Notes under the pieces: model-generated
Told to the model about the DNA's origin: nothing
The model's database searches: none
Seen by the model: only the letters and a program-made list of their open reading frames with translations
Position numbers and translations under genes: made by a program
DNA from: Candidatus Nanoarchaeia archaeon
GTDB lineage: Archaea > Nanobdellota > Nanobdellia > Woesearchaeales > GW2011-AR4
DNA length: 64,000 nucleotides
Assembly (NCBI GenBank): GCA_035288865.1
Contig: DATDZA010000016.1
Span: forward strand, 3,945 to 67,944
Direction: 5' to 3'
Shown: positions 1-64,000 of the stretch, one piece after another
Position numbering within the stretch: the stretch's first letter is position 1
How the letters are laid out: every line of letters begins with the position of its first letter

Positions 1-7281: not shown

Positions 7282-9903
7282 ATGCACAACAAGCCCGTAG
7301 AGCAGGTATTGAGGGAATTAAATACTTCAAATAATGGGTTGGCTCAGCAGGAAGCAGATGAAAGGCTAAAGCAGTACGGATTCAATGAATTAAAAGAAGG
7401 AAAAAAGATTTCTCCGCTGGAAATTTTTATCAGCCAGTTCAAAAGCATTGTTGTATGGATTTTAATCGCCGCAACAGTTATTTCCTCATTTCTGGGTGAA
7501 TATGTTGATGCAATTGTCATTTTCTCCATAATAATACTCATTGCCCTGCTGGGATTTTTTGAGGAGTACAGGGCAGAAAAAGCTATAGAAGCGCTGAAAA
7601 AGCTGGCATCTTTAAGGGCAACTGTCCTCAGAGACAGCCAAAAAAAAGAAATTGATGCAAAAGAACTTGTTGTCGGTGATATAATCATTCTTCAGACAGG
7701 CGACAAGGTGCCTGCTGACGCGCGCCTGATTGATGTTTTCAATCTGCAGACTCAGGAAGCTGCGCTTACAGGCGAATCCCAGGCCGTAAAGAAAAATGCC
7801 TCCCAGCTGGAGGAGAAAACGAGCATAGCCGACAGGCACAACATAGTTTTTTCCAGCACAATTGTTGTCAGCGGAAGGGCAAAAGCAGTCGTGATAGCAA
7901 TAGGCATGCAGAGTGAGATTGGAAAAATTGCTACGATGTTAGAAGAAGTAAAGCCCGAGCCGACTCCGCTTCAAAAAGACATGAACCAATTAGGAAAATT
8001 TATCGGCACGATAACCCTCATAATAGCAGCGCTCATTTTTATGAGCGGCATGCTGGTCCGCCATTCTAACTGGATTGATATGCTTCTTGTTTCAGTGTCG
8101 CTGGCAGTGGCCGCGATTCCGGAAGCCCTGCCGGCAGTTGTCACTATATCCCTCGCCCTCGGCACTCAAAAAATGCTGAAGAGAAATGCGCTCATAAGGC
8201 GGCTGCCAAGCGTGGAAACCCTCGGATCAACTACAGTAATATGCACCGACAAGACAGGCACGCTCACTGCCAATCAGGTGACTGTGAAAAAATTATATGT
8301 CAACGGCAAAATTATAGATGCAACCGGCGTAGGCTATGGGACAAAAGGAATATTTCTTTACAAAAACAAGCTGGTTCCGCCTGAAGAAATTGAGCTTCTT
8401 TTAAGGATTGGAATACTTAACAATAATTCCGAGATAAAAGAAGGAAAAGTTATAGGTGATCCGACGGAAGCGGCATTGATAGTAAGCGCAGCCAAGCTTG
8501 GGCTGATAAAAGAAGATTTGGACATTGAGTACAGAAGAGTTGATGAAATAGAATTCACAAGCGAGAGAAAGATGATGACCACAATACACGGGCACCACGG
8601 CGAGAATATTTCTTATGTCAAAGGCGCTCCGGAAGTTGTCCTGAAACTCTGCAATTCTGTCTACCTTAATGGAGAAATAAAAAAGCTGACAACCGGCATG
8701 AAGGAGGAGATAATTGAAACTAACCGGCAGTTCGCAGAGGGGGCATTAAGGGTGCTAGGGTTTGCCTACAAAACAATTATTGACTCAAACCCTGAAAAAA
8801 ACCTTATATTTGTCGGGCTGCAGGGAATGATTGATCCTCCTAGGGAGGAAGTCAAAATTGCAATCGAGAAATGCAAAAAAGCGGGCATCAGGGTCATCAT
8901 GATTACAGGAGACCATGAGATAACGGCAAAGGCAATTGCAAAAGACATAGGGCTGACGGGAAAAACAATAACCGGCGAGAAGCTTGACGAGATAAACAAC
9001 CTGGATTCTCTGGTTGAGGAAATATCAATATTTGCCAGGGTAAATCCGGAGCATAAGATTAAGATTGTTGATGCGCTGAAGAAAAAAGGGCACATTGTTG
9101 CGATGACTGGAGACGGCATAAATGACGCGCCTGCATTAAAAAAAGCAGATATCGGCATTGCGATGGGAATTTCAGGCACAGATGTAAGCAAAGAAGCAAG
9201 CGCAATGATACTCACCGATGATAATTTTGCATCAATTGTAAATGCAGTAGAGGAAGGAAGAGGGATTCATGACAATATAAAAAAATATTTTGCATTCCTA
9301 ATATCAGGCAACATCGGTGAAGTGCTGATTATATTTATTTCAATAATAATGGGAATTCCGCTCCCTCTGACTGTGACGCAGATTTTGCTCATAAATCTTG
9401 CAATGGACGGCCCTCCCGCCATATCACTTTCAGCGGAACCTTCTGAGCCGGATGTGATAAGCAGAAAGCCAAGAAACCAAAAAGAGCCAATATACAAGAA
9501 CATCGGAAATTATGTATTTTTATTTCCGGCTGTGATGGTAGTGGCTGTATTGCTGGTTTTCATTTATTTTTACCGCGCAGACGGCTTAGTGAAAGCGCAG
9601 ACTATGGCGTTCCTGACAATCATAATGTTCAGGCTCTTTGAAGTTTTTGCGTGCAGGTCGCTGACAAAAAATGTTTTCAAAATGGGATTGTTCAAAAACA
9701 AGTGGATGGTTGGTGCGGTTGCTTTGTCATTTGCCATAGTTGTGCTGACATTATACGTTCCGTTCATGAACAAGATATTTGATACTATGCCTATAAGCAT
9801 CCTTGAGTTTCTTTTTATAATTCTGCTCTCAAGCCTTGGGGCTGTTGCGATTGAAATTTCTAAATTTCTGGGCAATAGGGGGAAAGCTGATGTTAATGTA
9901 TAA
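7282..9903 (+). CDS. P-type cation-transporting ATPase, P2 (SERCA/PMCA-like, probably Ca2+)
   Basis: 873 aa with motifs TGES, PEALPAVVTISLALG, ICTDKTGTLT, MITGDH and TGDGINDAPALKKADIGIAMG. Confidence 0.93.
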   Translation: MHNKPVEQVLRELNTSNNGLAQQEADERLKQYGFNELKEGKKISPLEIFISQFKSIVVWILIAATVISSFLGEYVDAIVIFSIIILIALLGFFEEYRAEKAIEALKKLASLRATVLRDSQKKEIDAKELVVGDIIILQTGDKVPADARLIDVFNLQTQEAALTGESQAVKKNASQLEEKTSIADRHNIVFSSTIVVSGRAKAVVIAIGMQSEIGKIATMLEEVKPEPTPLQKDMNQLGKFIGTITLIIAALIFMSGMLVRHSNWIDMLLVSVSLAVAAIPEALPAVVTISLALGTQKMLKRNALIRRLPSVETLGSTTVICTDKTGTLTANQVTVKKLYVNGKIIDATGVGYGTKGIFLYKNKLVPPEEIELLLRIGILNNNSEIKEGKVIGDPTEAALIVSAAKLGLIKEDLDIEYRRVDEIEFTSERKMMTTIHGHHGENISYVKGAPEVVLKLCNSVYLNGEIKKLTTGMKEEIIETNRQFAEGALRVLGFAYKTIIDSNPEKNLIFVGLQGMIDPPREEVKIAIEKCKKAGIRVIMITGDHEITAKAIAKDIGLTGKTITGEKLDEINNLDSLVEEISIFARVNPEHKIKIVDALKKKGHIVAMTGDGINDAPALKKADIGIAMGISGTDVSKEASAMILTDDNFASIVNAVEEGRGIHDNIKKYFAFLISGNIGEVLIIFISIIMGIPLPLTVTQILLINLAMDGPPAISLSAEPSEPDVISRKPRNQKEPIYKNIGNYVFLFPAVMVVAVLLVFIYFYRADGLVKAQTMAFLTIIMFRLFEVFACRSLTKNVFKMGLFKNKWMVGAVALSFAIVVLTLYVPFMNKIFDTMPISILEFLFIILLSSLGAVAIEISKFLGNRGKADVNV

Positions 9904-9932
9904 GGTTATTGCTAAGTATTTTTCAAGTTATG

Positions 9933-9967
9933 AAGTTCGTTAAACGCCAAGTTTAACGAACTTTTCA
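9933..9967 (+). terminator. Hairpin plus T-run downstream of the ATPase gene
   Basis: Perfect 13-bp inverted repeat AAGTTCGTTAAAC / GTTTAACGAACTT with a 5-nt loop, followed by TTTT. It starts 30 nt after the stop codon. Confidence 0.5.
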
Positions 9968-10062
9968 ATTTTATACACTTCTTGTCCATATTACAAATAA
10001 CCACTAAGCACTGAACATCTCCTCATAAGATTTATAAGGGAATTAATTATCTAAAACTCAAA

Positions 10063-10291
10063 ATGAATGGGGAAAATGCATTAGTTGTATTTCAAAACAA
10101 GAAAATCGGAAGAACTTGGTTTAAAGATGAATGGTAATTCTTTGGTTGATATAGTCCAAACTTTGACAGATAGTGTTAATCCCACCGATTATCTGAAAAA
10201 ACTGCGTAAAAGAGATGAAGAGCTTGGAAGCTACCTAGGGACAAATTGTCCCCATGTAGAAATGCTGACTGAAACTAGGTTTATCCCCTAA
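10063..10291 (+). pseudogene. Frameshifted, truncated remnant of a Bro-N-like (prophage antirepressor-type) gene
   Basis: ATG 10063 gives MNGENALVVFQNKKIGRTWFKDEW and then TAA at 10135. The +1 frame continues SLVDIVQTLTDSVNPTDYLKKLRKRDEELGSYLGTNCPHVEML. Read together, these match the N-terminus of a widespread Bro-N-type protein family as I remember it. The reading frame stops after about 75 codons. Confidence 0.5.
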
Positions 10292-10339
10292 AATTTATTG
10301 AACTTAACATTTAAATAGCGAAAACAAGTTCTGTGGCTG

Positions 10340-12352
10340 ATGGATAGTTTCAGGCAGGTTTGTGAAGATATTGTTAAGGAGCTTAAGAAAAGCAACATAA
10401 AAACACAGCGCCAGCTAAATAAGCTTAAGCTTCAAATTCTGAATAAATACAAGTCTAAGGGAAATATAATCCAAATACCAAAAAACGCTGACATATATTT
10501 TGCTGCTTCAGAAAAAGACAGGAAAAAGTTCATGAAGCTTCTTTCATTAAAGCCAGTCCGGACAATAAGTGGAGTTGCTCCGATTGCATTGATGTCAGAG
10601 CCTTATCCGTGCCCCCACACTTTGAAAGGAATAGGGCCGTGCACGTATTGTCCCGGAGGTCCGGGCTCTCCATTCGGGGATGTTCCGCAAAGCTACACCG
10701 GCAAAGAGCCGTCAACAAGAAGGTCAATAAGAAGCAACTACGACCCTTACATGATAGTTTTCAACAGGCTCGAGCACTATGTCGCAATGGGAAAAGTCCC
10801 TGACAAGGCCGAAATTATTGTTCAGGGAGGCACTTTCACATTTTTCCCAAAACTGTACCAGGAATATTTCATAAAATACGCGCTGAAAGCAATGAATGAC
10901 TTCTCAAGATTATTTTTCGACGCCGATGGAAACATAGACATGATGAAATTCAAGATTTTCTTCGAGCTGCCAAGAATAATCTCCGAAGAGGAAAAAAGAA
11001 CCAAGTCAATACAGATTAAATTACTAAAGATTAAGCATCTGGATTTAAGTAATTTGAAAATAAAAGAAGAAGTCGATGAGTGGTTTTTTAATTATAATTC
11101 AAAATACGAAAATAATCAGGGAGGGAACTTTATAATTGCACATGATGCAACACCATCCGCCCTCCACCCACCCCCTACTGTAGAACTCAACAGTGCCGGC
11201 AGTTCATTAAAGCTAATAAATTTGGATAATGCAAATGTCAGGGCAATAAAAAATATCCAGAATAAAATAAAAGTAGAAAATTTAACCCCTTTATCATTAA
11301 AACACATTCAGAAAGAAAATGAAACTGCCTTAATAAGATGTGTTGGCCTTACAATAGAAACAAAAAGTGATTTTGGAAAATTATATCACGGAAACATTAT
11401 GCTGGAATTGGGCTGCACGAGAGTGGAACTTGGCATACAGTCAATTTATGATAGTGTTCTTAGGTCAACCAACCGTGGAAACACAGTTGCCGATAATATT
11501 GAATCAATAAGAATTCTGAAAGATTTGGGATTTAAAATCAACGCGCATTATATGCCTGGACTGCCTTTGACAACAAAGAAAATGGATTTGAAAGGGTTAA
11601 GAGAATTATTTGAAAACCCGGATTACAAGCCGGACATGCTGAAAATCTATCCGTGCATGGTGATGGAAGGAACAAAATTGTATGATGAATGGAAAGCCGG
11701 AAAGTTTAGTCCTTTAAAAACAAAGGAAGCCGCTGAAATTATTGCAGAAGCGAAAAAATACTTTCCTGAATTCGTAAGGATCACCAGAATACAGCGCGAC
11801 ATACCTACCTATATGACAGCAGGGGGGGTTGACAGAACTAATTTAAGGCAATACGTTGAGATACTGTGCAAAGAAAAAGGAATAAAATGTCGTTGTATAA
11901 GATGCAGAGAAGCTGGATTAAATTCAATTCAAAACAAAAAAATTGATCTAAAGAATCTTAGAATAAAGGTTATAGAATATAATGCCTCACATGGCAGAGA
12001 ATTCTTCATAGCCGCAGAAGACAAAGAAACAGATATATTATTTGGATATTGCAGGTTAAGATTCCCCTCACAAATCCTAAGAGAGGAAATAACAAAAGAC
12101 TCTGCATTAATAAGAGAAATTCATGTATATTCAGCAGCAGTCCAGATAGGAAAGAAGTCAGATGAAAGTTTCCAGCATAAAGGCATAGGCAAGCAATTAA
12201 TGGCGAGATCAGAGGAAATTGCGAAAGGGCATGGGAAAAATAAGATTGTTGTAATAGCCGGAATTGGGGCCAAACAGTATTTTTCCAAGCTTGGATATAC
12301 CTATGATGGCCCATATATGTCTAAGCATATACCACTGGACATCTCTGCCTAA
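10340..12352 (+). CDS. elp3: Elp3-type radical SAM/GNAT tRNA U34 carboxymethyl-modification enzyme, carrying a large internal insertion
   Basis: Radical SAM cluster CPHTLKGIGPCTYCPGG. Also IVQGGTF, RCVGLTIETKSD, TRVELGIQS and a C-terminal GNAT motif QHKGIGKQLM. At 670 aa it is longer than typical archaeal Elp3. Confidence 0.9.
   Translation: MDSFRQVCEDIVKELKKSNIKTQRQLNKLKLQILNKYKSKGNIIQIPKNADIYFAASEKDRKKFMKLLSLKPVRTISGVAPIALMSEPYPCPHTLKGIGPCTYCPGGPGSPFGDVPQSYTGKEPSTRRSIRSNYDPYMIVFNRLEHYVAMGKVPDKAEIIVQGGTFTFFPKLYQEYFIKYALKAMNDFSRLFFDADGNIDMMKFKIFFELPRIISEEEKRTKSIQIKLLKIKHLDLSNLKIKEEVDEWFFNYNSKYENNQGGNFIIAHDATPSALHPPPTVELNSAGSSLKLINLDNANVRAIKNIQNKIKVENLTPLSLKHIQKENETALIRCVGLTIETKSDFGKLYHGNIMLELGCTRVELGIQSIYDSVLRSTNRGNTVADNIESIRILKDLGFKINAHYMPGLPLTTKKMDLKGLRELFENPDYKPDMLKIYPCMVMEGTKLYDEWKAGKFSPLKTKEAAEIIAEAKKYFPEFVRITRIQRDIPTYMTAGGVDRTNLRQYVEILCKEKGIKCRCIRCREAGLNSIQNKKIDLKNLRIKVIEYNASHGREFFIAAEDKETDILFGYCRLRFPSQILREEITKDSALIREIHVYSAAVQIGKKSDESFQHKGIGKQLMARSEEIAKGHGKNKIVVIAGIGAKQYFSKLGYTYDGPYMSKHIPLDISA
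11118..11173. repeat. 56-nt repeat element, copy A, in frame inside the Elp3 insertion
   Basis: AGGGAGGGAACTTTATAATTGC..(19 nt)..GCCCTCCACCCACCC. It shares 20 of its first 22 nt and all of its last 15 nt with copy B at 23858-23912. Confidence 0.75.
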
Positions 12353-12524
12353 GATATATAAAGGGGTACATCCTCTAATTCTGAAAAAGAGAACACGCAA
12401 AACTGCCAAATTAAGTCTTTTGGTCTTCGACACGAAAGCCTATTACGCAGTTTCGCTTAACATTCTCTTTTTCGTAAGACTCCAAAGTCTTTGGAAAACA
12501 AAAAACTTTGGAGGTTTGATAAAA

Positions 12525-13724
12525 ATGATAGATAAAATAAACATTACAGGTTTCCCAAAAAATGTGTTTATAGAATTACCTAATAATTATAGGAATATAC
12601 TTTTTCAACTAGTTTTCTTAGAGTCAAAGAATGCAAGAAATGTAATAAAGTCATTGAAAGAGAAAGGGCTTAAGGAAAATATCTTTAGATGGAGAAGAGG
12701 TCACGATAAAGGATTGCCCCAATTCATAAATTTGGAATCTTTGTTATTCTTGCTCTATAAAGCTCAAATTTCAAGAATTAATATTCAGAAAAAAGTGCAT
12801 GTAATTAAATTAAGGATTCGGGGTTATAATGAAAGGGTAGAAAAATCAGAAGAATTAATTTCATTGATAAGGAGTATAAGGTATATTTTAAATGGCAGTG
12901 GTAAGATGGCCCAGGCATTTAAAATGAATCCTAGAACTTTAAATAAGTACATCAGTAACAAAAAGATAAAAAAACTGCCTATTGATTTTGTGATTAGGTT
13001 AGTGAAATTTGCTGAGAGCAATGTATTATGCTTCAATTTGACAATTAATGAGCTGCAAGACAAGATAATCTCTTATCAAGCATATCACGGGAAATATATA
13101 AAACCAGAATTTCAAGGTGCACGAAAGTTACCAATTCAAGTAACTCCGGAATTTGAATCAATTGTCTATCATCTTATGGGTGATGGTCATGTAAAAGCAA
13201 TTGGTTCTGGTGAATACACTCAATTAAGTGACGAAGGAAGAAAGAATTTCTTGAATAAGTTGTACAATGTCTTTGGATATTTTGAAATAACAGAAAAAAG
13301 TTTCAGTGATGGCAGGGTGATTATACCAAGAGTTATAATAGATATAATATGCAGATATTACAATCTAAATTATGATAGCTTCAACTGGAATACTTCAAAA
13401 TTACCCTTAAATATATCAAGTAACGCAGATTTCAAAATAGCTGGGTTATCTGCTTTCATAGTAGATGAAGGCCATATAAATAATAGGGGAATAGAAATTT
13501 ATTCCGGAAATCGGCAACTTCTATCAGAAATAAGAACTCTTGCAGTTGATTTAGGATTAGATTGTTCAGACCTAAAAGCTAAAAAGCCTAATGGCAACTC
13601 AAAAGAGTCTTATAGATTTAGGATAAGAAAGGAAAGTTCTAAAGAATTCTTGAAAATGGTTGCTAATCTGAAGAAAAATTATCAGTATTGCGGCTTGGCA
13701 CAGAAAGAAAATTTAATGCTTTGA
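12525..13724 (+). CDS. Free-standing double-motif LAGLIDADG homing-endonuclease-like protein with an N-terminal HTH-like region
   Basis: ATG at 12525 preceded by GGAGGT. Two LAGLIDADG-type motifs are present: VYHLMGDGHV and LSAFIVDEGHI. Its 3' end overlaps the convergent RT gene by 12 nt. Confidence 0.72.
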   Translation: MIDKINITGFPKNVFIELPNNYRNILFQLVFLESKNARNVIKSLKEKGLKENIFRWRRGHDKGLPQFINLESLLFLLYKAQISRINIQKKVHVIKLRIRGYNERVEKSEELISLIRSIRYILNGSGKMAQAFKMNPRTLNKYISNKKIKKLPIDFVIRLVKFAESNVLCFNLTINELQDKIISYQAYHGKYIKPEFQGARKLPIQVTPEFESIVYHLMGDGHVKAIGSGEYTQLSDEGRKNFLNKLYNVFGYFEITEKSFSDGRVIIPRVIIDIICRYYNLNYDSFNWNTSKLPLNISSNADFKIAGLSAFIVDEGHINNRGIEIYSGNRQLLSEIRTLAVDLGLDCSDLKAKKPNGNSKESYRFRIRKESSKEFLKMVANLKKNYQYCGLAQKENLML

Positions 13725-14741
13725 TATTTGTTTAATCACTTTATTTCTCAACTTGTAAGTATTGGCCCACATTGCATATCCGAGCCAGCCTTGCAGGCTT
13801 TGAGCAAAATCTTCACGGCTTATATTTTTATTTTTATAAAGTTCTAATTTCTCCTTAAATTGCCTCTCAAATTTTCTTTTATTCGCCTTCCGTAGCAGCT
13901 TATGATAATAAAAAACCCTGAAGCCTAATAAATTCAAACCTTTGTCCAGTTTAATTATCTTTGACTTACTAGGGTGCAATTCAATTTTAAGATATCCAGT
14001 AAGAAATTTATTTATTGCTTCTTTGTATTTCTCGAGATTTTTGTAATCTTTATCCAATATTACAAAATCATCAACATATCTGATGTAATATTTTGCTTTT
14101 AATTCATGCTTGACGAAATAATCAAGCTCATTCAGATAAACATTGGCAAAAAATTGGCTGGTAAGGTTTCCCAAAGGCATTCCAATACCGTCACGCCCCC
14201 CCCCAATTTTATGGTTTTGCAGAATGGTGTTTATTAGCCAAATTATCTTTTTGTCTTTAATTTTCTGCCTGATAATATTTAATAATATTTCATGATTAAC
14301 AGTTTGAAAATAGTGCTTAATATCGCATTTGAGAACAAAGCAATTCCCGGTATTGTTTTTAGAAGCTTTTCTCTTAAAATAATCAAATCTTTTCAGGGCT
14401 TTTATTGTTCCCTTACCTTTCCTGTTTGCGTAGGAATCATAGACAAATAATTTTTCAAAAATAGGCTCTATGATATTGCAGAGTGCATGATGAACTACCC
14501 TATCTTTGAATTCTGATTTGCTTATTTTTCTTGTTTTTGGGTCCCTAATGATGAATGTTTTGAGAGGTTCTGGCTTGTAAGAGTGGAGAAATAATTCAGT
14601 TCTGAGAGACAGAAGATTTTCTTTAAGACTCTTCTCGAAATTAAGTACGTACGGCTTCAATGTCTTGTGCCTTCTTGCTTTTCTGAAAGCCAGAAATAGG
14701 TTTTCATAGCCGCAAAGCTCTTGCCACAGGTCTCTTCGCAT
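13713..14741 (-). CDS. DGR-type reverse transcriptase
   Basis: Starts MRRDLWQELCGYENLFLAFRKA. Motifs RVVHHAL, SYANRKGKG, DIKHYFQTV, LGNLTSQFFANVYLNELD (the SQ signature of DGR RTs) and YIRYVDDFV (YxDD). No maturase or endonuclease domain is present. Confidence 0.9.
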   Translation of the reverse strand: MRRDLWQELCGYENLFLAFRKARRHKTLKPYVLNFEKSLKENLLSLRTELFLHSYKPEPLKTFIIRDPKTRKISKSEFKDRVVHHALCNIIEPIFEKLFVYDSYANRKGKGTIKALKRFDYFKRKASKNNTGNCFVLKCDIKHYFQTVNHEILLNIIRQKIKDKKIIWLINTILQNHKIGGGRDGIGMPLGNLTSQFFANVYLNELDYFVKHELKAKYYIRYVDDFVILDKDYKNLEKYKEAINKFLTGYLKIELHPSKSKIIKLDKGLNLLGFRVFYYHKLLRKANKRKFERQFKEKLELYKNKNISREDFAQSLQGWLGYAMWANTYKLRNKVIKQISKH

Positions 14742-14768
14742 TTTAATGGAAGTCTCAGCACTTTGGAC

Positions 14769-14862
14769 TATTTCGAGCAAGCCATTGTTGGCATTGCCAA
14801 CGTTCCTGTCATTGGCATTGAACCTAGAGCCATTGTCAGCCCTGTTAAGCCTAGAGGCACGG
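14769..14862 (-). repeat. DGR template repeat (TR)
   Basis: 94 nt that align without gaps to 15208-15301 (offset 439). 83 positions are identical. All 11 mismatches are plus-strand T, meaning A on the transcribed minus strand. The TR ends 27 nt upstream of the RT start codon. Confidence 0.87.
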
Positions 14863-14967
14863 CAGCTTGTAGCTCTTTTGCCGTATTTGCACTGCTGTTT
14901 CAAGCATATCTCTAAAGATATTTGTCACAGCTGTATTTTATGACAACGATTTTCACATTGCCGTAGC

Positions 14968-15000
14968 AAAAAAGCGTGTAGTCCAGCATTTCTAATGCTG
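14968..15000 (-). terminator. Hairpin plus T6 downstream of the DGR target gene
   Basis: On the minus strand: CAGCATT-AGA-AATGCTG (7-bp stem, 15000-14984), then TTTTTT (14973-14968) 10 nt further on. Confidence 0.4.
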
Positions 15001-15036
15001 AGACAAAATAAGAGATTAAGAATGAATTAATAAAAA

Positions 15037-15873
15037 TTATGTTTTTGGCGTGTATCCTATCTTTGCTAGAACTTCTGTTAGCCTATTATGCAGTGCAGGT
15101 GGCACTAATTCTGCTAACATTCTGTATCCATTATCATAAGGCATTAATTCTTTTACCGGCAATGCCGAATCTTCAATTTTTGCGGGCGCCTTCGGCGCTT
15201 CCTTCAATACCCCGAGCAAGCCACTGTAGGCATAGCCAACGTCCCTGTCATCGGCATCGAACCTAGAGCCATAGTCAGCCCAGTTAAGCCTAGAGGCACG
15301 GGCTATTGCACTGTCTTCTTTGCCTTTAAGCTGCTTTTTTACGTAATCTGACTTCAAGACATAAACTCTGTCGCCAGGCTTTGCTCCTTTGCCATAAATG
15401 GCTTCTGTGAAGTGCCTTTGCGCATCATTCATATTCTTAGTTTTAAAATAACCAAATTCATCGCCTGGATTGTGTATTAGCTGCAAGTCTGGAATTTTTA
15501 TTCTTAGTGCTTCTCTTGTGCTTACTGCATCAACAACTTCCTGGATTCCTTCCCTCGATGGAATATAATTATTAGTTTTCAATAATTGAGAAGTAAAATT
15601 TTGGATATCTCTAAAGCCAAGATTGTGCTCTCTCCCAGTAAAATAAAGAAAAGCTTCGCTTTCTTTCGAAGTCTCATCTTGTTCAACTCTATACATAGAA
15701 AAATTATTTGTCCATGTCCATAAGTTTCTTAGTTCGGGTTTTGATTCCCTTAATTCCATTATTTCATGGGCTTCCAATTCAGTTCCTGAAACTATCCTAG
15801 AATGTGCATCAAGTAGTGGTCCTGGAGCATATCCTACGTTTGTTAATCTGTTCTCTAAGGTTGCCTGTGGCAT
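15037..15873 (-). CDS. DGR target (variable) protein; the N-terminal domain has unknown function
   Basis: 278-aa ORF. Residues ARASRLNWADYGSRFDADDRDVGYAYSGLLGV are encoded by the VR. Another 56 codons follow the VR. Confidence 0.85.
   Translation of the reverse strand: MPQATLENRLTNVGYAPGPLLDAHSRIVSGTELEAHEIMELRESKPELRNLWTWTNNFSMYRVEQDETSKESEAFLYFTGREHNLGFRDIQNFTSQLLKTNNYIPSREGIQEVVDAVSTREALRIKIPDLQLIHNPGDEFGYFKTKNMNDAQRHFTEAIYGKGAKPGDRVYVLKSDYVKKQLKGKEDSAIARASRLNWADYGSRFDADDRDVGYAYSGLLGVLKEAPKAPAKIEDSALPVKELMPYDNGYRMLAELVPPALHNRLTEVLAKIGYTPKT
15186..15198 (-). other. GC-only hairpin 9 nt downstream of the VR 3' end (candidate DGR homing-enhancing stem-loop)
   Basis: On the minus strand: GCGCC-GAA-GGCGC (5-bp stem, 3-nt loop). 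No equivalent structure follows the TR. Confidence 0.5.
15208..15301 (-). repeat. DGR variable repeat (VR)
   Basis: Counterpart of the TR. It differs from the TR only at TR adenines, changing 7 of the 8 Asn (AAY) codons to Tyr, Asp or Ser, and Arg AGG to Trp TGG. Confidence 0.87.
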
Positions 15874-15982
15874 TTTATTCTTGTAGTAATTGTCTATTTA
15901 TAAATCTTTCGTTTTATTACCATAGTAAAGTAGTTACAAATTTGTAATAACATTTAAATCAAAAGCAAAATTCCGTTCCAGA

Positions 15983-16933
15983 ATGCAGTCCACTCCATTC
16001 CATAATTTTAATGAAATAACATTCAAACCCAAATTTATCGATAGGTATTCTAAATTAACGGACTGGGAAGAATTCAAAACATGCTCATTATCATTTCTGC
16101 ACCGCTCAATCAGGGTCAACACTTTAAAAATTTCAGTCAAAGAATTAAAAGAAAAACTGGAGAAGAACTGGAATCTTGAGCAAGTTCCATGGTGCAATGA
16201 GGGTTTTTTGATAGAGCATGTAAAAAAAGAACGGCGTGATATCGGAAATTTAATCGAGCATTCTTTGGGATATTTCTACATTCAGGAAGCGGCATCAATG
16301 ATTCCGCCGATTGTTCTTGAGCCAAAACCGCATGAAATTGTTCTTGACATTGCAGCTTCTCCAGGCTCTAAAACAACACAAATTGCACAGTATATGGAAA
16401 ACAAAGGAATTTTGATAGCAAATGATTATACTTATGAAAGAATGAAGCCGCTTTCAATCAATTTGCAGAAATGCGGCGTTACAAACACAATAATAACTTT
16501 AATGGACGGCCAGTGGTTCAAAAAGTCCGGAATTGAATTTGACAGAATCCTAATCGATGCGCCGTGTTCCGGCACTGGAACAATCAGAAAAAGCCTGAAA
16601 ACAATCGGCATATGGAATCCTGACATGATTAAACGGCTTTCAATAACTCAAAAGCAACTAATAGAAACAGGATTTAATTTATTGAAAGAAAACGGAACTT
16701 TGGTTTATTCAACCTGTTCATTGGAGCCGGAAGAAGATGAAGGGGTAGTTGATTTTTTGATCAATAAATATGAAAATGCTAAATTAGAAGAAATAAAATT
16801 AAATTTGAAAAAATCTCCGGCAATTTTGGAATTTGAAGATAAAAAATATTCAGATGAAATTAAAAAATGTTTAAGAATCTGGCCGCAGGACAATGATACA
16901 GAGGGATTCTTCGTGGCAAAGATAAGAAAATAG
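15983..16933 (+). CDS. NOL1/NOP2/Sun (RsmB/Trm4-like) RNA cytosine-C5 methyltransferase
   Basis: Motifs DIAASPGSKTTQ (SAM site), DAPCSGTGTIRK and YSTCSLEPEE. Confidence 0.85.
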   Translation: MQSTPFHNFNEITFKPKFIDRYSKLTDWEEFKTCSLSFLHRSIRVNTLKISVKELKEKLEKNWNLEQVPWCNEGFLIEHVKKERRDIGNLIEHSLGYFYIQEAASMIPPIVLEPKPHEIVLDIAASPGSKTTQIAQYMENKGILIANDYTYERMKPLSINLQKCGVTNTIITLMDGQWFKKSGIEFDRILIDAPCSGTGTIRKSLKTIGIWNPDMIKRLSITQKQLIETGFNLLKENGTLVYSTCSLEPEEDEGVVDFLINKYENAKLEEIKLNLKKSPAILEFEDKKYSDEIKKCLRIWPQDNDTEGFFVAKIRK

Positions 16934-17052
16934 TAGATTAATTGTTTAATGTGGAAATCATAAATTATTCTTCGGTGAGTGATGTCCATTACTTTAGCAA
17001 GACAGAAAATATTAAAGACGAATTATGATTAAATAGGATTCCAAAAATTTGC

Positions 17053-17517
17053 TTAGAGTACTCTTTTAGTTATATAAGGACTTAGAAATTGCCGTCTGTC
17101 CTTATTCGTATCGACATAAACTACAACTGGCGTATCCTTATATGCAGTAGGATTTCTTAATAGAGTGTCAATATATGTATACAGCTTGCTTATCGTGTGT
17201 AACTTGGATAGCATCACATCCGGTTTTATTTCATCTGCCGCTTCCATAAAAGTCGGCTTTACACTTTCGTTTGTATAAACTACCACCGGAAAATGATTTC
17301 GCCTGCTTGCTCTAGCGTCCCTAACTAGGTCTATCAGCCTGTAATTATTTTGGACTACATCAATAATCTCTGCTATTAAAAGCGAGATATCATTTCCGCC
17401 AATCAAATCCCTGGCTTGGGGAAACGATTCGGCCTCTAGCACCCTTTTAGGATAATTTTTTTTAAGCGCTTCTCTTACAAAGGCCATAGGATCCGCCAGA
17501 AGTATCAATCCTTTCAT
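17053..17517 (-). CDS. Hypothetical protein, possibly a degenerate receiver-like fold
   Basis: 154-aa ORF. MKGLILLADP...SLLIAEI is patterned like a CheY receiver but lacks the acidic pocket residues. Confidence 0.4.
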   Translation of the reverse strand: MKGLILLADPMAFVREALKKNYPKRVLEAESFPQARDLIGGNDISLLIAEIIDVVQNNYRLIDLVRDARASRRNHFPVVVYTNESVKPTFMEAADEIKPDVMLSKLHTISKLYTYIDTLLRNPTAYKDTPVVVYVDTNKDRRQFLSPYITKRVL

Positions 17518-17651
17518 TTTATTTCGGTTAAAAGAGGTGTAATATTAAATTTATCCATTTTTTATAATTAGGTGCCTCAAAGATTGAAAGATATTCAAAT
17601 ACCTGGAAAAAATATTAGAAATAAATTATTCCAACAAATCTTTAATTGAGT

Positions 17652-17966
17652 TCAATTTTTTATTTTAATGCTCCCTATAGGTCGGCCTTCCATATTGTAC
17701 AAAAAAATTCTATTAGTGTCGGGCTTTACATATTTTCGGTTATTTCTTCTAAAAAATCTGCCCCAGAGCTGATATCTCTCCACTATTTCTGCATTGGGTG
17801 AGAAGTAAAAATGGCCATCTCGTAGTTCAATATACCCTATACTGTGGTTGGTAATATCTTCCAAATTTATGTGAGCAGGAACTGTAACATCATACCTGCC
17901 ATCAGAAAGTTTGGCTGCAAAAGTTGTTTTCACTCCTGAATCCACAGCTTCGTAAGAAACTTCCAT
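17652..17966 (-). CDS. Hypothetical protein
   Basis: 104-aa ORF with no overlapping alternative reading frame. No motif recognised. Confidence 0.45.
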   Translation of the reverse strand: MEVSYEAVDSGVKTTFAAKLSDGRYDVTVPAHINLEDITNHSIGYIELRDGHFYFSPNAEIVERYQLWGRFFRRNNRKYVKPDTNRIFLYNMEGRPIGSIKIKN

Positions 17967-17977
17967 TTAAAACTAAA

Positions 17978-18508
17978 TCACGCTTTTCCTTTCAATGACT
18001 TGCCGTTTATTTCCAGTTCTTTAATCTTAGTCTTAAGAAAATCAATTGTTTTGGTATTGTCCTGATGGTTTAATATAGAGCCGCATTCCGGGCATCTGTA
18101 TTCCAAATCAACGGCCTTTTCAAATCCAACTCTAACGCACGCATTTGGACATAAATAAAAGTTTCCAAAATTTGCTTCCTCGTCTTTAAGCCTTTGAGTA
18201 TATTTTGAAAGTTTTTCTTTTGATGTCCTGTCTAGCAGTTCCTTGACCCTCTTCTTGTTGAACGTCCAATAGCTTATATACCATCCTTTTTGCCTGTCTT
18301 TCTTTCTGTAATAAGAAACAAGATTATGATTATAAAGCCTGTAAAGAATGTTTCTGACTTCGTGAATGTCCCTGTCAACTTTCTCGGCAATTTTGAAATC
18401 CGAAATATTCTTCTTATCTTTAAGATACTCAATTATCTTCAACGAGTCTTCTCCAATAACTTCCTTTACTGTATCATTAACTTTGTTGTTTGTTATTTTC
18501 ATTGCCAT
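17978..18508 (-). CDS. tfe: Transcription factor E (TFE alpha, TFIIE-alpha homolog)
   Basis: Winged-helix N-terminal region (IIEYLKDKKNISDFKIAEKV..RNILYRLYNHNLVSY) and a zinc ribbon CPNAC..CPECG. The start was moved to MAMKITNN. Confidence 0.8.
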   Translation of the reverse strand: MAMKITNNKVNDTVKEVIGEDSLKIIEYLKDKKNISDFKIAEKVDRDIHEVRNILYRLYNHNLVSYYRKKDRQKGWYISYWTFNKKRVKELLDRTSKEKLSKYTQRLKDEEANFGNFYLCPNACVRVGFEKAVDLEYRCPECGSILNHQDNTKTIDFLKTKIKELEINGKSLKGKA

Positions 18509-18817
18509 TGTTATTTCCTGCCATCCAAGGCACAGTAAATCTATATTCACTAAGTGAAATGCTAATCAAAGGGCATAGAACTGCCCCCAACCAAATCACC
18601 CCTATACACCCCCTAATTAATTATAGTAACGAACAGCAAATGCGGTAAATAATCATAACAATAGAGCTAGAAGCCTACTGCATAGTTCTCTCGGGCATGG
18701 TATATATAAACTTTACTATTATAAAATATCTACTTTATAAAATATATATTAGATAATATTATTCGATTCAGGATTATGTGATAAAAGTTTTTATATTGAT
18801 TGTTATTTCCCGGATTG

Positions 18818-19240
18818 ATGGCAACAGAAAAGAGCTGCGGAGCAGTTGTTTTTAAACGAATGAAAGACAATTCTGCAAAATACCTGATTCTCCATTATAC
18901 AAATGGGCATTGGGAATTTCCAAAAGGCCACATGGAAAAGAACGAGAAAGAAGAGCAGACTGCAATGCGCGAGATAAAAGAGGAAACCGCTTTGGATGAT
19001 GTTGATTTTATTGACGGATTCCGGGAAACGGTGAAATATTTTTTCAAGAAAGGCGAAGATACAGTTTATAAGGAAGTTATTTTTTTCCTTGGAGAAACCC
19101 ATTCTGATGAGGTCACATTATCAAACGAGCATATAGGATATGCATGGCTAAATTACGAGCATGCTCACAAGAAATTAAATTTTAATAATTCTAAAGAATT
19201 GCTGGAGAAAGCTGAAAAGTTTTTGCACTTGCATGTATGA
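18818..19240 (+). CDS. NUDIX hydrolase
   Basis: Nudix box GHWEFPKGHMEKNEKEEQTAMREIKEETAL. ATG at 18818 is preferred to the TTG at 18800. Confidence 0.85.
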   Translation: MATEKSCGAVVFKRMKDNSAKYLILHYTNGHWEFPKGHMEKNEKEEQTAMREIKEETALDDVDFIDGFRETVKYFFKKGEDTVYKEVIFFLGETHSDEVTLSNEHIGYAWLNYEHAHKKLNFNNSKELLEKAEKFLHLHV

Positions 19241-20215
19241 TTATATAGAGTAATTTCTTAAATCTGTTTTAGGCCAGCTTCCCTTATATAGTTTTCTTTC
19301 TAATGCCCAAGCACCAACTAAATTTACATTACTCCCAAGTACACTAGATTCTACTTCAGGTATCGCCCTTCCAATTATCTTGAAGCGGTATTTCACATGA
19401 TCCGTGACCATATCTAAGAATTTCGTTCCCCAGTTGTTGGAAATCCCTCCGCCCAAAACAATAAGTCTTGGTTCATGCTCAAAATTCATTTCTGAAAGCG
19501 CTTTTGCAGTATTATCTGCAACCAGGTCTTGAACTATATAATCAGATTCCCATGGCTCAACTCCATACCTTGCTTTAAAATGTTTCCCGCTTATCCACGT
19601 TTCTACACAGTTTGGCTCTTTACAATGGCCGCAACTTATGCTTGCTAGATTAGGTGCTCTCCCATTAAAAGAATGATGTCCGGCTTCACGATTTTTTCCA
19701 TTGGGATTTAAGTAAATCTCAAAACCTTTTGCTGATTTAACGGATGTTTCTGCTCCAAATCCAGTGCTTATTGTAACATAAAGCAGCGGGAATATCGCGT
19801 CTTCTAATTCTTTTTCGGCAATTTTTTCAAGAGTTGCGCCTATTGCTGCCATATAAGCATCACTTTCAATTATTATTCTCGGATATCTTCCTCCATTTGA
19901 CCTTATTATACTCAAGACAATATTCTCAAGTTTTCCTTTCAGGCTAATCCCTCCCCAATGTGGGAGGTTTGATGGATTTGCCATAAAGTGTCCATTACCG
20001 CCAGCCTCTAATGCAGGAGCGCCCCCGGAAATTGCCTTTATATTCAAATCATTCAATGAATGTTCCAAGGTCTCATGAAAGTATCTCACTGCCCCTCCTG
20101 GATCTTGGGGAGTTGGCTGTAAAATTCTTACAGGTTCTAGAAAGTTTCCCTCATAATCCATTACAGCGGTTGCTATTTTAGTAGCTCCAATGTCAAATAC
20201 GAATACGGAATGCAT
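19241..20215 (-). CDS. ROK-family sugar kinase-like protein
   Basis: N-terminal FVFDIGATKIA ATP-binding motif and a Cys-rich zinc motif CGHCKEPNCVETWISG. Confidence 0.7.
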   Translation of the reverse strand: MHSVFVFDIGATKIATAVMDYEGNFLEPVRILQPTPQDPGGAVRYFHETLEHSLNDLNIKAISGGAPALEAGGNGHFMANPSNLPHWGGISLKGKLENIVLSIIRSNGGRYPRIIIESDAYMAAIGATLEKIAEKELEDAIFPLLYVTISTGFGAETSVKSAKGFEIYLNPNGKNREAGHHSFNGRAPNLASISCGHCKEPNCVETWISGKHFKARYGVEPWESDYIVQDLVADNTAKALSEMNFEHEPRLIVLGGGISNNWGTKFLDMVTDHVKYRFKIIGRAIPEVESSVLGSNVNLVGAWALERKLYKGSWPKTDLRNYSI

Positions 20216-20334
20216 TTAAATCCATTTTAGAAATTAACTTAATTTTTTAAAAGTTTCTATAAAAATAGGGTTTTGAAAAATAAATGAATTTTATCAAACA
20301 AAACTTTAAATATAATAAAATTAAAACTATTTCT

Positions 20335-22047
20335 ATGAAAAACATTGAAGTCGCAGCGCTTCTCAATGAAATCGCGGATTATCTTGAGTTCCAGAATGAG
20401 CCGTTCAAGGTAAGAGCTTACAGGAAAGCTGCCCTGATGATTAACGGACTGTCGGAAGACATCGAGCAGGTTTGGAATAATAACAAACTGAAAGAATTGC
20501 CAGGAATCGGCGAGGGCATTGCTAAGAAAATTGATGATTTTCTAAAAAACGGCCGTTCAAAACATCTGGATGAATTAAAAAAGAAAACTCCCGTAGACAT
20601 GGAGCAGCTTGGCGCAATTGAGGGTATTGGCCCAAAAACAATTCTAAAACTCTATTCAAAATTAAAAATAAAAAACACAAAAGATTTGGAAAAAGCCGCA
20701 AAAGAGGGAAGCATACAAAATATAGAAGGCCTAGGCCCCACAGTTGAAAAAAATATTCTGCAAAGCATAGCGTTCGCAAAGAATTCAAGCAAAAGAGTCC
20801 CTTTAGGATTTGCTTTAAGCGATGCTGAAGAAATTATAGGCATGCTCAAAACATTGAAAGAAGTTAAAAGGGTAAATATCGCAGGCTCTGCAAGAAGAAT
20901 GAAAGAAACAATAGGCGACATTGACATTCTAGTCACGTCATCCAATCCGCAGAAAGTGATTGATTTTTTTACGAAGATGCCAAATGTTGCGCAGGTTCTT
21001 GCGAAAGGCAGCACAAAATCTTCAGTCAGGCTAAAAGAAAGAATTCAGGCTGACTTGAGGGTTGTTGATGATAAAATTTTCGGGGCTGCATTATTATATT
21101 TTACAGGCAGCCAGCAGCACAACATAATTCTAAGAAAGCTGGCAATCGAAAGAGGATTGAAATTAAGCGAGTACGGATTGTTTAACAGAAAGAATGACAA
21201 ATTAATTGCAGGAAAAACTGAAGAAGAAGTTTATCAGAAATTGGAGCTCGATTATATTGAGCCAGAGATGAGAGAAGATAAAGGTGAAATTGAGTTAGCG
21301 CACCGCCGCATGCTGCCAAAAATCATCGGATATAATGACTTAAAAGGCGACTTGCAGATGCACACAAAATGGAGTGACGGCTCGAACACAGTCGAAGAGA
21401 TTGCCCTCGCTGCAAAAAAACTTGGGCATGAATACATTTGCATAACTGACCACTCCGGAAGATTGGCAATTGCAAATTCACTTGATGAAAAAAGAATTCT
21501 GCAGCAGAAAAAAGAAATTGAAAAAATAAATAAAAACATTAATGGACTAACAATTCTTCACGGAACTGAAGTCAATATAGCAGAAGATGGAAGCTTGGAT
21601 ATGAATAACAAGATTTTGCAACGCCTTGATATTGTTGTTGCTGCAGTTCATTCCGGATTCAAAAATTCCAAGGAAAAAATAACAAATCGGATTATTAAAG
21701 CAATGCAGAACAAAAATGTGGATATTATTGCGCACCCGACTGGAAGATTGATAACTAAGAGGGAAGCTTACGAAATTGACCTGGATAAAGTTTTTGATGA
21801 AGCAAAGAAAACAGGAACTGTGATGGAAATAAATTCTTATCCGGAAAGGATGGATTTGAAAGATTCTAATGTAAGGGCTGGAATAAAAAAAGGCATTAAG
21901 CTGGTGATTAGCACTGATGCGCATGCAACAAGCCAGCTGCATTTTATAAAATTAGGAATCGGAACGGCAAGAAGAGGATGGGCAACGAAAAACGACGTTA
22001 TAAATACGAGAAGTTTAAAAGGTATGTTGAAAATGCTGAAGAAATAA
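20335..22047 (+). CDS. polX: Family X DNA polymerase with C-terminal PHP domain
   Basis: Helix-hairpin-helix motifs (LPGIGEGIA, IEGIGPKT), the Pol-beta nucleotidyltransferase motif GSARRMKETIGDIDILV, and a PHP domain (HTKWSDGS, CITDHS, STDAH). Confidence 0.9.
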   Translation: MKNIEVAALLNEIADYLEFQNEPFKVRAYRKAALMINGLSEDIEQVWNNNKLKELPGIGEGIAKKIDDFLKNGRSKHLDELKKKTPVDMEQLGAIEGIGPKTILKLYSKLKIKNTKDLEKAAKEGSIQNIEGLGPTVEKNILQSIAFAKNSSKRVPLGFALSDAEEIIGMLKTLKEVKRVNIAGSARRMKETIGDIDILVTSSNPQKVIDFFTKMPNVAQVLAKGSTKSSVRLKERIQADLRVVDDKIFGAALLYFTGSQQHNIILRKLAIERGLKLSEYGLFNRKNDKLIAGKTEEEVYQKLELDYIEPEMREDKGEIELAHRRMLPKIIGYNDLKGDLQMHTKWSDGSNTVEEIALAAKKLGHEYICITDHSGRLAIANSLDEKRILQQKKEIEKINKNINGLTILHGTEVNIAEDGSLDMNNKILQRLDIVVAAVHSGFKNSKEKITNRIIKAMQNKNVDIIAHPTGRLITKREAYEIDLDKVFDEAKKTGTVMEINSYPERMDLKDSNVRAGIKKGIKLVISTDAHATSQLHFIKLGIGTARRGWATKNDVINTRSLKGMLKMLKK

Positions 22048-22112
22048 ATATTAACTTAATAGTAGATACAAACAAAAACATTTATAAGAAGCAACTGATT
22101 CTAGAAGTTGAA

Positions 22113-22412
22113 ATGAACATTAACGGATTACTTGAATTTTATCGGAAAGTTCATGTAAAGGATGAAAAAGTCGAGCTTTGCGACAGATACGTTAGGGGCC
22201 CGGCTTCACTGGCGCCAATAAAGGGAGAGCTTCTTTATAATCATATTCCCATAAGCCCATTCGATATGCACTCAATTGTAATTTATGGGATAGTATCTGA
22301 ATTGAACCCGAAATCCTCACCTAAATGGAAGCTGGAAAGTGTCAAGGAAATTTTTGCGGAAGGTCACGACTCAACCGAAAACGGCCTTATCAATTATTTG
22401 CAAAGAAACTAA
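22113..22412 (+). CDS. Hypothetical protein
   Basis: 99 aa from the ATG at 22113. The longer ORF-track start overlaps the polX end. Confidence 0.4.
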   Translation: MNINGLLEFYRKVHVKDEKVELCDRYVRGPASLAPIKGELLYNHIPISPFDMHSIVIYGIVSELNPKSSPKWKLESVKEIFAEGHDSTENGLINYLQRN

Positions 22413-22485
22413 GCTTAAGCAAAAGATTTATATAAAAGCAATCAAGACTTTCTAAAATTTTAAAATATATAAAAAACAATGCGGG

Positions 22486-22812
22486 GTGTCGGAAATGGAT
22501 CGAGTAAATACTATTGCAAGTCGAATTGAGGGTATAGTAAGAGATCTCCAAGTCGAATATACCATAAAACTTTCCGGATCTGAATATTTGCTTTATCCGA
22601 AATCACCTGAGGAAAGCGCTCCAATTTTAACATTTTCTATGGATCAAAAATTTCTAAATATCCCGGTTCCTGATAGCGGCGCTGGTAGAGTAGCGGCGAC
22701 TTCGGTTATTTTGGCAGCATCCAAATATGGCGGTAGAATTATCCCTCCAATGACAAATCCAGAAATGACCGCTGGCCTTAGATTGGGAACAGGCTATCAG
22801 CCCGGCGCTTAG
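22486..22812 (+). CDS. Hypothetical protein
   Basis: 108-aa ORF starting at GTG (an ATG alternative lies at 22495). No motif recognised. Confidence 0.4.
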   Translation: MSEMDRVNTIASRIEGIVRDLQVEYTIKLSGSEYLLYPKSPEESAPILTFSMDQKFLNIPVPDSGAGRVAATSVILAASKYGGRIIPPMTNPEMTAGLRLGTGYQPGA

Positions 22813-22833
22813 AATATTTATAAAAGTGATTCA

Positions 22834-23826
22834 ATGATTAACGTAGCAATAAACGGTTTTGGCAGGATTGGAAGATTAGTTTTGAGAGCAGGAATAAAAG
22901 ATAAGAGCATAAACTGGATTGCTGTCAACGATATAACCGATGCGAAAACTCTGGCACATCTTTTCAAATTTGACTCTGTTCACGGAAAATATGCAGGGAC
23001 TGTTGAACACACTGACGATTCCCTGATAATTGACGGCAAAAAAATAAAGGTTCTGTCAGTTCTTGACGCTACAAAATATCCCTGGAAAGATTTGAATATT
23101 GATGTTGTTGTCGAAAGCACCGGAAGGTTTACAGACAGGGCAGGATGCGAAAATCATCTCAATGCCGGCGCAAAAAAGGTTCTGTTGAGTGCGCCAGGCA
23201 AAGGAATGGATCTAACAGTTGTAATGGGAGTAAATAATGAAATGTACGATAAGAATAAACACCACATTGTTTCAAATGCTTCATGCACGACAAACTGCCT
23301 TGCCCCAATTGCAAAAGTTTTGCATGATAATTTTAAAATCAAAAGGGGTTTTATGACAACTGTTCATGCTTACACTGCAGACCAGAAGCTTGTTGATGCC
23401 CCCCATAAGGATCTAAGAAGGGCGAGAAGCGCAGCAGTTTCAATAATACCCACAACTACAGGCGCAGCAAAATCAATTGGTGAAGTAATTCCAGAATTAA
23501 GAGGAAAGCTGGACGGCATTTCATTGAGAGTTCCAATACCAACGGGCTCTGTGACTGATTTAGTATGCGAGCTGGAAAAACAAACAACCAATGAAGAAAT
23601 AAATGAGGCTTTCAAAAAAGCAGCAGTCAGGCTTAAAGGGATACTTGAATATTCAGAAGAGCCTTTGGTTTCGGCAGATATAGTAACCGACCCTCACTCG
23701 TCAATACTGGACTCGCAGCTCACTAATGTAATCGGCGGCAACTTTGTAAAGGTTGTTGCGTGGTATGACAATGAGTGGGGATTCAGCGAGAGAATGATTG
23801 ATGTAATTAAGCTGATTGGGAATTAA
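22834..23826 (+). CDS. gap: Glyceraldehyde-3-phosphate dehydrogenase, type I (bacterial/eukaryotic type)
   Basis: Motifs INGFGRIGR, the active site SNASCTTNCLAP, and WYDNEWGF. Confidence 0.93.
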   Translation: MINVAINGFGRIGRLVLRAGIKDKSINWIAVNDITDAKTLAHLFKFDSVHGKYAGTVEHTDDSLIIDGKKIKVLSVLDATKYPWKDLNIDVVVESTGRFTDRAGCENHLNAGAKKVLLSAPGKGMDLTVVMGVNNEMYDKNKHHIVSNASCTTNCLAPIAKVLHDNFKIKRGFMTTVHAYTADQKLVDAPHKDLRRARSAAVSIIPTTTGAAKSIGEVIPELRGKLDGISLRVPIPTGSVTDLVCELEKQTTNEEINEAFKKAAVRLKGILEYSEEPLVSADIVTDPHSSILDSQLTNVIGGNFVKVVAWYDNEWGFSERMIDVIKLIGN

Positions 23827-23857
23827 ATTTTTAAGCTAAGTTTTTTCTTGATTTTTT

Positions 23858-23912
23858 AGGGAGGGAATTTTATTATTGCGCTAAAAGTATTTGTTTTGCC
23901 CTCCACCCACCC
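23858..23912. repeat. 56-nt repeat element, copy B, intergenic between gap and truD
   Basis: AGGGAGGGAATTTTATTATTGC..(18 nt)..GCCCTCCACCCACCC. See copy A at 11118-11173. The GGAGGG near the 5' end is complementary to the CCCTCC near the 3' end. Confidence 0.75.
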
Positions 23913-23948
23913 GTAAATGTTTTATATAATGCGCGCTTTCCGCCATTA

Positions 23949-24980
23949 ATGTACAAAATAAAAATTATTCCAGAAGATTTCATTGTAAAAGAATTAAGCA
24001 AAGTTAGTGCAAAAGAAAACGGGCAATACGCTTATTTTATTCTCAAAAAAACTAATTATTCTACAGTTCGTGCGTTGGAGGTAGTATCTCAAAAACTTAA
24101 CATTCCATTAAAAAATATCGGTTTTGCAGGAAATAAAGACAAGAATGCAGTCACCGAACAGGCGATATCAATCTTCAAAGGAAGCAAAAATTCTGAAAAT
24201 CTGAATTTAAGAAATATTGAATTAAAATATTTAGGAAACGGAAAAGAGCCTATTTCTTTGGGCGATTTGGACGGCAATGTATTCACAATTACTATTAGAA
24301 ATCTAAATAATGACGAAGTCAAAAAGATAAAAAATCTTGAAAACAAAAGAATTAACGTGCCAAATTTATTTGGGCCCCAAAGGTTCAGCAATAATAACCA
24401 TCTTGTCGGAAAAGCGATTATAAGAAAAGATTTCAAAAAAGCTGTTGAATTGATTTTAGAAAATAGCGGTAATATTGAGGAAAATATTAAAGTTTATCTA
24501 AAAAACAGTAAAAATGACTATGCTGGAGCATTAAGACTTATTTCATTAAAAACAAGAAAATTGTTTGTACACGCTTATCAGTCATTTTTATTTAATAGGG
24601 TAACTGATGAATATTTAAGAAATAATGAGATTAATAATAAGGACGACAAAATAAAAAATTATGATAAAATGGAAAATATAGAAATACCAATTATCGGCTT
24701 TAATTTTGACTTAAATGAGACAAAAAATAAAGTATTAAAAAATATAATCAAGAAAATACTTGAAGAAGAAAAATTAAATCCAAGAGATTTTATAATCAAT
24801 CAAATGCCAGAATTAACATCAGAAGGAACTCAAAGATATTTATTTTTCGAACTCAAAGGCCTAAAAATATTAGAAATTAATAATGATGAATTAAATGAAA
24901 GTATGAAAAAAATGAAAATTAATTTTACGTTGCCGAAGAGCTGCTATGCAACTACATTAATAGAATTTATTTTTCTGTAG
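23949..24980 (+). CDS. truD: tRNA pseudouridine synthase TruD/Pus7 family
   Basis: Motifs IIPEDFIVKE, GFAGNKDKNAVTEQ (catalytic Asp motif) and NLFGPQRF. Confidence 0.85.
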   Translation: MYKIKIIPEDFIVKELSKVSAKENGQYAYFILKKTNYSTVRALEVVSQKLNIPLKNIGFAGNKDKNAVTEQAISIFKGSKNSENLNLRNIELKYLGNGKEPISLGDLDGNVFTITIRNLNNDEVKKIKNLENKRINVPNLFGPQRFSNNNHLVGKAIIRKDFKKAVELILENSGNIEENIKVYLKNSKNDYAGALRLISLKTRKLFVHAYQSFLFNRVTDEYLRNNEINNKDDKIKNYDKMENIEIPIIGFNFDLNETKNKVLKNIIKKILEEEKLNPRDFIINQMPELTSEGTQRYLFFELKGLKILEINNDELNESMKKMKINFTLPKSCYATTLIEFIFL

Positions 24981-25647
24981 CCTTCTCAGGGCTTTTTGCG
25001 CTATGTTTCTCCGGCTTTCCAATTATCTTTATGACATTTGAAAAAATGTCTTTAGGCTTTTTTGTTGCATCAACATCATGAAGCACTTTCCTGTTCCTAT
25101 AATAATCAATCACCGGTGACGTTTCCGAGCTATATACTTGAATTCTTTTCTTGACTGTCTCCGGCTCGTCATCTTTTCTCTGCAGAAGCGGGCCGCTGCA
25201 TTTGTCGCAAGTATCTTTTTTCTTCGGCTTCACAGTAACCAGGTTGAACAGAGCCCCGCACTTTCCGCAATGCCTCCTCTGAGTCAGCCTTTCAACAATC
25301 ACGTCTTCAGGGGCAGTCAGATTAAGGACAAAATCTATTTTCATTTTCATTTTCCACAAAGTGTTCTCAAGAAAATCTGCCTGGTCTATTGTTCTTGGGT
25401 AGCCGTCTATGATAAAACCATTTTTATTGCTGTCCTGTTTCAGTCCCTTTTCCAGAACTTTGTTCACAACGCTGTCAGGCACCAGAAGGCCTTTCTCAAC
25501 ATATTGAATCAGCTCAGAATTGCCGCTTTTTATTTCAGTCCGGAAAATATCTCCCGTTGAAATATGGGGAATTTTATACTTTTCAACAAGCATGTCTGAC
25601 AATGTTCCCTTGCCGGCACCGGGCGGCCCAAATATTATTAATTGCAT
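24967..25647 (-). CDS. adk: Adenylate kinase (long, zinc-lid type)
   Basis: Motifs MQLIIFGPPGAGKGT, IDGYPRT and the lid CGKCG..CDKCSG. Confidence 0.92.
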   Translation of the reverse strand: MQLIIFGPPGAGKGTLSDMLVEKYKIPHISTGDIFRTEIKSGNSELIQYVEKGLLVPDSVVNKVLEKGLKQDSNKNGFIIDGYPRTIDQADFLENTLWKMKMKIDFVLNLTAPEDVIVERLTQRRHCGKCGALFNLVTVKPKKKDTCDKCSGPLLQRKDDEPETVKKRIQVYSSETSPVIDYYRNRKVLHDVDATKKPKDIFSNVIKIIGKPEKHSAKSPEKATEK

Positions 25648-25737
25648 TTTAAAATGCGACATTCTCTTATTTTTATATCTTTCTATTAATTTCGTATAAT
25701 TTTCAAGATGGAAAACTATTTATACAAATAAGTTTTA

Positions 25738-25965
25738 GTGATTCTCATGTCCTTTATCGGTATAGAATATTTCCTAGCACCAATTTACTGGGTTGCTTTT
25801 CTTATAATAGTGCTTAGTATACTCCCATCTTTAATTTCTGGTTTGTCCTATATAATAACTAAAAGAATCAATAAAGACAAGGCTTCATTTGTATTCAAAA
25901 TTTTATTTATTATCGTTACAATAATAGAATTAATTGTTCTCGGAATAATAATTGGTAAATTTTAG
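25738..25965 (+). CDS. Small membrane protein (hypothetical)
   Basis: 75-aa ORF with a GTG start and two hydrophobic helices. Confidence 0.35.
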   Translation: MILMSFIGIEYFLAPIYWVAFLIIVLSILPSLISGLSYIITKRINKDKASFVFKILFIIVTIIELIVLGIIIGKF

Positions 25966-25973
25966 TAAAATAT

Positions 25974-26441
25974 TTATCCCAAATAGCCTATGTCCTCTTT
26001 TATATCTGTTTCGGTTTTCCATGATTCTTTCATTTTATTCAAGTATTTTTTCATTTCTTCCTTGATTGGCCCCCATTCGGAAAAAAAGCTGCTGATAAAT
26101 TCAGCCTCATCTTTTTCGCTGCCATTCAAAGATAATTCCACAGTGCGCCTGCTTAACAACATTAATTTCCTGTAAAGATCAAAAGCTTCTTTCTTTTCAT
26201 CATCCTCAAATACCCTGGATTCATGCATCGCCGACAAGTTCGAGCCGTCAGGCTGCAGCAATTCTTCAAATAATCCTGAAAAAAAATCCAGTTTCTCTGC
26301 AATTCTTCTGACAATGGATTTTATGAGAAAATCAGTTTCATCCAAATCGCTGAGCTCAAATTCATAGTTTATCTCCTTAAATTCAGGAAGCCTGTATTTT
26401 TTCCGGAGTTCGCTGTACTGTTTTTCTGTTTCTTCTGCCAT
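25974..26441 (-). CDS. Hypothetical acidic protein
   Basis: The start was moved to MAEETEKQYSELRKKY (26441). The longer ORF-track N-terminus overlaps the tRNA at 26459-26543. Confidence 0.5.
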   Translation of the reverse strand: MAEETEKQYSELRKKYRLPEFKEINYEFELSDLDETDFLIKSIVRRIAEKLDFFSGLFEELLQPDGSNLSAMHESRVFEDDEKKEAFDLYRKLMLLSRRTVELSLNGSEKDEAEFISSFFSEWGPIKEEMKKYLNKMKESWKTETDIKEDIGYLG

Positions 26442-26458
26442 TTTTTGATTACTATAAA

Positions 26459-26543
26459 AGCCCCCGGCCGGATGTGCGCCGGCGACCTTCTGATGGCTTG
26501 CTTTGATACAAGTCAGACGCAATAGCTACTATGCTACGGAGGC
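26459..26543 (-). tRNA. tRNA-Thr(UGU)-like gene with a 12-nt intron at 37/38 (26495-26506) and non-canonical D and T loops
   Basis: - Acceptor GCCUCCG/CGGGGGC, 7 pairs including one G.U.
- D arm GCAU-AGUAGCUA-UUGC.
- Anticodon stem UCUGA/UCAGA; loop CUUGUA|intron UCAAAGCAAGCC|A.
- The intron forms a 4-bp helix CUUG/CAAG flanked by 3-nt bulges UA|U and CC|A.
- Variable region AGGUC.
- T stem GCCGG/CCGGC, but the T-loop is CGCACAU.
- Discriminator U, then a T-run.
- TATA-like TTTAAATA lies about 30 nt upstream. Confidence 0.62.
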
Positions 26544-26605
26544 ATTAAGGAGTATCCTTAGAATTAAAACTTTATTTAAATAGCTTTTGAATATTTCAAT
26601 CCGGT

Positions 26606-27208
26606 TTATTCCTCGTACCCAAACTGTCGTGCAAAGAACGGCTCTGGAATTGCTGTATAATTTCTTAACTGCAAATACTGCTTTACTTTTGCGTGAATCC
26701 TATTAGCATCGCGCCATAATTCTTTCTCCCGCTTGTCAATTTCTCCGACTATTATTCTGGCTTCATAAATGTGCTTAAGGTGCCTCAACATCCAGTGATC
26801 AGCCCAGATACGCTTAAAATCTTTTTCTATTCTTGGCCTGAAAAACATTTCTATCTCGCAGTTCTGCGCAGTCATCTTCTTGCCCTGCTGAACTATCTCG
26901 ACATTTTGCAGATAGACTATATGCGCATCAATATCAAGATGATTTCTGAAATAAGTGTTATACTTCCCTTCCGGATATTTCCAAAGCCTCCACCAAAACC
27001 AAATCTCCTTCCCGCCCCTGTGGATACCTTTCTGGTAAACATTTTCAGAATATAGAATTTCAACGTCATCGCCGTCTTTGCTTCCGTCAGCGCCAAACCA
27101 CCCTTCTTCCAGCATAGTTTCATGAAGCATAATGTACAGGTTCCTTAATGAGAATACATCCCTATATTTGACTTTAATTTCAGGAAGCTGCAAGATGTCT
27201 CCGGCCAT
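26606..27208 (-). CDS. Hypothetical protein
   Basis: 200-aa Trp-rich ORF. No motif recognised. Confidence 0.5.
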   Translation of the reverse strand: MAGDILQLPEIKVKYRDVFSLRNLYIMLHETMLEEGWFGADGSKDGDDVEILYSENVYQKGIHRGGKEIWFWWRLWKYPEGKYNTYFRNHLDIDAHIVYLQNVEIVQQGKKMTAQNCEIEMFFRPRIEKDFKRIWADHWMLRHLKHIYEARIIVGEIDKREKELWRDANRIHAKVKQYLQLRNYTAIPEPFFARQFGYEE

Positions 27209-27300
27209 ACAGTTAAAACTGAAAATTATGTTTATAAAGCTTTCTGTTTGGCGAAATTTTTACAGAAAAGTTTAAATAAAATAAACACTGCAATAAAAAA

Positions 27301-27636
27301 ATGAATAATGTGTCGGTTGTTTTAGACGATTTAGTGGGATTTCTAATTAAGCGAGTTCCTGCACCCGTAATTATAGATTCTGTTTCTAGAGCACATTCCG
27401 CTGAAATAGATGAAACAATGAGATTAATGGTTGAAATGGTCCATGAATCCTTTTTTTGGGACGGAGGCCTTTCTAATTTCGCTTATAGAAAACCTGAAAA
27501 TAAAACTCTACGTACAGTTTATCAAAGATTCAAACACTTAATACCGGAAGAATATAAAACAGAGGGTGTAAAACGAGCTGAAGAACCCAAAGAAGTCAAA
27601 TATGATCAAGATACTGGCACATTTTATGCAGAATAG
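27301..27636 (+). CDS. Hypothetical protein
   Basis: 111-aa ORF. No motif recognised. Confidence 0.4.
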   Translation: MNNVSVVLDDLVGFLIKRVPAPVIIDSVSRAHSAEIDETMRLMVEMVHESFFWDGGLSNFAYRKPENKTLRTVYQRFKHLIPEEYKTEGVKRAEEPKEVKYDQDTGTFYAE

Positions 27637-27720
27637 CCGATTTAAGTTCATTCGATAATTTCATTTAATATTCTATTTAAATTAAGAAACATTTTTAATT
27701 GACTAAACTTACCTTTTTCT

Positions 27721-28917
27721 ATGTTAATCGGAATCGTCGGCAAGCCGTCTTGCGGAAAAAGCACTTTCTTCAAAGCCCAGACTTTGGCGAACGTTGAAAT
27801 TGCAAATTATCCTTTCACTACAATAAAGCCCAATCATGGAACTGGATATGTCAAAGTCGAATGCGTGGACAAAGAATTTAAAACTAAATGCAATCCAAGA
27901 TTTGGATATTGCATAGATTCCAAAAGATTTGTGCCGGTTGAATTGCTTGACGTAGCCGGCTTGGTTCCGGGCGCCCACGAAGGCAAGGGAATGGGCAACC
28001 AGTTTCTTGACGACCTAAACCAGGCAGATGTTCTTATTCATATTATTGATATTGCAGGCTCTACAAATGAAAAAGGTGAATCAGTTCCACCTCTAAGCTA
28101 TGACCCGGCAAATGACATAAAATTTCTGGAACATGAATTGGACATGTGGTACCTGAGATTAATAGAAAAAGGTTGGGATAAGTTTGCAAGGACAGTAAAT
28201 CAGGAAAGGGCAGAGCTGAACAAAGCAGTTGCCAAACAGTTAAGCTCCTTCAGGGTAACTGAAAATTTAATGAAGAAAGTGATGGAAAAGCTTAATCTTG
28301 ATTTAGATGTGATGAAATGGGACAGGGAAGTTTTAATGAAGATCGCCATTGTATTGAGGAAAGCAACCAAGCCAATGATAATAGCGTGTAATAAAGTTGA
28401 CGTGCCGGGCGCATTTGATAATTTTGAAAAATTAAAAAAAGAATTTCCCGGCTACATTTTAGTTCCGTGCAGCGCCGAAGCCGAACTGGCTTTGAGGGAA
28501 GCCGCGAAGCATGAACTGATAAAGTATATTCCGGGCGATTTGGAATTTGAAATGTTGCATCCTGAAAAATTAAATGATCAGCAGAAAAACGCCCTTGAAT
28601 TTATAAGAACAGAATTACTGCAGAAATTTAGTTCAACAGGCGTGCAAAAAGTCTTGGACCTTGCAGTTTTTGAATTATTAAAATATGTTGCAATATTTCC
28701 GGGCGGCGTAAACAAGCTGGAGGACCAGCACGGCAACAGGCTGCCGGACTGCTTCCTGATGCCTCCTGAGACGACTGCTTTGGATTTTGCGTTTAGATTG
28801 CACACCGACATCGGAAATCATTTCGTAAAAGCGATAGATGTTAAATCAAGGCGTCCGGTGGGAAAAGATTACGTTCTAAAAAACCGCGATGTAATAGAGA
28901 TTGCGACGAGCAAATAA
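27721..28917 (+). CDS. OBG-family P-loop GTPase/ATPase (YchF/OLA1-like) with C-terminal TGS domain
   Basis: Motifs G1 GIVGKPSCGKST, G2 NYPFTTI, G3 DVAGLVPGA and NKVD. The C-terminus (RDVIEI) is TGS-like. Confidence 0.8.
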   Translation: MLIGIVGKPSCGKSTFFKAQTLANVEIANYPFTTIKPNHGTGYVKVECVDKEFKTKCNPRFGYCIDSKRFVPVELLDVAGLVPGAHEGKGMGNQFLDDLNQADVLIHIIDIAGSTNEKGESVPPLSYDPANDIKFLEHELDMWYLRLIEKGWDKFARTVNQERAELNKAVAKQLSSFRVTENLMKKVMEKLNLDLDVMKWDREVLMKIAIVLRKATKPMIIACNKVDVPGAFDNFEKLKKEFPGYILVPCSAEAELALREAAKHELIKYIPGDLEFEMLHPEKLNDQQKNALEFIRTELLQKFSSTGVQKVLDLAVFELLKYVAIFPGGVNKLEDQHGNRLPDCFLMPPETTALDFAFRLHTDIGNHFVKAIDVKSRRPVGKDYVLKNRDVIEIATSK

Positions 28918-28974
28918 TCAAACTGCCCATTAAAACATTACTTTTATAAATCATCAATATTAACTTCTATTCAT

Positions 28975-29062
28975 GCGCTGGTGGTCTAATGGCTATGACT
29001 GCGGCCTTCCAAGCCGCGTGTCCGGGTTCGAAACAAAAATTGCGAAAGTCCCGGCCGGCGCA
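28975..29062 (+). tRNA. tRNA-Gly(UCC) with a 16-nt intron in the T-loop at position 59/60 (29033-29048)
   Basis: - Acceptor GCGCUGG/CCGGCGC.
- D arm GUCU-AAUGGCUA-UGAC.
- Anticodon arm GCGGC-CUUCCAA-GCCGC.
- Variable region GUGU.
- T stem CCGGG/CCCGG enclosing UUCGAA|ACAAAAAUUGCGAAAG|U.
- Central helix UUCG/CGAA flanked by 3-nt bulges AA|A and AG|U.
- Splicing yields the canonical T-loop UUCGAAU and a 72-nt tRNA.
- TATA box TTTATAAA lies at 28943-28950 and a T-run follows the 3' end. Confidence 0.85.
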
Positions 29063-29236
29063 TATTTTTATTTTTTATCAGAATTAAAAATCAAGAAAAG
29101 ACGAAAACAATTTATGTTACAGAAATAATTGCTAATTGTATTATCCCAGCATAAATATGATTTCAAAAAACTTAAAAACAAAAGTTTATTAATTACAAAA
29201 CCTTTTTATATCTAAAAAGTTTTCTTCTACTCTAAA

Positions 29237-29797
29237 ATGCAAAAAGCAGATCCGAATTCTCCAAAGCTGACGGAAAATGACAAGGATGTCCTGAGGAAGA
29301 TTATAGACCATTCTAGGATACCAGACAGCAAGATTGCCGATGATATTGGGATTTCTCCGCAGGCCGTCTTTAAGATTAGGGCCAAGCTTGAGCAATTAGG
29401 AATCATCAAGGGCTACACGCCAATAATCGACTTTAAGAAGATAGGTATCCAGGTCCTGGCACTGCTCGTCATCCGCGTTAGGCCGGATGTTTGGGACAAA
29501 TACTCTGATGACTTGGTTTCAGAGCGTATTTCGAAAATCCCTTACATAATATCAGCCTATAGGGTCGCTGACGCCCGGGCATCCCATATTCTGCTGATTG
29601 GATTTAGAGATACTGCTCAAAAGGAGAACTATATTGCCCAGATTCAAATTAAACATAGAAATGAAATTGAGATAAAGGAAATCTACACTTTCTCAGTAGA
29701 TAAGATTATTATCCAGAATCCGATTGGCTTGCTAAACGAGATAATCGACAAAACTGATTTTTCCAAATATGAGTTGTTTCCCCTAGGCAAAAAATAA
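29237..29797 (+). CDS. Lrp/AsnC-family transcriptional regulator
   Basis: N-terminal HTH (LTENDKDVLRKIIDHSRIPDSKIADDIGISPQAVFKIRAKLEQLGIIKGY) followed by a RAM-like domain. Confidence 0.7.
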   Translation: MQKADPNSPKLTENDKDVLRKIIDHSRIPDSKIADDIGISPQAVFKIRAKLEQLGIIKGYTPIIDFKKIGIQVLALLVIRVRPDVWDKYSDDLVSERISKIPYIISAYRVADARASHILLIGFRDTAQKENYIAQIQIKHRNEIEIKEIYTFSVDKIIIQNPIGLLNEIIDKTDFSKYELFPLGKK

Positions 29798-29886
29798 TGA
29801 TTCAGAATTGATTCTCAACAAATAACTTATTATTTATTGATTATCCCTACCAATCAGTCTAATACTTATCCAACTTCTGTAACAAT

Positions 29887-30018
29887 ATGACAATTAAATG
29901 CAAGCACTGCGGAAAGGCAATAGCCCAAGCCAAATTAAGGGGTCTTTCATTGATATGCCCATTTTGCGGAAAGCCACAAAACGGGCTGCCGCACCTTAAA
30001 ACCAAGGGGTTGCTGTAA
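29887..30018 (+). CDS. Small zinc-ribbon protein (43 aa; below the ORF-track cutoff)
   Basis: Hand translation gives MTIKCKHCGKAIAQAKLRGLSLICPFCGKPQNGLPHLKTKGLL, with CxxC..CxxC. The opposite-strand 76-aa ORF looks spurious. Confidence 0.4.
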   Translation: MTIKCKHCGKAIAQAKLRGLSLICPFCGKPQNGLPHLKTKGLL

Positions 30019-30234
30019 ACATACCACTTGCCTGCACCGGACAGAGTAGGGCTAATATTTTTAACTAGAGGTAATGCTAAGATTTTCACCAGAATGCAAA
30101 AGTGAATTAAAATTTCAAATCAACCATCACAAACTAACTGATAGGTAAACTAAAAATGAAGATATTTATTTAATTGGGGGTAAAACAATGGCAAAATCAA
30201 AACAAATAAAATTTATATATCAAAGGAGAATAAA

Positions 30235-30597
30235 ATGAGGGCATCTCTAATTATATTTGGTGTAATTTTTCTGGTCATCGGGGGGCTGTTATACATTGTG
30301 CCGATGCAAGAAGTTAAAGCAGATACAACTACCATAGGAAATGGAAATGTAGATTCCCGCACATCATCAGCAAGAGTAACTGTTCCTGCGGAGTGGGCAT
30401 TTGCATCTGCAATCATCGGTTTTGTTTTATTAATGCTCGGCTTGGTGATTCCCAATTCAGCCCTAAGAAGTGATTCAAAAAAAGATTCCTATGAAAAAGT
30501 AGTTGAGTCAAAAGAGAATATTGAATTTGGTGATGGAAACAAACGCAAGATTGTCAGGGAGAGGATTGAGAAGCATAATGTAAGAAATGATGAGTAA
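30235..30597 (+). CDS. Membrane protein (hypothetical)
   Basis: 120-aa ORF with two TM helices. A 16-codon upstream ORF (30188-30238) overlaps it by ATGA. Confidence 0.5.
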   Translation: MRASLIIFGVIFLVIGGLLYIVPMQEVKADTTTIGNGNVDSRTSSARVTVPAEWAFASAIIGFVLLMLGLVIPNSALRSDSKKDSYEKVVESKENIEFGDGNKRKIVRERIEKHNVRNDE

Positions 30598-30650
30598 GAA
30601 AGATAATGATTTGAAAAAGATTTTAATTAAACCAAATAGGAGGTAAACAA

Positions 30651-30770
30651 ATGGCAAAATCAAGCAGAGGCGGAAGAATGACGGCAGCAAAGACAAGAGC
30701 TGCAAAGAGCGCTGGCGGCAGGGGACATATAAAGAACAGGGCTGCAGGAAAAAAAATAATGAGAAGTTAA
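30651..30770 (+). CDS. Small basic protein (39 aa, hypothetical)
   Basis: A strong AGGAGGT lies 6 nt upstream of the ATG. Translation MAKSSRGGRMTAAKTRAAKSAGGRGHIKNRAAGKKIMRS. A hairpin plus T-run follows. Confidence 0.35.
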   Translation: MAKSSRGGRMTAAKTRAAKSAGGRGHIKNRAAGKKIMRS

Positions 30771-31078
30771 ATATCTCAACTTGGGAGATTTGTTTCTTCA
30801 AAGTTAGATTATTTTTTTATTATGGAATGTAGGTATTCCCATAGGAGATGTAAACGAAAATGGAAAATTATACCGTTGTAAGCGCAAGGACATGGAAAAA
30901 TCTTGACAGGGTTGCAAGGCTTAATAGGATTGCAACTAAGAATCTTAATGATGACCTGCTGGAAAAATATTATGAGAATTAAATGTCTTAGCGAGTAGTA
31001 TTTATTGCTACGTAGCTGAGATTATTTTTTATTAGAGGAGTTGAAAGTTAGAAAATCTAGGAATGGGGGTGTTTATTT

Positions 31079-31408
31079 ATGGTAGTTTTAGAAACTTTAT
31101 TGAGATTTTTGATAAGCCTGGTCATATCAGCAGTGGTTATATTTATAGCCGCAAAATTATTTGGGGAAAGGGAGGGATTTGGCACAGCGATATGGGCTGC
31201 ACTTTCCGGCGCAATAATATTCGCGCTCGTGTTTTATTTCGTAGGGATAGGTTGGGTTGCCTCATTAGTTGGCGGGATAGCCTGGTTGATTGCCCTGGGT
31301 AGCCTATACAAAATTGGCTGGCTGAAATCTTTAGTAATAGCTGTGGTAATATGGGTATTTGCAACTATAGTCAGCACGGTGCTGCCAACGATTACGGGAC
31401 CACTTTAA
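31079..31408 (+). CDS. Four-TM small membrane protein (phage-holin-4-like / DUF-type)
   Basis: 109 aa, very hydrophobic (LISLVISAVVIFIAAKLF...). Confidence 0.5.
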   Translation: MVVLETLLRFLISLVISAVVIFIAAKLFGEREGFGTAIWAALSGAIIFALVFYFVGIGWVASLVGGIAWLIALGSLYKIGWLKSLVIAVVIWVFATIVSTVLPTITGPL

Positions 31409-31713
31409 GAAATGGAGGAAACCATGAAAAATGCTTATAAGAAAAAGGGAGGAATACTTTCACTCATTGGCGGAGTGGTGGTAATAATAATTATCATGGT
31501 ATTGTTTTTCAGAATTTTTTAAAAATTCGTACACAAGCCAAAGACCGTAATCCACCGGAGAAATATAGTTTTAAGAATGATGTTTCAGTTCAATACAATT
31601 AAATATGGGCAATTGCTGGATAATAGGAAAAAAATAATAAAATATAAGAATGTTTATATACTTTAAATCTTTTACCATACATAAGCAAGTAAAATCTTGA
31701 TGGGGTGAAAAGC

Positions 31714-31938
31714 ATGAAATCAAAAACAGTCAAGGGTGTTAAGGAAGATTTTAGCGCTGCAAAAAAGCAGGTCAAGTCCGAATTTAATAAGGCAAAGGCA
31801 AAAATAACTGAAGTAGAGAAGCATGCTGAGGATTATATCAGGAAAAATCCAAAGCGGGCAACAGCAATTGCAATAGGCGTTGGTGCTGCTGTTGGAGCGG
31901 CCATAGCTGCGTTTTGGATGAGAGAGAAACGCAAATAA
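31714..31938 (+). CDS. ElaB/YqjD (DUF883)-like tail-anchored protein
   Basis: Lys-rich helical N-terminal region plus a C-terminal TM helix ATAIAIGVGAAVGAAIAAFW. Confidence 0.5.
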   Translation: MKSKTVKGVKEDFSAAKKQVKSEFNKAKAKITEVEKHAEDYIRKNPKRATAIAIGVGAAVGAAIAAFWMREKRK

Positions 31939-32031
31939 GTTAGGGTTCATTATTCGAACAGGGTATCAATTAAGCACCTCAGCTTGGGCCTTGATTTTTC
32001 GACAATTATTTTAAAAGAAGTTTTACGCCTC

Positions 32032-32358
32032 ATGAGAAAGCTGCAAACTAAAAAAGAAGGATTTCCATCGATGCTCTCGCATTTCTTTGGCGTCCTGTTT
32101 TCATCAATTAAGGACCGAGTTACACAGGGAGCTGATGCCATAATTGATCATATGGAAGAAAGAATACTGTCGCTCCAGAAAAAGATCCTTCGTAATTTTT
32201 TCATAATGCTTTGCATCAGCGCAGGAATTGTGGCGCTCTTGCTTTCGTTGTGCTTCTACCTTGTTGATGTATTACACTGGCCGCGCTATATTATTTTTCT
32301 TATTCTCGGCGCCTTGTTGCTGATTATTGCATCTGTGCGCGCGAACCTGAAGAATTAA
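32032..32358 (+). CDS. Two-TM membrane protein (hypothetical)
   Basis: ATG at 32032 is preferred over the TTG at 31984. Sits directly downstream of the DUF883-like gene. Confidence 0.45.
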   Translation: MRKLQTKKEGFPSMLSHFFGVLFSSIKDRVTQGADAIIDHMEERILSLQKKILRNFFIMLCISAGIVALLLSLCFYLVDVLHWPRYIIFLILGALLLIIASVRANLKN

Positions 32359-32836
32359 TGTTTTTATTCTGCAGCAGCTCTGATTTTGTTATGTTCAGAA
32401 AAATATTCTTGTCCTTGCTTTTGATGTACTCTTTGGGAACGCGCACGCGTCTCATGCCCAGAAAGCCAGTTTTGACTACGATGGCCGCTACTGCATTTGT
32501 GTCCTGCGCAAGCTCAACGCTGGCAACAGTGCCGATTTTCGCGCCATTTAAGCCAAACACCAACCTTCCCTTAAGCAATGTTGATGGGCCAATGTTAAGA
32601 AATACCGCGTGCTTTGCAACTTCAGTTATATAATTCGTGCTGATAACGAATCCTTTCCGTAAAAAGCCCTTGTCGACAGATATGCCAAGCACCTGCATTG
32701 TCCTCGGGTCTAGATAAAATTTGTCGCTGACTCCAATATACACGCCGTTCGAGTCAATAACATCCTTGCCAAGGACGTCTTCCGACGTGATGGCACCCTG
32801 CAATTTCTTAAGCTCCACGTTTACTCGCCTCGGCAA
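32324..32836 (-). CDS. PRC-barrel domain protein (two PRC-like repeats)
   Basis: Motifs GKDVIDSNGVYIGVSDKFYLDP and LNGAKIGTVASVEL. Confidence 0.6.
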   Translation of the reverse strand: MPRRVNVELKKLQGAITSEDVLGKDVIDSNGVYIGVSDKFYLDPRTMQVLGISVDKGFLRKGFVISTNYITEVAKHAVFLNIGPSTLLKGRLVFGLNGAKIGTVASVELAQDTNAVAAIVVKTGFLGMRRVRVPKEYIKSKDKNIFLNITKSELLQNKNINSSGSRAQMQ

Positions 32837-33290
32837 ATGTTTTTTTAATGACGATTGATGAACCGAGTTTTTTCACCTGGCTGAAAGGAATTGTAGCTTT
32901 GCGAAAAAATGTGCGTTTTACCAGAAGCGATTCAATATCGTTAGTTTGGTTCACCCTGCGCACTTGCCGGACCTTTCCAAACTCTTTGCCATCAGAGCTT
33001 ATGACCTTGCACCCGACATATAACAATACAGGCTCTATTCCGAGAAGGACTGCATCATTGGTTATTTTTTCTATGTAGCGCTTGCACATGTAGCATGGCG
33101 CCCGAAACAAGCCGCGATTGACAACAACGCCTTCAAAAACTGCAGTTGTTGGATTCAATCTCACTTCCTTGACTTTCCCAAGCACCTCGCCCGATACTGT
33201 GAGCACCCTAAGCCCCACTACGTCGTGGGCGTTTCGTGTTTCCTTTAACAGCAAGCTATTTTCAATATATTTATCAATATGTTTTCCCAT
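32808..33290 (-). CDS. PRC-barrel domain protein (two PRC-like repeats)
   Basis: Motifs GLRVLTVSGEVLGKVKEVRLNP and GCKVISSDGKEFGKVRQV. Overlaps the downstream paralog by 29 nt. Confidence 0.6.
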   Translation of the reverse strand: MGKHIDKYIENSLLLKETRNAHDVVGLRVLTVSGEVLGKVKEVRLNPTTAVFEGVVVNRGLFRAPCYMCKRYIEKITNDAVLLGIEPVLLYVGCKVISSDGKEFGKVRQVRRVNQTNDIESLLVKRTFFRKATIPFSQVKKLGSSIVIKKTFAEASKRGA

Positions 33291-33297
33291 AATAACC

Positions 33298-33927
33298 TCA
33301 AAATAATCCTTTTAGCGCATAAACTCCAAGTGCTATACCTGTAAACTTTATAAAATTACCGATGACAATTAGTAAGAAAAGCCGTTTTCTATTATAGCGC
33401 ACTGTGCCCAGTCCGACAGTCAACACGTCACTTGGTGTAGCTGGTAAAACATTGAGTATGAGTATTGCATAGGCTCCCCACCGGTTTACTTTACGCCGTA
33501 CGCTAAAAAATGTTTTTGCGGAGAGCAGATACATAATCTGCTTACTGAGTTTCAAGCCAACTAAGTAACTAACGATATGGCCAACTAAAGAACCAGCGAG
33601 TGCCACAAAGATAAGCAACACCACTGAACCCCCATTGTTGATGCCGAAGTAAAATGCCAATTCTGCTGGTATTTGAAAAAATATCATAGTGCTAAGCATG
33701 CAAAAAATGAATAGTTTTAATGGACTGGTATTATGGATCATGTCAGGCACGTAGCGGCTATACCATGGCGCCGCTAATGGAAACTCACGAGCCAGTCTGA
33801 TATTAAATACAGCCATTACAATACCAGCTAAAATCAGAAGCGCAAGTATGGAAATAGCAATTAACCGCTGCAACCTGTTATTTGAAGTCTCGTAGATAAA
33901 GGGCCCATTCTGCATAGTAACCTGCAA
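33298..33927 (-). CDS. DedA/VTT (TVP38/TMEM64)-like membrane protein
   Basis: 209-aa polytopic protein. The LNVLPATPSDVLTVGLG segment resembles the VTT re-entrant motif. Confidence 0.5.
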   Translation of the reverse strand: MQVTMQNGPFIYETSNNRLQRLIAISILALLILAGIVMAVFNIRLAREFPLAAPWYSRYVPDMIHNTSPLKLFIFCMLSTMIFFQIPAELAFYFGINNGGSVVLLIFVALAGSLVGHIVSYLVGLKLSKQIMYLLSAKTFFSVRRKVNRWGAYAILILNVLPATPSDVLTVGLGTVRYNRKRLFLLIVIGNFIKFTGIALGVYALKGLF

Positions 33928-33991
33928 TAATCCTCATGTTAATAAATGTAGAGGTGCACTAATGGCATGTTTTTATTTTTCAAGTAAACGT

Positions 33992-34471
33992 CTAATTTGG
34001 GATATAATTTAAATTTACTCTTGGGAATCTTGCAGTTAATTTTTCTCGCTCGATATATTCACCAAAGCTAGCAATTGCCAAGGCCATTGCCTTTTTATAT
34101 CCAACACCCTCTTCGTATCTTTCTGGCTGGGAATGAAACATTACCCAAACTGAATGATCCAAATCTCCAATTCTTTGGTCACCATACATATGATTAGTTC
34201 CCATGTTAACTTGAACAGTCACAGCTCCGTTCCTATAATCAAAGAGCCATGTACTATCTCCACTCGTCCTAGGATTAAAAAACGAATCTCTTATCCCATT
34301 TTGCGATGGTGAATTTCTAAATGCTTCCGTCACCATAAAAAATAATTCTGCTCGTTCCCCATATAAAAAAACTGGATAATTGTCCTGAACTTTCAAATAA
34401 GTTCGCAACCTATCTGTATCAGTGCACTTTTTTAATTCATCCAGGTAATTATCAATGGTTGAAACTGACAT
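33992..34471 (-). CDS. Hypothetical protein
   Basis: 159-aa ORF. No motif recognised. Confidence 0.5.
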   Translation of the reverse strand: MSVSTIDNYLDELKKCTDTDRLRTYLKVQDNYPVFLYGERAELFFMVTEAFRNSPSQNGIRDSFFNPRTSGDSTWLFDYRNGAVTVQVNMGTNHMYGDQRIGDLDHSVWVMFHSQPERYEEGVGYKKAMALAIASFGEYIEREKLTARFPRVNLNYIPN

Positions 34472-34474
34472 GAT

Positions 34475-34873
34475 TCATCCAAACTTTCTTTTAAATGATT
34501 TTCTGTCGCCGTAATTCAAAAAATTCTTATGATGCTTCGGCTCTTTAAAACCATTATATTTCTTATGCTTTATTCCACACCAGTATTTTTCTGTTGCACC
34601 GGCAATGGCAACCGCATAATTCAAAAGCCCGTTTGCATATCCGCAATAGGCGCAGTTTAGTTTCTCAACAAGATTAAGATAGTCAAGTTTATGGCGGTCG
34701 ATCCTTATGTAATTCTTCCTCCTAATCAATTCAATTCCGTATAACCTAAAACATATATGCATGTAAATTTCAATAAAAACGTCCAGAGCAACTAATGGAA
34801 AAATCAAAATATAAACAAAGGGAGCTGATAGAACGTGATTAAAGAATCGTCCGGAATATTTTTTAAATTCCAT
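34475..34873 (-). CDS. Hypothetical membrane-associated Cys-containing protein
   Basis: 132 aa with an N-terminal TM helix and NCAYCGYANG..YWCGIKH. Confidence 0.5.
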   Translation of the reverse strand: MEFKKYSGRFFNHVLSAPFVYILIFPLVALDVFIEIYMHICFRLYGIELIRRKNYIRIDRHKLDYLNLVEKLNCAYCGYANGLLNYAVAIAGATEKYWCGIKHKKYNGFKEPKHHKNFLNYGDRKSFKRKFG

Positions 34874-34888
34874 ATGAAATAAAATAGA

Positions 34889-35743
34889 TTAAATCAAAGA
34901 ATTTTTTTCCTTTATGACTTCATAAACTTCCTGTGTCTTCGGAGTTACTTTCTTTGTAACAGTCTTTTTAGGAGTTACTGTTTTTGTTATTGTTCTCTTT
35001 GGTGTTTTGATGGTAGTTACTGTTTTCCTAGGGGTTATCTTCTTGGTTACAACTTTTCCAGCTGATTTTTTTGTAGTTGTTTTCCTTGCGGCCTTTCTTG
35101 ATTTTCTTCTAGACGAAACCTTTCTTCCGGCGTTGAGCTCAATTTTCCTGTTAAGCTGGGACATCCTTCTCCTCTGGCTTTTTAACTTAACTAAAAATTC
35201 CTCGTCTGTCCTTTTGATTGACCTTGCCTTTCTGTTTAGCAAATTCCTGACTTTCCTTATGGATTCCTGTGATTCTCTCACGGCGGAATTCATCTTTCTT
35301 ATCTTTGTTGATAGTGATTTTGAGCTTGGCAATAATTTTTTCAATGCATTGCTGTTAGTCGTTACTTTTTGAGACACTGCCCTGTTGCCTAAATCGATAT
35401 CGTCCAGTCTTTCTTCAAAAGAGCTAAGTTTGCCCGACAAGGTGCCTTCATGCGATTTCAGGCTGTCATTAATCTGTCCGATAGAATTGTTAATGTCATT
35501 TATTGTCGATGTAACAACCGATTCATTTGCCCTCTGCAAATTTATATCAGCCGATGATTTATCAAGAGACTCATTTAAGACCTGTATTTTGCTGTTGAAA
35601 TCAGAAATTCTTTCCTCGACGGAAGCTAGCATTGTCCTAAGGTTGACAAGATTCAGATTAATGTTTGAAATGTCCGAACTAACTAAATTGAAAGACTCCA
35701 TAGTCTTGTTCTTGTGCGCCAAAAAATCTTTTCTCAAACTCAT
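34889..35743 (-). CDS. Coiled-coil protein with a C-terminal basic S/TPKK-type repeat tail
   Basis: The N-terminal 200 aa are heptad-like. The tail reads ITPRKTVTTIKTPKRTITKTVTPKKTVTKKVTPKT, with about four repeats of TP(K/R)(K/R)T. Confidence 0.6.
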   Translation of the reverse strand: MSLRKDFLAHKNKTMESFNLVSSDISNINLNLVNLRTMLASVEERISDFNSKIQVLNESLDKSSADINLQRANESVVTSTINDINNSIGQINDSLKSHEGTLSGKLSSFEERLDDIDLGNRAVSQKVTTNSNALKKLLPSSKSLSTKIRKMNSAVRESQESIRKVRNLLNRKARSIKRTDEEFLVKLKSQRRRMSQLNRKIELNAGRKVSSRRKSRKAARKTTTKKSAGKVVTKKITPRKTVTTIKTPKRTITKTVTPKKTVTKKVTPKTQEVYEVIKEKNSLI

Positions 35744-35945
35744 TTATACCACTCCAGAATAGCAAAAATCTCGTACTATTTAAAGGTTGCGGTTTTGTGG
35801 CGTTTGCCTTTGATAAATTAATATCTAAATTATATTTTCTGGTGAGTCTGATGGGTGTAGGATAATTTACTGTGGAATAATAATAAAATTTGTATAGAAC
35901 CGTTTTCGTGATAGTTTTATAAACAAAAGAAATTTGCTTAAGAGT

Positions 35946-36641
35946 ATGTTAAGCATAATAATACCGGCATTTAATGAGGAAAAATATCTGCCGAGATTAT
36001 TGGACAGCATCAAAAAGCAGACCTACAAAAATTATGAAATAATTATTGCAGATGCTGATTCAAAAGACAATACAAGGAAAATAGCAAAAAGGTACGGATG
36101 CAAAATAATAAAAGGCGGAATACCTGCTGTTGGCAGAAACAGTGGCGCAAAGGCCGCAAAAGGTGATATGCTTCTTTTTATGGACGCTGACTCAGTTATA
36201 AGGGAAAAATTCTTAGAAAGTGCGCTGAATGAAATAAAAACAAGAAAGCTTGACACAACGGGAGTTTATATTTATCCGGACACAAACAGGCTATTGGACC
36301 ATATTTTTCTTGGTATTTATAATTTACTGCTTTTTTCCACACAATTTTATTATCCGCATGCTGTAGGCAGCGGCATATTTTGCAGAAAAAGGCTGCACGA
36401 AGAAGTTAAGGGTTTTGACAGGAATGTTAAGCTAGGTGAGGATGCAGACTATGTCAAAAGATGCGGAAAGGTTGGAAATTTCAGAATGCTCAGAACTGTA
36501 AAGCTTTGCTTCTCCATGAGGCGTTATAAAAAAGGAAGGCTAAAAACCGGATTAGGATTAATAGGCTGGGAACTGCACAGGATTTTTTTTGGGGAAATAA
36601 AAACGGATATTTTCAAATACGAATGGGATTACGGGAAATAG
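35946..36641 (+). CDS. Family 2 glycosyltransferase
   Basis: Motifs LSIIIPAFNEEKYLPRLLDSI, ADADSKDNT and FMDADS (DxD). Confidence 0.85.
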   Translation: MLSIIIPAFNEEKYLPRLLDSIKKQTYKNYEIIIADADSKDNTRKIAKRYGCKIIKGGIPAVGRNSGAKAAKGDMLLFMDADSVIREKFLESALNEIKTRKLDTTGVYIYPDTNRLLDHIFLGIYNLLLFSTQFYYPHAVGSGIFCRKRLHEEVKGFDRNVKLGEDADYVKRCGKVGNFRMLRTVKLCFSMRRYKKGRLKTGLGLIGWELHRIFFGEIKTDIFKYEWDYGK

Positions 36642-36707
36642 AATGATATTTATCAGAAAGCTTACTAAAAATTATAAGAGAATTTTTCAAAAATAAATTG
36701 GGCCGTT

Positions 36708-37283
36708 ATGTCAAGAAAAACAGTCAATGCTTCTAGGTTGGTTGAAATTAAAATAAAATTACTCCACATATTCATGCTGTTGTTATTAACGGTTTTGATT
36801 TTCTCAATAACGAGAAGTATGAATTTTGGAATATTTTTGATTTATGTGTCTATGTATATACTCCTTTTGCATTTCTGGTTAGGCGCATATTACGTGGTAA
36901 AATTCCTTAAATCTAAGGAAAATATTCAAAATTATATTTTAGACGTATCAATTTTGATTTGCCTGTCGCTGGGGGTAATAAACTTTTACAGGATAATAAT
37001 ATGGGGCATTTGGTTTGCATTATTATTTACTCTAGTTCTGGTAAAATACAGGAGTGCTTATTTGTCTTTCAAAGAAGGTAAAATAAAAAGATACATAGCA
37101 AAAAAAATAAGAAACGAGTTTGTTGTACCGCCCGCATATGCACTTTTTGCTGGGCTTGCATATGTTTTCCATGGAAATGATGAAGTTATATTATCACTTC
37201 AAATTTCTATATTATTCTTCCACGTCTTTTTTGCAGTTTGGATGATATTTATCAAGAAAGCATATCTAATTTTAAGCAGCTAA
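36708..37283 (+). CDS. Polytopic membrane protein (hypothetical)
   Basis: 191 aa with five or six hydrophobic helices. Confidence 0.5.
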   Translation: MSRKTVNASRLVEIKIKLLHIFMLLLLTVLIFSITRSMNFGIFLIYVSMYILLLHFWLGAYYVVKFLKSKENIQNYILDVSILICLSLGVINFYRIIIWGIWFALLFTLVLVKYRSAYLSFKEGKIKRYIAKKIRNEFVVPPAYALFAGLAYVFHGNDEVILSLQISILFFHVFFAVWMIFIKKAYLILSS

Positions 37284-40200
37284 ATCTTCAAGCTCACAAC
37301 CTGAGAAATCCCATCTTCATTCATTGAAACTCCGTAAAGAATGTCGGCCGTTGAAATCACATTGTCATTGTGGGATATCATTATGTACTGAGCTTTGTCG
37401 GAATATTTTCTTATAAGCTTTGCAAGCCTCTCGCTGTTGTGCTTGTCAAGGGCGGCATCAACTTCATCAAGCACATAAAATGAAGCAGGCTCATTCTCCT
37501 GTATTGCAAAAATAAATGCAAGCGCTGTCATCGTTTTCTCGCCGCCTGAAAGGCCCCTAATGTCAAGAAATTTGCTACCGCTGATTTTAACATTAACCCT
37601 GACTCCGCCGTCAAATGGGTTCTCCTCATTTTCAATAACCAGGGTAGCGTCTGCCCCCTTGGTTGTGAGCATAGTAAAGAAATTTCTAAAATTATTATTA
37701 ACCACTTCAAATGTTCTCATGAAAAGTTCTTTCTTTTTGCCTTCAATCTCATTCATCATGGCAATTACATCCTCCTTTTCTTTTCCGAGAGTGTCTTTCT
37801 TCTGAAGGAAATCATTGTATTGTTTTTCAGCCTCGTCGTAAACTTCGAGCGCCCTCATGTTCACAGAGCCGATGTCCATCATCAACCTCTCGAATTTAGA
37901 AATTTCACTTTTGAGATGCTCTTCAGTTTTTTCCAAATCAAGCTTTACGCCTTCATACTGGGCAAAATCCTGGTTTAATGCAGCCAAATTGGCAGAAGCC
38001 TCCGCATTTTTTAATGAGTGAAAATTAACTTTTATCTCGACCTGCCTGCTTTCCTCAATAATTTTGTCGATGGCAAGCTCATTTTTCTGCACTTCCTCAT
38101 TTATCTTGCCCTGTTTTGTGAAAAGGCTTTTGAATTTCGTATAAAATTCCTGGGCAAGCTTTTCTTTCTCTTTCAAAAGCACCTCCTTCTGCGACATTGA
38201 TTCCTGCAGCCTTATAAACTCAAAATTAAATCCTTCCTCATCCTTATCCATTCCCTTTAATATTTTCTCAGTTTTATCTTTCTCCGGCAGGAAGATGTTT
38301 ATTATCTGCGCATCAACATTTTTTATTTCGGAGCTTAGTTTGATTATATCTTCCGTGAGCTCCTTGAATTTCTGCTCGAAAGTGTTAAGCTCGGCAAGCA
38401 AAGTTGGATCATTAAGCTGCGCAATTATCCCCCTGAGTTTTTGTTTTTCAATTTTAAGATTTGTCATCTCGCGGTTTGCCTCAGAAATTTTGCTGTTTAT
38501 CTTGTTAATTTCGTTATCGACATCCTTGCCCTTCAATTCATACTCTTTCTGCTGCTGCCTTGAAACATCTGTGTCGCTGGCCTCAAGGTGCATTGAAGTC
38601 TCGGATTTAATTATCTCACCCTCAAGCACTGCTTTCTTCTCCCTTAACTCAGTAATTTTGGATTCATTTTCCGTTCTTCTCCTTTCAAGCACATCAATTA
38701 AATTTGTAAGCTCCTGCAGCTTGCTCTCGTTCTGCTCAAGGCTTTCCGCAACTTCCCTTTCCTTGAACCCAAATGCTTCCTTTTTTCTGTCCCGGAAGCC
38801 ACCGTGCATCGCTCCGCTTGTTTCTGCCACATCACCGTCAAGGGTAACGAACTTTGCCTTGCCGATTCCAAGGCGCGTAGCAACATGGATACTGTCAATA
38901 ATTAAAGTATCAGAAAAAACATACGAGAAAATTTTTCTGAACTTCGAATCATAAGAAACCAAATTGATTGCCAAGTCATGGACTCCTTTCCCGCCGAGAA
39001 GTTTTCTTATTTCATCCGTTGTGTCTCTTCCAGAGACTTTATTCAAAGGCAGAAATGTTGCAGAGCCCAGCCTGTTATCCTTTAGATAATCAATCAGCTC
39101 GGCGGCCAGCTTGTCGCTCTCAACAACGATGCTTTTTATACGTCCACCAGCGGCAACTTCAAGCGCAACTGCATATTTCGAGCTTACATTTCCCAGATCA
39201 GCAACTGTTCCGTAAATGCCAGCCCTTTTATTTTTCAGCTCAAGAATTTTCTTGACTGCCAAATCTCCCCTGTTAAATTCTTTTATTGTTATATCCTTTG
39301 CGCGGAGCTTTGCAACATCCTCGCTTACACTGTTCAGTTTTCTTCGTGATTCAGAAAGCTGTATTGCAAGCGATGAGTCTTCATCAAGGCTTTTGTTAAG
39401 GTCAAGAGTCATTGTCTTGAAAAGCTGCCTCCTGTCTTTTAATGCATCAAGCTGCGTTTTGTTCTCGCGTTCCACGTCAATAACTTTTTTTATCCGGTCT
39501 TCAATGCCGCTAATCTCATGGTTTATCCTGTCTTTCTCCCTTATAAAATTATGCTGGCTTTCCCTCAGAGAAGTAATTTCTTTTTGAAGCTCATCGGCCT
39601 TTTTGTCAATTTCCTCAACTTTTTTTTCCGTGCCGGCGATATTGTCAAGATTATTTTTTTCTTTGAACCTCATTATCTTGGAATTTATAGTTTCCCTGTC
39701 TTTAGTTTTAGAATTAATTTGAGCTTCATAATCTCCCTTTTCATTGTTTAATTGCGCAATTCTTTTTTCTGTGTCGTCAATGCTTGATTTCAGATCTATT
39801 CTTCTCTGTTTAATTTTGCTTAACTCATTTTTTAATGTTTCAATTCTTGAATTATTCTTGGTTAAATCTATTTTTAAAGTTTCAACTTCCTTGTTGAGCT
39901 TTAGCTGCTCGGTTTCCCCTTTTTCCTCAATTTCTTTTGAAATTGCCTCAATCTGCCTCTTTTTTTCTTCATTCTCGGATTTGAGCTTGCTTATTTTCTC
40001 TCTCAAAACTCTTAAATCTCCGTTGCCTGCGTCAATTCTTTCCTGTATTGATTTTTTGTCAGCTTCCCTCTTGTCAATCTGGATTTTCAGGTAAGAGGCC
40101 TTGTTCATTTTTATGGTATCATTCATCTCCTTGTATTTCAGCGCCTGGTCCCTGTCTTTTTTTAATTCCTTGAGATAAGTGTGCCTTTCTGTCAGAATGA

Positions 40201-40867
40201 GGTCAGTCTCCCTCAGGTGCTGCTCAACTTTATCGAGCTCAAGAATTGCCTTATGCTTCTTCTCTTCATACAAAGAAATGCCTGCAATATCCTCTATGAG
40301 CATTCTTCGTTCTTCCGGATGCATCTCAACAAATCTGGTAATGTCACCCTGAAGGATAATATTGTAGCCATCCGGGTCGATTTTTGCCAATGATAAAAGC
40401 CCCGTTATCTGCTGCCTCGTCATGACTTTGTCATTTATCTTGTAAATTGACTGCCCGGTTTCCTTTACTATTCTTGTTATTTTTACTTCATTCTCTTCTG
40501 TCGGAAAAATCCTGCTTGAGTTGTCAAAATAAATGCTGACTTCCCCGTGCTTCGCAGCTTTTTTTGCCTTGCCGCCGTTGTAAATTAAGTTAGCAGATTT
40601 TTCCGCCCTTAAATCCCTTGATGAAGATTTGCCTAGAACAAAACACAAGCTGTCAAGCACATTTGACTTTCCCGCGCCATTTGGCCCAAGAACACAGTTG
40701 AATTTCGGCCCAAAAATTATTTCCGTATGTTTCGCAAAGGACTTGAAACCCTGCATCACCATCTTATTTATTCTGGTTGTAGGTCTAGCTGATTCCGCAG
40801 CAACCACCATCTGCGGCATTCCAGAAGTGTCTATCATACTTTTATCGCTTAAAACCTCTTCTTCCAT
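37280..40867 (-). CDS. smc: SMC chromosome segregation ATPase
   Basis: Walker A GPNGAGKSN, long coiled coils, a hinge (GTVADLG..ALEVAAGG), the signature LSGGEKT and Walker B FYVLDEVDAALD. The exact start codon is uncertain because there are several in-frame Met codons. Confidence 0.93.
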   Translation of the reverse strand: MEEEVLSDKSMIDTSGMPQMVVAAESARPTTRINKMVMQGFKSFAKHTEIIFGPKFNCVLGPNGAGKSNVLDSLCFVLGKSSSRDLRAEKSANLIYNGGKAKKAAKHGEVSIYFDNSSRIFPTEENEVKITRIVKETGQSIYKINDKVMTRQQITGLLSLAKIDPDGYNIILQGDITRFVEMHPEERRMLIEDIAGISLYEEKKHKAILELDKVEQHLRETDLILTERHTYLKELKKDRDQALKYKEMNDTIKMNKASYLKIQIDKREADKKSIQERIDAGNGDLRVLREKISKLKSENEEKKRQIEAISKEIEEKGETEQLKLNKEVETLKIDLTKNNSRIETLKNELSKIKQRRIDLKSSIDDTEKRIAQLNNEKGDYEAQINSKTKDRETINSKIMRFKEKNNLDNIAGTEKKVEEIDKKADELQKEITSLRESQHNFIREKDRINHEISGIEDRIKKVIDVERENKTQLDALKDRRQLFKTMTLDLNKSLDEDSSLAIQLSESRRKLNSVSEDVAKLRAKDITIKEFNRGDLAVKKILELKNKRAGIYGTVADLGNVSSKYAVALEVAAGGRIKSIVVESDKLAAELIDYLKDNRLGSATFLPLNKVSGRDTTDEIRKLLGGKGVHDLAINLVSYDSKFRKIFSYVFSDTLIIDSIHVATRLGIGKAKFVTLDGDVAETSGAMHGGFRDRKKEAFGFKEREVAESLEQNESKLQELTNLIDVLERRRTENESKITELREKKAVLEGEIIKSETSMHLEASDTDVSRQQQKEYELKGKDVDNEINKINSKISEANREMTNLKIEKQKLRGIIAQLNDPTLLAELNTFEQKFKELTEDIIKLSSEIKNVDAQIINIFLPEKDKTEKILKGMDKDEEGFNFEFIRLQESMSQKEVLLKEKEKLAQEFYTKFKSLFTKQGKINEEVQKNELAIDKIIEESRQVEIKVNFHSLKNAEASANLAALNQDFAQYEGVKLDLEKTEEHLKSEISKFERLMMDIGSVNMRALEVYDEAEKQYNDFLQKKDTLGKEKEDVIAMMNEIEGKKKELFMRTFEVVNNNFRNFFTMLTTKGADATLVIENEENPFDGGVRVNVKISGSKFLDIRGLSGGEKTMTALAFIFAIQENEPASFYVLDEVDAALDKHNSERLAKLIRKYSDKAQYIMISHNDNVISTADILYGVSMNEDGISQVVSLKI

Positions 40868-41011
40868 GAAGGGTTTGCTGTATTGGTATTATTTAAAGGT
40901 TTTTGTTGATTTAAAAATGATTTAACACCATAAATCCTATTTGCCCCAGCGATAACTTTTTATACTACTTAGCCAACTGATATACATATTGCACTATCAG
41001 GGGTGGTAGCT

Positions 41012-41533
41012 ATGGAACAGGATTACAAAAACATTATTTCTCATATTGATATAGACCGCACTTTAGACGCTATGCAGCATTTTTCTTTCAGCGGCTGGAA
41101 TGACTCACAAATTCTGGAATTCAGGGATGATACAGAATCCGGCAACGACTCGATCGAACTGCATCTTATCAAATCAAACGCATACAAGGAAGCATTAATA
41201 TTAAAGTTAAAGAAAACAGACCTCATTTATTCAGGAGAATCATGGAAAGAATTGCTTAAAGAGGAGCAAAAGACCTTCGGAGGCAGCAAAATTTTCTACA
41301 TCGACAACGACTGCACCAAGCTGCTGATGCTTTCATTGCCCAATGAAATGAAAGCCAAAGTCAATATGCTGATAACACGGTTGAATAAAATCAACGAGAA
41401 AATATCAAGAGTCAACAGCAAGATAAGAAAGGATAATTTGGATGTGTATAATATAAAAATTAAAAATAAAGAAACATCAGATAAAGAAAAAGATGAGATT
41501 ATTAATTTTATAAATATGAATTTGAAAGTTTAG
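41012..41533 (+). CDS. Hypothetical protein
   Basis: About 173 aa from MEQDYKN. No motif recognised. Confidence 0.45.
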   Translation: MEQDYKNIISHIDIDRTLDAMQHFSFSGWNDSQILEFRDDTESGNDSIELHLIKSNAYKEALILKLKKTDLIYSGESWKELLKEEQKTFGGSKIFYIDNDCTKLLMLSLPNEMKAKVNMLITRLNKINEKISRVNSKIRKDNLDVYNIKIKNKETSDKEKDEIINFINMNLKV

Positions 41534-41600
41534 GATAGTTTTCTTAATAATTTGTTTTTGAATCAAAAATTTTAAATAAGAGGATTGCCTACTCCTAACA

Positions 41601-42683
41601 ATGAATAAATTAGGGCTAGTTGGTTTGGGGCTTATTGCAATACTTTCCCAGCCATTGGAAGCTCAAAGGAGAGCCACGGCTCCTTCAGCTCAGACTTGGC
41701 AAACTCAAAGAGACGTTGAATTCCTAGAATTATACAAAGAAGTAAATGCCCTTGAAGCTAAGCTTGCCAACGAGCCTCCAGAAACGGAGAATAGAGAATT
41801 TACTAAGTTCTACATGGAAAATGGAAAGTTGGTGGGGCAACCGACGATAGCAGGACCGCCAAGCATTAGTGATAAAATATTAGAGACAAAATATTTAAAA
41901 ATCTTAAAATTAGCTTCTCGATTTGGAATCAATTTTGACCCCAATGAAACTGGGATTTTTACATTGGGGGACTATTTAGTCATGAGTAAATTTCTTGAAG
42001 GTTATGCAATATTTAACCAAAATTTAGTCATTGTAACAAGCAACAGCTGGGGTGGAGAGAAATCTGCGGAATATCATTACAGATATCAGGTCTTGAGGTC
42101 TGACCCTGCACCTAATTCAACTTTCAAAATTCTAAAGTCTCCGGAAGTTGCCGACGGACCAATACCATTATTTGAAACTCAAAATTTTAGCGGGATATTT
42201 AGCAAAATAAGACAACTTGAGCGTGATAATAGAATGAAATACGAAGATTCTAATGATCCTAGACATAATTTCAACCAAGTTCCTGAGTTTCAAGGATTAA
42301 ATTATGACAACACAAGAGCTCATTTCGCCTATGCACAGCTAACAAACATAGGAATGATGCTGTTAAAAATGATTGAAGACGGTGAGGAATTAAATGGTCT
42401 TCCAAATCCAAAAATAAACATGCATAAGCCAATTCCGAGCGTTGGAGGAAACAGAATAATTTTGTCTGAAAGAAGCTTTGGTAATACCGGAATAGATTTT
42501 AATGACAAAGATTGGATTAAAAAAGCAGAATATGAAAGAAGCCTTGATGGGGATATAACTTTATCAATTGCTAGCAATGGCACAGTAGATTACTTTTTCC
42601 AGCCCAGCTATAGTATCGCAGGAGAATATAAAAAACCGGTTTATAGAAACCTGAAAATGGAATTCCATAAATTTAATAAATAA
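41601..42683 (+). CDS. Secreted/exported hypothetical protein
   Basis: N-terminal signal-like segment MNKLGLVGLGLIAILSQPLEA. 360 aa. Confidence 0.55.
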   Translation: MNKLGLVGLGLIAILSQPLEAQRRATAPSAQTWQTQRDVEFLELYKEVNALEAKLANEPPETENREFTKFYMENGKLVGQPTIAGPPSISDKILETKYLKILKLASRFGINFDPNETGIFTLGDYLVMSKFLEGYAIFNQNLVIVTSNSWGGEKSAEYHYRYQVLRSDPAPNSTFKILKSPEVADGPIPLFETQNFSGIFSKIRQLERDNRMKYEDSNDPRHNFNQVPEFQGLNYDNTRAHFAYAQLTNIGMMLLKMIEDGEELNGLPNPKINMHKPIPSVGGNRIILSERSFGNTGIDFNDKDWIKKAEYERSLDGDITLSIASNGTVDYFFQPSYSIAGEYKKPVYRNLKMEFHKFNK

Positions 42684-42687
42684 TTTT

Positions 42688-43722
42688 TTAAATCATCTCC
42701 TCAAACTTTCTCACAAATTCTTCAAAATCTCTTGTTTTAACGTTAAGGCCGCAAGCATGCTCGTGTCCGCCGCCGTATCCTTCCAATCCAACCAAAGCTT
42801 TCTGCAATCTTTCAGGAATAAGAATTTTTGCCGCCCTCAGGCTGCATTTCATTTCATCTCCTTTCTCCCTAGCAATTATAATAACTTTATCAGGAAAATT
42901 ATAGACTGCTTCATTCGACAGATCGCTTGTGAAGCTTGTTCTGTCCTCATTGTATTTGTAAATTATTATTTTACCTTTTGTATTTTCAGCAGTCTCAAGT
43001 ACTTCTTTTAATAACGGCTCATACAGTTTATTAATTTGCTCGTATCGCCTGTAGATAAACTTTCCTTGTTCAGTTTTTTGTTCAAGAATCTCATCGGGCT
43101 CCTTTATTCTCGTCAAAATTTTTATGGATTTCATCACATCATTATGCTTGCCTTTAAGTATGAATGAAAAAATTCTAATCAGCTTTCCAAGTTTTGTATT
43201 AAAAATTATATCGCCTGGATGCGTATAATCCTTGTCCAAAAGCTCCGGGTATTTTTCCCTGAATTCCCCGATGAATGATGGCACAAACCAGTCTGCAACG
43301 CTTCCGAGAGATGCAATCCATAAATCCTGGTACACAGCCTGGTAGCACAAGAAAGATGTGGGAAAATTATCTTCGGGCTCTGAAACTCTCGGATTGTAAT
43401 ATTTCACATTATCCCTTTGGAAAGGCCCGTGATGGTCAACCCAGACAACCGGCACTTTAATTTCATCAATGAATTCCTGCGCAACATCAGCTATGTCCAG
43501 GATAAAAACTTTATCCGGATTATATTCTTTCACTTTACTTAAAAAAACTATTCCAATTTTTGATGAAGTCTTTACGACAAATCCGTGCCCTTCCCGCTTA
43601 TACCTGTACAAGAGAAGAAAAGCGCTTAAGCCATCCTGGTCATCATCAAAAAAGAACAGCGGATTCCTGCAGTTGTCAAGATGTTCCCTTAATTCCGCCA
43701 CTTGTTTTTTTGATAAGGCCAT
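42688..43722 (-). CDS. DHH-family phosphoesterase (NrnA/RecJ-like)
   Basis: Motifs DDDQDG, VWVDHHGP (DHH) and GGGHEHACG (DHHA1-type GGGH). Confidence 0.75.
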   Translation of the reverse strand: MALSKKQVAELREHLDNCRNPLFFFDDDQDGLSAFLLLYRYKREGHGFVVKTSSKIGIVFLSKVKEYNPDKVFILDIADVAQEFIDEIKVPVVWVDHHGPFQRDNVKYYNPRVSEPEDNFPTSFLCYQAVYQDLWIASLGSVADWFVPSFIGEFREKYPELLDKDYTHPGDIIFNTKLGKLIRIFSFILKGKHNDVMKSIKILTRIKEPDEILEQKTEQGKFIYRRYEQINKLYEPLLKEVLETAENTKGKIIIYKYNEDRTSFTSDLSNEAVYNFPDKVIIIAREKGDEMKCSLRAAKILIPERLQKALVGLEGYGGGHEHACGLNVKTRDFEEFVRKFEEMI

Positions 43723-43802
43723 TCAAAAGAAAATTACTGGTTGTTATTTAAGGGTTTTTGTTTTTCGCAATATTTATAATCGTCGTTGTATTAACAAAGC
43801 CA

Positions 43803-45047
43803 ATGAAAATTCAATTCAGGCAGCACAAAGGCTACGATCCACTAGGAGACTGCGGAAAGGGAAAGTGCCCAATCTGCGCGAGGAATAATGCACTATTCAA
43901 AGTAAGGGAAAAGATAGGCATTAATGATTCTACAAATTTCACAAGCAATGCAGTTTCTCCTTTCGTCGGAAGATTTGGCTATCCGAATGTTAATGTCGGA
44001 ATTCTTGCGCCGCCGGAACAAAGCGATGATTCCTGGATGTATGACTCTCCGAAATTCTGGTCTTCAGAGAATTTTGAACTGCCAAAAATTGTGGATTTTA
44101 GAAGCTCTTTGCTGAATTCCAGAGATAATGTGAATATCAGGAAAAAAATAAAACTGATTGAGATTTCCCAGGACATTGCAATGTCCTCGAAGCCCGTTGA
44201 TGTTGAAATACAATTAAAAGAAAAGCCGCGCTTTCAGCTGAATCTCGACTCGCACATGGCCCCAACCGGCCCGAATGCAAAATTAAAAAAAGCTTCCTTG
44301 ACGGAAAATCCAAAAATCCACACAAAAGTGTATAAAGTTTTTGATGACATTGATTTAAAAGCACAGGACGCTGTAAATTATCTTTATGAAAATAATTTTG
44401 ATGAAAACTTTTTATCGAGAATACTAAGCGTCGGAATTTTGGGATTAAAGAAAGACAGAAAATTAGTTCCAACGAGGTGGAGTATTAGCGCCACCGACGA
44501 TATTATTGGAAAAAATTTAATCAGTGAAATCAAAGATTTCAGTGAAACAGACTCTTATTATTCTTTTTTTGGGAATTATATGGGAAACTATTATCTGATT
44601 TTGATATTTCCCGAAGTCTGGAGCTATGAATTGTTTGAAACTTATGTCCCGCAAAACTGGATTTACAATAAAGAATTGAGATGCACAACTGATTGTGAAA
44701 ATTATTCTGGAAGAAAAAATTATGCTGAAGAGACTGCCGGCGGGTATTATACGGTGAGATTAGCCGTACTGGAAAAATTGAAGGAAATGAAAAGACAGGC
44801 TTCTGTTTTGGCCTTAAGATTTATCACTGACGAATATGCGATGCCTCTTGGTGTCTGGGTTACTCGCGAAACAGCAAGAAAATCAATGAACTCAAATCCA
44901 ATAGAATTTTCTTCAAAAGAATTAATGCTGGATTATGTAAGAAAATTAATCAAAAGGAGATTTAATTATAACGTTGATTATATCTTAAACAAAAGTATTC
45001 TATTAAGAAATATTAAGCACCAAATAAAACTAAGCAAATTTATTTAG
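43803..45047 (+). CDS. Nre-family (DUF650/DUF651) archaeal DNA-repair-associated protein
   Basis: N-terminal Cys cluster CGKGKCPIC and PFVGRFGYPNVNVGILAPP. The size (414 aa) is typical. The family assignment is from memory. Confidence 0.6.
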   Translation: MKIQFRQHKGYDPLGDCGKGKCPICARNNALFKVREKIGINDSTNFTSNAVSPFVGRFGYPNVNVGILAPPEQSDDSWMYDSPKFWSSENFELPKIVDFRSSLLNSRDNVNIRKKIKLIEISQDIAMSSKPVDVEIQLKEKPRFQLNLDSHMAPTGPNAKLKKASLTENPKIHTKVYKVFDDIDLKAQDAVNYLYENNFDENFLSRILSVGILGLKKDRKLVPTRWSISATDDIIGKNLISEIKDFSETDSYYSFFGNYMGNYYLILIFPEVWSYELFETYVPQNWIYNKELRCTTDCENYSGRKNYAEETAGGYYTVRLAVLEKLKEMKRQASVLALRFITDEYAMPLGVWVTRETARKSMNSNPIEFSSKELMLDYVRKLIKRRFNYNVDYILNKSILLRNIKHQIKLSKFI

Positions 45048-45056
45048 GATAATTAA

Positions 45057-46130
45057 TTATTTAATTCTTTCTGCAATCAAATCCCCCATCTCTTTTGTTC
45101 CAACTTCTTTCATTCCAGATTCCATTATATCTTTTGTCCTGTAGCCGGCTTGCAGCACTTCCCTTACTGCAGATTCAATGGATTTTGAGGCTTTATCGAG
45201 ACCAAAGGAATATTTAAGCATAAGCGCTGCCGATAAAATTTGGGCAATTGGATTTGCAATTCCTTTTCCGGCAATATCAGGCGCAGTTCCGCCTGCAGGC
45301 TCGTAAAACCCAAGCCCTTTTTCATTCAAAGATGCCGAAGCAAGCATTCCTATGCTTCCAGTAATCATTGCAGCCTCATCGCTTAATATATCTCCAAAAA
45401 GATTTGTGGTCACAATAACATCAAAATCATTAGGCTTTTTTATTATCTGCATTGTAGCATTGTCGATGTATAAAAAATCAAGACGTACTTGAGGATAATT
45501 TTTTGAGACTTCAGCCACTACATTTCTAAAAAGAATGCTTGATGATAAAACATTTGATTTGTCTACGCATGTCACATGATTATTTCGCTTGGCGGCTATT
45601 TCGAATGCTATCCTTGCAATTCTTTTGCATTGCTGTTTTGTATATTTCATTTCATCAATTGCATAATCATCTTCCAAAACGCTCTTTCCAAAATATGCAT
45701 CTCCGCTTAATTCCCTTAAAATCATTATATCAAAGCCGTCCTTTGGGGGATTTTTTAATGGAGAAGAATTTATCATTTCAGGGTATAAAACAGCAGGCCT
45801 TAAATTCGCATAAAAGTCAAAGTGTTTTCTCAATGCAAGTATAGAATTTCTTTCAATTCTTTTTTCTTTTGGGAGATTCTCCCACTTTGGGCCGCCGACA
45901 GATCCAAACAATATTGCATCAGAATTTTCACACAATTCAAGTGTTTCTTTTGGAAGTGCTGTACCATGTTTATCGTAAGCAATACCCCCTACATCGGCAT
46001 ATTTATATTTAAAATTCAGATTATATTTTAATGACACAGCATCAAGAACTTTGATTGTCTCCCTCATAACCTCAGGCCCTATTCCATCCCCCGCAAGCAC
46101 AGCAATTTTTTTGGATTCCATAGTTTGCAT
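45057..46130 (-). CDS. leuB: 3-isopropylmalate dehydrogenase
   Basis: Motifs IAVLAGDGIGPEV, NLFGDILSDEAA and GSIGMLASASL. Confidence 0.92.
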   Translation of the reverse strand: MQTMESKKIAVLAGDGIGPEVMRETIKVLDAVSLKYNLNFKYKYADVGGIAYDKHGTALPKETLELCENSDAILFGSVGGPKWENLPKEKRIERNSILALRKHFDFYANLRPAVLYPEMINSSPLKNPPKDGFDIMILRELSGDAYFGKSVLEDDYAIDEMKYTKQQCKRIARIAFEIAAKRNNHVTCVDKSNVLSSSILFRNVVAEVSKNYPQVRLDFLYIDNATMQIIKKPNDFDVIVTTNLFGDILSDEAAMITGSIGMLASASLNEKGLGFYEPAGGTAPDIAGKGIANPIAQILSAALMLKYSFGLDKASKSIESAVREVLQAGYRTKDIMESGMKEVGTKEMGDLIAERIK

Positions 46131-46741
46131 TAAATTTTAAAATCATTAAGATAAGGTATTTTTCTTGCAATTTTCTTTATTTCATCTTTTGATTTTAGCA
46201 TCAATGAAGTAGAGTCCCACATTCCTTCCACCAGGGATTTTCTTGCCGATTCATTCATGCTAATATTTATTGTTGAATCTTTAAATCTTATTTCCTTTTT
46301 TAATATATCAATATATATTTCTTTTTGAGGAAAATTTTCTACATATTCCATTAATCTTTCAATATCTTGCTTGTCAACTGTAATTGTTGGAATTCCCAGC
46401 ATGCTGCAATTTCCTGCAAAAATATCCGCAAAGCTCTCCCCTATAACTGCATTTATACCAAATCTCATAAGCGCTTGGGGAGCGTGCTCTCTTGATGAGC
46501 CGCATCCAAAGTTTTTGTTTACTAAAAGAATTGAAGCCCCGCGGAATTTTTCATCATTGAACGGATGGATTTTTTTATTGCCGGTTTCGTCAAATCTCTC
46601 GTCATAAAAAGCGTATTTTCCCATATTTGAAAAAGTTATCTCTTTTAAAAATCTTGCAGGAATAATCCTATCGGTGTCCATGTCATTTCCCTTTATTACA
46701 ATTCCTTTCCCTGAAACGTTCGTGATTTTTTTAATTGGCAT
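46130..46741 (-). CDS. leuD: 3-isopropylmalate dehydratase small subunit
   Basis: Motifs DTDRIIPARFLK and NFGCGSSREHAPQAL. Confidence 0.9.
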   Translation of the reverse strand: MPIKKITNVSGKGIVIKGNDMDTDRIIPARFLKEITFSNMGKYAFYDERFDETGNKKIHPFNDEKFRGASILLVNKNFGCGSSREHAPQALMRFGINAVIGESFADIFAGNCSMLGIPTITVDKQDIERLMEYVENFPQKEIYIDILKKEIRFKDSTINISMNESARKSLVEGMWDSTSLMLKSKDEIKKIARKIPYLNDFKI

Positions 46742-46890
46742 TTTATTGTCTGACAGATTATTTTAGTAATTTCTTTTGTCGATAATTTACATATTTTTTA
46801 ATATTTGTTAACACTATTTCTCACAATTAATAATTATTTTTAATTATCATAGTGATTAAGTGTTTATTATAGTCTAAGACGTTCAAATAT

Positions 46891-48282
46891 TTATACATAA
46901 TCCCTAACATCAACAATTTTTCCGTTTATGGCGGCGGCGGCAACCATTGCAGGGCTCATAAGCAAGGTTCTTCCTTTTGGGCTTCCCTGCCTTCCTATAA
47001 AATTTCTATTTGAAGAAGATGCGCACATTTCCTTTCCTTTTAGCTTGTCCTCGTTCATTCCAAGGCACATGGAGCAGCCAGCATGACGAAACTCAAAACC
47101 CGCTTTTTCAAATATCTTATCCAATCCTTCCTCTTCTGCAGCTTTTTTTACCTGCTGCGAGCCAGGGACAACTATTGCTTGCACATCTTTTGCAACTAGT
47201 TTTCCTTGCACAATTTTTGCGGCTTCCCTAAGGTCTGATATTCTTGAATTCGTGCACGAGCCTATGAATGCAACATTTATTTTTGTTCCTTTTATGCTTT
47301 CATTTTCCTTAAATCCCATATGATTTAATGCAAGTTTTGCTGTTTCTATTCCATCTGATAATGCATCGAGTTTTGGAATTTTTTCGCTAATTGAAATTGC
47401 CTGTCCCGGATTTATTCCCCAGGTTATCATTGGCTCTAGTTCATCCGCCTTTAATTTCACAGCGTCATCATATTCTGCATTGTTATCAGAGGCAATTGAT
47501 ATCCAATATTTTTTTGCCTCGTCAAAATTTTTCGGCGCAAATCTTCTTCCTTTTATATAATCAAAAGTAGTCTTGTCAGGATTCATGTATCCGCATTTTG
47601 CTCCCCCTTCAATTGACATATTGCAGATTGTCATGCGCTCTTCCATTGTCATATTTTCAATTGCTTCTCCCGCATATTCATACGCATATCCAATGCCGCC
47701 TTTCACGCCAAGCTTCCGTATTATTGCAAGAATTACATCCTTCGCATAAACTCCTTTCCTTAATTTTCCGTCAACGTCAATTTTTCTAACTTTTGGCTTG
47801 TCTATTGCCAAGCATTGAGTTGCCAAAACATCTCGAACCTGGCTGGTTCCTATTCCAAGTGCAATCGATCCAAAAGCGCCATGCGTGCTTGTATGCGAAT
47901 CTCCGCACGCGATTGTCATCCCTGGCTGTGTCAATCCAAGTTCCGGGCCTATGACGTGTACAATTCCCTGGCTTAAAGTTGACGTTTCAAAAAATTGAAT
48001 TCCAGAATTTTTCACATTTTTCTCAAGCTCTTTCATCATTTCTTCTGCCAAAACATCAGAGAATGGCCTTGACTGGGATTTGGTCGGGATTATATGGTCA
48101 ACTGTTGCAAAAGTTCTTCCCGGGAACAGAACGCCAAGATTCATTTCCTTTAGCATCTGAAATGCCTGAGGCGATGTAACTTCATGAATGAGGTGCATTC
48201 CTATAAACAATTGAGTTTGCCCGTTTGGGAGTCCCTTTACCTTGTGAAGATTCCATATCTTGTTGAAAAGATTTTCTGCCAT
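46891..48282 (-). CDS. leuC: 3-isopropylmalate dehydratase large subunit
   Basis: Aconitase-family motifs [22 protein letters not shown] and GCSMCLGMN. Confidence 0.92.
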
Positions 48283-48303
48283 TTTCTTTTGTTCTTAAAT
48301 ATC

Positions 48304-49182
48304 CTAGTTTACGGGCGTGCAGAATTCTTCTATTCTTGATTCATATTCCTCTCTCAGCTTTCGTGTTTTGTGTCCCATGTTCCCCGCGCCTATCATTTTG
48401 TTTTCAATTTTTGAAACTGGAATGATTCCGGCGCCTGTGCCTGTAAGAAAAACTTCATCAGCAAGCATAAAATCTCTTGCAGTAAATCTTCCTTCGACTA
48501 CATTTAATTTTTGCCCTTTTGCAATTTCCATAATTTTATTTCTAGTAATTCCTTCAAGGCAGTTTGTATCAAGGCTTGGGGTAAAAAGTGTATTGCCCCT
48601 TATCCCGAAAATATTATCAACCGTGGCCTCTGAAACTATCCCATTTTCATCTGTCATTATTGCTTCATCTGCCCCCCTATCAACTAATTCCCATGTTGCC
48701 ATGACATTATTCATGTAATTGCAGGATTTTATTCTGCAATCAAAGCTGGCATATGGAATTTTTCTCGTCCTTGCAACAATTATCTTAAGTCCTTTCTCGT
48801 AAAGTTCTTCAGGATATAGTTTCAAACTAGTTACAAGTATCACAAGCTTTGAGCCAGAACACTTCGCAGGATTTATTCCCAAATCTCCAATTCCTCGTGT
48901 CACAACGAGCCTTATGTATCCTGAGTTAAGATTGCTTGCCCTGACTGCTGAAAAAAGTTGCTTCTCGTATTCTTCTTTTGAAACCATTGGAATTCTTACG
49001 AGCGAAGCGGAATTGTATATTCTGTTCATGTGTTCCTTATGCAAAAGAATTTTTTTATTGATCAGCCTGATGCCTTCAAATATCCCATCTCCGTATAAAA
49101 AGCAATGGTCAAGTATGGATATTTTTCCATCCTTAAGGTTAAAAATCTCGCCGTCAATGCTTACAATTTCTCTTCCTTCCAT
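48304..49182 (-). CDS. ilvE: Class IV PLP aminotransferase (branched-chain amino acid aminotransferase)
   Basis: 292 aa. Motifs GDGIFEGIR, YIRLVVTRG and LEGITR. Located inside the leu cluster. Confidence 0.8.
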   Translation of the reverse strand: MEGREIVSIDGEIFNLKDGKISILDHCFLYGDGIFEGIRLINKKILLHKEHMNRIYNSASLVRIPMVSKEEYEKQLFSAVRASNLNSGYIRLVVTRGIGDLGINPAKCSGSKLVILVTSLKLYPEELYEKGLKIIVARTRKIPYASFDCRIKSCNYMNNVMATWELVDRGADEAIMTDENGIVSEATVDNIFGIRGNTLFTPSLDTNCLEGITRNKIMEIAKGQKLNVVEGRFTARDFMLADEVFLTGTGAGIIPVSKIENKMIGAGNMGHKTRKLREEYESRIEEFCTPVN

Positions 49183-50717
49183 TTCAAATCCTCCTGTTTT
49201 CTTTTAAAGACAAGTGCCTTGTTTGCACCCTTGACTATTGCCTTCACTGAGGCAAGTATCACGTCAGGCTCCACAGACTCTGAAACAAAAATATTTTTGT
49301 TTTCATCCTCAATCTTTATCGTAACGCTTGCAAGCGCGTTTGTTCCACCAGTTACTGCCTTTAAATCATATTCCTTCAAACTAATTACATTACCCATGAT
49401 TGCTTTTATTGCGTTTGACGCTGCATCAACGGGACCGACTCCCGTGCCAGTTCCTATTTTCTTCACTCCATTTATTATAAGCCCGATTGTGGAGCTTGGA
49501 GTTATTTTGTTGCCCGTCACAACAAGCAATTCATCCAGATTAATCAATTCATTCTGATTCTCGAGTTCCTGGGTTATATCAATTGCGAGGGCGATTATAT
49601 CTTCACGCTCGACTTCCTTTTGCATGTCAAATAATTCCTTGATTTTTGCTGTCACCTTGTCCAATTGATTCTTGTCCAGACTTATCCCGGCTTGATTTAA
49701 TACATCCTGCACAGCATGCTTTCCTGAGAGTTTTCCAAAGACAATTTTATCGCCAATCCAGCCGATATCCTCCGGGGACATTATCTCATATGTCGTGGTA
49801 TGTGATAATACCCCATGCTGGTGTATCCCTGCCTGGTGTGCAAATGCATTCTTTCCTATGATTGCCTTGTTTCTCTGTACTTGCATTCCTGAAAGTTTTG
49901 AGACAAGCTGGCTTGCATTGAATAATTCTTTTGTGTTAATATTAGTCTGCGCATCATAATATTCTTTTCTGGTCTTGAGCGCCATTATAACTTCTTCTAA
50001 AGCAGTATTGCCGGCTCTTTCTCCGATGCCGTTAATTGTGCCCTCAATTTGGGTCGCCCCATTTTTTATCGCAGCAAGTGAATTTGCCGTAGCAAGGCCC
50101 AAATCATCATGGCAATGCGCGCTAAGAATGATGCCTTTTGCATTTGGCACATTTTCTGTTATGTGCTTGAACCTCTCCCCATATTCATCAGGCTGTGCGT
50201 ATCCAACGGTATCCGGAACATTTATTGTAGTTGCGCCCGCTGAAATAGCCCGCTCTATGACTTTACACATGAAATCCATGTCTGATCTTGATGCATCTTC
50301 TGGAGAAAATTCAATGTTATCGCAAAATGATTTTGCATATTTTACCATTTCCCCTACCATCTGCAGTATATCTTCCTTTGATTTTTTTAATTTGTAATCC
50401 ATATGAATTTGGGAAGTTGCAACAAACGTGTGTATCCTTGGCCTTTCTGCCCCCTTGATGGAACTCCATGCTGCGTCTATGTCTTCTTTTGTCGTTCTCG
50501 CCAGTGCGCATATGACTGGAGTTCTAACTTCCTTAGCAATTGTCTGAACCGAATCAAATGAGCCTTTAGATGCAATCGGAAACCCCGCTTCGATTATATC
50601 CACGTTAAGTTTTTCAAGTTGCTTGGCTATCATCAGCTTGTCGGGCGGGGAAATATTTGCTCCAGGGCTTTGCTCCCCGTCCCTTAAAGTCGTGTCGAAA
50701 ATATATATGCGTTTCAT
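49161..50717 (-). CDS. leuA: 2-isopropylmalate synthase (LeuA family)
   Basis: Motifs IFDTTLRDGEQ, HCHDDLGLATAN and a C-terminal LeuA regulatory domain. The start was moved to MKRIYIFD. Confidence 0.9.
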   Translation of the reverse strand: MKRIYIFDTTLRDGEQSPGANISPPDKLMIAKQLEKLNVDIIEAGFPIASKGSFDSVQTIAKEVRTPVICALARTTKEDIDAAWSSIKGAERPRIHTFVATSQIHMDYKLKKSKEDILQMVGEMVKYAKSFCDNIEFSPEDASRSDMDFMCKVIERAISAGATTINVPDTVGYAQPDEYGERFKHITENVPNAKGIILSAHCHDDLGLATANSLAAIKNGATQIEGTINGIGERAGNTALEEVIMALKTRKEYYDAQTNINTKELFNASQLVSKLSGMQVQRNKAIIGKNAFAHQAGIHQHGVLSHTTTYEIMSPEDIGWIGDKIVFGKLSGKHAVQDVLNQAGISLDKNQLDKVTAKIKELFDMQKEVEREDIIALAIDITQELENQNELINLDELLVVTGNKITPSSTIGLIINGVKKIGTGTGVGPVDAASNAIKAIMGNVISLKEYDLKAVTGGTNALASVTIKIEDENKNIFVSESVEPDVILASVKAIVKGANKALVFKRKQEDLKWKEEKL

Positions 50718-51199
50718 TTTTTTCCTCTTTAATGTTTTTCCAATACACACTAGAATTAATCACAATGAATGCCCAACGAGTGTATATTGACTTATGGGCT
50801 TATAACAGCAGAAATAATAGCAGTAGAGCTAGCAAAAGACTCGAATTTTTCAAAAGCCTAAAATTACTTGCCATAGGCCAAAGGATTAATCTTTATTATT
50901 TAAAGGTTTTTATTTTATTAACAGATAATCTCATTGTTTTGAATTTTCAACGCATTAAAAATTAATAAATAAAAAGATTTAAAAATAAAGGACCGTTCTT
51001 ACCTAATGAAAATGATTAAAGTTAATATTTTTAGAATTTCCAGTATTACTTGTGCAGTAAATATTCTGTTAGTTCTGCTTATACTATAAGGCCCAAAAGG
51101 TAACACATCCTTGACGGGCCTCGTATCGATTTAAAATTCTAGGATGGGTTATAAAATAAATTCAAGTAAAATTATGAAAATGAACCAAGGTGAGGGAAA

Positions 51200-51709
51200 A
51201 TGATTGCGGAACTTCAAGAAGTACGATACATAGCAAATAGCCATACTAAACAAGCTTTTGTTTATGCAACATTTTTGCACGACGGAATTAGGAAACAGTA
51301 TACCGGAAACGGTTCAACCATTGATGAAGCAATTGCGGCAGTAGCTGGACAAGTATTTGGAACTTCTCCAACTCCATTACCGACCAATCATAAGATATCC
51401 ACTCTAAGTGGTGAGGCAACAAGAAACATAACTGCTTTTGGTAGTGGAAGCCACATCAAAGGAATGTGGTCTGGTGGAGATACTATTGAAGCTTATATTA
51501 TTGCAAGCCTGGATTATACAAATCGTGCAATTGCACATACAAATCAGGTTGAGGGACAAAATGAATTACATGAGGCTGATTCATCTTTAGGACAAAGCAT
51601 AATTAAATCAACGGCTCCTTTGGAAGAATTAGCTGCTCAAGGATCTGGAGGGCACCACGAACCAGAAGACAAAGATCACCATACCACAGGATGGGGTCAT
51701 GGAGTTTAA
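51200..51709 (+). CDS. Hypothetical protein with a His-rich C-terminus
   Basis: 169-aa ORF preceded by GGTGAGGG. No family recognised. Confidence 0.45.
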   Translation: MIAELQEVRYIANSHTKQAFVYATFLHDGIRKQYTGNGSTIDEAIAAVAGQVFGTSPTPLPTNHKISTLSGEATRNITAFGSGSHIKGMWSGGDTIEAYIIASLDYTNRAIAHTNQVEGQNELHEADSSLGQSIIKSTAPLEELAAQGSGGHHEPEDKDHHTTGWGHGV

Positions 51710-51730
51710 GTATTAAAACATGAGAGGACT

Positions 51731-52168
51731 ATGACTAACCCAAGTATTAATGGTAAAAAGTATAGGCTCGCAAGTATCAGTGGTAAAGAGTACAGGCTCG
51801 TATTCAAAAAGGACTGTTCCGTACCACTTGGCTATTATTCAAGGAGAGATAATCCAAGGGAGTTGGTATTCTATAATCTATCGCCTAGAAAAAAACTGGA
51901 AAGGCATTTAATAGAATCAATTCTTGAAAGCGAAAGGGCAACAGAAATTAGAGGATTGGAGAGCGCAGTAAAAAGGACAAATAGACGGTCAGCTCTAGAT
52001 GAAGTTTATAATGTGGCCGTTGACCCTGAGACTTATGAAGTGTCACAATTAGAAAGGCTAGAGCATATGCCAAGAATTAATGGCCATGTGCCTCCGGAAA
52101 TCTTGGAAAGAGTCTTAGGAGAAGGCTTGCACATTGCAAGTGAGCGGAAAATATATAATAAAAGCTAA
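51731..52168 (+). CDS. Hypothetical protein
   Basis: 145-aa ORF preceded by GAGAGGA. No family recognised. Confidence 0.45.
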   Translation: MTNPSINGKKYRLASISGKEYRLVFKKDCSVPLGYYSRRDNPRELVFYNLSPRKKLERHLIESILESERATEIRGLESAVKRTNRRSALDEVYNVAVDPETYEVSQLERLEHMPRINGHVPPEILERVLGEGLHIASERKIYNKS

Positions 52169-52303
52169 AATAGTAGTTCCAGTAAACCAAGGTGAAATTG
52201 TTTTTCCAGGTTCACCAGCAAGAAAAACCGAACAAGTTGTCAGAGGAGTTGGCAGGGGTCAAAACATAAATCATGCAATCCACTCGGCTTACATCAATGC
52301 ATT

Positions 52304-54838
52304 TTATTTATGATTTATTTTTTCCTTATACTCCTTCAGTTCACTTAAAAATCTCACAATAGTCTTCACAACATGCTCAGGCTGCGTTTTTAGAATTTCA
52401 CTAATTTTATCAAGAACATTTCCATTAAATGTTTCGGCTGATTTTAATTCCAACGCATTAATATCAATCTCTTTTTTCTTTTCAACCGCTTTTTTTGCTA
52501 ATTTCCATTTGTCAAATAATTCTTTAACTCGCGCTGGCAACTGGTTTATTTCAACATCTAGCAATCTTGCAGACTCTTCGAGAATTTTTATCTCTTTAAT
52601 TCCTTCTTTTTGAGCTGCATCACCTGCTGTAAAGTATAGTCTTACAACTCCGTCCGAAATTTTTGTTACTTTCAGAATCTTAATGTGGCCCGCCTCAAGT
52701 GTATTATGCAAATGAGTTCCACCGCACGCCTCTACATCAACTCCTTCAATATTTACAATCCTAAGAATTTTTCCCGGAACCGCTCCGCCCTGATAAATGT
52801 TCATCCCGTAAGTCTGCTCAGCTTCCGTCCTAGGTAAAAAACTGCTGTGTACGGTAATCCCTTCTTTCACAAGGCGATTTGCTTCTTTCTCAATCTGCTG
52901 CAATTCCTCTTCTGTAATATTTTGATAGTGCGTTAAGTCAATTGTTGCCTTGTCAATATCTTTTCTGGCGCCGGCCTGATTAATATGATTTCCAAGAACT
53001 TTCCTTGCAGCAGCATTTACAATATGCGTCGCGGTATGATGCTTTGCCAATTGAATTCTTCTCTGCAATTCAATCTCGCCGTGAACTTTGTCACCAACTT
53101 TAAAATTTGGATTCTCATTTAAAACATGAACAACAATTTTTCCCTGCTTGAAAACATCAACAACATCAAACTCGTTTATTTTTCCCAAATCGTGCAATTG
53201 CCCTCCGCTCGTCGGGTAGAAATAAGTTTCCTCCAGAATAACTTTATTGTCTATCGATTTCAAAACTTTCGCATCGAACTCAGATTTTTTATAATCTTCG
53301 AAGTAAGGCGTCCTTGTGTCAGGAATTCCTTCCAAGTCAAGTTTTTCCTCCCGCTTCGTTGCATGTTCCTGCTCTTGTTTTTCGTGCAGCTCGGCAACTC
53401 TCGCATAGAAGTTATCCGGAACATTAATTTTTTTTCCTAATTTTAATGATTCTCCTTTGACAACTTCAGGCGTTATACCGTAGCTGTCATACAAAATTAA
53501 CAATCTTTTTTCATCAATATCCTCGATCATTAATTTTGAAATTATTGAATGTGTTTTTTCTTTTGTTGCCTCATACTTCATTCTCTCGACTTCAAGTATT
53601 TTTTCAACTTCATCAAGATTCTCACTTAATTCCGGAAATAATGGCTTAAGATATTCAGCGTGCCATCTGCAGACATCCGGCAAATAAATGTCCCATTTGT
53701 ACTTGTCAATAAATGAAAGCGCTCTTCGAAGAATAACCCTAAGATTGTATCCGCCGCCGACATTTGAAGGCAGAGCGCCGTCGCTTAAGGCAATAAGCAA
53801 TGCCCTCGAGTGCTCTGCAATTGAATATAACGCGGCCAAATCAAGAATATTTTTTCTTAACTCCTCCACTTCATAACCGGTTTTTTTCGCAACTTCATTC
53901 CACACTTGGTTAATATCATCAACTTCATCCACGTTTAAATAAGAAGAATATGGCAGAAATTTCTGCATCATCTTTTCATCAACTTTGATTCCTGCAATCG
54001 AATAAAGTTTTTTTGTGACTGTTGGAAAAGTGGTTTCGTAGCTTGTTGATTTCCCTTGAGTAAACCATGCATTTCTCTCATGCCCCATCCCCATATCAAG
54101 GACTTTCAAATTCAATTCTTTATTTCCAGAAGGAGTCTGCTCATACATCATATAAACCTGGTTTCCAAGCTCTAATCCCCTCGAGAAGTATTCCATGCAC
54201 GGCCCGAAATTTCCTCCTCCGGCCCAGGCATCCTCATGATATTTTATATCTTCATATGGAAGTCCTAAGCCTTGCTTTAGCCAGTTATGAATATCTGTAA
54301 AATATTTTGCCTGATTCCAGTCTTTTGGCTTCATAAAAGCATGCTGCCCTATCATCACAAAGCAGCAATAATGGGAACCAGTTATGCCAACGTTATCTAT
54401 GTCGTTAAAGCGCAAAACAGGCTGCGGCACAACAAGGGGATTTGCAGGCGGCTCAACTTCTCCAGAAACAACATAAGGCTGAAAATCATAAATAGAAGCC
54501 TGCACGAAATCAGTATCTTCCCGCCATCTCGCAACAACCGGGTATCTTTTTATGGGCGTGTAGCCCCATTTCTTAAACAAGCTCGAAAATTCTTTCCACA
54601 GTCCAATATAATCCAATTTTTTTTTTGCTGGAGTATTTCCAATGAACTGGAATCCGCCAGAACATGCAGGATTGCCGCAGAAATTATCATCAGTTACAGA
54701 CCAGTAATAAATCCCGCATTTAGCACAATGCTTTCTGGAAAATCCTTCGGCTTTCAAAACCGAAGTGGCATAATATTTATCTGGCTCTTTGGATGCTTTA
54801 ATCTTGAATTCTTTTTTAATTTCTTTGTCAGTCGGCAT
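52304..54838 (-). CDS. alaS: Alanyl-tRNA synthetase, archaeal type
   Basis: 844 aa. N-terminal KYYATSVLKAEGFSRKHCAKCG, the editing-domain motif HHTATHIV and the zinc motif ACGGTH. Confidence 0.92.
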   Translation of the reverse strand: MPTDKEIKKEFKIKASKEPDKYYATSVLKAEGFSRKHCAKCGIYYWSVTDDNFCGNPACSGGFQFIGNTPAKKKLDYIGLWKEFSSLFKKWGYTPIKRYPVVARWREDTDFVQASIYDFQPYVVSGEVEPPANPLVVPQPVLRFNDIDNVGITGSHYCCFVMIGQHAFMKPKDWNQAKYFTDIHNWLKQGLGLPYEDIKYHEDAWAGGGNFGPCMEYFSRGLELGNQVYMMYEQTPSGNKELNLKVLDMGMGHERNAWFTQGKSTSYETTFPTVTKKLYSIAGIKVDEKMMQKFLPYSSYLNVDEVDDINQVWNEVAKKTGYEVEELRKNILDLAALYSIAEHSRALLIALSDGALPSNVGGGYNLRVILRRALSFIDKYKWDIYLPDVCRWHAEYLKPLFPELSENLDEVEKILEVERMKYEATKEKTHSIISKLMIEDIDEKRLLILYDSYGITPEVVKGESLKLGKKINVPDNFYARVAELHEKQEQEHATKREEKLDLEGIPDTRTPYFEDYKKSEFDAKVLKSIDNKVILEETYFYPTSGGQLHDLGKINEFDVVDVFKQGKIVVHVLNENPNFKVGDKVHGEIELQRRIQLAKHHTATHIVNAAARKVLGNHINQAGARKDIDKATIDLTHYQNITEEELQQIEKEANRLVKEGITVHSSFLPRTEAEQTYGMNIYQGGAVPGKILRIVNIEGVDVEACGGTHLHNTLEAGHIKILKVTKISDGVVRLYFTAGDAAQKEGIKEIKILEESARLLDVEINQLPARVKELFDKWKLAKKAVEKKKEIDINALELKSAETFNGNVLDKISEILKTQPEHVVKTIVRFLSELKEYKEKINHK

Positions 54839-55023
54839 ATTGGCAATAAGTTTTTAAGTTTATTAAAAAGTTATTGTTTTTAATCTAAATCAAAAGCTAT
54901 TTATAGGGAACTTTCAACGGGCATTGATTATTGTTATTTTAACTCAAAATTATCTCTGAGAATTTTGACAATGTTTATATATTTCAAAATTCTTTGCATT
55001 AATAATTCCATTAACAATAAAAG

Positions 55024-56256
55024 ATGACAAACCCGCTTTTCGTTATACTACTGGCTTTGATAGTTGCTTTTTTCCTGTCAGAAATATTCAGATATTTTAA
55101 TCTTCCTAGAGTTATAGGTCAGATTCTTGCAGGAATTATTCTGGGGTTGCCCATGATAAGACCTTATCTTTTCACAGTTGAAGTCTATTCCCAATTCACA
55201 TTTTTAACGAATATGGGGATATTGCTCTTGTTCTTTTTTATAGGCCTCGAGATAAGCCCCAAAGAGTTCAAGAAAAATTTCAAAGAGTCTGCATTAATAT
55301 CTGTTTTTAATACTCTGATTCCGCTCTTAGCAGGATTCTTCGCAGGCCGCTTTGTTTTTGGCCTAAGCCCAATGGCTTCTTTGATCATCGGAATTTCTCT
55401 TTCAGTCAGTTCACAGGCAATCTCGCTCGATATTCTGGAAGAATTAAAATTAATCAAAAGTAAAATCGGGAATCTAATAGTTTCAGCTGGCACAGTTGAT
55501 GATGTTTTTGAGCTATTGCTCGTCAGTTTTTTGCTTGTTGCTTTTCACTCGGCAGCTCTCGGACAATCCAGTTTTCAAAAATTGGCAATTGACATATTCG
55601 GATTTGTTTTGATAGTTATAATCTTTAGGTTTTCCTTAATCCCTATTGCGTTGAGGATTTTTGAGAGGGAAAAATCAAAATCAACATTATTTATGGGGGC
55701 TTTGATTATTGTCTTGTTGATGGCTTACGTTTCGGAACTTCTAGGGGTTGGTTCATTAATAGGGGCCTTGATTGCCGGAATTCTGGTGCGGCAGACCCTT
55801 CTTAATGAAATTGACAGAAAGCCATGGAGAATGAATGAAATTTCTCATTCAATCCACATAATTGCTTTTGGATTCCTGATTCCGATTTTTTTCGTTAATG
55901 TCGGGTTAAAGACAGATTTTAGTTCTGTGTCTTCAAACATTCCGCTAATTCTTGCATTATTGTTTATTGATATTTTTGGCACAGTTCTTGGAACAATAAT
56001 TGGTGTCATACTCAGCAAAGGAACATTCAGGGAAGGATTAACGGTCGGCTTTGGAGTCGTGCCAAAAGGAGACACAGAGCTTGCAATTGCAACTCTTGCC
56101 TTAAATGCTGGAATTATAAGCATTGGTGTTTTCACGGCGATAATTTCAGTTGATTTGATAGCGACCTTTATCGCGCCAATAGTGTTCAAGTTTTTGGTAA
56201 AGAAGTACAGCACAAGCAAAATAAAAATTATTCCAAAACAAAGATGGTCAGTTTGA
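55024..56256 (+). CDS. Cation:proton antiporter (CPA2/Kef-type)
   Basis: 410-aa polytopic protein. The N-terminus PRVIGQILAGIILGP is typical of the Na_H_exchanger family. Confidence 0.8.
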   Translation: MTNPLFVILLALIVAFFLSEIFRYFNLPRVIGQILAGIILGLPMIRPYLFTVEVYSQFTFLTNMGILLLFFFIGLEISPKEFKKNFKESALISVFNTLIPLLAGFFAGRFVFGLSPMASLIIGISLSVSSQAISLDILEELKLIKSKIGNLIVSAGTVDDVFELLLVSFLLVAFHSAALGQSSFQKLAIDIFGFVLIVIIFRFSLIPIALRIFEREKSKSTLFMGALIIVLLMAYVSELLGVGSLIGALIAGILVRQTLLNEIDRKPWRMNEISHSIHIIAFGFLIPIFFVNVGLKTDFSSVSSNIPLILALLFIDIFGTVLGTIIGVILSKGTFREGLTVGFGVVPKGDTELAIATLALNAGIISIGVFTAIISVDLIATFIAPIVFKFLVKKYSTSKIKIIPKQRWSV

Positions 56257-56259
56257 TTG

Positions 56260-56541
56260 TTAAGTTATTTTCTTGTAGACTAAATCATTTTGCCTTACAG
56301 GCTTTTCCGTCTTTATCCCGATAGTCTGGCCAGGCTCTGCAATTTCAATCTGTTCATAGTCTATTTCAATTGAAGTTATCTTCTGAATAAAATCACTTGT
56401 ATTGCCTTTTATTTTTATCTCGTCGCCAATTTTCACGCTGCCATCTATAATTTCTATTATTGCAACTCCTATTTTAGGGAAATAGTGAGTTACTTTTCCT
56501 ATTTGCATTTCTTCTGGTTCTTCCACAAAAAACGGCCTCAA
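56260..56541 (-). CDS. Small EF-Tu domain-2-like beta-barrel protein
   Basis: 93 aa. IGKVTHYFPKIGVAIIEI..GDEIKIKG resembles the translation-factor domain II fold. Confidence 0.4.
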   Translation of the reverse strand: MRPFFVEEPEEMQIGKVTHYFPKIGVAIIEIIDGSVKIGDEIKIKGNTSDFIQKITSIEIDYEQIEIAEPGQTIGIKTEKPVRQNDLVYKKIT

Positions 56542-56640
56542 TCATAATTTAAATAATAAGGTATTTAAGATTAGCGATGTGTATTGCAATTTCCGAAAAC
56601 TTTATATTGAATTTCCAAATATCTGATAAGCAGATGGCAA

Positions 56641-57513
56641 ATGCAAAAAGGAACTTTTATTCTTAAGAAAGGATTGGCTGAAATGCTGAAAGGCGGGGTC
56701 ATAATGGACGTTGTGAATGCAGAACACGCAAAAATTGCGGAGAAGTCGGGTGCTGTTGCAGTCATGGCCTTGGAAAGGGTCCCTTCTGACATCAGAAAAG
56801 AAGGTGGAGTTGCAAGAATGGCAGACCCGCACAAGATTAAAGAAATTATGGATGCTGTCACAATTCCTGTAATGGCAAAATGCCGCATTGGCCACATTGC
56901 AGAAGCGCGTGTTTTAGAATCCCTGGGAGTAGATTATATAGACGAGTCGGAAGTCCTTACGCCAGCGGATGAAAAACACATAAACAAAAATGAATTCAAA
57001 GTCCCATTTGTATGCGGATGTAGAAATTTAGGCGAAGCCCTAAGAAGGATAACTGAAGGTGCTGCAATGATAAGGACCAAGGGAGAAGCAGGGACAGGAA
57101 ATATTATAGAAGCGGTAAAGCATATTAGGTGCGTGAATGAAGAAATTAAAGTTTTGCAGTCAATGAATAAAAAGCAACTGGATGAAAAAGCTAAGGAATA
57201 TAAGGCACCCTTTGATTTGTTAATCCAAATAAAAAATCTAAAAAGACTGCCGGTTGTAAATTTCGCGGCTGGTGGAATTGCAACACCAGCAGATGCCGCC
57301 TTGATGATGCTTCTTGGATGCGACGGAATTTTTGTGGGATCGGGAATTTTCAAGAGCCAGAATCCCGGCAAAACAGCAAACGCAATTGTTAAGGCAACAG
57401 CGCATTTCAACAAACCGGAAATTATTGCTAAAGTTTCTGAGGGCCTTGGAGATGCGATGAATGGTATAAGCATCGAGGAATTTGGCACCATGTTCCAGGA
57501 TAGGGGGAATTAG
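56641..57513 (+). CDS. pdxS: Pyridoxal 5'-phosphate synthase, lyase subunit
   Basis: Motifs [29 protein letters not shown] and GEAGTGN. Confidence 0.95.
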
Positions 57514-57520
57514 AATTGCT

Positions 57521-58093
57521 ATGGCAAAAATCGGAGTCCTTGCCCTGCAAGGGGATTTTAAAGAGCACATAGATATGCTGAAAAATTGCAAAGTCGCTGC
57601 AGAAGAAGTGAGGTTGCCACGCGACTTGCAGAATATTGACGGCCTGATTATTCCGGGAGGCGAAAGCACAACAATCGGAAAATTGATGTGTCAAAATAAA
57701 CTCGATCAGGAAATAATAAAAAAACACAATCAAGGGATGGCTATCTATGGGACATGCGCAGGCGCAATTTTGTTGTCAAAAAGTATTTCAGGCAGCAGTC
57801 AGCCCAGGCTGAATTTACTGGATATTTCCGTTGTGAGAAATGAATATGGGCGCCAAATTGACAGTTTTGAGACAGAGCTTGATATAGACAAAATAGGAAA
57901 ATTCAAAGGCATTTTCATACGAGCTCCTGTTATTGGCAAGACAGGCAAGAAAATTAAAATATTATCAAGATTAAGAAACAATCCCGTGTTCATACAGCAG
58001 GATAACATTATAGCTTCAACTTTTCATCCTGAATTAACTGACGATAACAGAATTCACAATTATTTCCTTGAAATTGTAAGGAGATCTTTATAG
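57521..58093 (+). CDS. pdxT: Pyridoxal 5'-phosphate synthase, glutaminase subunit
   Basis: Motifs [29 protein letters not shown] and FHPE. Confidence 0.92.
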
Positions 58094-59023
58094 CAATTTT
58101 TTCGTTTCGTCAACTAATTTCTTAATCTGATCAACTGATTTTGTAAACATTTCTCTTTCTTCAAAAGTCAGTTTCAATTCAATTATTTTCTCGACTCCAT
58201 TTCTTCCCAATATGGCCGGCACTCCGACAAAATATCCACCGACACCATACTCGGAGTCGCAGTAAACAGCGCACGGTAAAATTCTTTTCTTGTCTTTCAG
58301 GATTGATTCCGCCATTTCGGCCACAGCAGCGCTTGGTGCATAATAAGCAGAGCCTGTTTTCAATAAATTCACAATCTCCGCTCCACCGTCTCTTGTTCTT
58401 TTGACAAGCTCTCCTATTTTTTCTTTTTCCATTAATTCTGTTATTGGGATTCCATTTACTGTTGAATACCTCGGCAAAGGAACCATTGTGTCTCCATGCC
58501 CCCCTAAAACTATTGCATCAACGTCCTTGACGGAAACATCAAGCTCTTTTGCAATAAAAGTTCTGAATCTTGTTGAATCAAGGACTCCAGCCATTCCGAT
58601 AATTTTATTCTTTGGAAAGTTTGTAACTTTAGCTGCAACATAGACCATAGCATCAAGGGGATTTGTCACGATAATTAATATAGCATTTGGAGAATATTTT
58701 GCAATATTTTCAGAAACTTCTTTTACAATTTTTGTATTAATTGAAATTAAATCCTCTCTTGACATGCCCGGTTTCCTTGCAATTCCAGATGTGATAACAA
58801 CAATGTCAGAATTTTTTGTATCTTCGTAGCTGTTTGTTCCTTTGATATCAACATCAAATCCACCGATAGGAGCTGACTGCAATAAATCAAGAGCTTTCCC
58901 TTGCGGCATTCCTTCAACAATGTCAATAAGAACAACATCTCCGAGTTCTTTGGAAGTTATCCAATGCGCTGCAGTTGCTCCGACATTTCCGGCTCCGATT
59001 ATTGAGATTTTTGGACGAGGCAT
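58088..59023 (-). CDS. mdh: Malate dehydrogenase (LDH-like MDH family)
   Basis: Motifs [34 protein letters not shown] and GGHGDTMVP. Confidence 0.9.
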
Positions 59024-59069
59024 TTTATGTTGGTATTGATAATTGTTTTTTAAAGCTGTTGATTCGATG

Positions 59070-59324
59070 TCAATTGAAATATTTAATCCATATCTTCTTG
59101 AAAAAAGGCATAGTCAGAGTCGACAGCATAAAAGCAAAAGCAGGAACAATTGCATTCAGCCATGGTTTTTCAATATTTATGGACCGAAGATAAAACCCAA
59201 TTGCAAGATAAGTGAACAATGTCAATAAGCCCCGCCTGGTAAAGCTTGTTTCCCATTTTTTATCCAACTCCACTTTTTTGTTTCTGTATTCAATATTTTT
59301 AATTTTCCGCTCAATTGATTTCAT
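59070..59324 (-). CDS. Small two-TM membrane protein (hypothetical)
   Basis: 84-aa ORF whose start overlaps the upstream stop by 4 nt. Confidence 0.4.
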
Positions 59325-59827
59325 TTGACACCCTTAATGCTTTCAAAATATCCCGTCGTCAAATTCTTTTTAACACTTTTCCAACTAAATATTTTTCCAT
59401 TCATTGCAATATAAACTCCCGGGGGCAAAAGCTTTACAGAAGAAAACGCAAATCCAATATTAAATAATGCATCGGACTTTTGATTAGCTGCTGGAATAGC
59501 AGAGCCAGTTAATACAATTGTCTTTTTTATTTTTGATTTGCCCAAAAGTATTGCAGTTTCCGGCATTGTCGCAGTTCCATGAGTAATAATTATTTTGCCT
59601 TCTCTAGATTTTTTACATTTACTAAGAATAAATTTTCCGTCTTCATTATTTACAAATTTGCTGTCTTTCATCATTAGCACTTCGGCACTATAAGCACTAG
59701 ACAGCCGCGCCTGCTTAAGTAATTCTGGAATTATTGATTTAATATTTGTAGGAGCTTTTTCTTCCGCATCATATTCCAGATTTTCAATTGTCCCCCCGGT
59801 AATAAAAATTTTAATTGTCATTTTCAT
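59321..59827 (-). CDS. Asparaginase-family N-terminal-domain protein (short, 168 aa)
   Basis: Motifs FITGGTIE (the TGGTI motif), ITHGTATM (HGTDT-like) and LTGSAIPA. Confidence 0.6.
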   Translation of the reverse strand: MKMTIKIFITGGTIENLEYDAEEKAPTNIKSIIPELLKQARLSSAYSAEVLMMKDSKFVNNEDGKFILSKCKKSREGKIIITHGTATMPETAILLGKSKIKKTIVLTGSAIPAANQKSDALFNIGFAFSSVKLLPPGVYIAMNGKIFSWKSVKKNLTTGYFESIKGVK

Positions 59828-61284
59828 GTGTGTTGTACTCCTTCCAAAAATTTCTTATAATTTTCGCTCTTCTTTATTTTATCTACTAATTCCAAATCGA
59901 TTTCTTTTGGTTGTGTCATTTCTTCCGGAGATAGTATTTTATTCAAATCATTCTCACCAATAATATTATATTTCAATATAATTTCTTTTATTGTTGAATT
60001 ATCCTTAAGAGATTCTTTTACAATTTTTGAAACAGCCTGATAGCCAAAATAAGGATTTAACGCTGTGGCTATTGCAGTGCTTTTATTCAGCAGTTCCAGG
60101 CATCTTTCTTCGTTTGCCAAAATTCCATCAACACACAATTCCCTAAACATTTTCAAACTGTTAGTCAATAATTTCATCGACTGCAAAATATTATAAGCGA
60201 TAACCGGGCACATGACATTCATCTCAAGAATAGAATAATGTGCAGCTAATTCTACTGTTTTATCTTTGCCCATAACATCATAACAAACCATAATCACGCA
60301 TTCAGGAATGCTTGGGTTTATCTTTCCTGGCATAATTGAGGAGCCAGGCTCGACATCCGGTAAAATGATTTCAGAAAATCCGCCTTTTGGACCGGAGTTC
60401 ATTATGCTTAGATTATTTGAGATTCTAAATAAATTAATAGCCAGCAATTTTAGCGACGACGAAAATGAAACAAAGCAATTGTAATTCTGAGTCAATTCAA
60501 TCATATTATTTGTAGATTTCAAGTTAAGTTTCGTGGCTTCATTTAATTTTTTGACAATTGTCTCGTGAAATTTTGGATGCGTTGTGATTCCGGTTCCTAT
60601 TGCAGTCCCGCCAATTCCAAGCTCTTTTAATTCTTCGCTGGTTTTCAAAATTCTGTCTGTATCCTTTGCGATTGACACTGCGTATGATTCAAATTCCTGA
60701 CCTAAAGTTATTGGAACGGCATCTTCCCAATGTGTTCTTCCCAATTTTAAGATTGATTTAAATTCTTTCGATTTTTTTCTTAATGACAATTCGACTTTTC
60801 TGGATTCTTCGATTAAATTTTTTGATAAGAATAAAATTGCAATTTTTGTTGCCGTTGGGATAACATCATTTGTGCTCTGAGCCATATTTACATGATTATT
60901 TGGATGTATCAAATATTCACCAAGTTTTCCTCCTAGAATTTCTGTTGCCCGATTTGCAATTATTTCATTGCAGTTCATGTTAAATGGAGTTCCAGCCCCT
61001 GCCTGATAGACATCTAAAACAAAGTACTCGTCAAATTTCCCTTGAATAACCTCATCTGCAGCTCCAATAATAGCATTTCCGATTTTTTCATCCAATTGCT
61101 TTAATTCTACATTGGTCATTGCTGCAGCCATTTTAATTGTAGCAAGCGAATCAAGAAATTCCTTATGCGCACGAATTCCGCTTATCTGAAAATTTTTTCT
61201 AGCTCTTTCAGTAAATGCCCCATAATAAGAATCGGCTGGAACTTGAACTTCCCCCATTATATCCCTCTCAATTCTAAATGACAC
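59824..61284 (-). CDS. Aspartate ammonia-lyase / class II fumarase family enzyme (AspA-like)
   Basis: Motifs DVYQAGAGTPFNMN, QSTNDV and the SS loop GSSIMPGKINPSIPE. The NP..PE pattern and DVYQ.GAGT lean toward aspartase. ANRATEILGG leans toward fumarase. Confidence 0.8.
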   Translation of the reverse strand: MSFRIERDIMGEVQVPADSYYGAFTERARKNFQISGIRAHKEFLDSLATIKMAAAMTNVELKQLDEKIGNAIIGAADEVIQGKFDEYFVLDVYQAGAGTPFNMNCNEIIANRATEILGGKLGEYLIHPNNHVNMAQSTNDVIPTATKIAILFLSKNLIEESRKVELSLRKKSKEFKSILKLGRTHWEDAVPITLGQEFESYAVSIAKDTDRILKTSEELKELGIGGTAIGTGITTHPKFHETIVKKLNEATKLNLKSTNNMIELTQNYNCFVSFSSSLKLLAINLFRISNNLSIMNSGPKGGFSEIILPDVEPGSSIMPGKINPSIPECVIMVCYDVMGKDKTVELAAHYSILEMNVMCPVIAYNILQSMKLLTNSLKMFRELCVDGILANEERCLELLNKSTAIATALNPYFGYQAVSKIVKESLKDNSTIKEIILKYNIIGENDLNKILSPEEMTQPKEIDLELVDKIKKSENYKKFLEGVQHT

Positions 61285-61353
61285 TGAACCACCCTCAAGA
61301 ATCAGGATTTATTTGTTGTTTTAATAGGTTTCGGAAATAATAAATTTTTTGGT

Positions 61354-61659
61354 TTATTGATTTTCTAAAGTATTCAACTCGTACTCAGCTTGCATTCTTA
61401 GAACTTCAGGTAGTCTTTCCTTAGAATACGTTGCCAATCTTTCCAAATCATCACGAATGGGTTCTAATGCTTCCCGTAAGTAACTAAAATCTAAAATCCC
61501 AATAAGTTCCAGCATAGACACATGAATTCCTGTTCGTCTTTCGTATCTTCGCATAGCTCTACCCACTTGGCCTGAAGGCAATCTTCGTTCGTTAACTAAT
61601 CCTTTTAATTGATCAAGAAATCTCGTCTTTGCCTCTAAATCACCTTTTAGTTGTTCCAC
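61354..61659 (-). CDS. Hypothetical helical protein
   Basis: 101-aa ORF. No motif recognised. Confidence 0.45.
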   Translation of the reverse strand: MEQLKGDLEAKTRFLDQLKGLVNERRLPSGQVGRAMRRYERRTGIHVSMLELIGILDFSYLREALEPIRDDLERLATYSKERLPEVLRMQAEYELNTLENQ

Positions 61660-61700
61660 TGTTTTTTAAATATTAAATTCATTAATAAATTTTTTGGTTT

Positions 61701-63062
61701 CTACCATTTAATATTATTCACAGCCCTCTGCACAACTTCGCTCAACGCGGGATGGATGTGAACAGAATTCGATATTGAATCTACCGCTAAATTATTTTTC
61801 ATCGCAACAACAATTTCATGTATCAAAGTGGATGCGTCTGTTCCAAGAATATGGCACCCAATAATTTTTCTCGTTTTCCTGTCGGCAAAAATCTTAACAA
61901 AACCATCATTGTCTTGAAGTGCCTGCCCCATTCCAGATTTGCTATAATAATATTTTCCTGCTGCGTAATTTATTTTTTTATTTTTCAAGTCCTGCTCCCG
62001 CAACCCGACTCCAGCAATCTGCGGAGAAGAAAAAATCGCGTGCGGCATTGCATGATAATCAGCTGCAATTCTTTTTCCAAGAACGGCATTGCTATAAACA
62101 TATTGCGCTTCGAGATTTGCGCTGTGCTTGAATAAAAATTTTCCGGCAATATCACCCAAAGCCCATATGTTTTTTGCAGTTGTTTCAAGATATTGGTTTG
62201 TTTTGATAAAACCTTTTTCGCTTAAGCTGACATTAGTTTTGGAAACATCTAAAATATCTGTATTAGGAATCCTTCCGGCCGCAACTAGAAGAACATCAGA
62301 AATAATTTTTTTCTTTCCCTTTTTGCCTTCCGCTTTCACAACTATATTTTTTCCTTTTTTAGAAACTTTAGTGGCATCAAATTCTGTTATAATCTTAAAT
62401 TTTTTGGAAAAAATCTCAGTAAATTTTTTTGATATTTCCTCGTCTTCATTCGGAACCAAATATTTTCCTCTTTGAACGATATTTATTTCGGTTCCTAAAG
62501 AGCCGTAAAAATGCGCTAATTCTGCTGCAATATACCCTCCCCCGAGAATTGTCATGCATTTCGGCAGTTTCTTTAGCCGCAAAGCCTCATCACTTGTTAT
62601 GAAATCAACATCTTTCAGACCCTCAATTTTGGGAATTAAAGGCCTTGTCCCGGCTGCAATTATTATTTTTTTTCCTTTTATTATTTCTTTCCCGGCTTTA
62701 AGTGTCCTGTCACTAACAAATTTCGCTTCGAGATTAAACAAAGTGGTATTTTTATCCTCAATTATCGCATCTTTTATTTCTTTGGATTCTTTATCAACAA
62801 TTTTTGAAGCTCTTGAAATTATTTTCTTGAAATCAATTGAAGTCAGTTTGGAATTTATTCCAAATTTGTGTGAGCTTCTTATTGCCTCCGCAACATCGGC
62901 GCTGTGAATGATTATTTTTGACGGAATGCAGCCCCTGTTAAGGCATGTTCCCCCCATCGGTCCTTTTTCAACAACAGCAACTTTCAGACCTTTTTCAGCA
63001 GCAGCGGAAGAGATGTTCAATCCAGAACCAGCGCCAATTACAATCAAGTCAAAAGTTTGCAT
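61701..63062 (-). CDS. Class I pyridine nucleotide-disulfide oxidoreductase (dihydrolipoyl dehydrogenase-like)
   Basis: Motifs IVIGAGSG, the redox disulfide GGTCLNRGCIPSK, and the C-terminal HIHPALSE interface motif. Confidence 0.82.
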   Translation of the reverse strand: MQTFDLIVIGAGSGLNISSAAAEKGLKVAVVEKGPMGGTCLNRGCIPSKIIIHSADVAEAIRSSHKFGINSKLTSIDFKKIISRASKIVDKESKEIKDAIIEDKNTTLFNLEAKFVSDRTLKAGKEIIKGKKIIIAAGTRPLIPKIEGLKDVDFITSDEALRLKKLPKCMTILGGGYIAAELAHFYGSLGTEINIVQRGKYLVPNEDEEISKKFTEIFSKKFKIITEFDATKVSKKGKNIVVKAEGKKGKKKIISDVLLVAAGRIPNTDILDVSKTNVSLSEKGFIKTNQYLETTAKNIWALGDIAGKFLFKHSANLEAQYVYSNAVLGKRIAADYHAMPHAIFSSPQIAGVGLREQDLKNKKINYAAGKYYYSKSGMGQALQDNDGFVKIFADRKTRKIIGCHILGTDASTLIHEIVVAMKNNLAVDSISNSVHIHPALSEVVQRAVNNIKW

Positions 63063-63102
63063 ATTTATTTTTTATTGTAAGAATTATTTAAATATGTCGA
63101 AT

Positions 63103-64000
63103 CTATATTTCCCTTATCTCCAGAATCTCAATATTCTTCCTCGGATTTACATCAGAAACCAAAAGGGTTTTGTCTCCTTTGGCCAGGAATTTCTGTGATT
63201 TAAGCATTTCAATTGCATTTGTTGCCATCAAATCATAATTTTCGGAGAAATTAACCGTAAATGAAAAAGTTCCCCAATAAATCATAAGCTTTCTCTTCAC
63301 TTCCTCATCGTCGGTAAAAACAAAGATGTCTACATTCGGCCTTCTTTTTGCAACCAAGCTTAACAGTTTTCCTGTCTTTGAAAAAACAATTATTGCCTTT
63401 GCATCAAGATAATCCGCGTTGATGCATGCACCGAAAGTTATTGCTTCCTTAACATCTTTTGTTTTCAATCTTCCAGCATCAAATTGCAATTTTTCCTGAA
63501 CTTTTTTTGCAATGACGTGCATTGTGCTTATGCATTCAGCCGGGTATTCTCCTTTTGTCGTCTCACCGGATAGCATTATACAGTCAGCCTTCTGAAAAAC
63601 TGCATTTGCCACGTCTGTAACTTCAGCTCTTGTCGGGCGCGGGTTTGTGATCATCGATTCAAGAAGCTGGGTAGCGACTATCACCGGCTTTCCGGCAGCA
63701 ATGCATTTGTCAACCATTGTTTTCTGCACTAGCGGAATTTCCTCAATTGGAATCTCAACACCCAAATCTCCCCGTGCAACCATTATCCCGTCGGCCTCGT
63801 TGATAATTTCATCCATGTTGTCAATTCCTTCCTGATCCTCGATTTTTGCAATAATCATTGCACTTGAGCCAAACTGCTCGAGAACTTTCCTCATCTGCCT
63901 GATATCTTCTTTTCTTCTTACAAATGACTGCGCCACATAATCCATCCCGTATTTTGCTCCAATCTTCAAATCCTGAATGTCTTTTTTTGTCACTGAAGGC
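63103..64000 (-). CDS. pyk: Pyruvate kinase, C-terminal ~300 codons; the 5' end lies beyond the window
   Basis: The frame stays open to base 64000. Motifs IAKIEDQEGI, MVARGDLGVEIP, VATQLLESM and MLSGETTKGEYP. Confidence 0.9.
   Translation of the reverse strand, partial: PSVTKKDIQDLKIGAKYGMDYVAQSFVRRKEDIRQMRKVLEQFGSSAMIIAKIEDQEGIDNMDEIINEADGIMVARGDLGVEIPIEEIPLVQKTMVDKCIAAGKPVIVATQLLESMITNPRPTRAEVTDVANAVFQKADCIMLSGETTKGEYPAECISTMHVIAKKVQEKLQFDAGRLKTKDVKEAITFGACINADYLDAKAIIVFSKTGKLLSLVAKRRPNVDIFVFTDDEEVKRKLMIYWGTFSFTVNFSENYDLMATNAIEMLKSQKFLAKGDKTLLVSDVNPRKNIEILEIREI

Follow-up and report, generated by a model that had tools for sequence, protein, structure and literature searches.

The analyzed window comprises 64,000 nt of the forward strand of contig DATDZA010000016.1 (contig positions 3,945-67,944; assembly GCA_035288865.1) from Candidatus Nanoarchaeia archaeon. 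On its minus strand, a target gene carrying the VR in its 3' part, an RNA of the Rfam family RT-16, the TR, and a reverse transcriptase (RT) gene form a compact, Avd-less element of ~2.2 kb (Table 1), which a sequence-only reading had previously described as a complete diversity-generating retroelement (DGR).

Table 1. Features of the DGR cassette; positions are those of the window.
Feature	Position	Strand	Description
TATA-like box TTTATAAATA	15895..15904	-	~22 nt upstream of the target ATG; putative archaeal promoter, from sequence only
Target gene, 278 aa	15037..15873	-	ORF; exact NCBI match HLC60316.1 ("hypothetical protein", Candidatus Nanoarchaeia MAG)
VR	15208..15301	-	target codons about 191-222 of 278; mutagenized part 15213-15301
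IMH (CGGGGTA), non-variable 3' end of the VR	15208..15214	-	fixed in six alleles; GGGGT in seven other cassettes
GC-rich hairpin GCGCC-GAA-GGCGC	15186..15198	-	9 nt past the IMH, within the target ORF
TATA-like box TTTTTATTAA	15027..15036	-	22 nt upstream of RT-16; putative promoter of an RT-16/TR/RT transcript
RT-16 RNA (Rfam RF03019)	14864..15004	-	ends 2 nt before the TR; 74.5 bits vs gathering score 50; full model, 1-158 of 158
TR	14769..14862	-	22 mutable adenines; 14 variable codons, 8 of them AAY; stop codon impossible; identical in six assemblies
IMH* (CGAAATA), TR counterpart of the IMH	14769..14775	-	fixed in six alleles
Post-TR element UAGUCCA-A-AGUGCUGAGAC	14752..14770	-	complementary to the RT-16 5' end (15004-14994, about 14985-14979)
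DGR reverse transcriptase	13713..14741	-	342 aa, ATG at 14741; RVT_1 match; LGNLTSQ and YVDD

The TR/VR repeat pair and its boundary

A pairwise recount aligned the TR (14862-14769) with the VR (15301-15208) over 94 nt without gaps, with 83 identities and 11 mismatches, and an 89-nt core of the repeat was recovered independently by a repeat search. All 11 mismatches are located at TR adenines (14771, 14772, 14773, 14785, 14789, 14795, 14804, 14813, 14819, 14834, and 14843). Given the TR composition (A26 G24 C23 T21), the probability that 11 randomly placed mismatches all hit the 26 adenines is 1.1e-7. No further VR-like copy is present in the 64-kb window. The recount thereby returned the alignment, the coordinates, and the adenine total of the sequence-only reading, as well as its statement that no other TR base is substituted. 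The change of seven of the eight AAY codons and the TR and VR peptide strings given there were also correct, and the proposed avoidance of stop codons by an AAY-rich template holds for the window TR, in which no variable codon can turn into a stop.

The TR trinucleotide AAA (14773-14771) corresponds to GGG in the VR in all six independent alleles considered below, and an equivalent contrast of GGGG versus GAAA or GGAA recurs in seven other cassettes; this block therefore represents the IMH/IMH* boundary rather than stochastic mutagenesis. The earlier figure of 11 substituted adenines out of 26 is thus exact as a count, but three of the 11 belong to this fixed difference, leaving 8 of 22 mutable adenines, all within the first 89 nt of the repeat, as substituted in the window allele. 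The hairpin that follows the IMH has compensatory stems in related cassettes (TCGCC/GGCGA in L004, GTCGCC/GGCGAC in L116, and GTCGGC/GCCGAC in L119).

Variation of the VR among sister assemblies

Six alleles were available, one from the window and five from sister assemblies of this genome. Over several kilobases around the cassette, the sisters differ from the window exclusively in the VR, at 58 adenine-cognate and 3 other positions, and the six genomes, otherwise identical across 4-11 kb flanking the cassette, carry six different VRs, an identical TR, and zero changes in the RT. In the alignment of one sister, L001, with the window (11,652 bp), every one of the 10 differences is in the VR opposite a TR adenine. 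Taking the six alleles together, 75 of 78 variable TR/VR mismatches are at adenines, and each of the 22 mutable adenines is substituted in at least one allele. The three non-adenine differences (C to G) count against a DGR; the VR sequences from metagenome assemblies are consensus calls, in which variants may be blended. Residues 1-194 of the target protein are invariant among ten cluster members, and divergence starts at the VR. L011 and L012 are distinguished only by the 3' third of their VR, a pattern that partial homing anchored at the 3' end would produce. The locus is an unusually clean natural display of six VRs beside one invariant TR in otherwise identical segments, and it also tells the fixed IMH boundary apart from the mutagenized positions.

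Identical TRs combined with VR-only differences, almost always opposite TR adenines, argue at the population level for present or recent activity of the element; these assemblies served as an approximation of the population-heterogeneity check that had been proposed with the sequence-only reading. Based on these results, we concluded that the window carries a chromosomal DGR of the nanoarchaeal (DUSEL4/AvpA-like) type that is active now or was so very recently (probability roughly 0.93). The recount, the RT placement described below, and the population heterogeneity all favor the DGR interpretation proposed earlier.

Of the competing explanations, the one that survives best, although improbable, is a fossil DGR with recognizable parts, lost homing, and old VR differences. 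Decay is known in this family: the TR and RT-16 are gone from locus L016, which retains RT fragments only; reading frames are broken in the RTs of L004 and L006; and 11 of 29 mismatches in L116 are non-adenine. The window RT ORF is intact, however, and six VRs amid genomes that are otherwise identical around the cassette, with unchanged TR and RT, imply turnover much faster than background mutation. Still less plausible is an origin of the VR variability without reverse transcription, whether through diversifying selection acting on ordinary mutation or recombination, or through misassembly of the repeat. Assemblers do mishandle the VR, with P0177 and P0178 truncated inside it and P0176 apparently chimeric, but neither selection nor assembly error would restrict changes to the partners of adenines in a second copy that lies 439 nt away and is itself unchanged (window alone, P about 1e-7; six alleles, 75/78), nor would they reproduce the same pattern in six further divergent cassettes, where adenine-located mismatches account for 12/13 (L004), 9/9 (L006), 14/14 (L007), 12/12 (L015), 12/13 (L118), and 10/10 (L119).

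The reverse transcriptase and the target protein

The RT gene starts 27 nt downstream of the TR (ATG at 14741, last TR base at 14769), and its product contains both motifs named by the sequence-only reading, LGNLTSQ (the SQ variant) and YVDD, which fit the DGR RT signature [I/V/L]GxxxSQ (PMC7826257) and YxDD. The placement of the RT, approximated by its relatives of solved structure and this motif, falls on the DGR side. Among solved structures, the closest is bRT of the Bordetella phage (8ub7_A), aligned end to end with an E-value of 7e-48 (167 bits); the top group II intron RT structure reached 1e-24, and retron RTs were weaker still (group II and retron matches at most 90 bits). The numbering of 8ub7_A reproduces R74 and I181 of bRT, and the R74 equivalent is conserved in the window RT. 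The protein stops after the thumb, like bRT, with no maturase or endonuclease extension, and scores of retron and defense-RT models are far under their cut-offs. A group II intron or retron RT lying beside a chance or duplicated gene fragment is the least credible alternative: NCBI and JGI label close relatives as "group II intron RT domain-containing" or "retron-type RT", a score of 166 bits is reached with TIGR04416, the group II model of NCBIfam, and many RT-associated RNA motifs were once speculated to be parts of retrons (Weinberg et al., 2017; PMC5737381), but that score is far under the 300-bit cut-off, the motif is LGxxxSQ rather than the group II QGxxxSP, Rfam yields RT-16 only, with no retron RNA and no group II intron RNA even at E up to 1, and duplication cannot account for a directional, adenine-specific transfer from an invariant TR to the VR.

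The TR is regarded as non-coding. It lies in an open frame that runs into the RT in three of five cassettes, but L007 and L015 lack this continuity, which is therefore considered incidental. An RT with a TR-encoded N-terminal extension, as in 396-aa gene calls, was rejected, as the alignment with bRT begins at the Met at 14741 and the frame is broken in the same two loci.

The target protein has no Pfam, NCBIfam, or PADLOC match, and a profile built from 27 members of its family had no PDB match up to an E-value of 10. The family comprises about 200 representatives at 50% identity, without sequence annotation; scans with the target profile identified 3 loci in reference genomes and 6 in metagenomes, several of the targets being uninformative at contig ends. 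The AlphaFold2 model (pLDDT 75, pTM 0.71) is moderately confident across the VR (pLDDT 62-81), and in a Foldseek search its sole match below E 1e-3 was AvpA (5ioo_A; Handa et al., 2016; PMC5006420), with an E-value of 2.6e-4, probability 1.0, a TM-score of 0.59 by target, an rmsd of 5.4 A, and 11% identity. The viral fold library BFVD gave no match to the model. The predicted layout parallels that of AvpA: both are targets of ~260-280 aa without a recognizable domain, with a VR of ~30 residues that has many AAY codons and an invariant Phe, a final strand encoded by the IMH, and a disordered C-terminal tail of ~50 residues (56 further codons follow the VR in the window). In contrast, the window family has no sequence homology to AvpA, and none of the three motifs published for AvpA (GxxVVVYAH, HPxxxPFxG, and RFxGV, with GLLGV at the position of the latter) is present. 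As hhalign with the AvpA homolog of L118 gave a probability of 2% and the PDB no sequence match, the link is one of fold, and by this model the target is probably an AvpA-like protein with a C-type-lectin fold. The locus presents a sequence-unannotated family as a DGR target with a predicted AvpA-like fold, which widens the range of hypervariation scaffolds in DPANN archaea, organisms that probably rely on surface contacts with their hosts.

Comparison with known DGRs and the RT-16 RNA

Avd was sought with PF05635 among 29 small ORFs of the window without a match (E below about 0.004), and none was found in seven related cassettes. The interval between target and RT holds no ORF besides the TR-spanning extension of 54 codons (pI 10.2, 5.9 kDa). 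The earlier description of the element as complete therefore stands in a minimal sense only (target, TR, and RT). Avd is essential in the BPP-1 prototype, but it is found in about 74% of DGRs and ~26% of those catalogued have none, so it is not universal. The window DGR may be Avd-independent, and a very divergent Avd may lie elsewhere in the genome, since Avd proteins are poorly conserved. LAGLIDADG-like ORFs were discarded as a recurrent accessory: the copies beside the RT in the window and L004 are not homologous, and other cassettes are without one.

The closest described systems are the DGRs found in DUSEL4 single-cell genomes of Nanoarchaeota (Paul et al., 2015; PMC4372165), consistent with the statement in the sequence-only reading that this class of element is known from DPANN-type archaea. 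The window shares with them a DPANN host, the target-TR-RT cassette, an IMH with GGGGT (fitting TGGGGT) versus an IMH* with GAAAT or GGAAT, and, within the target gene, a GC hairpin whose loop is the trinucleotide GRA. It differs in the IMH* of its sub-lineage (CGAAAT, not TGGAAT) and in having the TR-spanning extension alone where small basic ORFs between target and RT were nominated as possible Avd. Locus L118 ties AvpA to the RT clade and RT-16 of the window, as its cassette combines a true AvpA homolog (E 5e-51) with RT-16 and an RT of 61% identity, and the IMH and hairpin are the same. The window DGR is part of a very large, already described DPANN lineage, and as a single extra member of this DGR-rich group it is a well-documented example of a type known from Nanoarchaeota, no new system; the picture of DGR biology is unchanged.

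The minimal cassette without an accessory gene and the target without a transmembrane or other recognizable domain also resemble the Avd-less architecture A1 (TR-RT core; Wu et al., 2018; PMC5758913) and the archaeal "clade 5" (Roux et al., 2021; PMC8144416), whose cassettes are not linked to an Rfam RNA family in the consulted parts of these surveys. With BPP-1 (mtd-avd-TR-brt) the window has in common the end-to-end RT alignment with the R74 equivalent and [I/V/L]GxxxSQ, adenine-specific TR-to-VR transfer, IMH/IMH*, a post-VR hairpin, and TR-flanking upstream and downstream RNA able to pair, in the manner of the avd:Sp "cPRT Stop" duplex. The window element is, however, chromosomal and archaeal rather than phage-borne, has no detected Avd, a TR-RT spacer of 27 nt versus about 140 nt, structured RNA upstream (RT-16) instead of downstream (RT-10) of the TR, and the additional codons after the VR.

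The sequence upstream of the TR is no empty spacer and is occupied by the full-length RT-16 RNA. The same position is held by RT-16 in L004, L006, L007, L015, L116, L118, and L119, so that this orphan RNA adjoins the TR 5' edge in 8 of 8 intact cassettes examined; it is absent from the decayed locus L016. When the motif was described next to RT genes (Weinberg et al., 2017; PMC5737381), RT-10 alone was assigned to a DGR and the function of RT-16 was left open. Searches for RT-16 in viral contigs returned 94 matches to a 15-mer, about the chance expectation and none with flanking RT-16 blocks, and 2 loci with a two-block pattern, neither of which contains RT-16.

The minimum free energy fold selects a long-range duplex between RT-16 and the post-TR element (z -3.45), and such duplexes range from -21 to -35 kcal/mol across eight cassettes. 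In their 8-bp core, 98% of cells pair and four of the eight pairs are changed on both sides. By analogy to the upstream:downstream duplex of the BPP-1 DGR RNA, RT-16 and this pairing may both have a role in the element. Our tentative proposal, on balance rather doubtful, is that a very large clade of DPANN DGRs works without Avd and has RT-16 as its dedicated cis-acting RNA module: pairing of the RT-16 5' end past the TR would place the TR in a closed RNA domain and partly replace Avd and the Sp RNA of BPP-1 as an RT scaffold, a cDNA stop, and possibly a source of the priming nucleotide. If true, an orphan Rfam family would gain a function and a minimal two-component (RT and RNA) DGR would be defined. 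The compact Avd-less cassette would suit tests of DGR-RNA-directed priming and termination as well as engineered targeted mutagenesis.

In the mechanism that we propose, a transcript with predicted boundaries would start at a TATA-like promoter, which overlaps the target gene at its end, and carry the RT-16 RNA, the 94-nt TR, and the RT ORF. The RT would reverse-transcribe the TR with misincorporation opposite adenines only, and the cDNA would replace the VR, with the direction set by IMH versus IMH* and aided by the hairpin with the GAA loop, which follows after 9 nt. Fourteen codons on the predicted surface of the AvpA-like target that would bind its presumed ligand could thus be rewritten, allowing ~3e12 proteins, none interrupted by a stop. 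A box similar to the putative promoter lies at the same distance from RT-16 in five cassettes.

The repeat pair and its variation among sister contigs

A recount of the TR and VR in the window agreed position by position with the sequence-only reading, giving an ungapped pair of 94 nt with 83 identities, 26 adenines in the TR, and all 11 mismatches at TR adenines (P = 1.1e-7 by chance, for 26 A in 94 positions). A repeat search of the window independently recovered an 89-nt core of the pair, and no further VR-like copy was found in the 64-kb window. The peptide translations of both repeats, the change of seven of the eight AAY codons, and the 27-nt gap from the TR to the RT start codon (ATG 14741) were also correct as claimed. 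The TR permits 14 variable codons (8 of them AAY) and ~3e12 proteins, and a stop codon is impossible. The TR/VR finding is real and its interpretation as a DGR is right; the element belongs to an already known DGR type.

The target protein is HLC60316.1 from a Candidatus Nanoarchaeia MAG, and its 90%-identity cluster comprises ten members from different assemblies; in all of them (10/10) residues 1-194 are invariant, and divergence sets in only with the VR. The sister contig L001 aligned with window positions 21873..10222 over 11,652 bp with 10 differences, every one of them inside the VR and opposite a TR adenine. The TRs were identical across six sequences (the window, L001, and four more sister contigs). 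The first 89 nt of the TR contain 22 adenines, each of which was substituted in at least one of the six alleles. Across these alleles, 75 of the 78 variable TR/VR mismatches fell at adenines, the other three being C to G. Beyond the VR, the only sister contigs to differ were L013 and L014, in divergent patches where these contigs end. The sister contigs L011 and L012 differed at TR positions 68-88 only, as expected if homing begins at the 3' end and sometimes replaces part of the VR. As judged from these alignments, the window DGR is active or very recently active.

The earlier claim of strictly adenine-specific substitution stood for the location of the mismatches (11/11 at A) and failed for the origin of three of them. 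These form an AAA-to-GGG block at TR positions 90-92 that is the same in all six alleles and thus represents the difference between IMH and IMH*, the non-variable 3' ends of VR and TR, rather than mutagenesis. Nanoarchaeal DGRs have been described with TGGGGT in the IMH versus TGGAAT in the IMH*, and with hairpins that have GRA trinucleotide loops and are located in the target gene (Paul et al. 2015, PMC4372165); the window likewise carries a GAA-loop hairpin in the target ORF.

Features of the DGR cassette and neighbouring ORFs in the window
Feature	Coordinates	Strand	Remark
Target gene	15873..15037	-	278 aa
VR	15301..15208	-	
IMH	15214..15208	-	CGGGGTA
Hairpin	15198..15186	-	GCGCC-GAA-GGCGC; 9 nt past IMH, within target ORF
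RT-16 RNA	about 15001..14864	-	3' end 2 nt before TR
TR	14862..14769	-	
IMH*	14775..14769	-	CGAAATA
Post-TR sequence	14770..14752	-	complementary to 5' end of RT-16
54-residue extension of RT	14742-14903	-	spans TR
RT gene	14741..13713	-	342 aa
G9 homopolymer	14196-14204	-	KIGGGRD, just upstream of LGNLTSQ
486-aa ORF	12264-13724	+	overlaps last 12 nt of RT
Elp3-like gene	10340-12352		670 aa

The RT-16 RNA and related cassettes

The 170-nt spacer between the target gene and the TR, in which the sequence-only reading had reported no RNA, was identified by Rfam as a full-length RT-16 RNA (RF03019; 74.5 bits versus a gathering score of 50). RT-16 was found at the same position in the related cassettes L004, L006, L007, L015, L116, L118, and L119, and it abuts the TR in 8/8 intact cassettes, which carry three unrelated target families. 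In the original description, only RT-10 is tied to a DGR and RT-16 is left unassigned (Weinberg et al. 2017, PMC5737381). The proposal that RT-16 belongs to the DGR RNA in this Avd-less lineage (Avd being the DGR accessory protein) is a modest new element of this analysis. In five cassettes RT-16 is preceded, at a distance of 22-32 nt, by a TATA-like box, which in the window occupies 15036-15027; this suggests that RT-16, TR, and RT form one transcript.

The complementarity between the post-TR sequence and RT-16, which would pair 15004-14994 with 14762-14752, is used as a long-range duplex by the MFE fold of the whole RNA (z -3.45), and the predicted duplex forms in 8/8 cassettes. In the 8-bp core of the duplex, pairing holds in 98% of cells, and four of the eight pairs change on both sides, a level reached by 2/500 shuffles. 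The segments compared were picked on the basis of the predicted duplexes, and L119 alone accounts for three of the four double changes. This pairing is similar to a duplex between upstream and downstream segments of the BPP-1 DGR RNA, a duplex reported to be conserved across taxa including Nanoarchaeota.

TR/VR mismatches in the related cassettes fell at adenines in 12/13 cases for both L004 and L118, 9/9 for L006, 14/14 for L007, 12/12 for L015, and 10/10 for L119, and in all six the TR/VR homology stops where GGGGT is set against G[A/G]AAT. A GC hairpin is present in each related cassette, with the compensatory stems TCGCC/GGCGA, GTCGCC/GGCGAC, and GTCGGC/GCCGAC. L116 has drifted (18/29 mismatches at A). 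The cassette L004, which carries RT-16 and the TGGGGT/TGGAAT pair, lies on a 72-kb contig (CAYVNO010000006.1) binned as an uncultured Methanosarcinales archaeon. Cassettes of this type are otherwise DPANN-restricted; either the contig is mis-binned, or the cassette passed between a DPANN archaeon and a possible host lineage.

Targets without an RT nearby were found at L003 and L017, and L016 is decayed, its target lying beside RT fragments only, without TR and RT-16. Target-family members without a nearby RT or TR comprise L003/L008, L017, and L016; one of them is a second paralogue from the Nanoarchaeota MAG that also contains L002, and the L017 target adjoins MazE/PIN toxin-antitoxin genes. 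Such targets may be trans-diversified or may be frozen relics.

The reverse transcriptase and neighbouring ORFs

RVT_1 is the only domain of the RT, and the motifs LGNLTSQ and YVDD were verified. Its best solved relative is the PDB chain 8ub7_A (328 aa; E 7e-48, residues 3-332 aligned). Residue 74 of this chain is Arg, and its IGSLTSQ motif begins with Ile 181; both match published positions of the Bordetella phage BPP-1 RT, bRT (PMC7826257), and 8ub7_A was therefore taken as that enzyme. The window RT retains the Arg (DPKTRKIS), and Leu replaces Ile in its [I/V/L]GxxxSQ signature. Among group II intron RTs the best match reached 1e-24, retron-type and defence RTs were weaker still, group II and retron models scored far under curated cut-offs, and an Rfam search found no intron or retron RNA at the locus. 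At E < 1e-30 the RT clade holds at least 7,987 proteins, and its top-scoring named members are from Woesearchaeota and Nanoarchaeota and mostly mislabelled. Labels of close relatives at NCBI/JGI include 'group II intron reverse transcriptase domain-containing protein', 'reverse transcriptase/maturase family protein', and 'retron-type reverse transcriptase'.

Many close relatives of 60-64% identity have lengths of 450-595 aa and carry PF14493 (HTH_40) fused C-terminally to the RT (P0225, P0227, P0233, P0258, P0267, and others); HTH_40 may serve part of the Avd-less RT clade as a built-in accessory domain. The G9 homopolymer lies in a gene of 33% GC and is present in all six sister contigs. At the corresponding site (about 6860-6900) L004 likewise has G9, and there its RT frame is off by one nucleotide, so that a one-G slip would restore it; L006 (4700-4950) has a ~35-codon insertion and a frame break there, L007 has G5, and L015 has no homopolymer. 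Slippage at the tract could switch the RT on and off, or the tract could be an artefact of homopolymer assembly.

With no stop codon in the TR in the RT frame, gene callers report the RT as 396 aa from TTG 14903. The only ORF with room between target and RT is this TR-spanning extension of 54 codons (pI 10.2, 5.9 kDa), which would qualify by the size and pI criterion once used for Avd-like ORFs in nanoarchaeal DGRs. No Avd-family match was found among 29 small ORFs of the window, and no Avd candidate in the related cassettes. DGRs lacking Avd are known, making up 26% of a curated set (architecture A1; Wu et al. 2018, PMC5758913).

The 486-aa ORF, which has a weak LAGLIDADG_3 match (E 0.006, under the Pfam cut-off), converges on the RT, and the 3' end of the Elp3-like gene extends into its 5' end. 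L013 is sharply divergent from the window exactly at 12085-12277. Downstream of its RT, L004 also carries a large ORF, which looked LAGLIDADG-like by eye and is not homologous to the 486-aa ORF, and at L118 (1166-2953) the cassette directly adjoins a 23S rRNA gene containing a LAGLIDADG_1 ORF.

The target protein

The target, labelled 'hypothetical protein' in public records like its counterparts in related cassettes, had no match in Pfam, NCBIfam, or PADLOC, nor in PDB by profile. That archaeal clade-5 DGR targets lack recognisable domains was already noted by Roux et al. 2021 (PMC8144416). The sole significant PDB neighbour of its AlphaFold model (pLDDT 75, pTM 0.71; confident over 20-200, disordered over 224-253) is AvpA (5ioo_A; E 2.6e-4, prob 1.0, TM 0.59 by target length), a variable protein of C-type lectin fold from nanoarchaeal DGRs (Handa et al. 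2016, PMC5006420). In its predicted layout the window target parallels AvpA, in which the VR is likewise short (residues 181-210), one Phe is invariant, the last strand is encoded by the IMH, and the tail is disordered (PMC5006420). Since sequence homology to AvpA was not detectable, the target is treated, on the basis of the model, as a fold-level relative rather than a family member. The L118 target is a true AvpA homologue (E 5e-51) and its RT is 61% identical to the window RT, which supplies a link between AvpA-type targets and the window's kind of cassette.

The target family comprises 26 close relatives and ~200 representatives at 50% identity, and may be regarded, going by the predicted structure, as a new sequence family of AvpA-like targets, again a modest addition. 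In the family alignment, hypervariable columns are interspersed in the conserved scaffold SAIARAS.L..A..GS.F.A...V.....GLLGVLKEAPKAP, which is followed by interchangeable C-terminal tails of at least four types beyond GLLGVLKEAPKAP. One relative, P0176, has residues 1-194 exactly as in the window protein and the VR plus C-terminal tail of P0002 and P0007, whose N-terminal domains differ from one another; either it was assembled as a chimera across the conserved VR scaffold, or it reflects a real exchange of VR-plus-tail cassettes.

Follow-up and report, generated by a model that had tools for sequence, protein, structure and literature searches.

G18, T54, Psi55 and A58 are taught as invariant nucleotides of tRNA and are the source of the name of the TPsiC arm. 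The eukaryotic initiator tRNA carries A54 and A60 and keeps G18, Psi55 and A58, and to our knowledge the U-clamp of U55 is regarded as universal in tRNAs. T-loops are composed of a UA_handle and a UNR or GNR turn, and contact with an intercalating nucleotide is normally made by a G-clamp, tRNA being the rarer U-clamp case; the trans Watson-Crick/Hoogsteen pair of the UA_handle is U:A in 92% of the solved cases and C:C in 1% (PMC2615604). Single mutations at G18-U55, G19-C56 or U54-A58 are not tolerated in yeast SUP4oc (PMC4117946). The staphylococcal tRNA-Gly species NP1, NP2 and NEW are non-proteinogenic: they supply peptidoglycan synthesis, have a weak affinity for EF-Tu and occur beside canonical isoacceptors (PMC4574755). 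In metazoan mitochondrial tRNAs with reduced elbows the contact has been lost and the partner RNAs have co-evolved (PMC4810234). No description of an A18/G55 elbow or of DPANN tRNA-Thr loops was found in the literature searched.

The locus described here lies in a 64,000-nt stretch of DNA (the window) and very probably serves a Woesearchaeote, a tiny DPANN archaeon, as its working tRNA-Thr(UGU) gene, the odd loops being an alternative, compensated elbow rather than damage. Its parts and neighbours are listed in Table 1.

Table 1. Parts of the tRNA-Thr(UGU) gene and its surroundings, in positions of the window.
Feature	Position	Strand	Description	Basis
Precursor tRNA-Thr(UGU) gene	26459..26543	(-)	85 nt, 73 nt once spliced	Sequence, Rfam, cloverleaf scan, orthologues
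5' exon, nt 1-37	26507..26543	(-)	Acceptor 5' strand, D arm, anticodon stem 5' strand, C32 U33 U34 G35 U36 A37	Alignment of 127 spliced relatives, sequence
D-loop AGUAGCUA	26523..26530	(-)	A14 G15 U16 A18 G19 C20 U20a A21	
A18	26527	(-)	In place of the near-universal G18	
Anticodon UGU	26508..26510	(-)	Reads ACA (and ACG)	
Intron UCAAAGCAAGCC	26495..26506	(-)	12 nt, between nt 37 and 38	Sequence, ViennaRNA fold, orthologues
3' exon, nt 38-73	26459..26494	(-)	Anticodon stem 3' strand, variable loop AGGUC, T arm, acceptor 3' strand, U73	Alignment of 127 spliced relatives, sequence
T-loop CGCACAU	26472..26478	(-)	C54 G55 C56 A57 C58 A59 U60	
3' end of tRNA	26459	(-)	Discriminator U73; CCA not encoded	
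TATA-like box TTTAAATA	26573..26580	(-)	Lies 30-37 nt before the mature 5' end and follows an A-rich stretch; putative archaeal promoter	
U-rich trailer UUUA	26455..26458	(-)	Immediately follows U73; probably a site of transcription stop and 3' processing (function inferred)	
Downstream protein gene	25974..26441	(-)	155 aa from ATG at 26441; no Pfam match; neighbour, outside the tRNA	
TTG-started ORF	25974-26522		Overlaps the tRNA gene	

All four cloverleaf stems of the gene pair. The acceptor stem (GCCUCCG/CGGGGGC) comprises seven pairs including U4.G69, the D stem (GCAU/UUGC) three Watson-Crick pairs plus U13.U22, and the anticodon and T stems read UCUGA/UCAGA and GCCGG/CCGGC, respectively. 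The sequence thereby confirms the minus-strand cloverleaf proposed by the first-pass annotation, along with its 12-nt intron at 37/38 and its T-loop devoid of U54, U55 and A58. Splicing leaves an anticodon loop of seven nucleotides (C32 U33 U34 G35 U36 A37 A38), in which U33, the threonine anticodon and a purine at position 37 are all present. The archaeal threonine identity set, established in studies of the Haloferax volcanii and Aeropyrum pernix ThrRS, consists of G1:C72, C2:G71, C3:G70 and the discriminator U73; it is complete in this gene, and its four elements occur in 127, 127, 124 and 127, respectively, of the 127 distinct relatives.

In these respects the molecule resembles a canonical archaeal elongator tRNA-Thr, as represented by RF00005, by the Thr(CGU) tRNA encoded in this genome and by Thr tRNAs from one genome of a sister order. 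It shares with them the 73-nt cloverleaf with stems of 7, 4, 5 and 5 bp, the identity elements, the variable loop AGGUC, the non-encoded CCA, U33 and A37, and the tertiary-contact nucleotides U8, A14, G15:C48, G19:C56, a purine at 57 (A57), a pyrimidine at 60 (U60) and the T-loop closing pair G53:C61. Unlike them, it has A18 for G18, C54 for U54, G55 for U55 and C58 for A58, that is, within the near-universal elbow set G18, G19, U54, U55, C56 and A58 only G19 and C56 are kept and the other four have become A, C, G and C. This removes the TPsiC signature together with the modification sites U54, U55 and A58, and the tRNA cannot carry m5U54 or Psi54, Psi55 or m1A58.

The TATA-like box is conserved in position and sequence upstream of the orthologues despite their otherwise diverged flanks and is the putative archaeal promoter of the gene, and T-rich trailers are found behind nearly all orthologues. 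As annotated previously, the ATG of the downstream protein gene is located 17 nt 3' of the tRNA end, and the tRNA gene is overlapped by an extended ORF, which starts with TTG. An ATG follows 10-17 nt after the tRNA in several orthologous loci.

Across 132 distinct genes, positions 18/54/55/58 take the states A-U-G-A (107 genes), A-C-G-C (8), A-U-G-G (6), A-U-G-U (1), G-U-U-A (8) and C-U-U-A (2). A18 goes with G55 in 122 of them, which are tRNA-Thr genes of the same order, and G18 or C18 with U55 in 10, without exception, and neither of the mixed states A18 with U55 and G18 with G55 occurs among the 132. Twin genes that have G18 in an otherwise identical D arm have the T-loop UUCAAYU, and hence U55. 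The twin D arms of relatives read AGUGGCUA or AGCGGCUA, with the variable base at position 18 and with G19 and C20 constant. These twins uphold the earlier numbering, according to which A stands where G18 is expected, and those with AGUGGCUA rule out an alternative reading of the D-loop as G18 C19 with a G18:C56/C19:G55 mini-helix. C54 was seen only with C58, no intermediates between U54:A58 and C54:C58 were observed, and C54:C58 is always accompanied by A59. Covariation thus shows two switches, from G18:U55 to A18:G55 and, in a subset, from U54:A58 to C54:C58, which agrees with the view of the first-pass annotation that the joint loss of elbow partners reflects covariation. Because the replacements covary, the role of the lost bases appears to be kept by others, and given that single mutants of SUP4oc are not tolerated, compensation is to be expected in a natural gene in which both partners have changed.

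The Thr tRNAs of a sister-order genome are canonical, and many relatives have an A18:G55-type elbow in all three Thr isoacceptors. The A18:G55 state is derived within the order and common to most of its tRNA-Thr genes. An independent pair of A18:G55 and G18:U55 genes exists for tRNA-Val(GAC), so that at least two A18:G55 switches (Thr and Val) are visible; the number of independent switches is small because the relatives are kin. The exact T-loop CGCACAU is found in about 25 tRNA-Thr genes with at least nine different T stems, in UGU as well as GGU isoacceptors, and in genes that either lack an intron or have one of 12 to 74 nt; in a pattern scan of metagenomes, 45 matches were obtained, of which about 25 were dropped as chance matches in coding sequence. 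Its presence in two isoacceptors could be explained by gene conversion.

How might such an elbow be built? We propose that A18:G55 takes the place of the D-loop/T-loop contact G18:Psi55 and that, in the subset that includes this tRNA-Thr(UGU) gene, C54:C58 takes that of the intraloop reverse-Hoogsteen pair U54:A58. The loop 54-58 (C-G-C-A-C) would still form a T-loop motif with a GNR turn ('G-clamp') instead of a UNR turn ('U-clamp'), and A18 would intercalate between A57 and residue 58 and bond to G55. The outer contact G19:C56 as well as G53:C61, Y60, U8:A14 and G15:C48 would be kept, so that RNase P, the ribosome and other factors should still be able to read the L shape and its outer face. 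This three-dimensional model, with its G-clamp and C54:C58 pair, draws on covariation and on precedent in other RNAs. G53:C61, G55, A57 and the bulged A59 and U60 fit the G-clamp signature, the 1:5 pair would be C:C, and covariation points to A18 as the distant partner of the clamp G55. The predicted arrangement is like that of the G-clamp T-loops of rRNA, RNase P, riboswitches and aptamers (Jaeger et al. 2009, PMC2615604). Their five-nucleotide core contains a 1:5 trans Watson-Crick/Hoogsteen pair that stacks on a G:C pair, position 2 is G and position 4 a purine, and a distant nucleotide, often A, intercalates and bonds to the G; C:C has been recorded there as a rare stand-in for U:A. Those motifs sit in RNAs other than tRNA. 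The rarity of the C:C trans Watson-Crick/Hoogsteen pair, which is not strictly isosteric with U:A, counts against the model.

Other natural tRNAs with irregular elbows differ from this one in several ways. Like the staphylococcal NP tRNA-Gly species, it is a natural cellular tRNA that is off-rule at the elbow. The staphylococcal tRNAs lack the G18/G19 and U55/C56 partners; by contrast, G19:C56 is kept here, the swap is matched, and a canonical UGU or GGU isoacceptor was not found in the 91%-complete assembly. It likewise joins the initiator and metazoan mitochondrial tRNAs in departing from the U54/A58 or G18/G19/U55/C56 rules. Unlike the mitochondrial ones, it is an elongator tRNA of a free genome whose elbow is of full size with its partners exchanged, and the same genome encodes a standard RNase P RNA.

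The assembly comprises 1.46 Mb and is 91% complete. Three Thr tRNA isoacceptors were found (UGU, GGU and CGU); the census of tRNA genes is partial because many of them carry non-canonical introns. Searches with the acceptor end, the anticodon arm and the cloverleaf revealed no second Thr tRNA with a UGU anticodon in this assembly, canonical or otherwise, although the missing part of the genome could contain one; the check for another copy suggested by the first-pass annotation thus did not refute the reading as a functional tRNA. Thr(GGU) of the same genome has A18/G55 with U54/A58, Thr(CGU) has a fully canonical elbow, and tRNA-Lys shows a C19:G56 flip. In 652 long ORFs of the genome, ACA is the commonest Thr codon (42% of Thr codons), and ACA and ACU/ACC together account for 88%. 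With neither a canonical UGU nor a canonical GGU isoacceptor among the genes found, this tRNA must serve translation. The genome contains a single, ordinary, full-length ThrRS gene; since the three elbow types are presumably all charged in one cell, an adaptation specific to ThrRS is unlikely. Two further explanations were considered. Loss of Pus10 was set aside: no Pus10 was found above threshold in the genome, and the weak 'Pus10' match is in fact Cbf5, which is present, so that a Psi55 synthase exists. Loss of an RNA-based RNase P, as a reason for a relaxed elbow, is ruled out by a full-length archaeal RNase P RNA encoded in the genome.

Conservation of the locus, which the first-pass annotation had proposed to check, is evident. 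Orthologues occur in 34 of the 41 relatives searched, and assemblies and metagenomes of independent origin contain identical or nearly identical copies. In the 127 distinct spliced Thr tRNAs, 95.3% of stem cells pair, with double compensatory changes at 15 of the 21 pairs; even among the eight distinct CGCACAU genes, compensatory double changes affect 10 of 21 pairs while the loop is unchanged. Covariance-model scoring, likewise suggested earlier, gave 46.2 bits for the locus with Infernal and Rfam RF00005 (E = 5e-9, model positions 1-71), which is well above the gathering score of 29 and within the span of the other tRNAs of the genome (37-58 bits). This value comes from a local E-value scan, the only one that scored the gene; the Rfam gathering scan of the full window and the RF00005 scan of the genome missed it because of their pre-filters. 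ARAGORN found nothing in the window with default settings, and with the intron option it reported 23 tRNAs in the whole genome, this gene not being among them. Our own cloverleaf scan of the assembly, used in a tightened version (a looser one gave 1039 matches), did pick it up.

The intron has been described as a helix-bulge-helix element, a layout that holds for its 3' part, where the three-nucleotide bulge CC|A and the 4-bp helix CUUG/CAAG (nt 32-35 with CAAG) are present. The supposed 5' bulge UA|U lacks a closing inner helix, one C-G pair at most being possible, and the minimum-free-energy fold of the anticodon arm plus intron (ViennaRNA) places the 5' splice site in a hairpin loop. The strict hBHBh' motif, with two 3-nt bulges, a 4-bp helix and flanking helices on both sides, is therefore absent, and the motif is a relaxed bulge-helix-loop (hBH/BHL). 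Archaeal tRNA introns with bulge-helix-bulge and with relaxed (hBH, HBh', BHL) motifs are cut by EndA (Kaneta et al. 2018, PMC5829648; for A. pernix tRNA-Thr, PMC3241643). With these the present intron shares the canonical 37/38 site, the 3-nt 3' bulge and the 4-bp central helix from nt 32-35, and EndA and RtcB are both encoded; its unclosed 5' bulge sets it apart from the strict form. Orthologue introns at the same site measure 12, 18, 19 or 74 nt, or are missing. The EndA of the genome is a 197-aa protein in which an N-terminal domain (94.7 bits) and a catalytic domain (57.1 bits) are recognized, and the RtcB match (554.8 bits) includes one in-frame TAG. DPANN lineages with an alpha4-type EndA and many disrupted tRNA genes have already been described.

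Taken along its proposed life cycle, the precursor would be transcribed from the TATA-box promoter, its 5' leader would be trimmed by RNase P, and the 12-nt intron would be excised at 37/38 by the single alpha-type EndA at the relaxed bulge-helix-loop motif. RtcB would then join the exons, and after addition of CCA the tRNA would be charged by ThrRS and decode ACA.

The functional tRNA with an unusual elbow is the one of the three readings offered by the first-pass annotation that the evidence supports, the regulatory element and the pseudogene being the other two. Within the functional reading it may be asked whether the elbow is adaptive rather than a neutral compensated variant. G55, C54 and C58 might hide the tRNA-Thr from proteins that read U54, U55 and A58 or the G18 contact, such as modification enzymes, elbow- or T-loop-directed nucleases of viral or host origin, or quality-control factors; alternatively, the change might tune handling of the tRNA on the ribosome. 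The elbow states are discrete and strongly conserved, with no intermediates, two isoacceptors and many T stems share exactly the heptamer CGCACAU, and the loop is closed to modification at 54, 55 and 58, all of which would suit this idea. We nevertheless consider adaptation unlikely, since one cell has three elbow designs among its three Thr isoacceptors, all of them evidently acceptable to its ThrRS, elongation factor, RNase P and ribosome, no candidate nuclease or partner protein was identified and the adjoining genes give no hint, and the patchy spread across families fits drift between two stable states equally well. That A18:G55, with or without C54:C58, is a selected 'stealth' design in which removal of U54, U55 and A58 lets the main threonine tRNAs escape from T-loop modification enzymes or from viral or host nucleases directed against the elbow or T-loop is accordingly just as doubtful; if true, its recurrence in DPANN archaea would represent convergent selection and not drift.

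It is less probable still that the elbow is not a compensated lock but is loosened or folded otherwise, for instance by a kissing contact of G19:C56 and C20:G55 with A18 bulged, or by being floppy like some mitochondrial tRNAs. The dinucleotides G19 C20 of the D-loop and G55 C56 of the T-loop are self-complementary (5'-GC-3'), C20 is invariant in the gene family, and C54 and C58 are unable to form the standard U:A reverse-Hoogsteen pair. However, C20 does not covary with position 55, as the canonical G18/U55 twins have it too, whereas position 18 does, pointing to an 18:55 contact. All other tertiary-contact nucleotides are retained, and in RNAs of solved structure, T-loops that take up an intercalated base are commonly of the G-clamp type (PMC2615604).

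A non-proteinogenic or regulatory tRNA-like RNA after the model of the staphylococcal tRNA-Gly, serving the downstream gene or another pathway instead of translation, is a very improbable alternative. The odd D- and T-loops do resemble those of the S. aureus NP tRNA-Gly (PMC4574755), and the short distance to a protein start here and in several orthologous loci would be in line with a regulatory role. Against it, the codons that canonical UGU or GGU isoacceptors would read make up most Thr codons, yet no such isoacceptor was found; the same elbow occurs in all three Thr isoacceptors of many relatives; and there is no Fem-type or other aminoacyl-transferase gene adjacent to the locus. Lack of another UGU gene in the assembly, codon usage and conservation lead us to reject this reading, and with it the barely credible one of a decaying pseudogene or assembly artefact, for which the four altered near-universal nucleotides and the failure of ARAGORN and the fast Rfam scan might speak, but which is at odds with the copies in independent assemblies and metagenomes, intact stems with compensatory evolution, a conserved promoter box, a normal covariance-model score and the position of the gene as the sole ACA decoder found.

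We are thus led back to a working tRNA with a compensated elbow: the tRNA for the commonest Thr codon, and the sole UGU gene found in the assembly, does without all four 'invariant' bases. As these four 'universal' bases are replaced together by another conserved set, the textbook tRNA elbow would have a natural alternative design, with a testable geometry made up of a G-clamp T-loop, an A intercalator and a C:C intraloop pair, in a tRNA that is naturally free of the usual modification at U54, Psi55 and A58. Loops of this kind explain part of the under-calling of DPANN tRNA sets by tRNA finders, as seen in the yield of ARAGORN. The machinery that reads the elbow, namely RNase P, the L1 stalk, the CCA enzyme and modification enzymes, is concerned as well. 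Covariation in more than 100 genes shows which elbow partner changes with which, and the three elbow designs among the Thr isoacceptors of a single cell, together with the flip in tRNA-Lys, bear on how far the canonical bases are really needed.

In tRNA-Thr(UGU) the elbow has A18, C54, G55 and C58 where G18, U54, U55 and A58 are canonical, and both sides of this exchange covary among related genes. Among 143 odd-loop tRNA genes, obtained by parsing the first 150 loci, every AGYAGCYA D-loop was accompanied by a T-loop starting with UGC or CGC. Seven genes whose D arm differs only in reading AGUGGCUA or AGCGGCUA have the T-loop UUCAAYU, and both kinds are found in one genome. Two tRNA-Thr genes with C18 (L210 and L211, genomes G427 and G129; D-loop AGUCGCUA) have U55 and a normal UUCAARU T-loop, so that the 18:55 contact has three states in all. 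Among 132 distinct sequences, 122 have A18/G55; the other ten combine U55 with G18 or C18, and mixed states are absent. The joint loss of G18 and U55, which to the first-pass annotation had looked like covariation, is thus without exception in these sequences. The same switch occurs outside the Thr family, in a tRNA-Val(GAC) pair from two Woesearchaeota MAGs sharing the D-stem 5' strand GUCU: locus L044 (minus strand) combines AGUAGCUA with UGCAACU, and L041 (minus strand) AGUGGCUA with UUCGAAU.

Within the same class, a genome from a sister order has canonical Thr(UGU) and Thr(CGU) (AGUGGUA and UUCAAAU). When 401 genomes of the phylum with a completeness of 90% or more were scanned, the odd D arm turned up in 134, all of them from the order of the host, and the roughly 120 genomes from other orders lacked it; up to one mismatch was allowed, so a few matches are G18 or C18 variants, and the required GCAU/UUGC D stem makes the figure an undercount. 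Across families the odd arm is patchy. Because mixed states are lacking, the sister-order genome is canonical and the odd arm is confined to the order, A18:G55 is derived within the order and stably inherited. Public contigs sharing the D arm of tRNA-Thr(UGU) bear almost exclusively the labels Woesearchaeota, Nanoarchaeota or Nanoarchaeia, which identifies the host as a DPANN archaeon of the Woesearchaeales. That the design was selected, for example as an escape from T-loop-reading enzymes or nucleases, rather than being neutral, we regard as rather improbable.

The second switch concerns positions 54 and 58. T-loops of odd tRNAs conform to UGC-R-(A, rarely G or U)-N-U, with CGCACAU as the sole discrete exception class. 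In the 132 distinct sequences C54 was found only with C58 and A59 and intermediates were not seen, so that the covariation argument holds for U54 and A58 as well. Within the genus this class comprises four genomes with different introns, one having a compensated anticodon stem; among further genomes and among metagenomes, at least nine T stems accompany the loop, both UGU and GGU isoacceptors are represented, and some genes lack an intron. In eight distinct members of the class, 10 of the 21 stem pairs have undergone compensatory changes with no change in the loop.

In the canonical elbow A58, G18, R57 and G19:C56 are stacked, G18 bonds Psi55 and U54:A58 is a reverse-Hoogsteen pair (PMC4810234; PMC7912444). 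In a survey of solved RNAs, T-loops consist of a 'UA_handle' (a trans Watson-Crick/Hoogsteen pair on a Watson-Crick pair) and a UNR or GNR turn; the intercalating nucleotide normally contacts a G ('G-clamp') 3' of the U of the handle, tRNA being the rarer U-clamp case, and U:A accounts for 92% of handle pairs, C:A, A:A, G:A, C:C and G:G being minor forms (PMC2615604). tRNA-Thr(UGU) fits the G-clamp motif by its G53:C61 closing pair, C54 and C58, the GNR turn G55-C56-A57 and bulged A59 and U60. The intercalating base would be A18, and the outer face is still formed by G19:C56. Based on covariation and this precedent we infer that the elbow has switched its clamp type within one motif, from U-clamp to G-clamp, and has acquired a C:C handle. 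To our knowledge there is no structure of a tRNA with such an elbow, and full-text literature searches turned up neither A18:G55 nor C54:C58, nor any account of odd DPANN tRNA-Thr loops. Yeast SUP4oc does not tolerate single mutations at G18-U55, G19-C56 or U54-A58 (PMC4117946), which argues that the paired changes are meaningful. A loosened or differently folded elbow is unlikely, given that it is position 18 and not position 20 that covaries with 55.

The host assembly (1.46 Mb, 53 contigs, 36.7% G+C, 91% complete) has UUCRAWU-like T-loops in all but three of about 28 recovered cloverleaf genes, namely tRNA-Thr(UGU), tRNA-Thr(GGU) and tRNA-Lys(CUU). In the latter the outer elbow pair is flipped to C19 and G56; within the genus (relatives L217-L235), C19 with G56 was seen in ten genomes with different T stems, G19 with C56 in three, and mixtures in none. 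Many host tRNA genes have one or more introns, several of them two introns or D-arm introns, and an orphan T-arm-plus-acceptor 3' half (GAGGGUUCAAAUCCCUUGAGGCCCA) directly 3' of another tRNA suggests a split or heavily disrupted tRNA gene; a census by standard finders is incomplete. Searches of the 91%-complete assembly for Thr-type acceptor ends, UGU anticodon arms and cloverleaves recovered three Thr tRNAs only, with no further tRNA-Thr(UGU). These display three elbow designs in one cell: A18/C54/G55/C58 (UGU), A18/U54/G55/A58 (GGU) and canonical (CGU). Thr codons in 652 long ORFs are ACA (42%), ACU (33%), ACC (13%) and ACG (12%), and by standard wobble rules ACA is read by a U34 tRNA only. 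Thus, as the sole UGU gene found, tRNA-Thr(UGU) is essential unless a second copy lies in the missing 9%. That tRNA-Thr(UGU) is non-proteinogenic, as are certain staphylococcal tRNA-Gly species (PMC4574755), is unlikely because the assembly, at 91% completeness, offers no canonical UGU or GGU isoacceptor and no transferase gene is adjacent.

Coordinates of features in the window and on contigs of the host genome (G000; L216 is a locus extracted from it)
Feature	Location	Strand	Description
tRNA-Thr(UGU)	window 26543-26459	-	GCCUCCG UA GCAU AGUAGCUA UUGC G UCUGA CUUGUA + intron UCAAAGCAAGCC + A UCAGA AGGUC GCCGG CGCACAU CCGGC CGGGGGC U
Intron, 12 nt	window 26495-26506	-	between nucleotides 37 and 38
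Overlapping ORF	window 25974-26522		TTG start
Flanking gene, 155 aa	window 25974-26441	-	no Pfam match
Flanking gene, 200 aa	window 26606-27208	-	no Pfam match
TruD-family tRNA pseudouridine synthase	window 23949-24977	+	PF01142, 246.7 bits
RT-16 RNA	window 14864-15001	-	RF03019, 74.5 bits, full model
tRNA-Thr(GGU)	contig 9, 3722-3806	+	D-loop AGCAGCCA, T-loop UGCAAAU; 12-nt intron
tRNA-Thr(CGU)	contig 52, 47491-47585	+	AACCUGGUA / UUCAAAU; 21-nt intron
tRNA-Lys(CUU)	contig 12, 80245-80332 (L216:1501-1588)	+	D-loop AGCCUGCUUA, T-loop UUGAAAU
Disrupted tRNA genes (two introns, D-arm introns or orphan 3' half)	contig 29, ~11380-11541	-	
Disrupted tRNA genes (as for contig 29)	contig 1, 17507-17603 and 19684-19803		
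RtcB, main match	contig 49, 4496-5842	+	554.8 bits, full model; one in-frame TAG
RtcB, second short match	contig 49, 1773-1850	+	model positions 1-26; 2.6 kb upstream of main match

All four stems of tRNA-Thr(UGU) are paired except for a U4.G69 wobble and the U13.U22 mismatch; the UGU anticodon, U33 and A37 are present, the discriminator is U and CCA is not encoded. A local Infernal scan matched the gene to the entire Rfam tRNA model RF00005 with 46.2 bits (E = 5e-9), above the gathering score of 29; other host tRNAs reach 37-58 bits. It was not called by ARAGORN, on the window or the whole genome, or by filtered Rfam scans, in which RT-16, a motif described as associated with reverse-transcriptase genes, was the sole gathering-level RNA family match in the window. 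The ATG at 26441, 17 nt beyond the tRNA, is a likelier start of the overlapping ORF than its TTG, and an ATG lies 10-17 nt 3' of the tRNA in several orthologous loci. The stems, loops, anticodon, intron position, 17-nt spacing and masking ORF had all been described correctly. The U13.U22 mismatch is conserved in Thr tRNAs of the lineage (124 of 127 distinct sequences), U13 being a classic TruD/Pus7 target; the closeness of a TruD-family gene (1.5 kb) is probably coincidental.

BLAST with the 85-nt gene matched 34 of 41 relatives, and Thr cloverleaves were intact throughout the parsed loci. In 127 distinct spliced Thr sequences, 95.3% of stem cells are paired and double compensatory changes affect 15 of the 21 stem pairs; G1:C72, C2:G71 and U73 do not vary, and C3:G70 hardly does. 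A TATA-like box (TTTAAATA) 30-37 nt upstream of the mature 5' end is kept in orthologues whose remaining flanks differ, and a T-rich trailer follows the gene. Stem compensation, box and trailer are typical of archaeal tRNA genes that are expressed and suggest that this one is, too. A pseudogene or assembly artefact is excluded by conservation.

The intron only partly agrees with the helix-bulge-helix layout assigned before. Its CAAG pairs with C32-G35 and the 3-nt bulge CC|A, formed by the last two intron bases and A38, adjoins the anticodon stem. By contrast, the proposed 5' bulge UA|U is not closed: the sole possible inner 'helix' at A37|U is one C-G pair around AAA, and the minimum-free-energy fold places this splice site inside a 6-nt hairpin loop. 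The predicted motif therefore belongs to the relaxed bulge-helix-loop class known from archaeal introns (PMC5829648) and is not strict hBHBh'. Introns of orthologues at 37/38 measure 12, 18, 19 or 74 nt or are missing. The host encodes one EndA (197 aa, both endonuclease domains) and the ligase RtcB, whose in-frame TAG and second match could stem from a sequencing error, from an insertion or from the gene being split.

Of the three options raised by the first-pass annotation, covariation, conservation and the sole UGU gene found support a functional tRNA with an unusual elbow, and we would class tRNA-Thr(UGU) among tRNAs whose elbow is a natural alternative to the canonical one. Structural equivalence is consistent with its retention of all remaining tertiary-contact nucleotides, a full archaeal RNase P RNA in the host genome (132 bits) and one ordinary ThrRS for three elbows. 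This single ThrRS would charge three Thr isoacceptors of different elbow design, all used by the same cell. As a direct consequence of the sequence, modified U54, Psi55 and m1A58 are impossible on tRNA-Thr(UGU), Cbf5 and a TrmI-like methyltransferase being encoded in the genome for other tRNAs.
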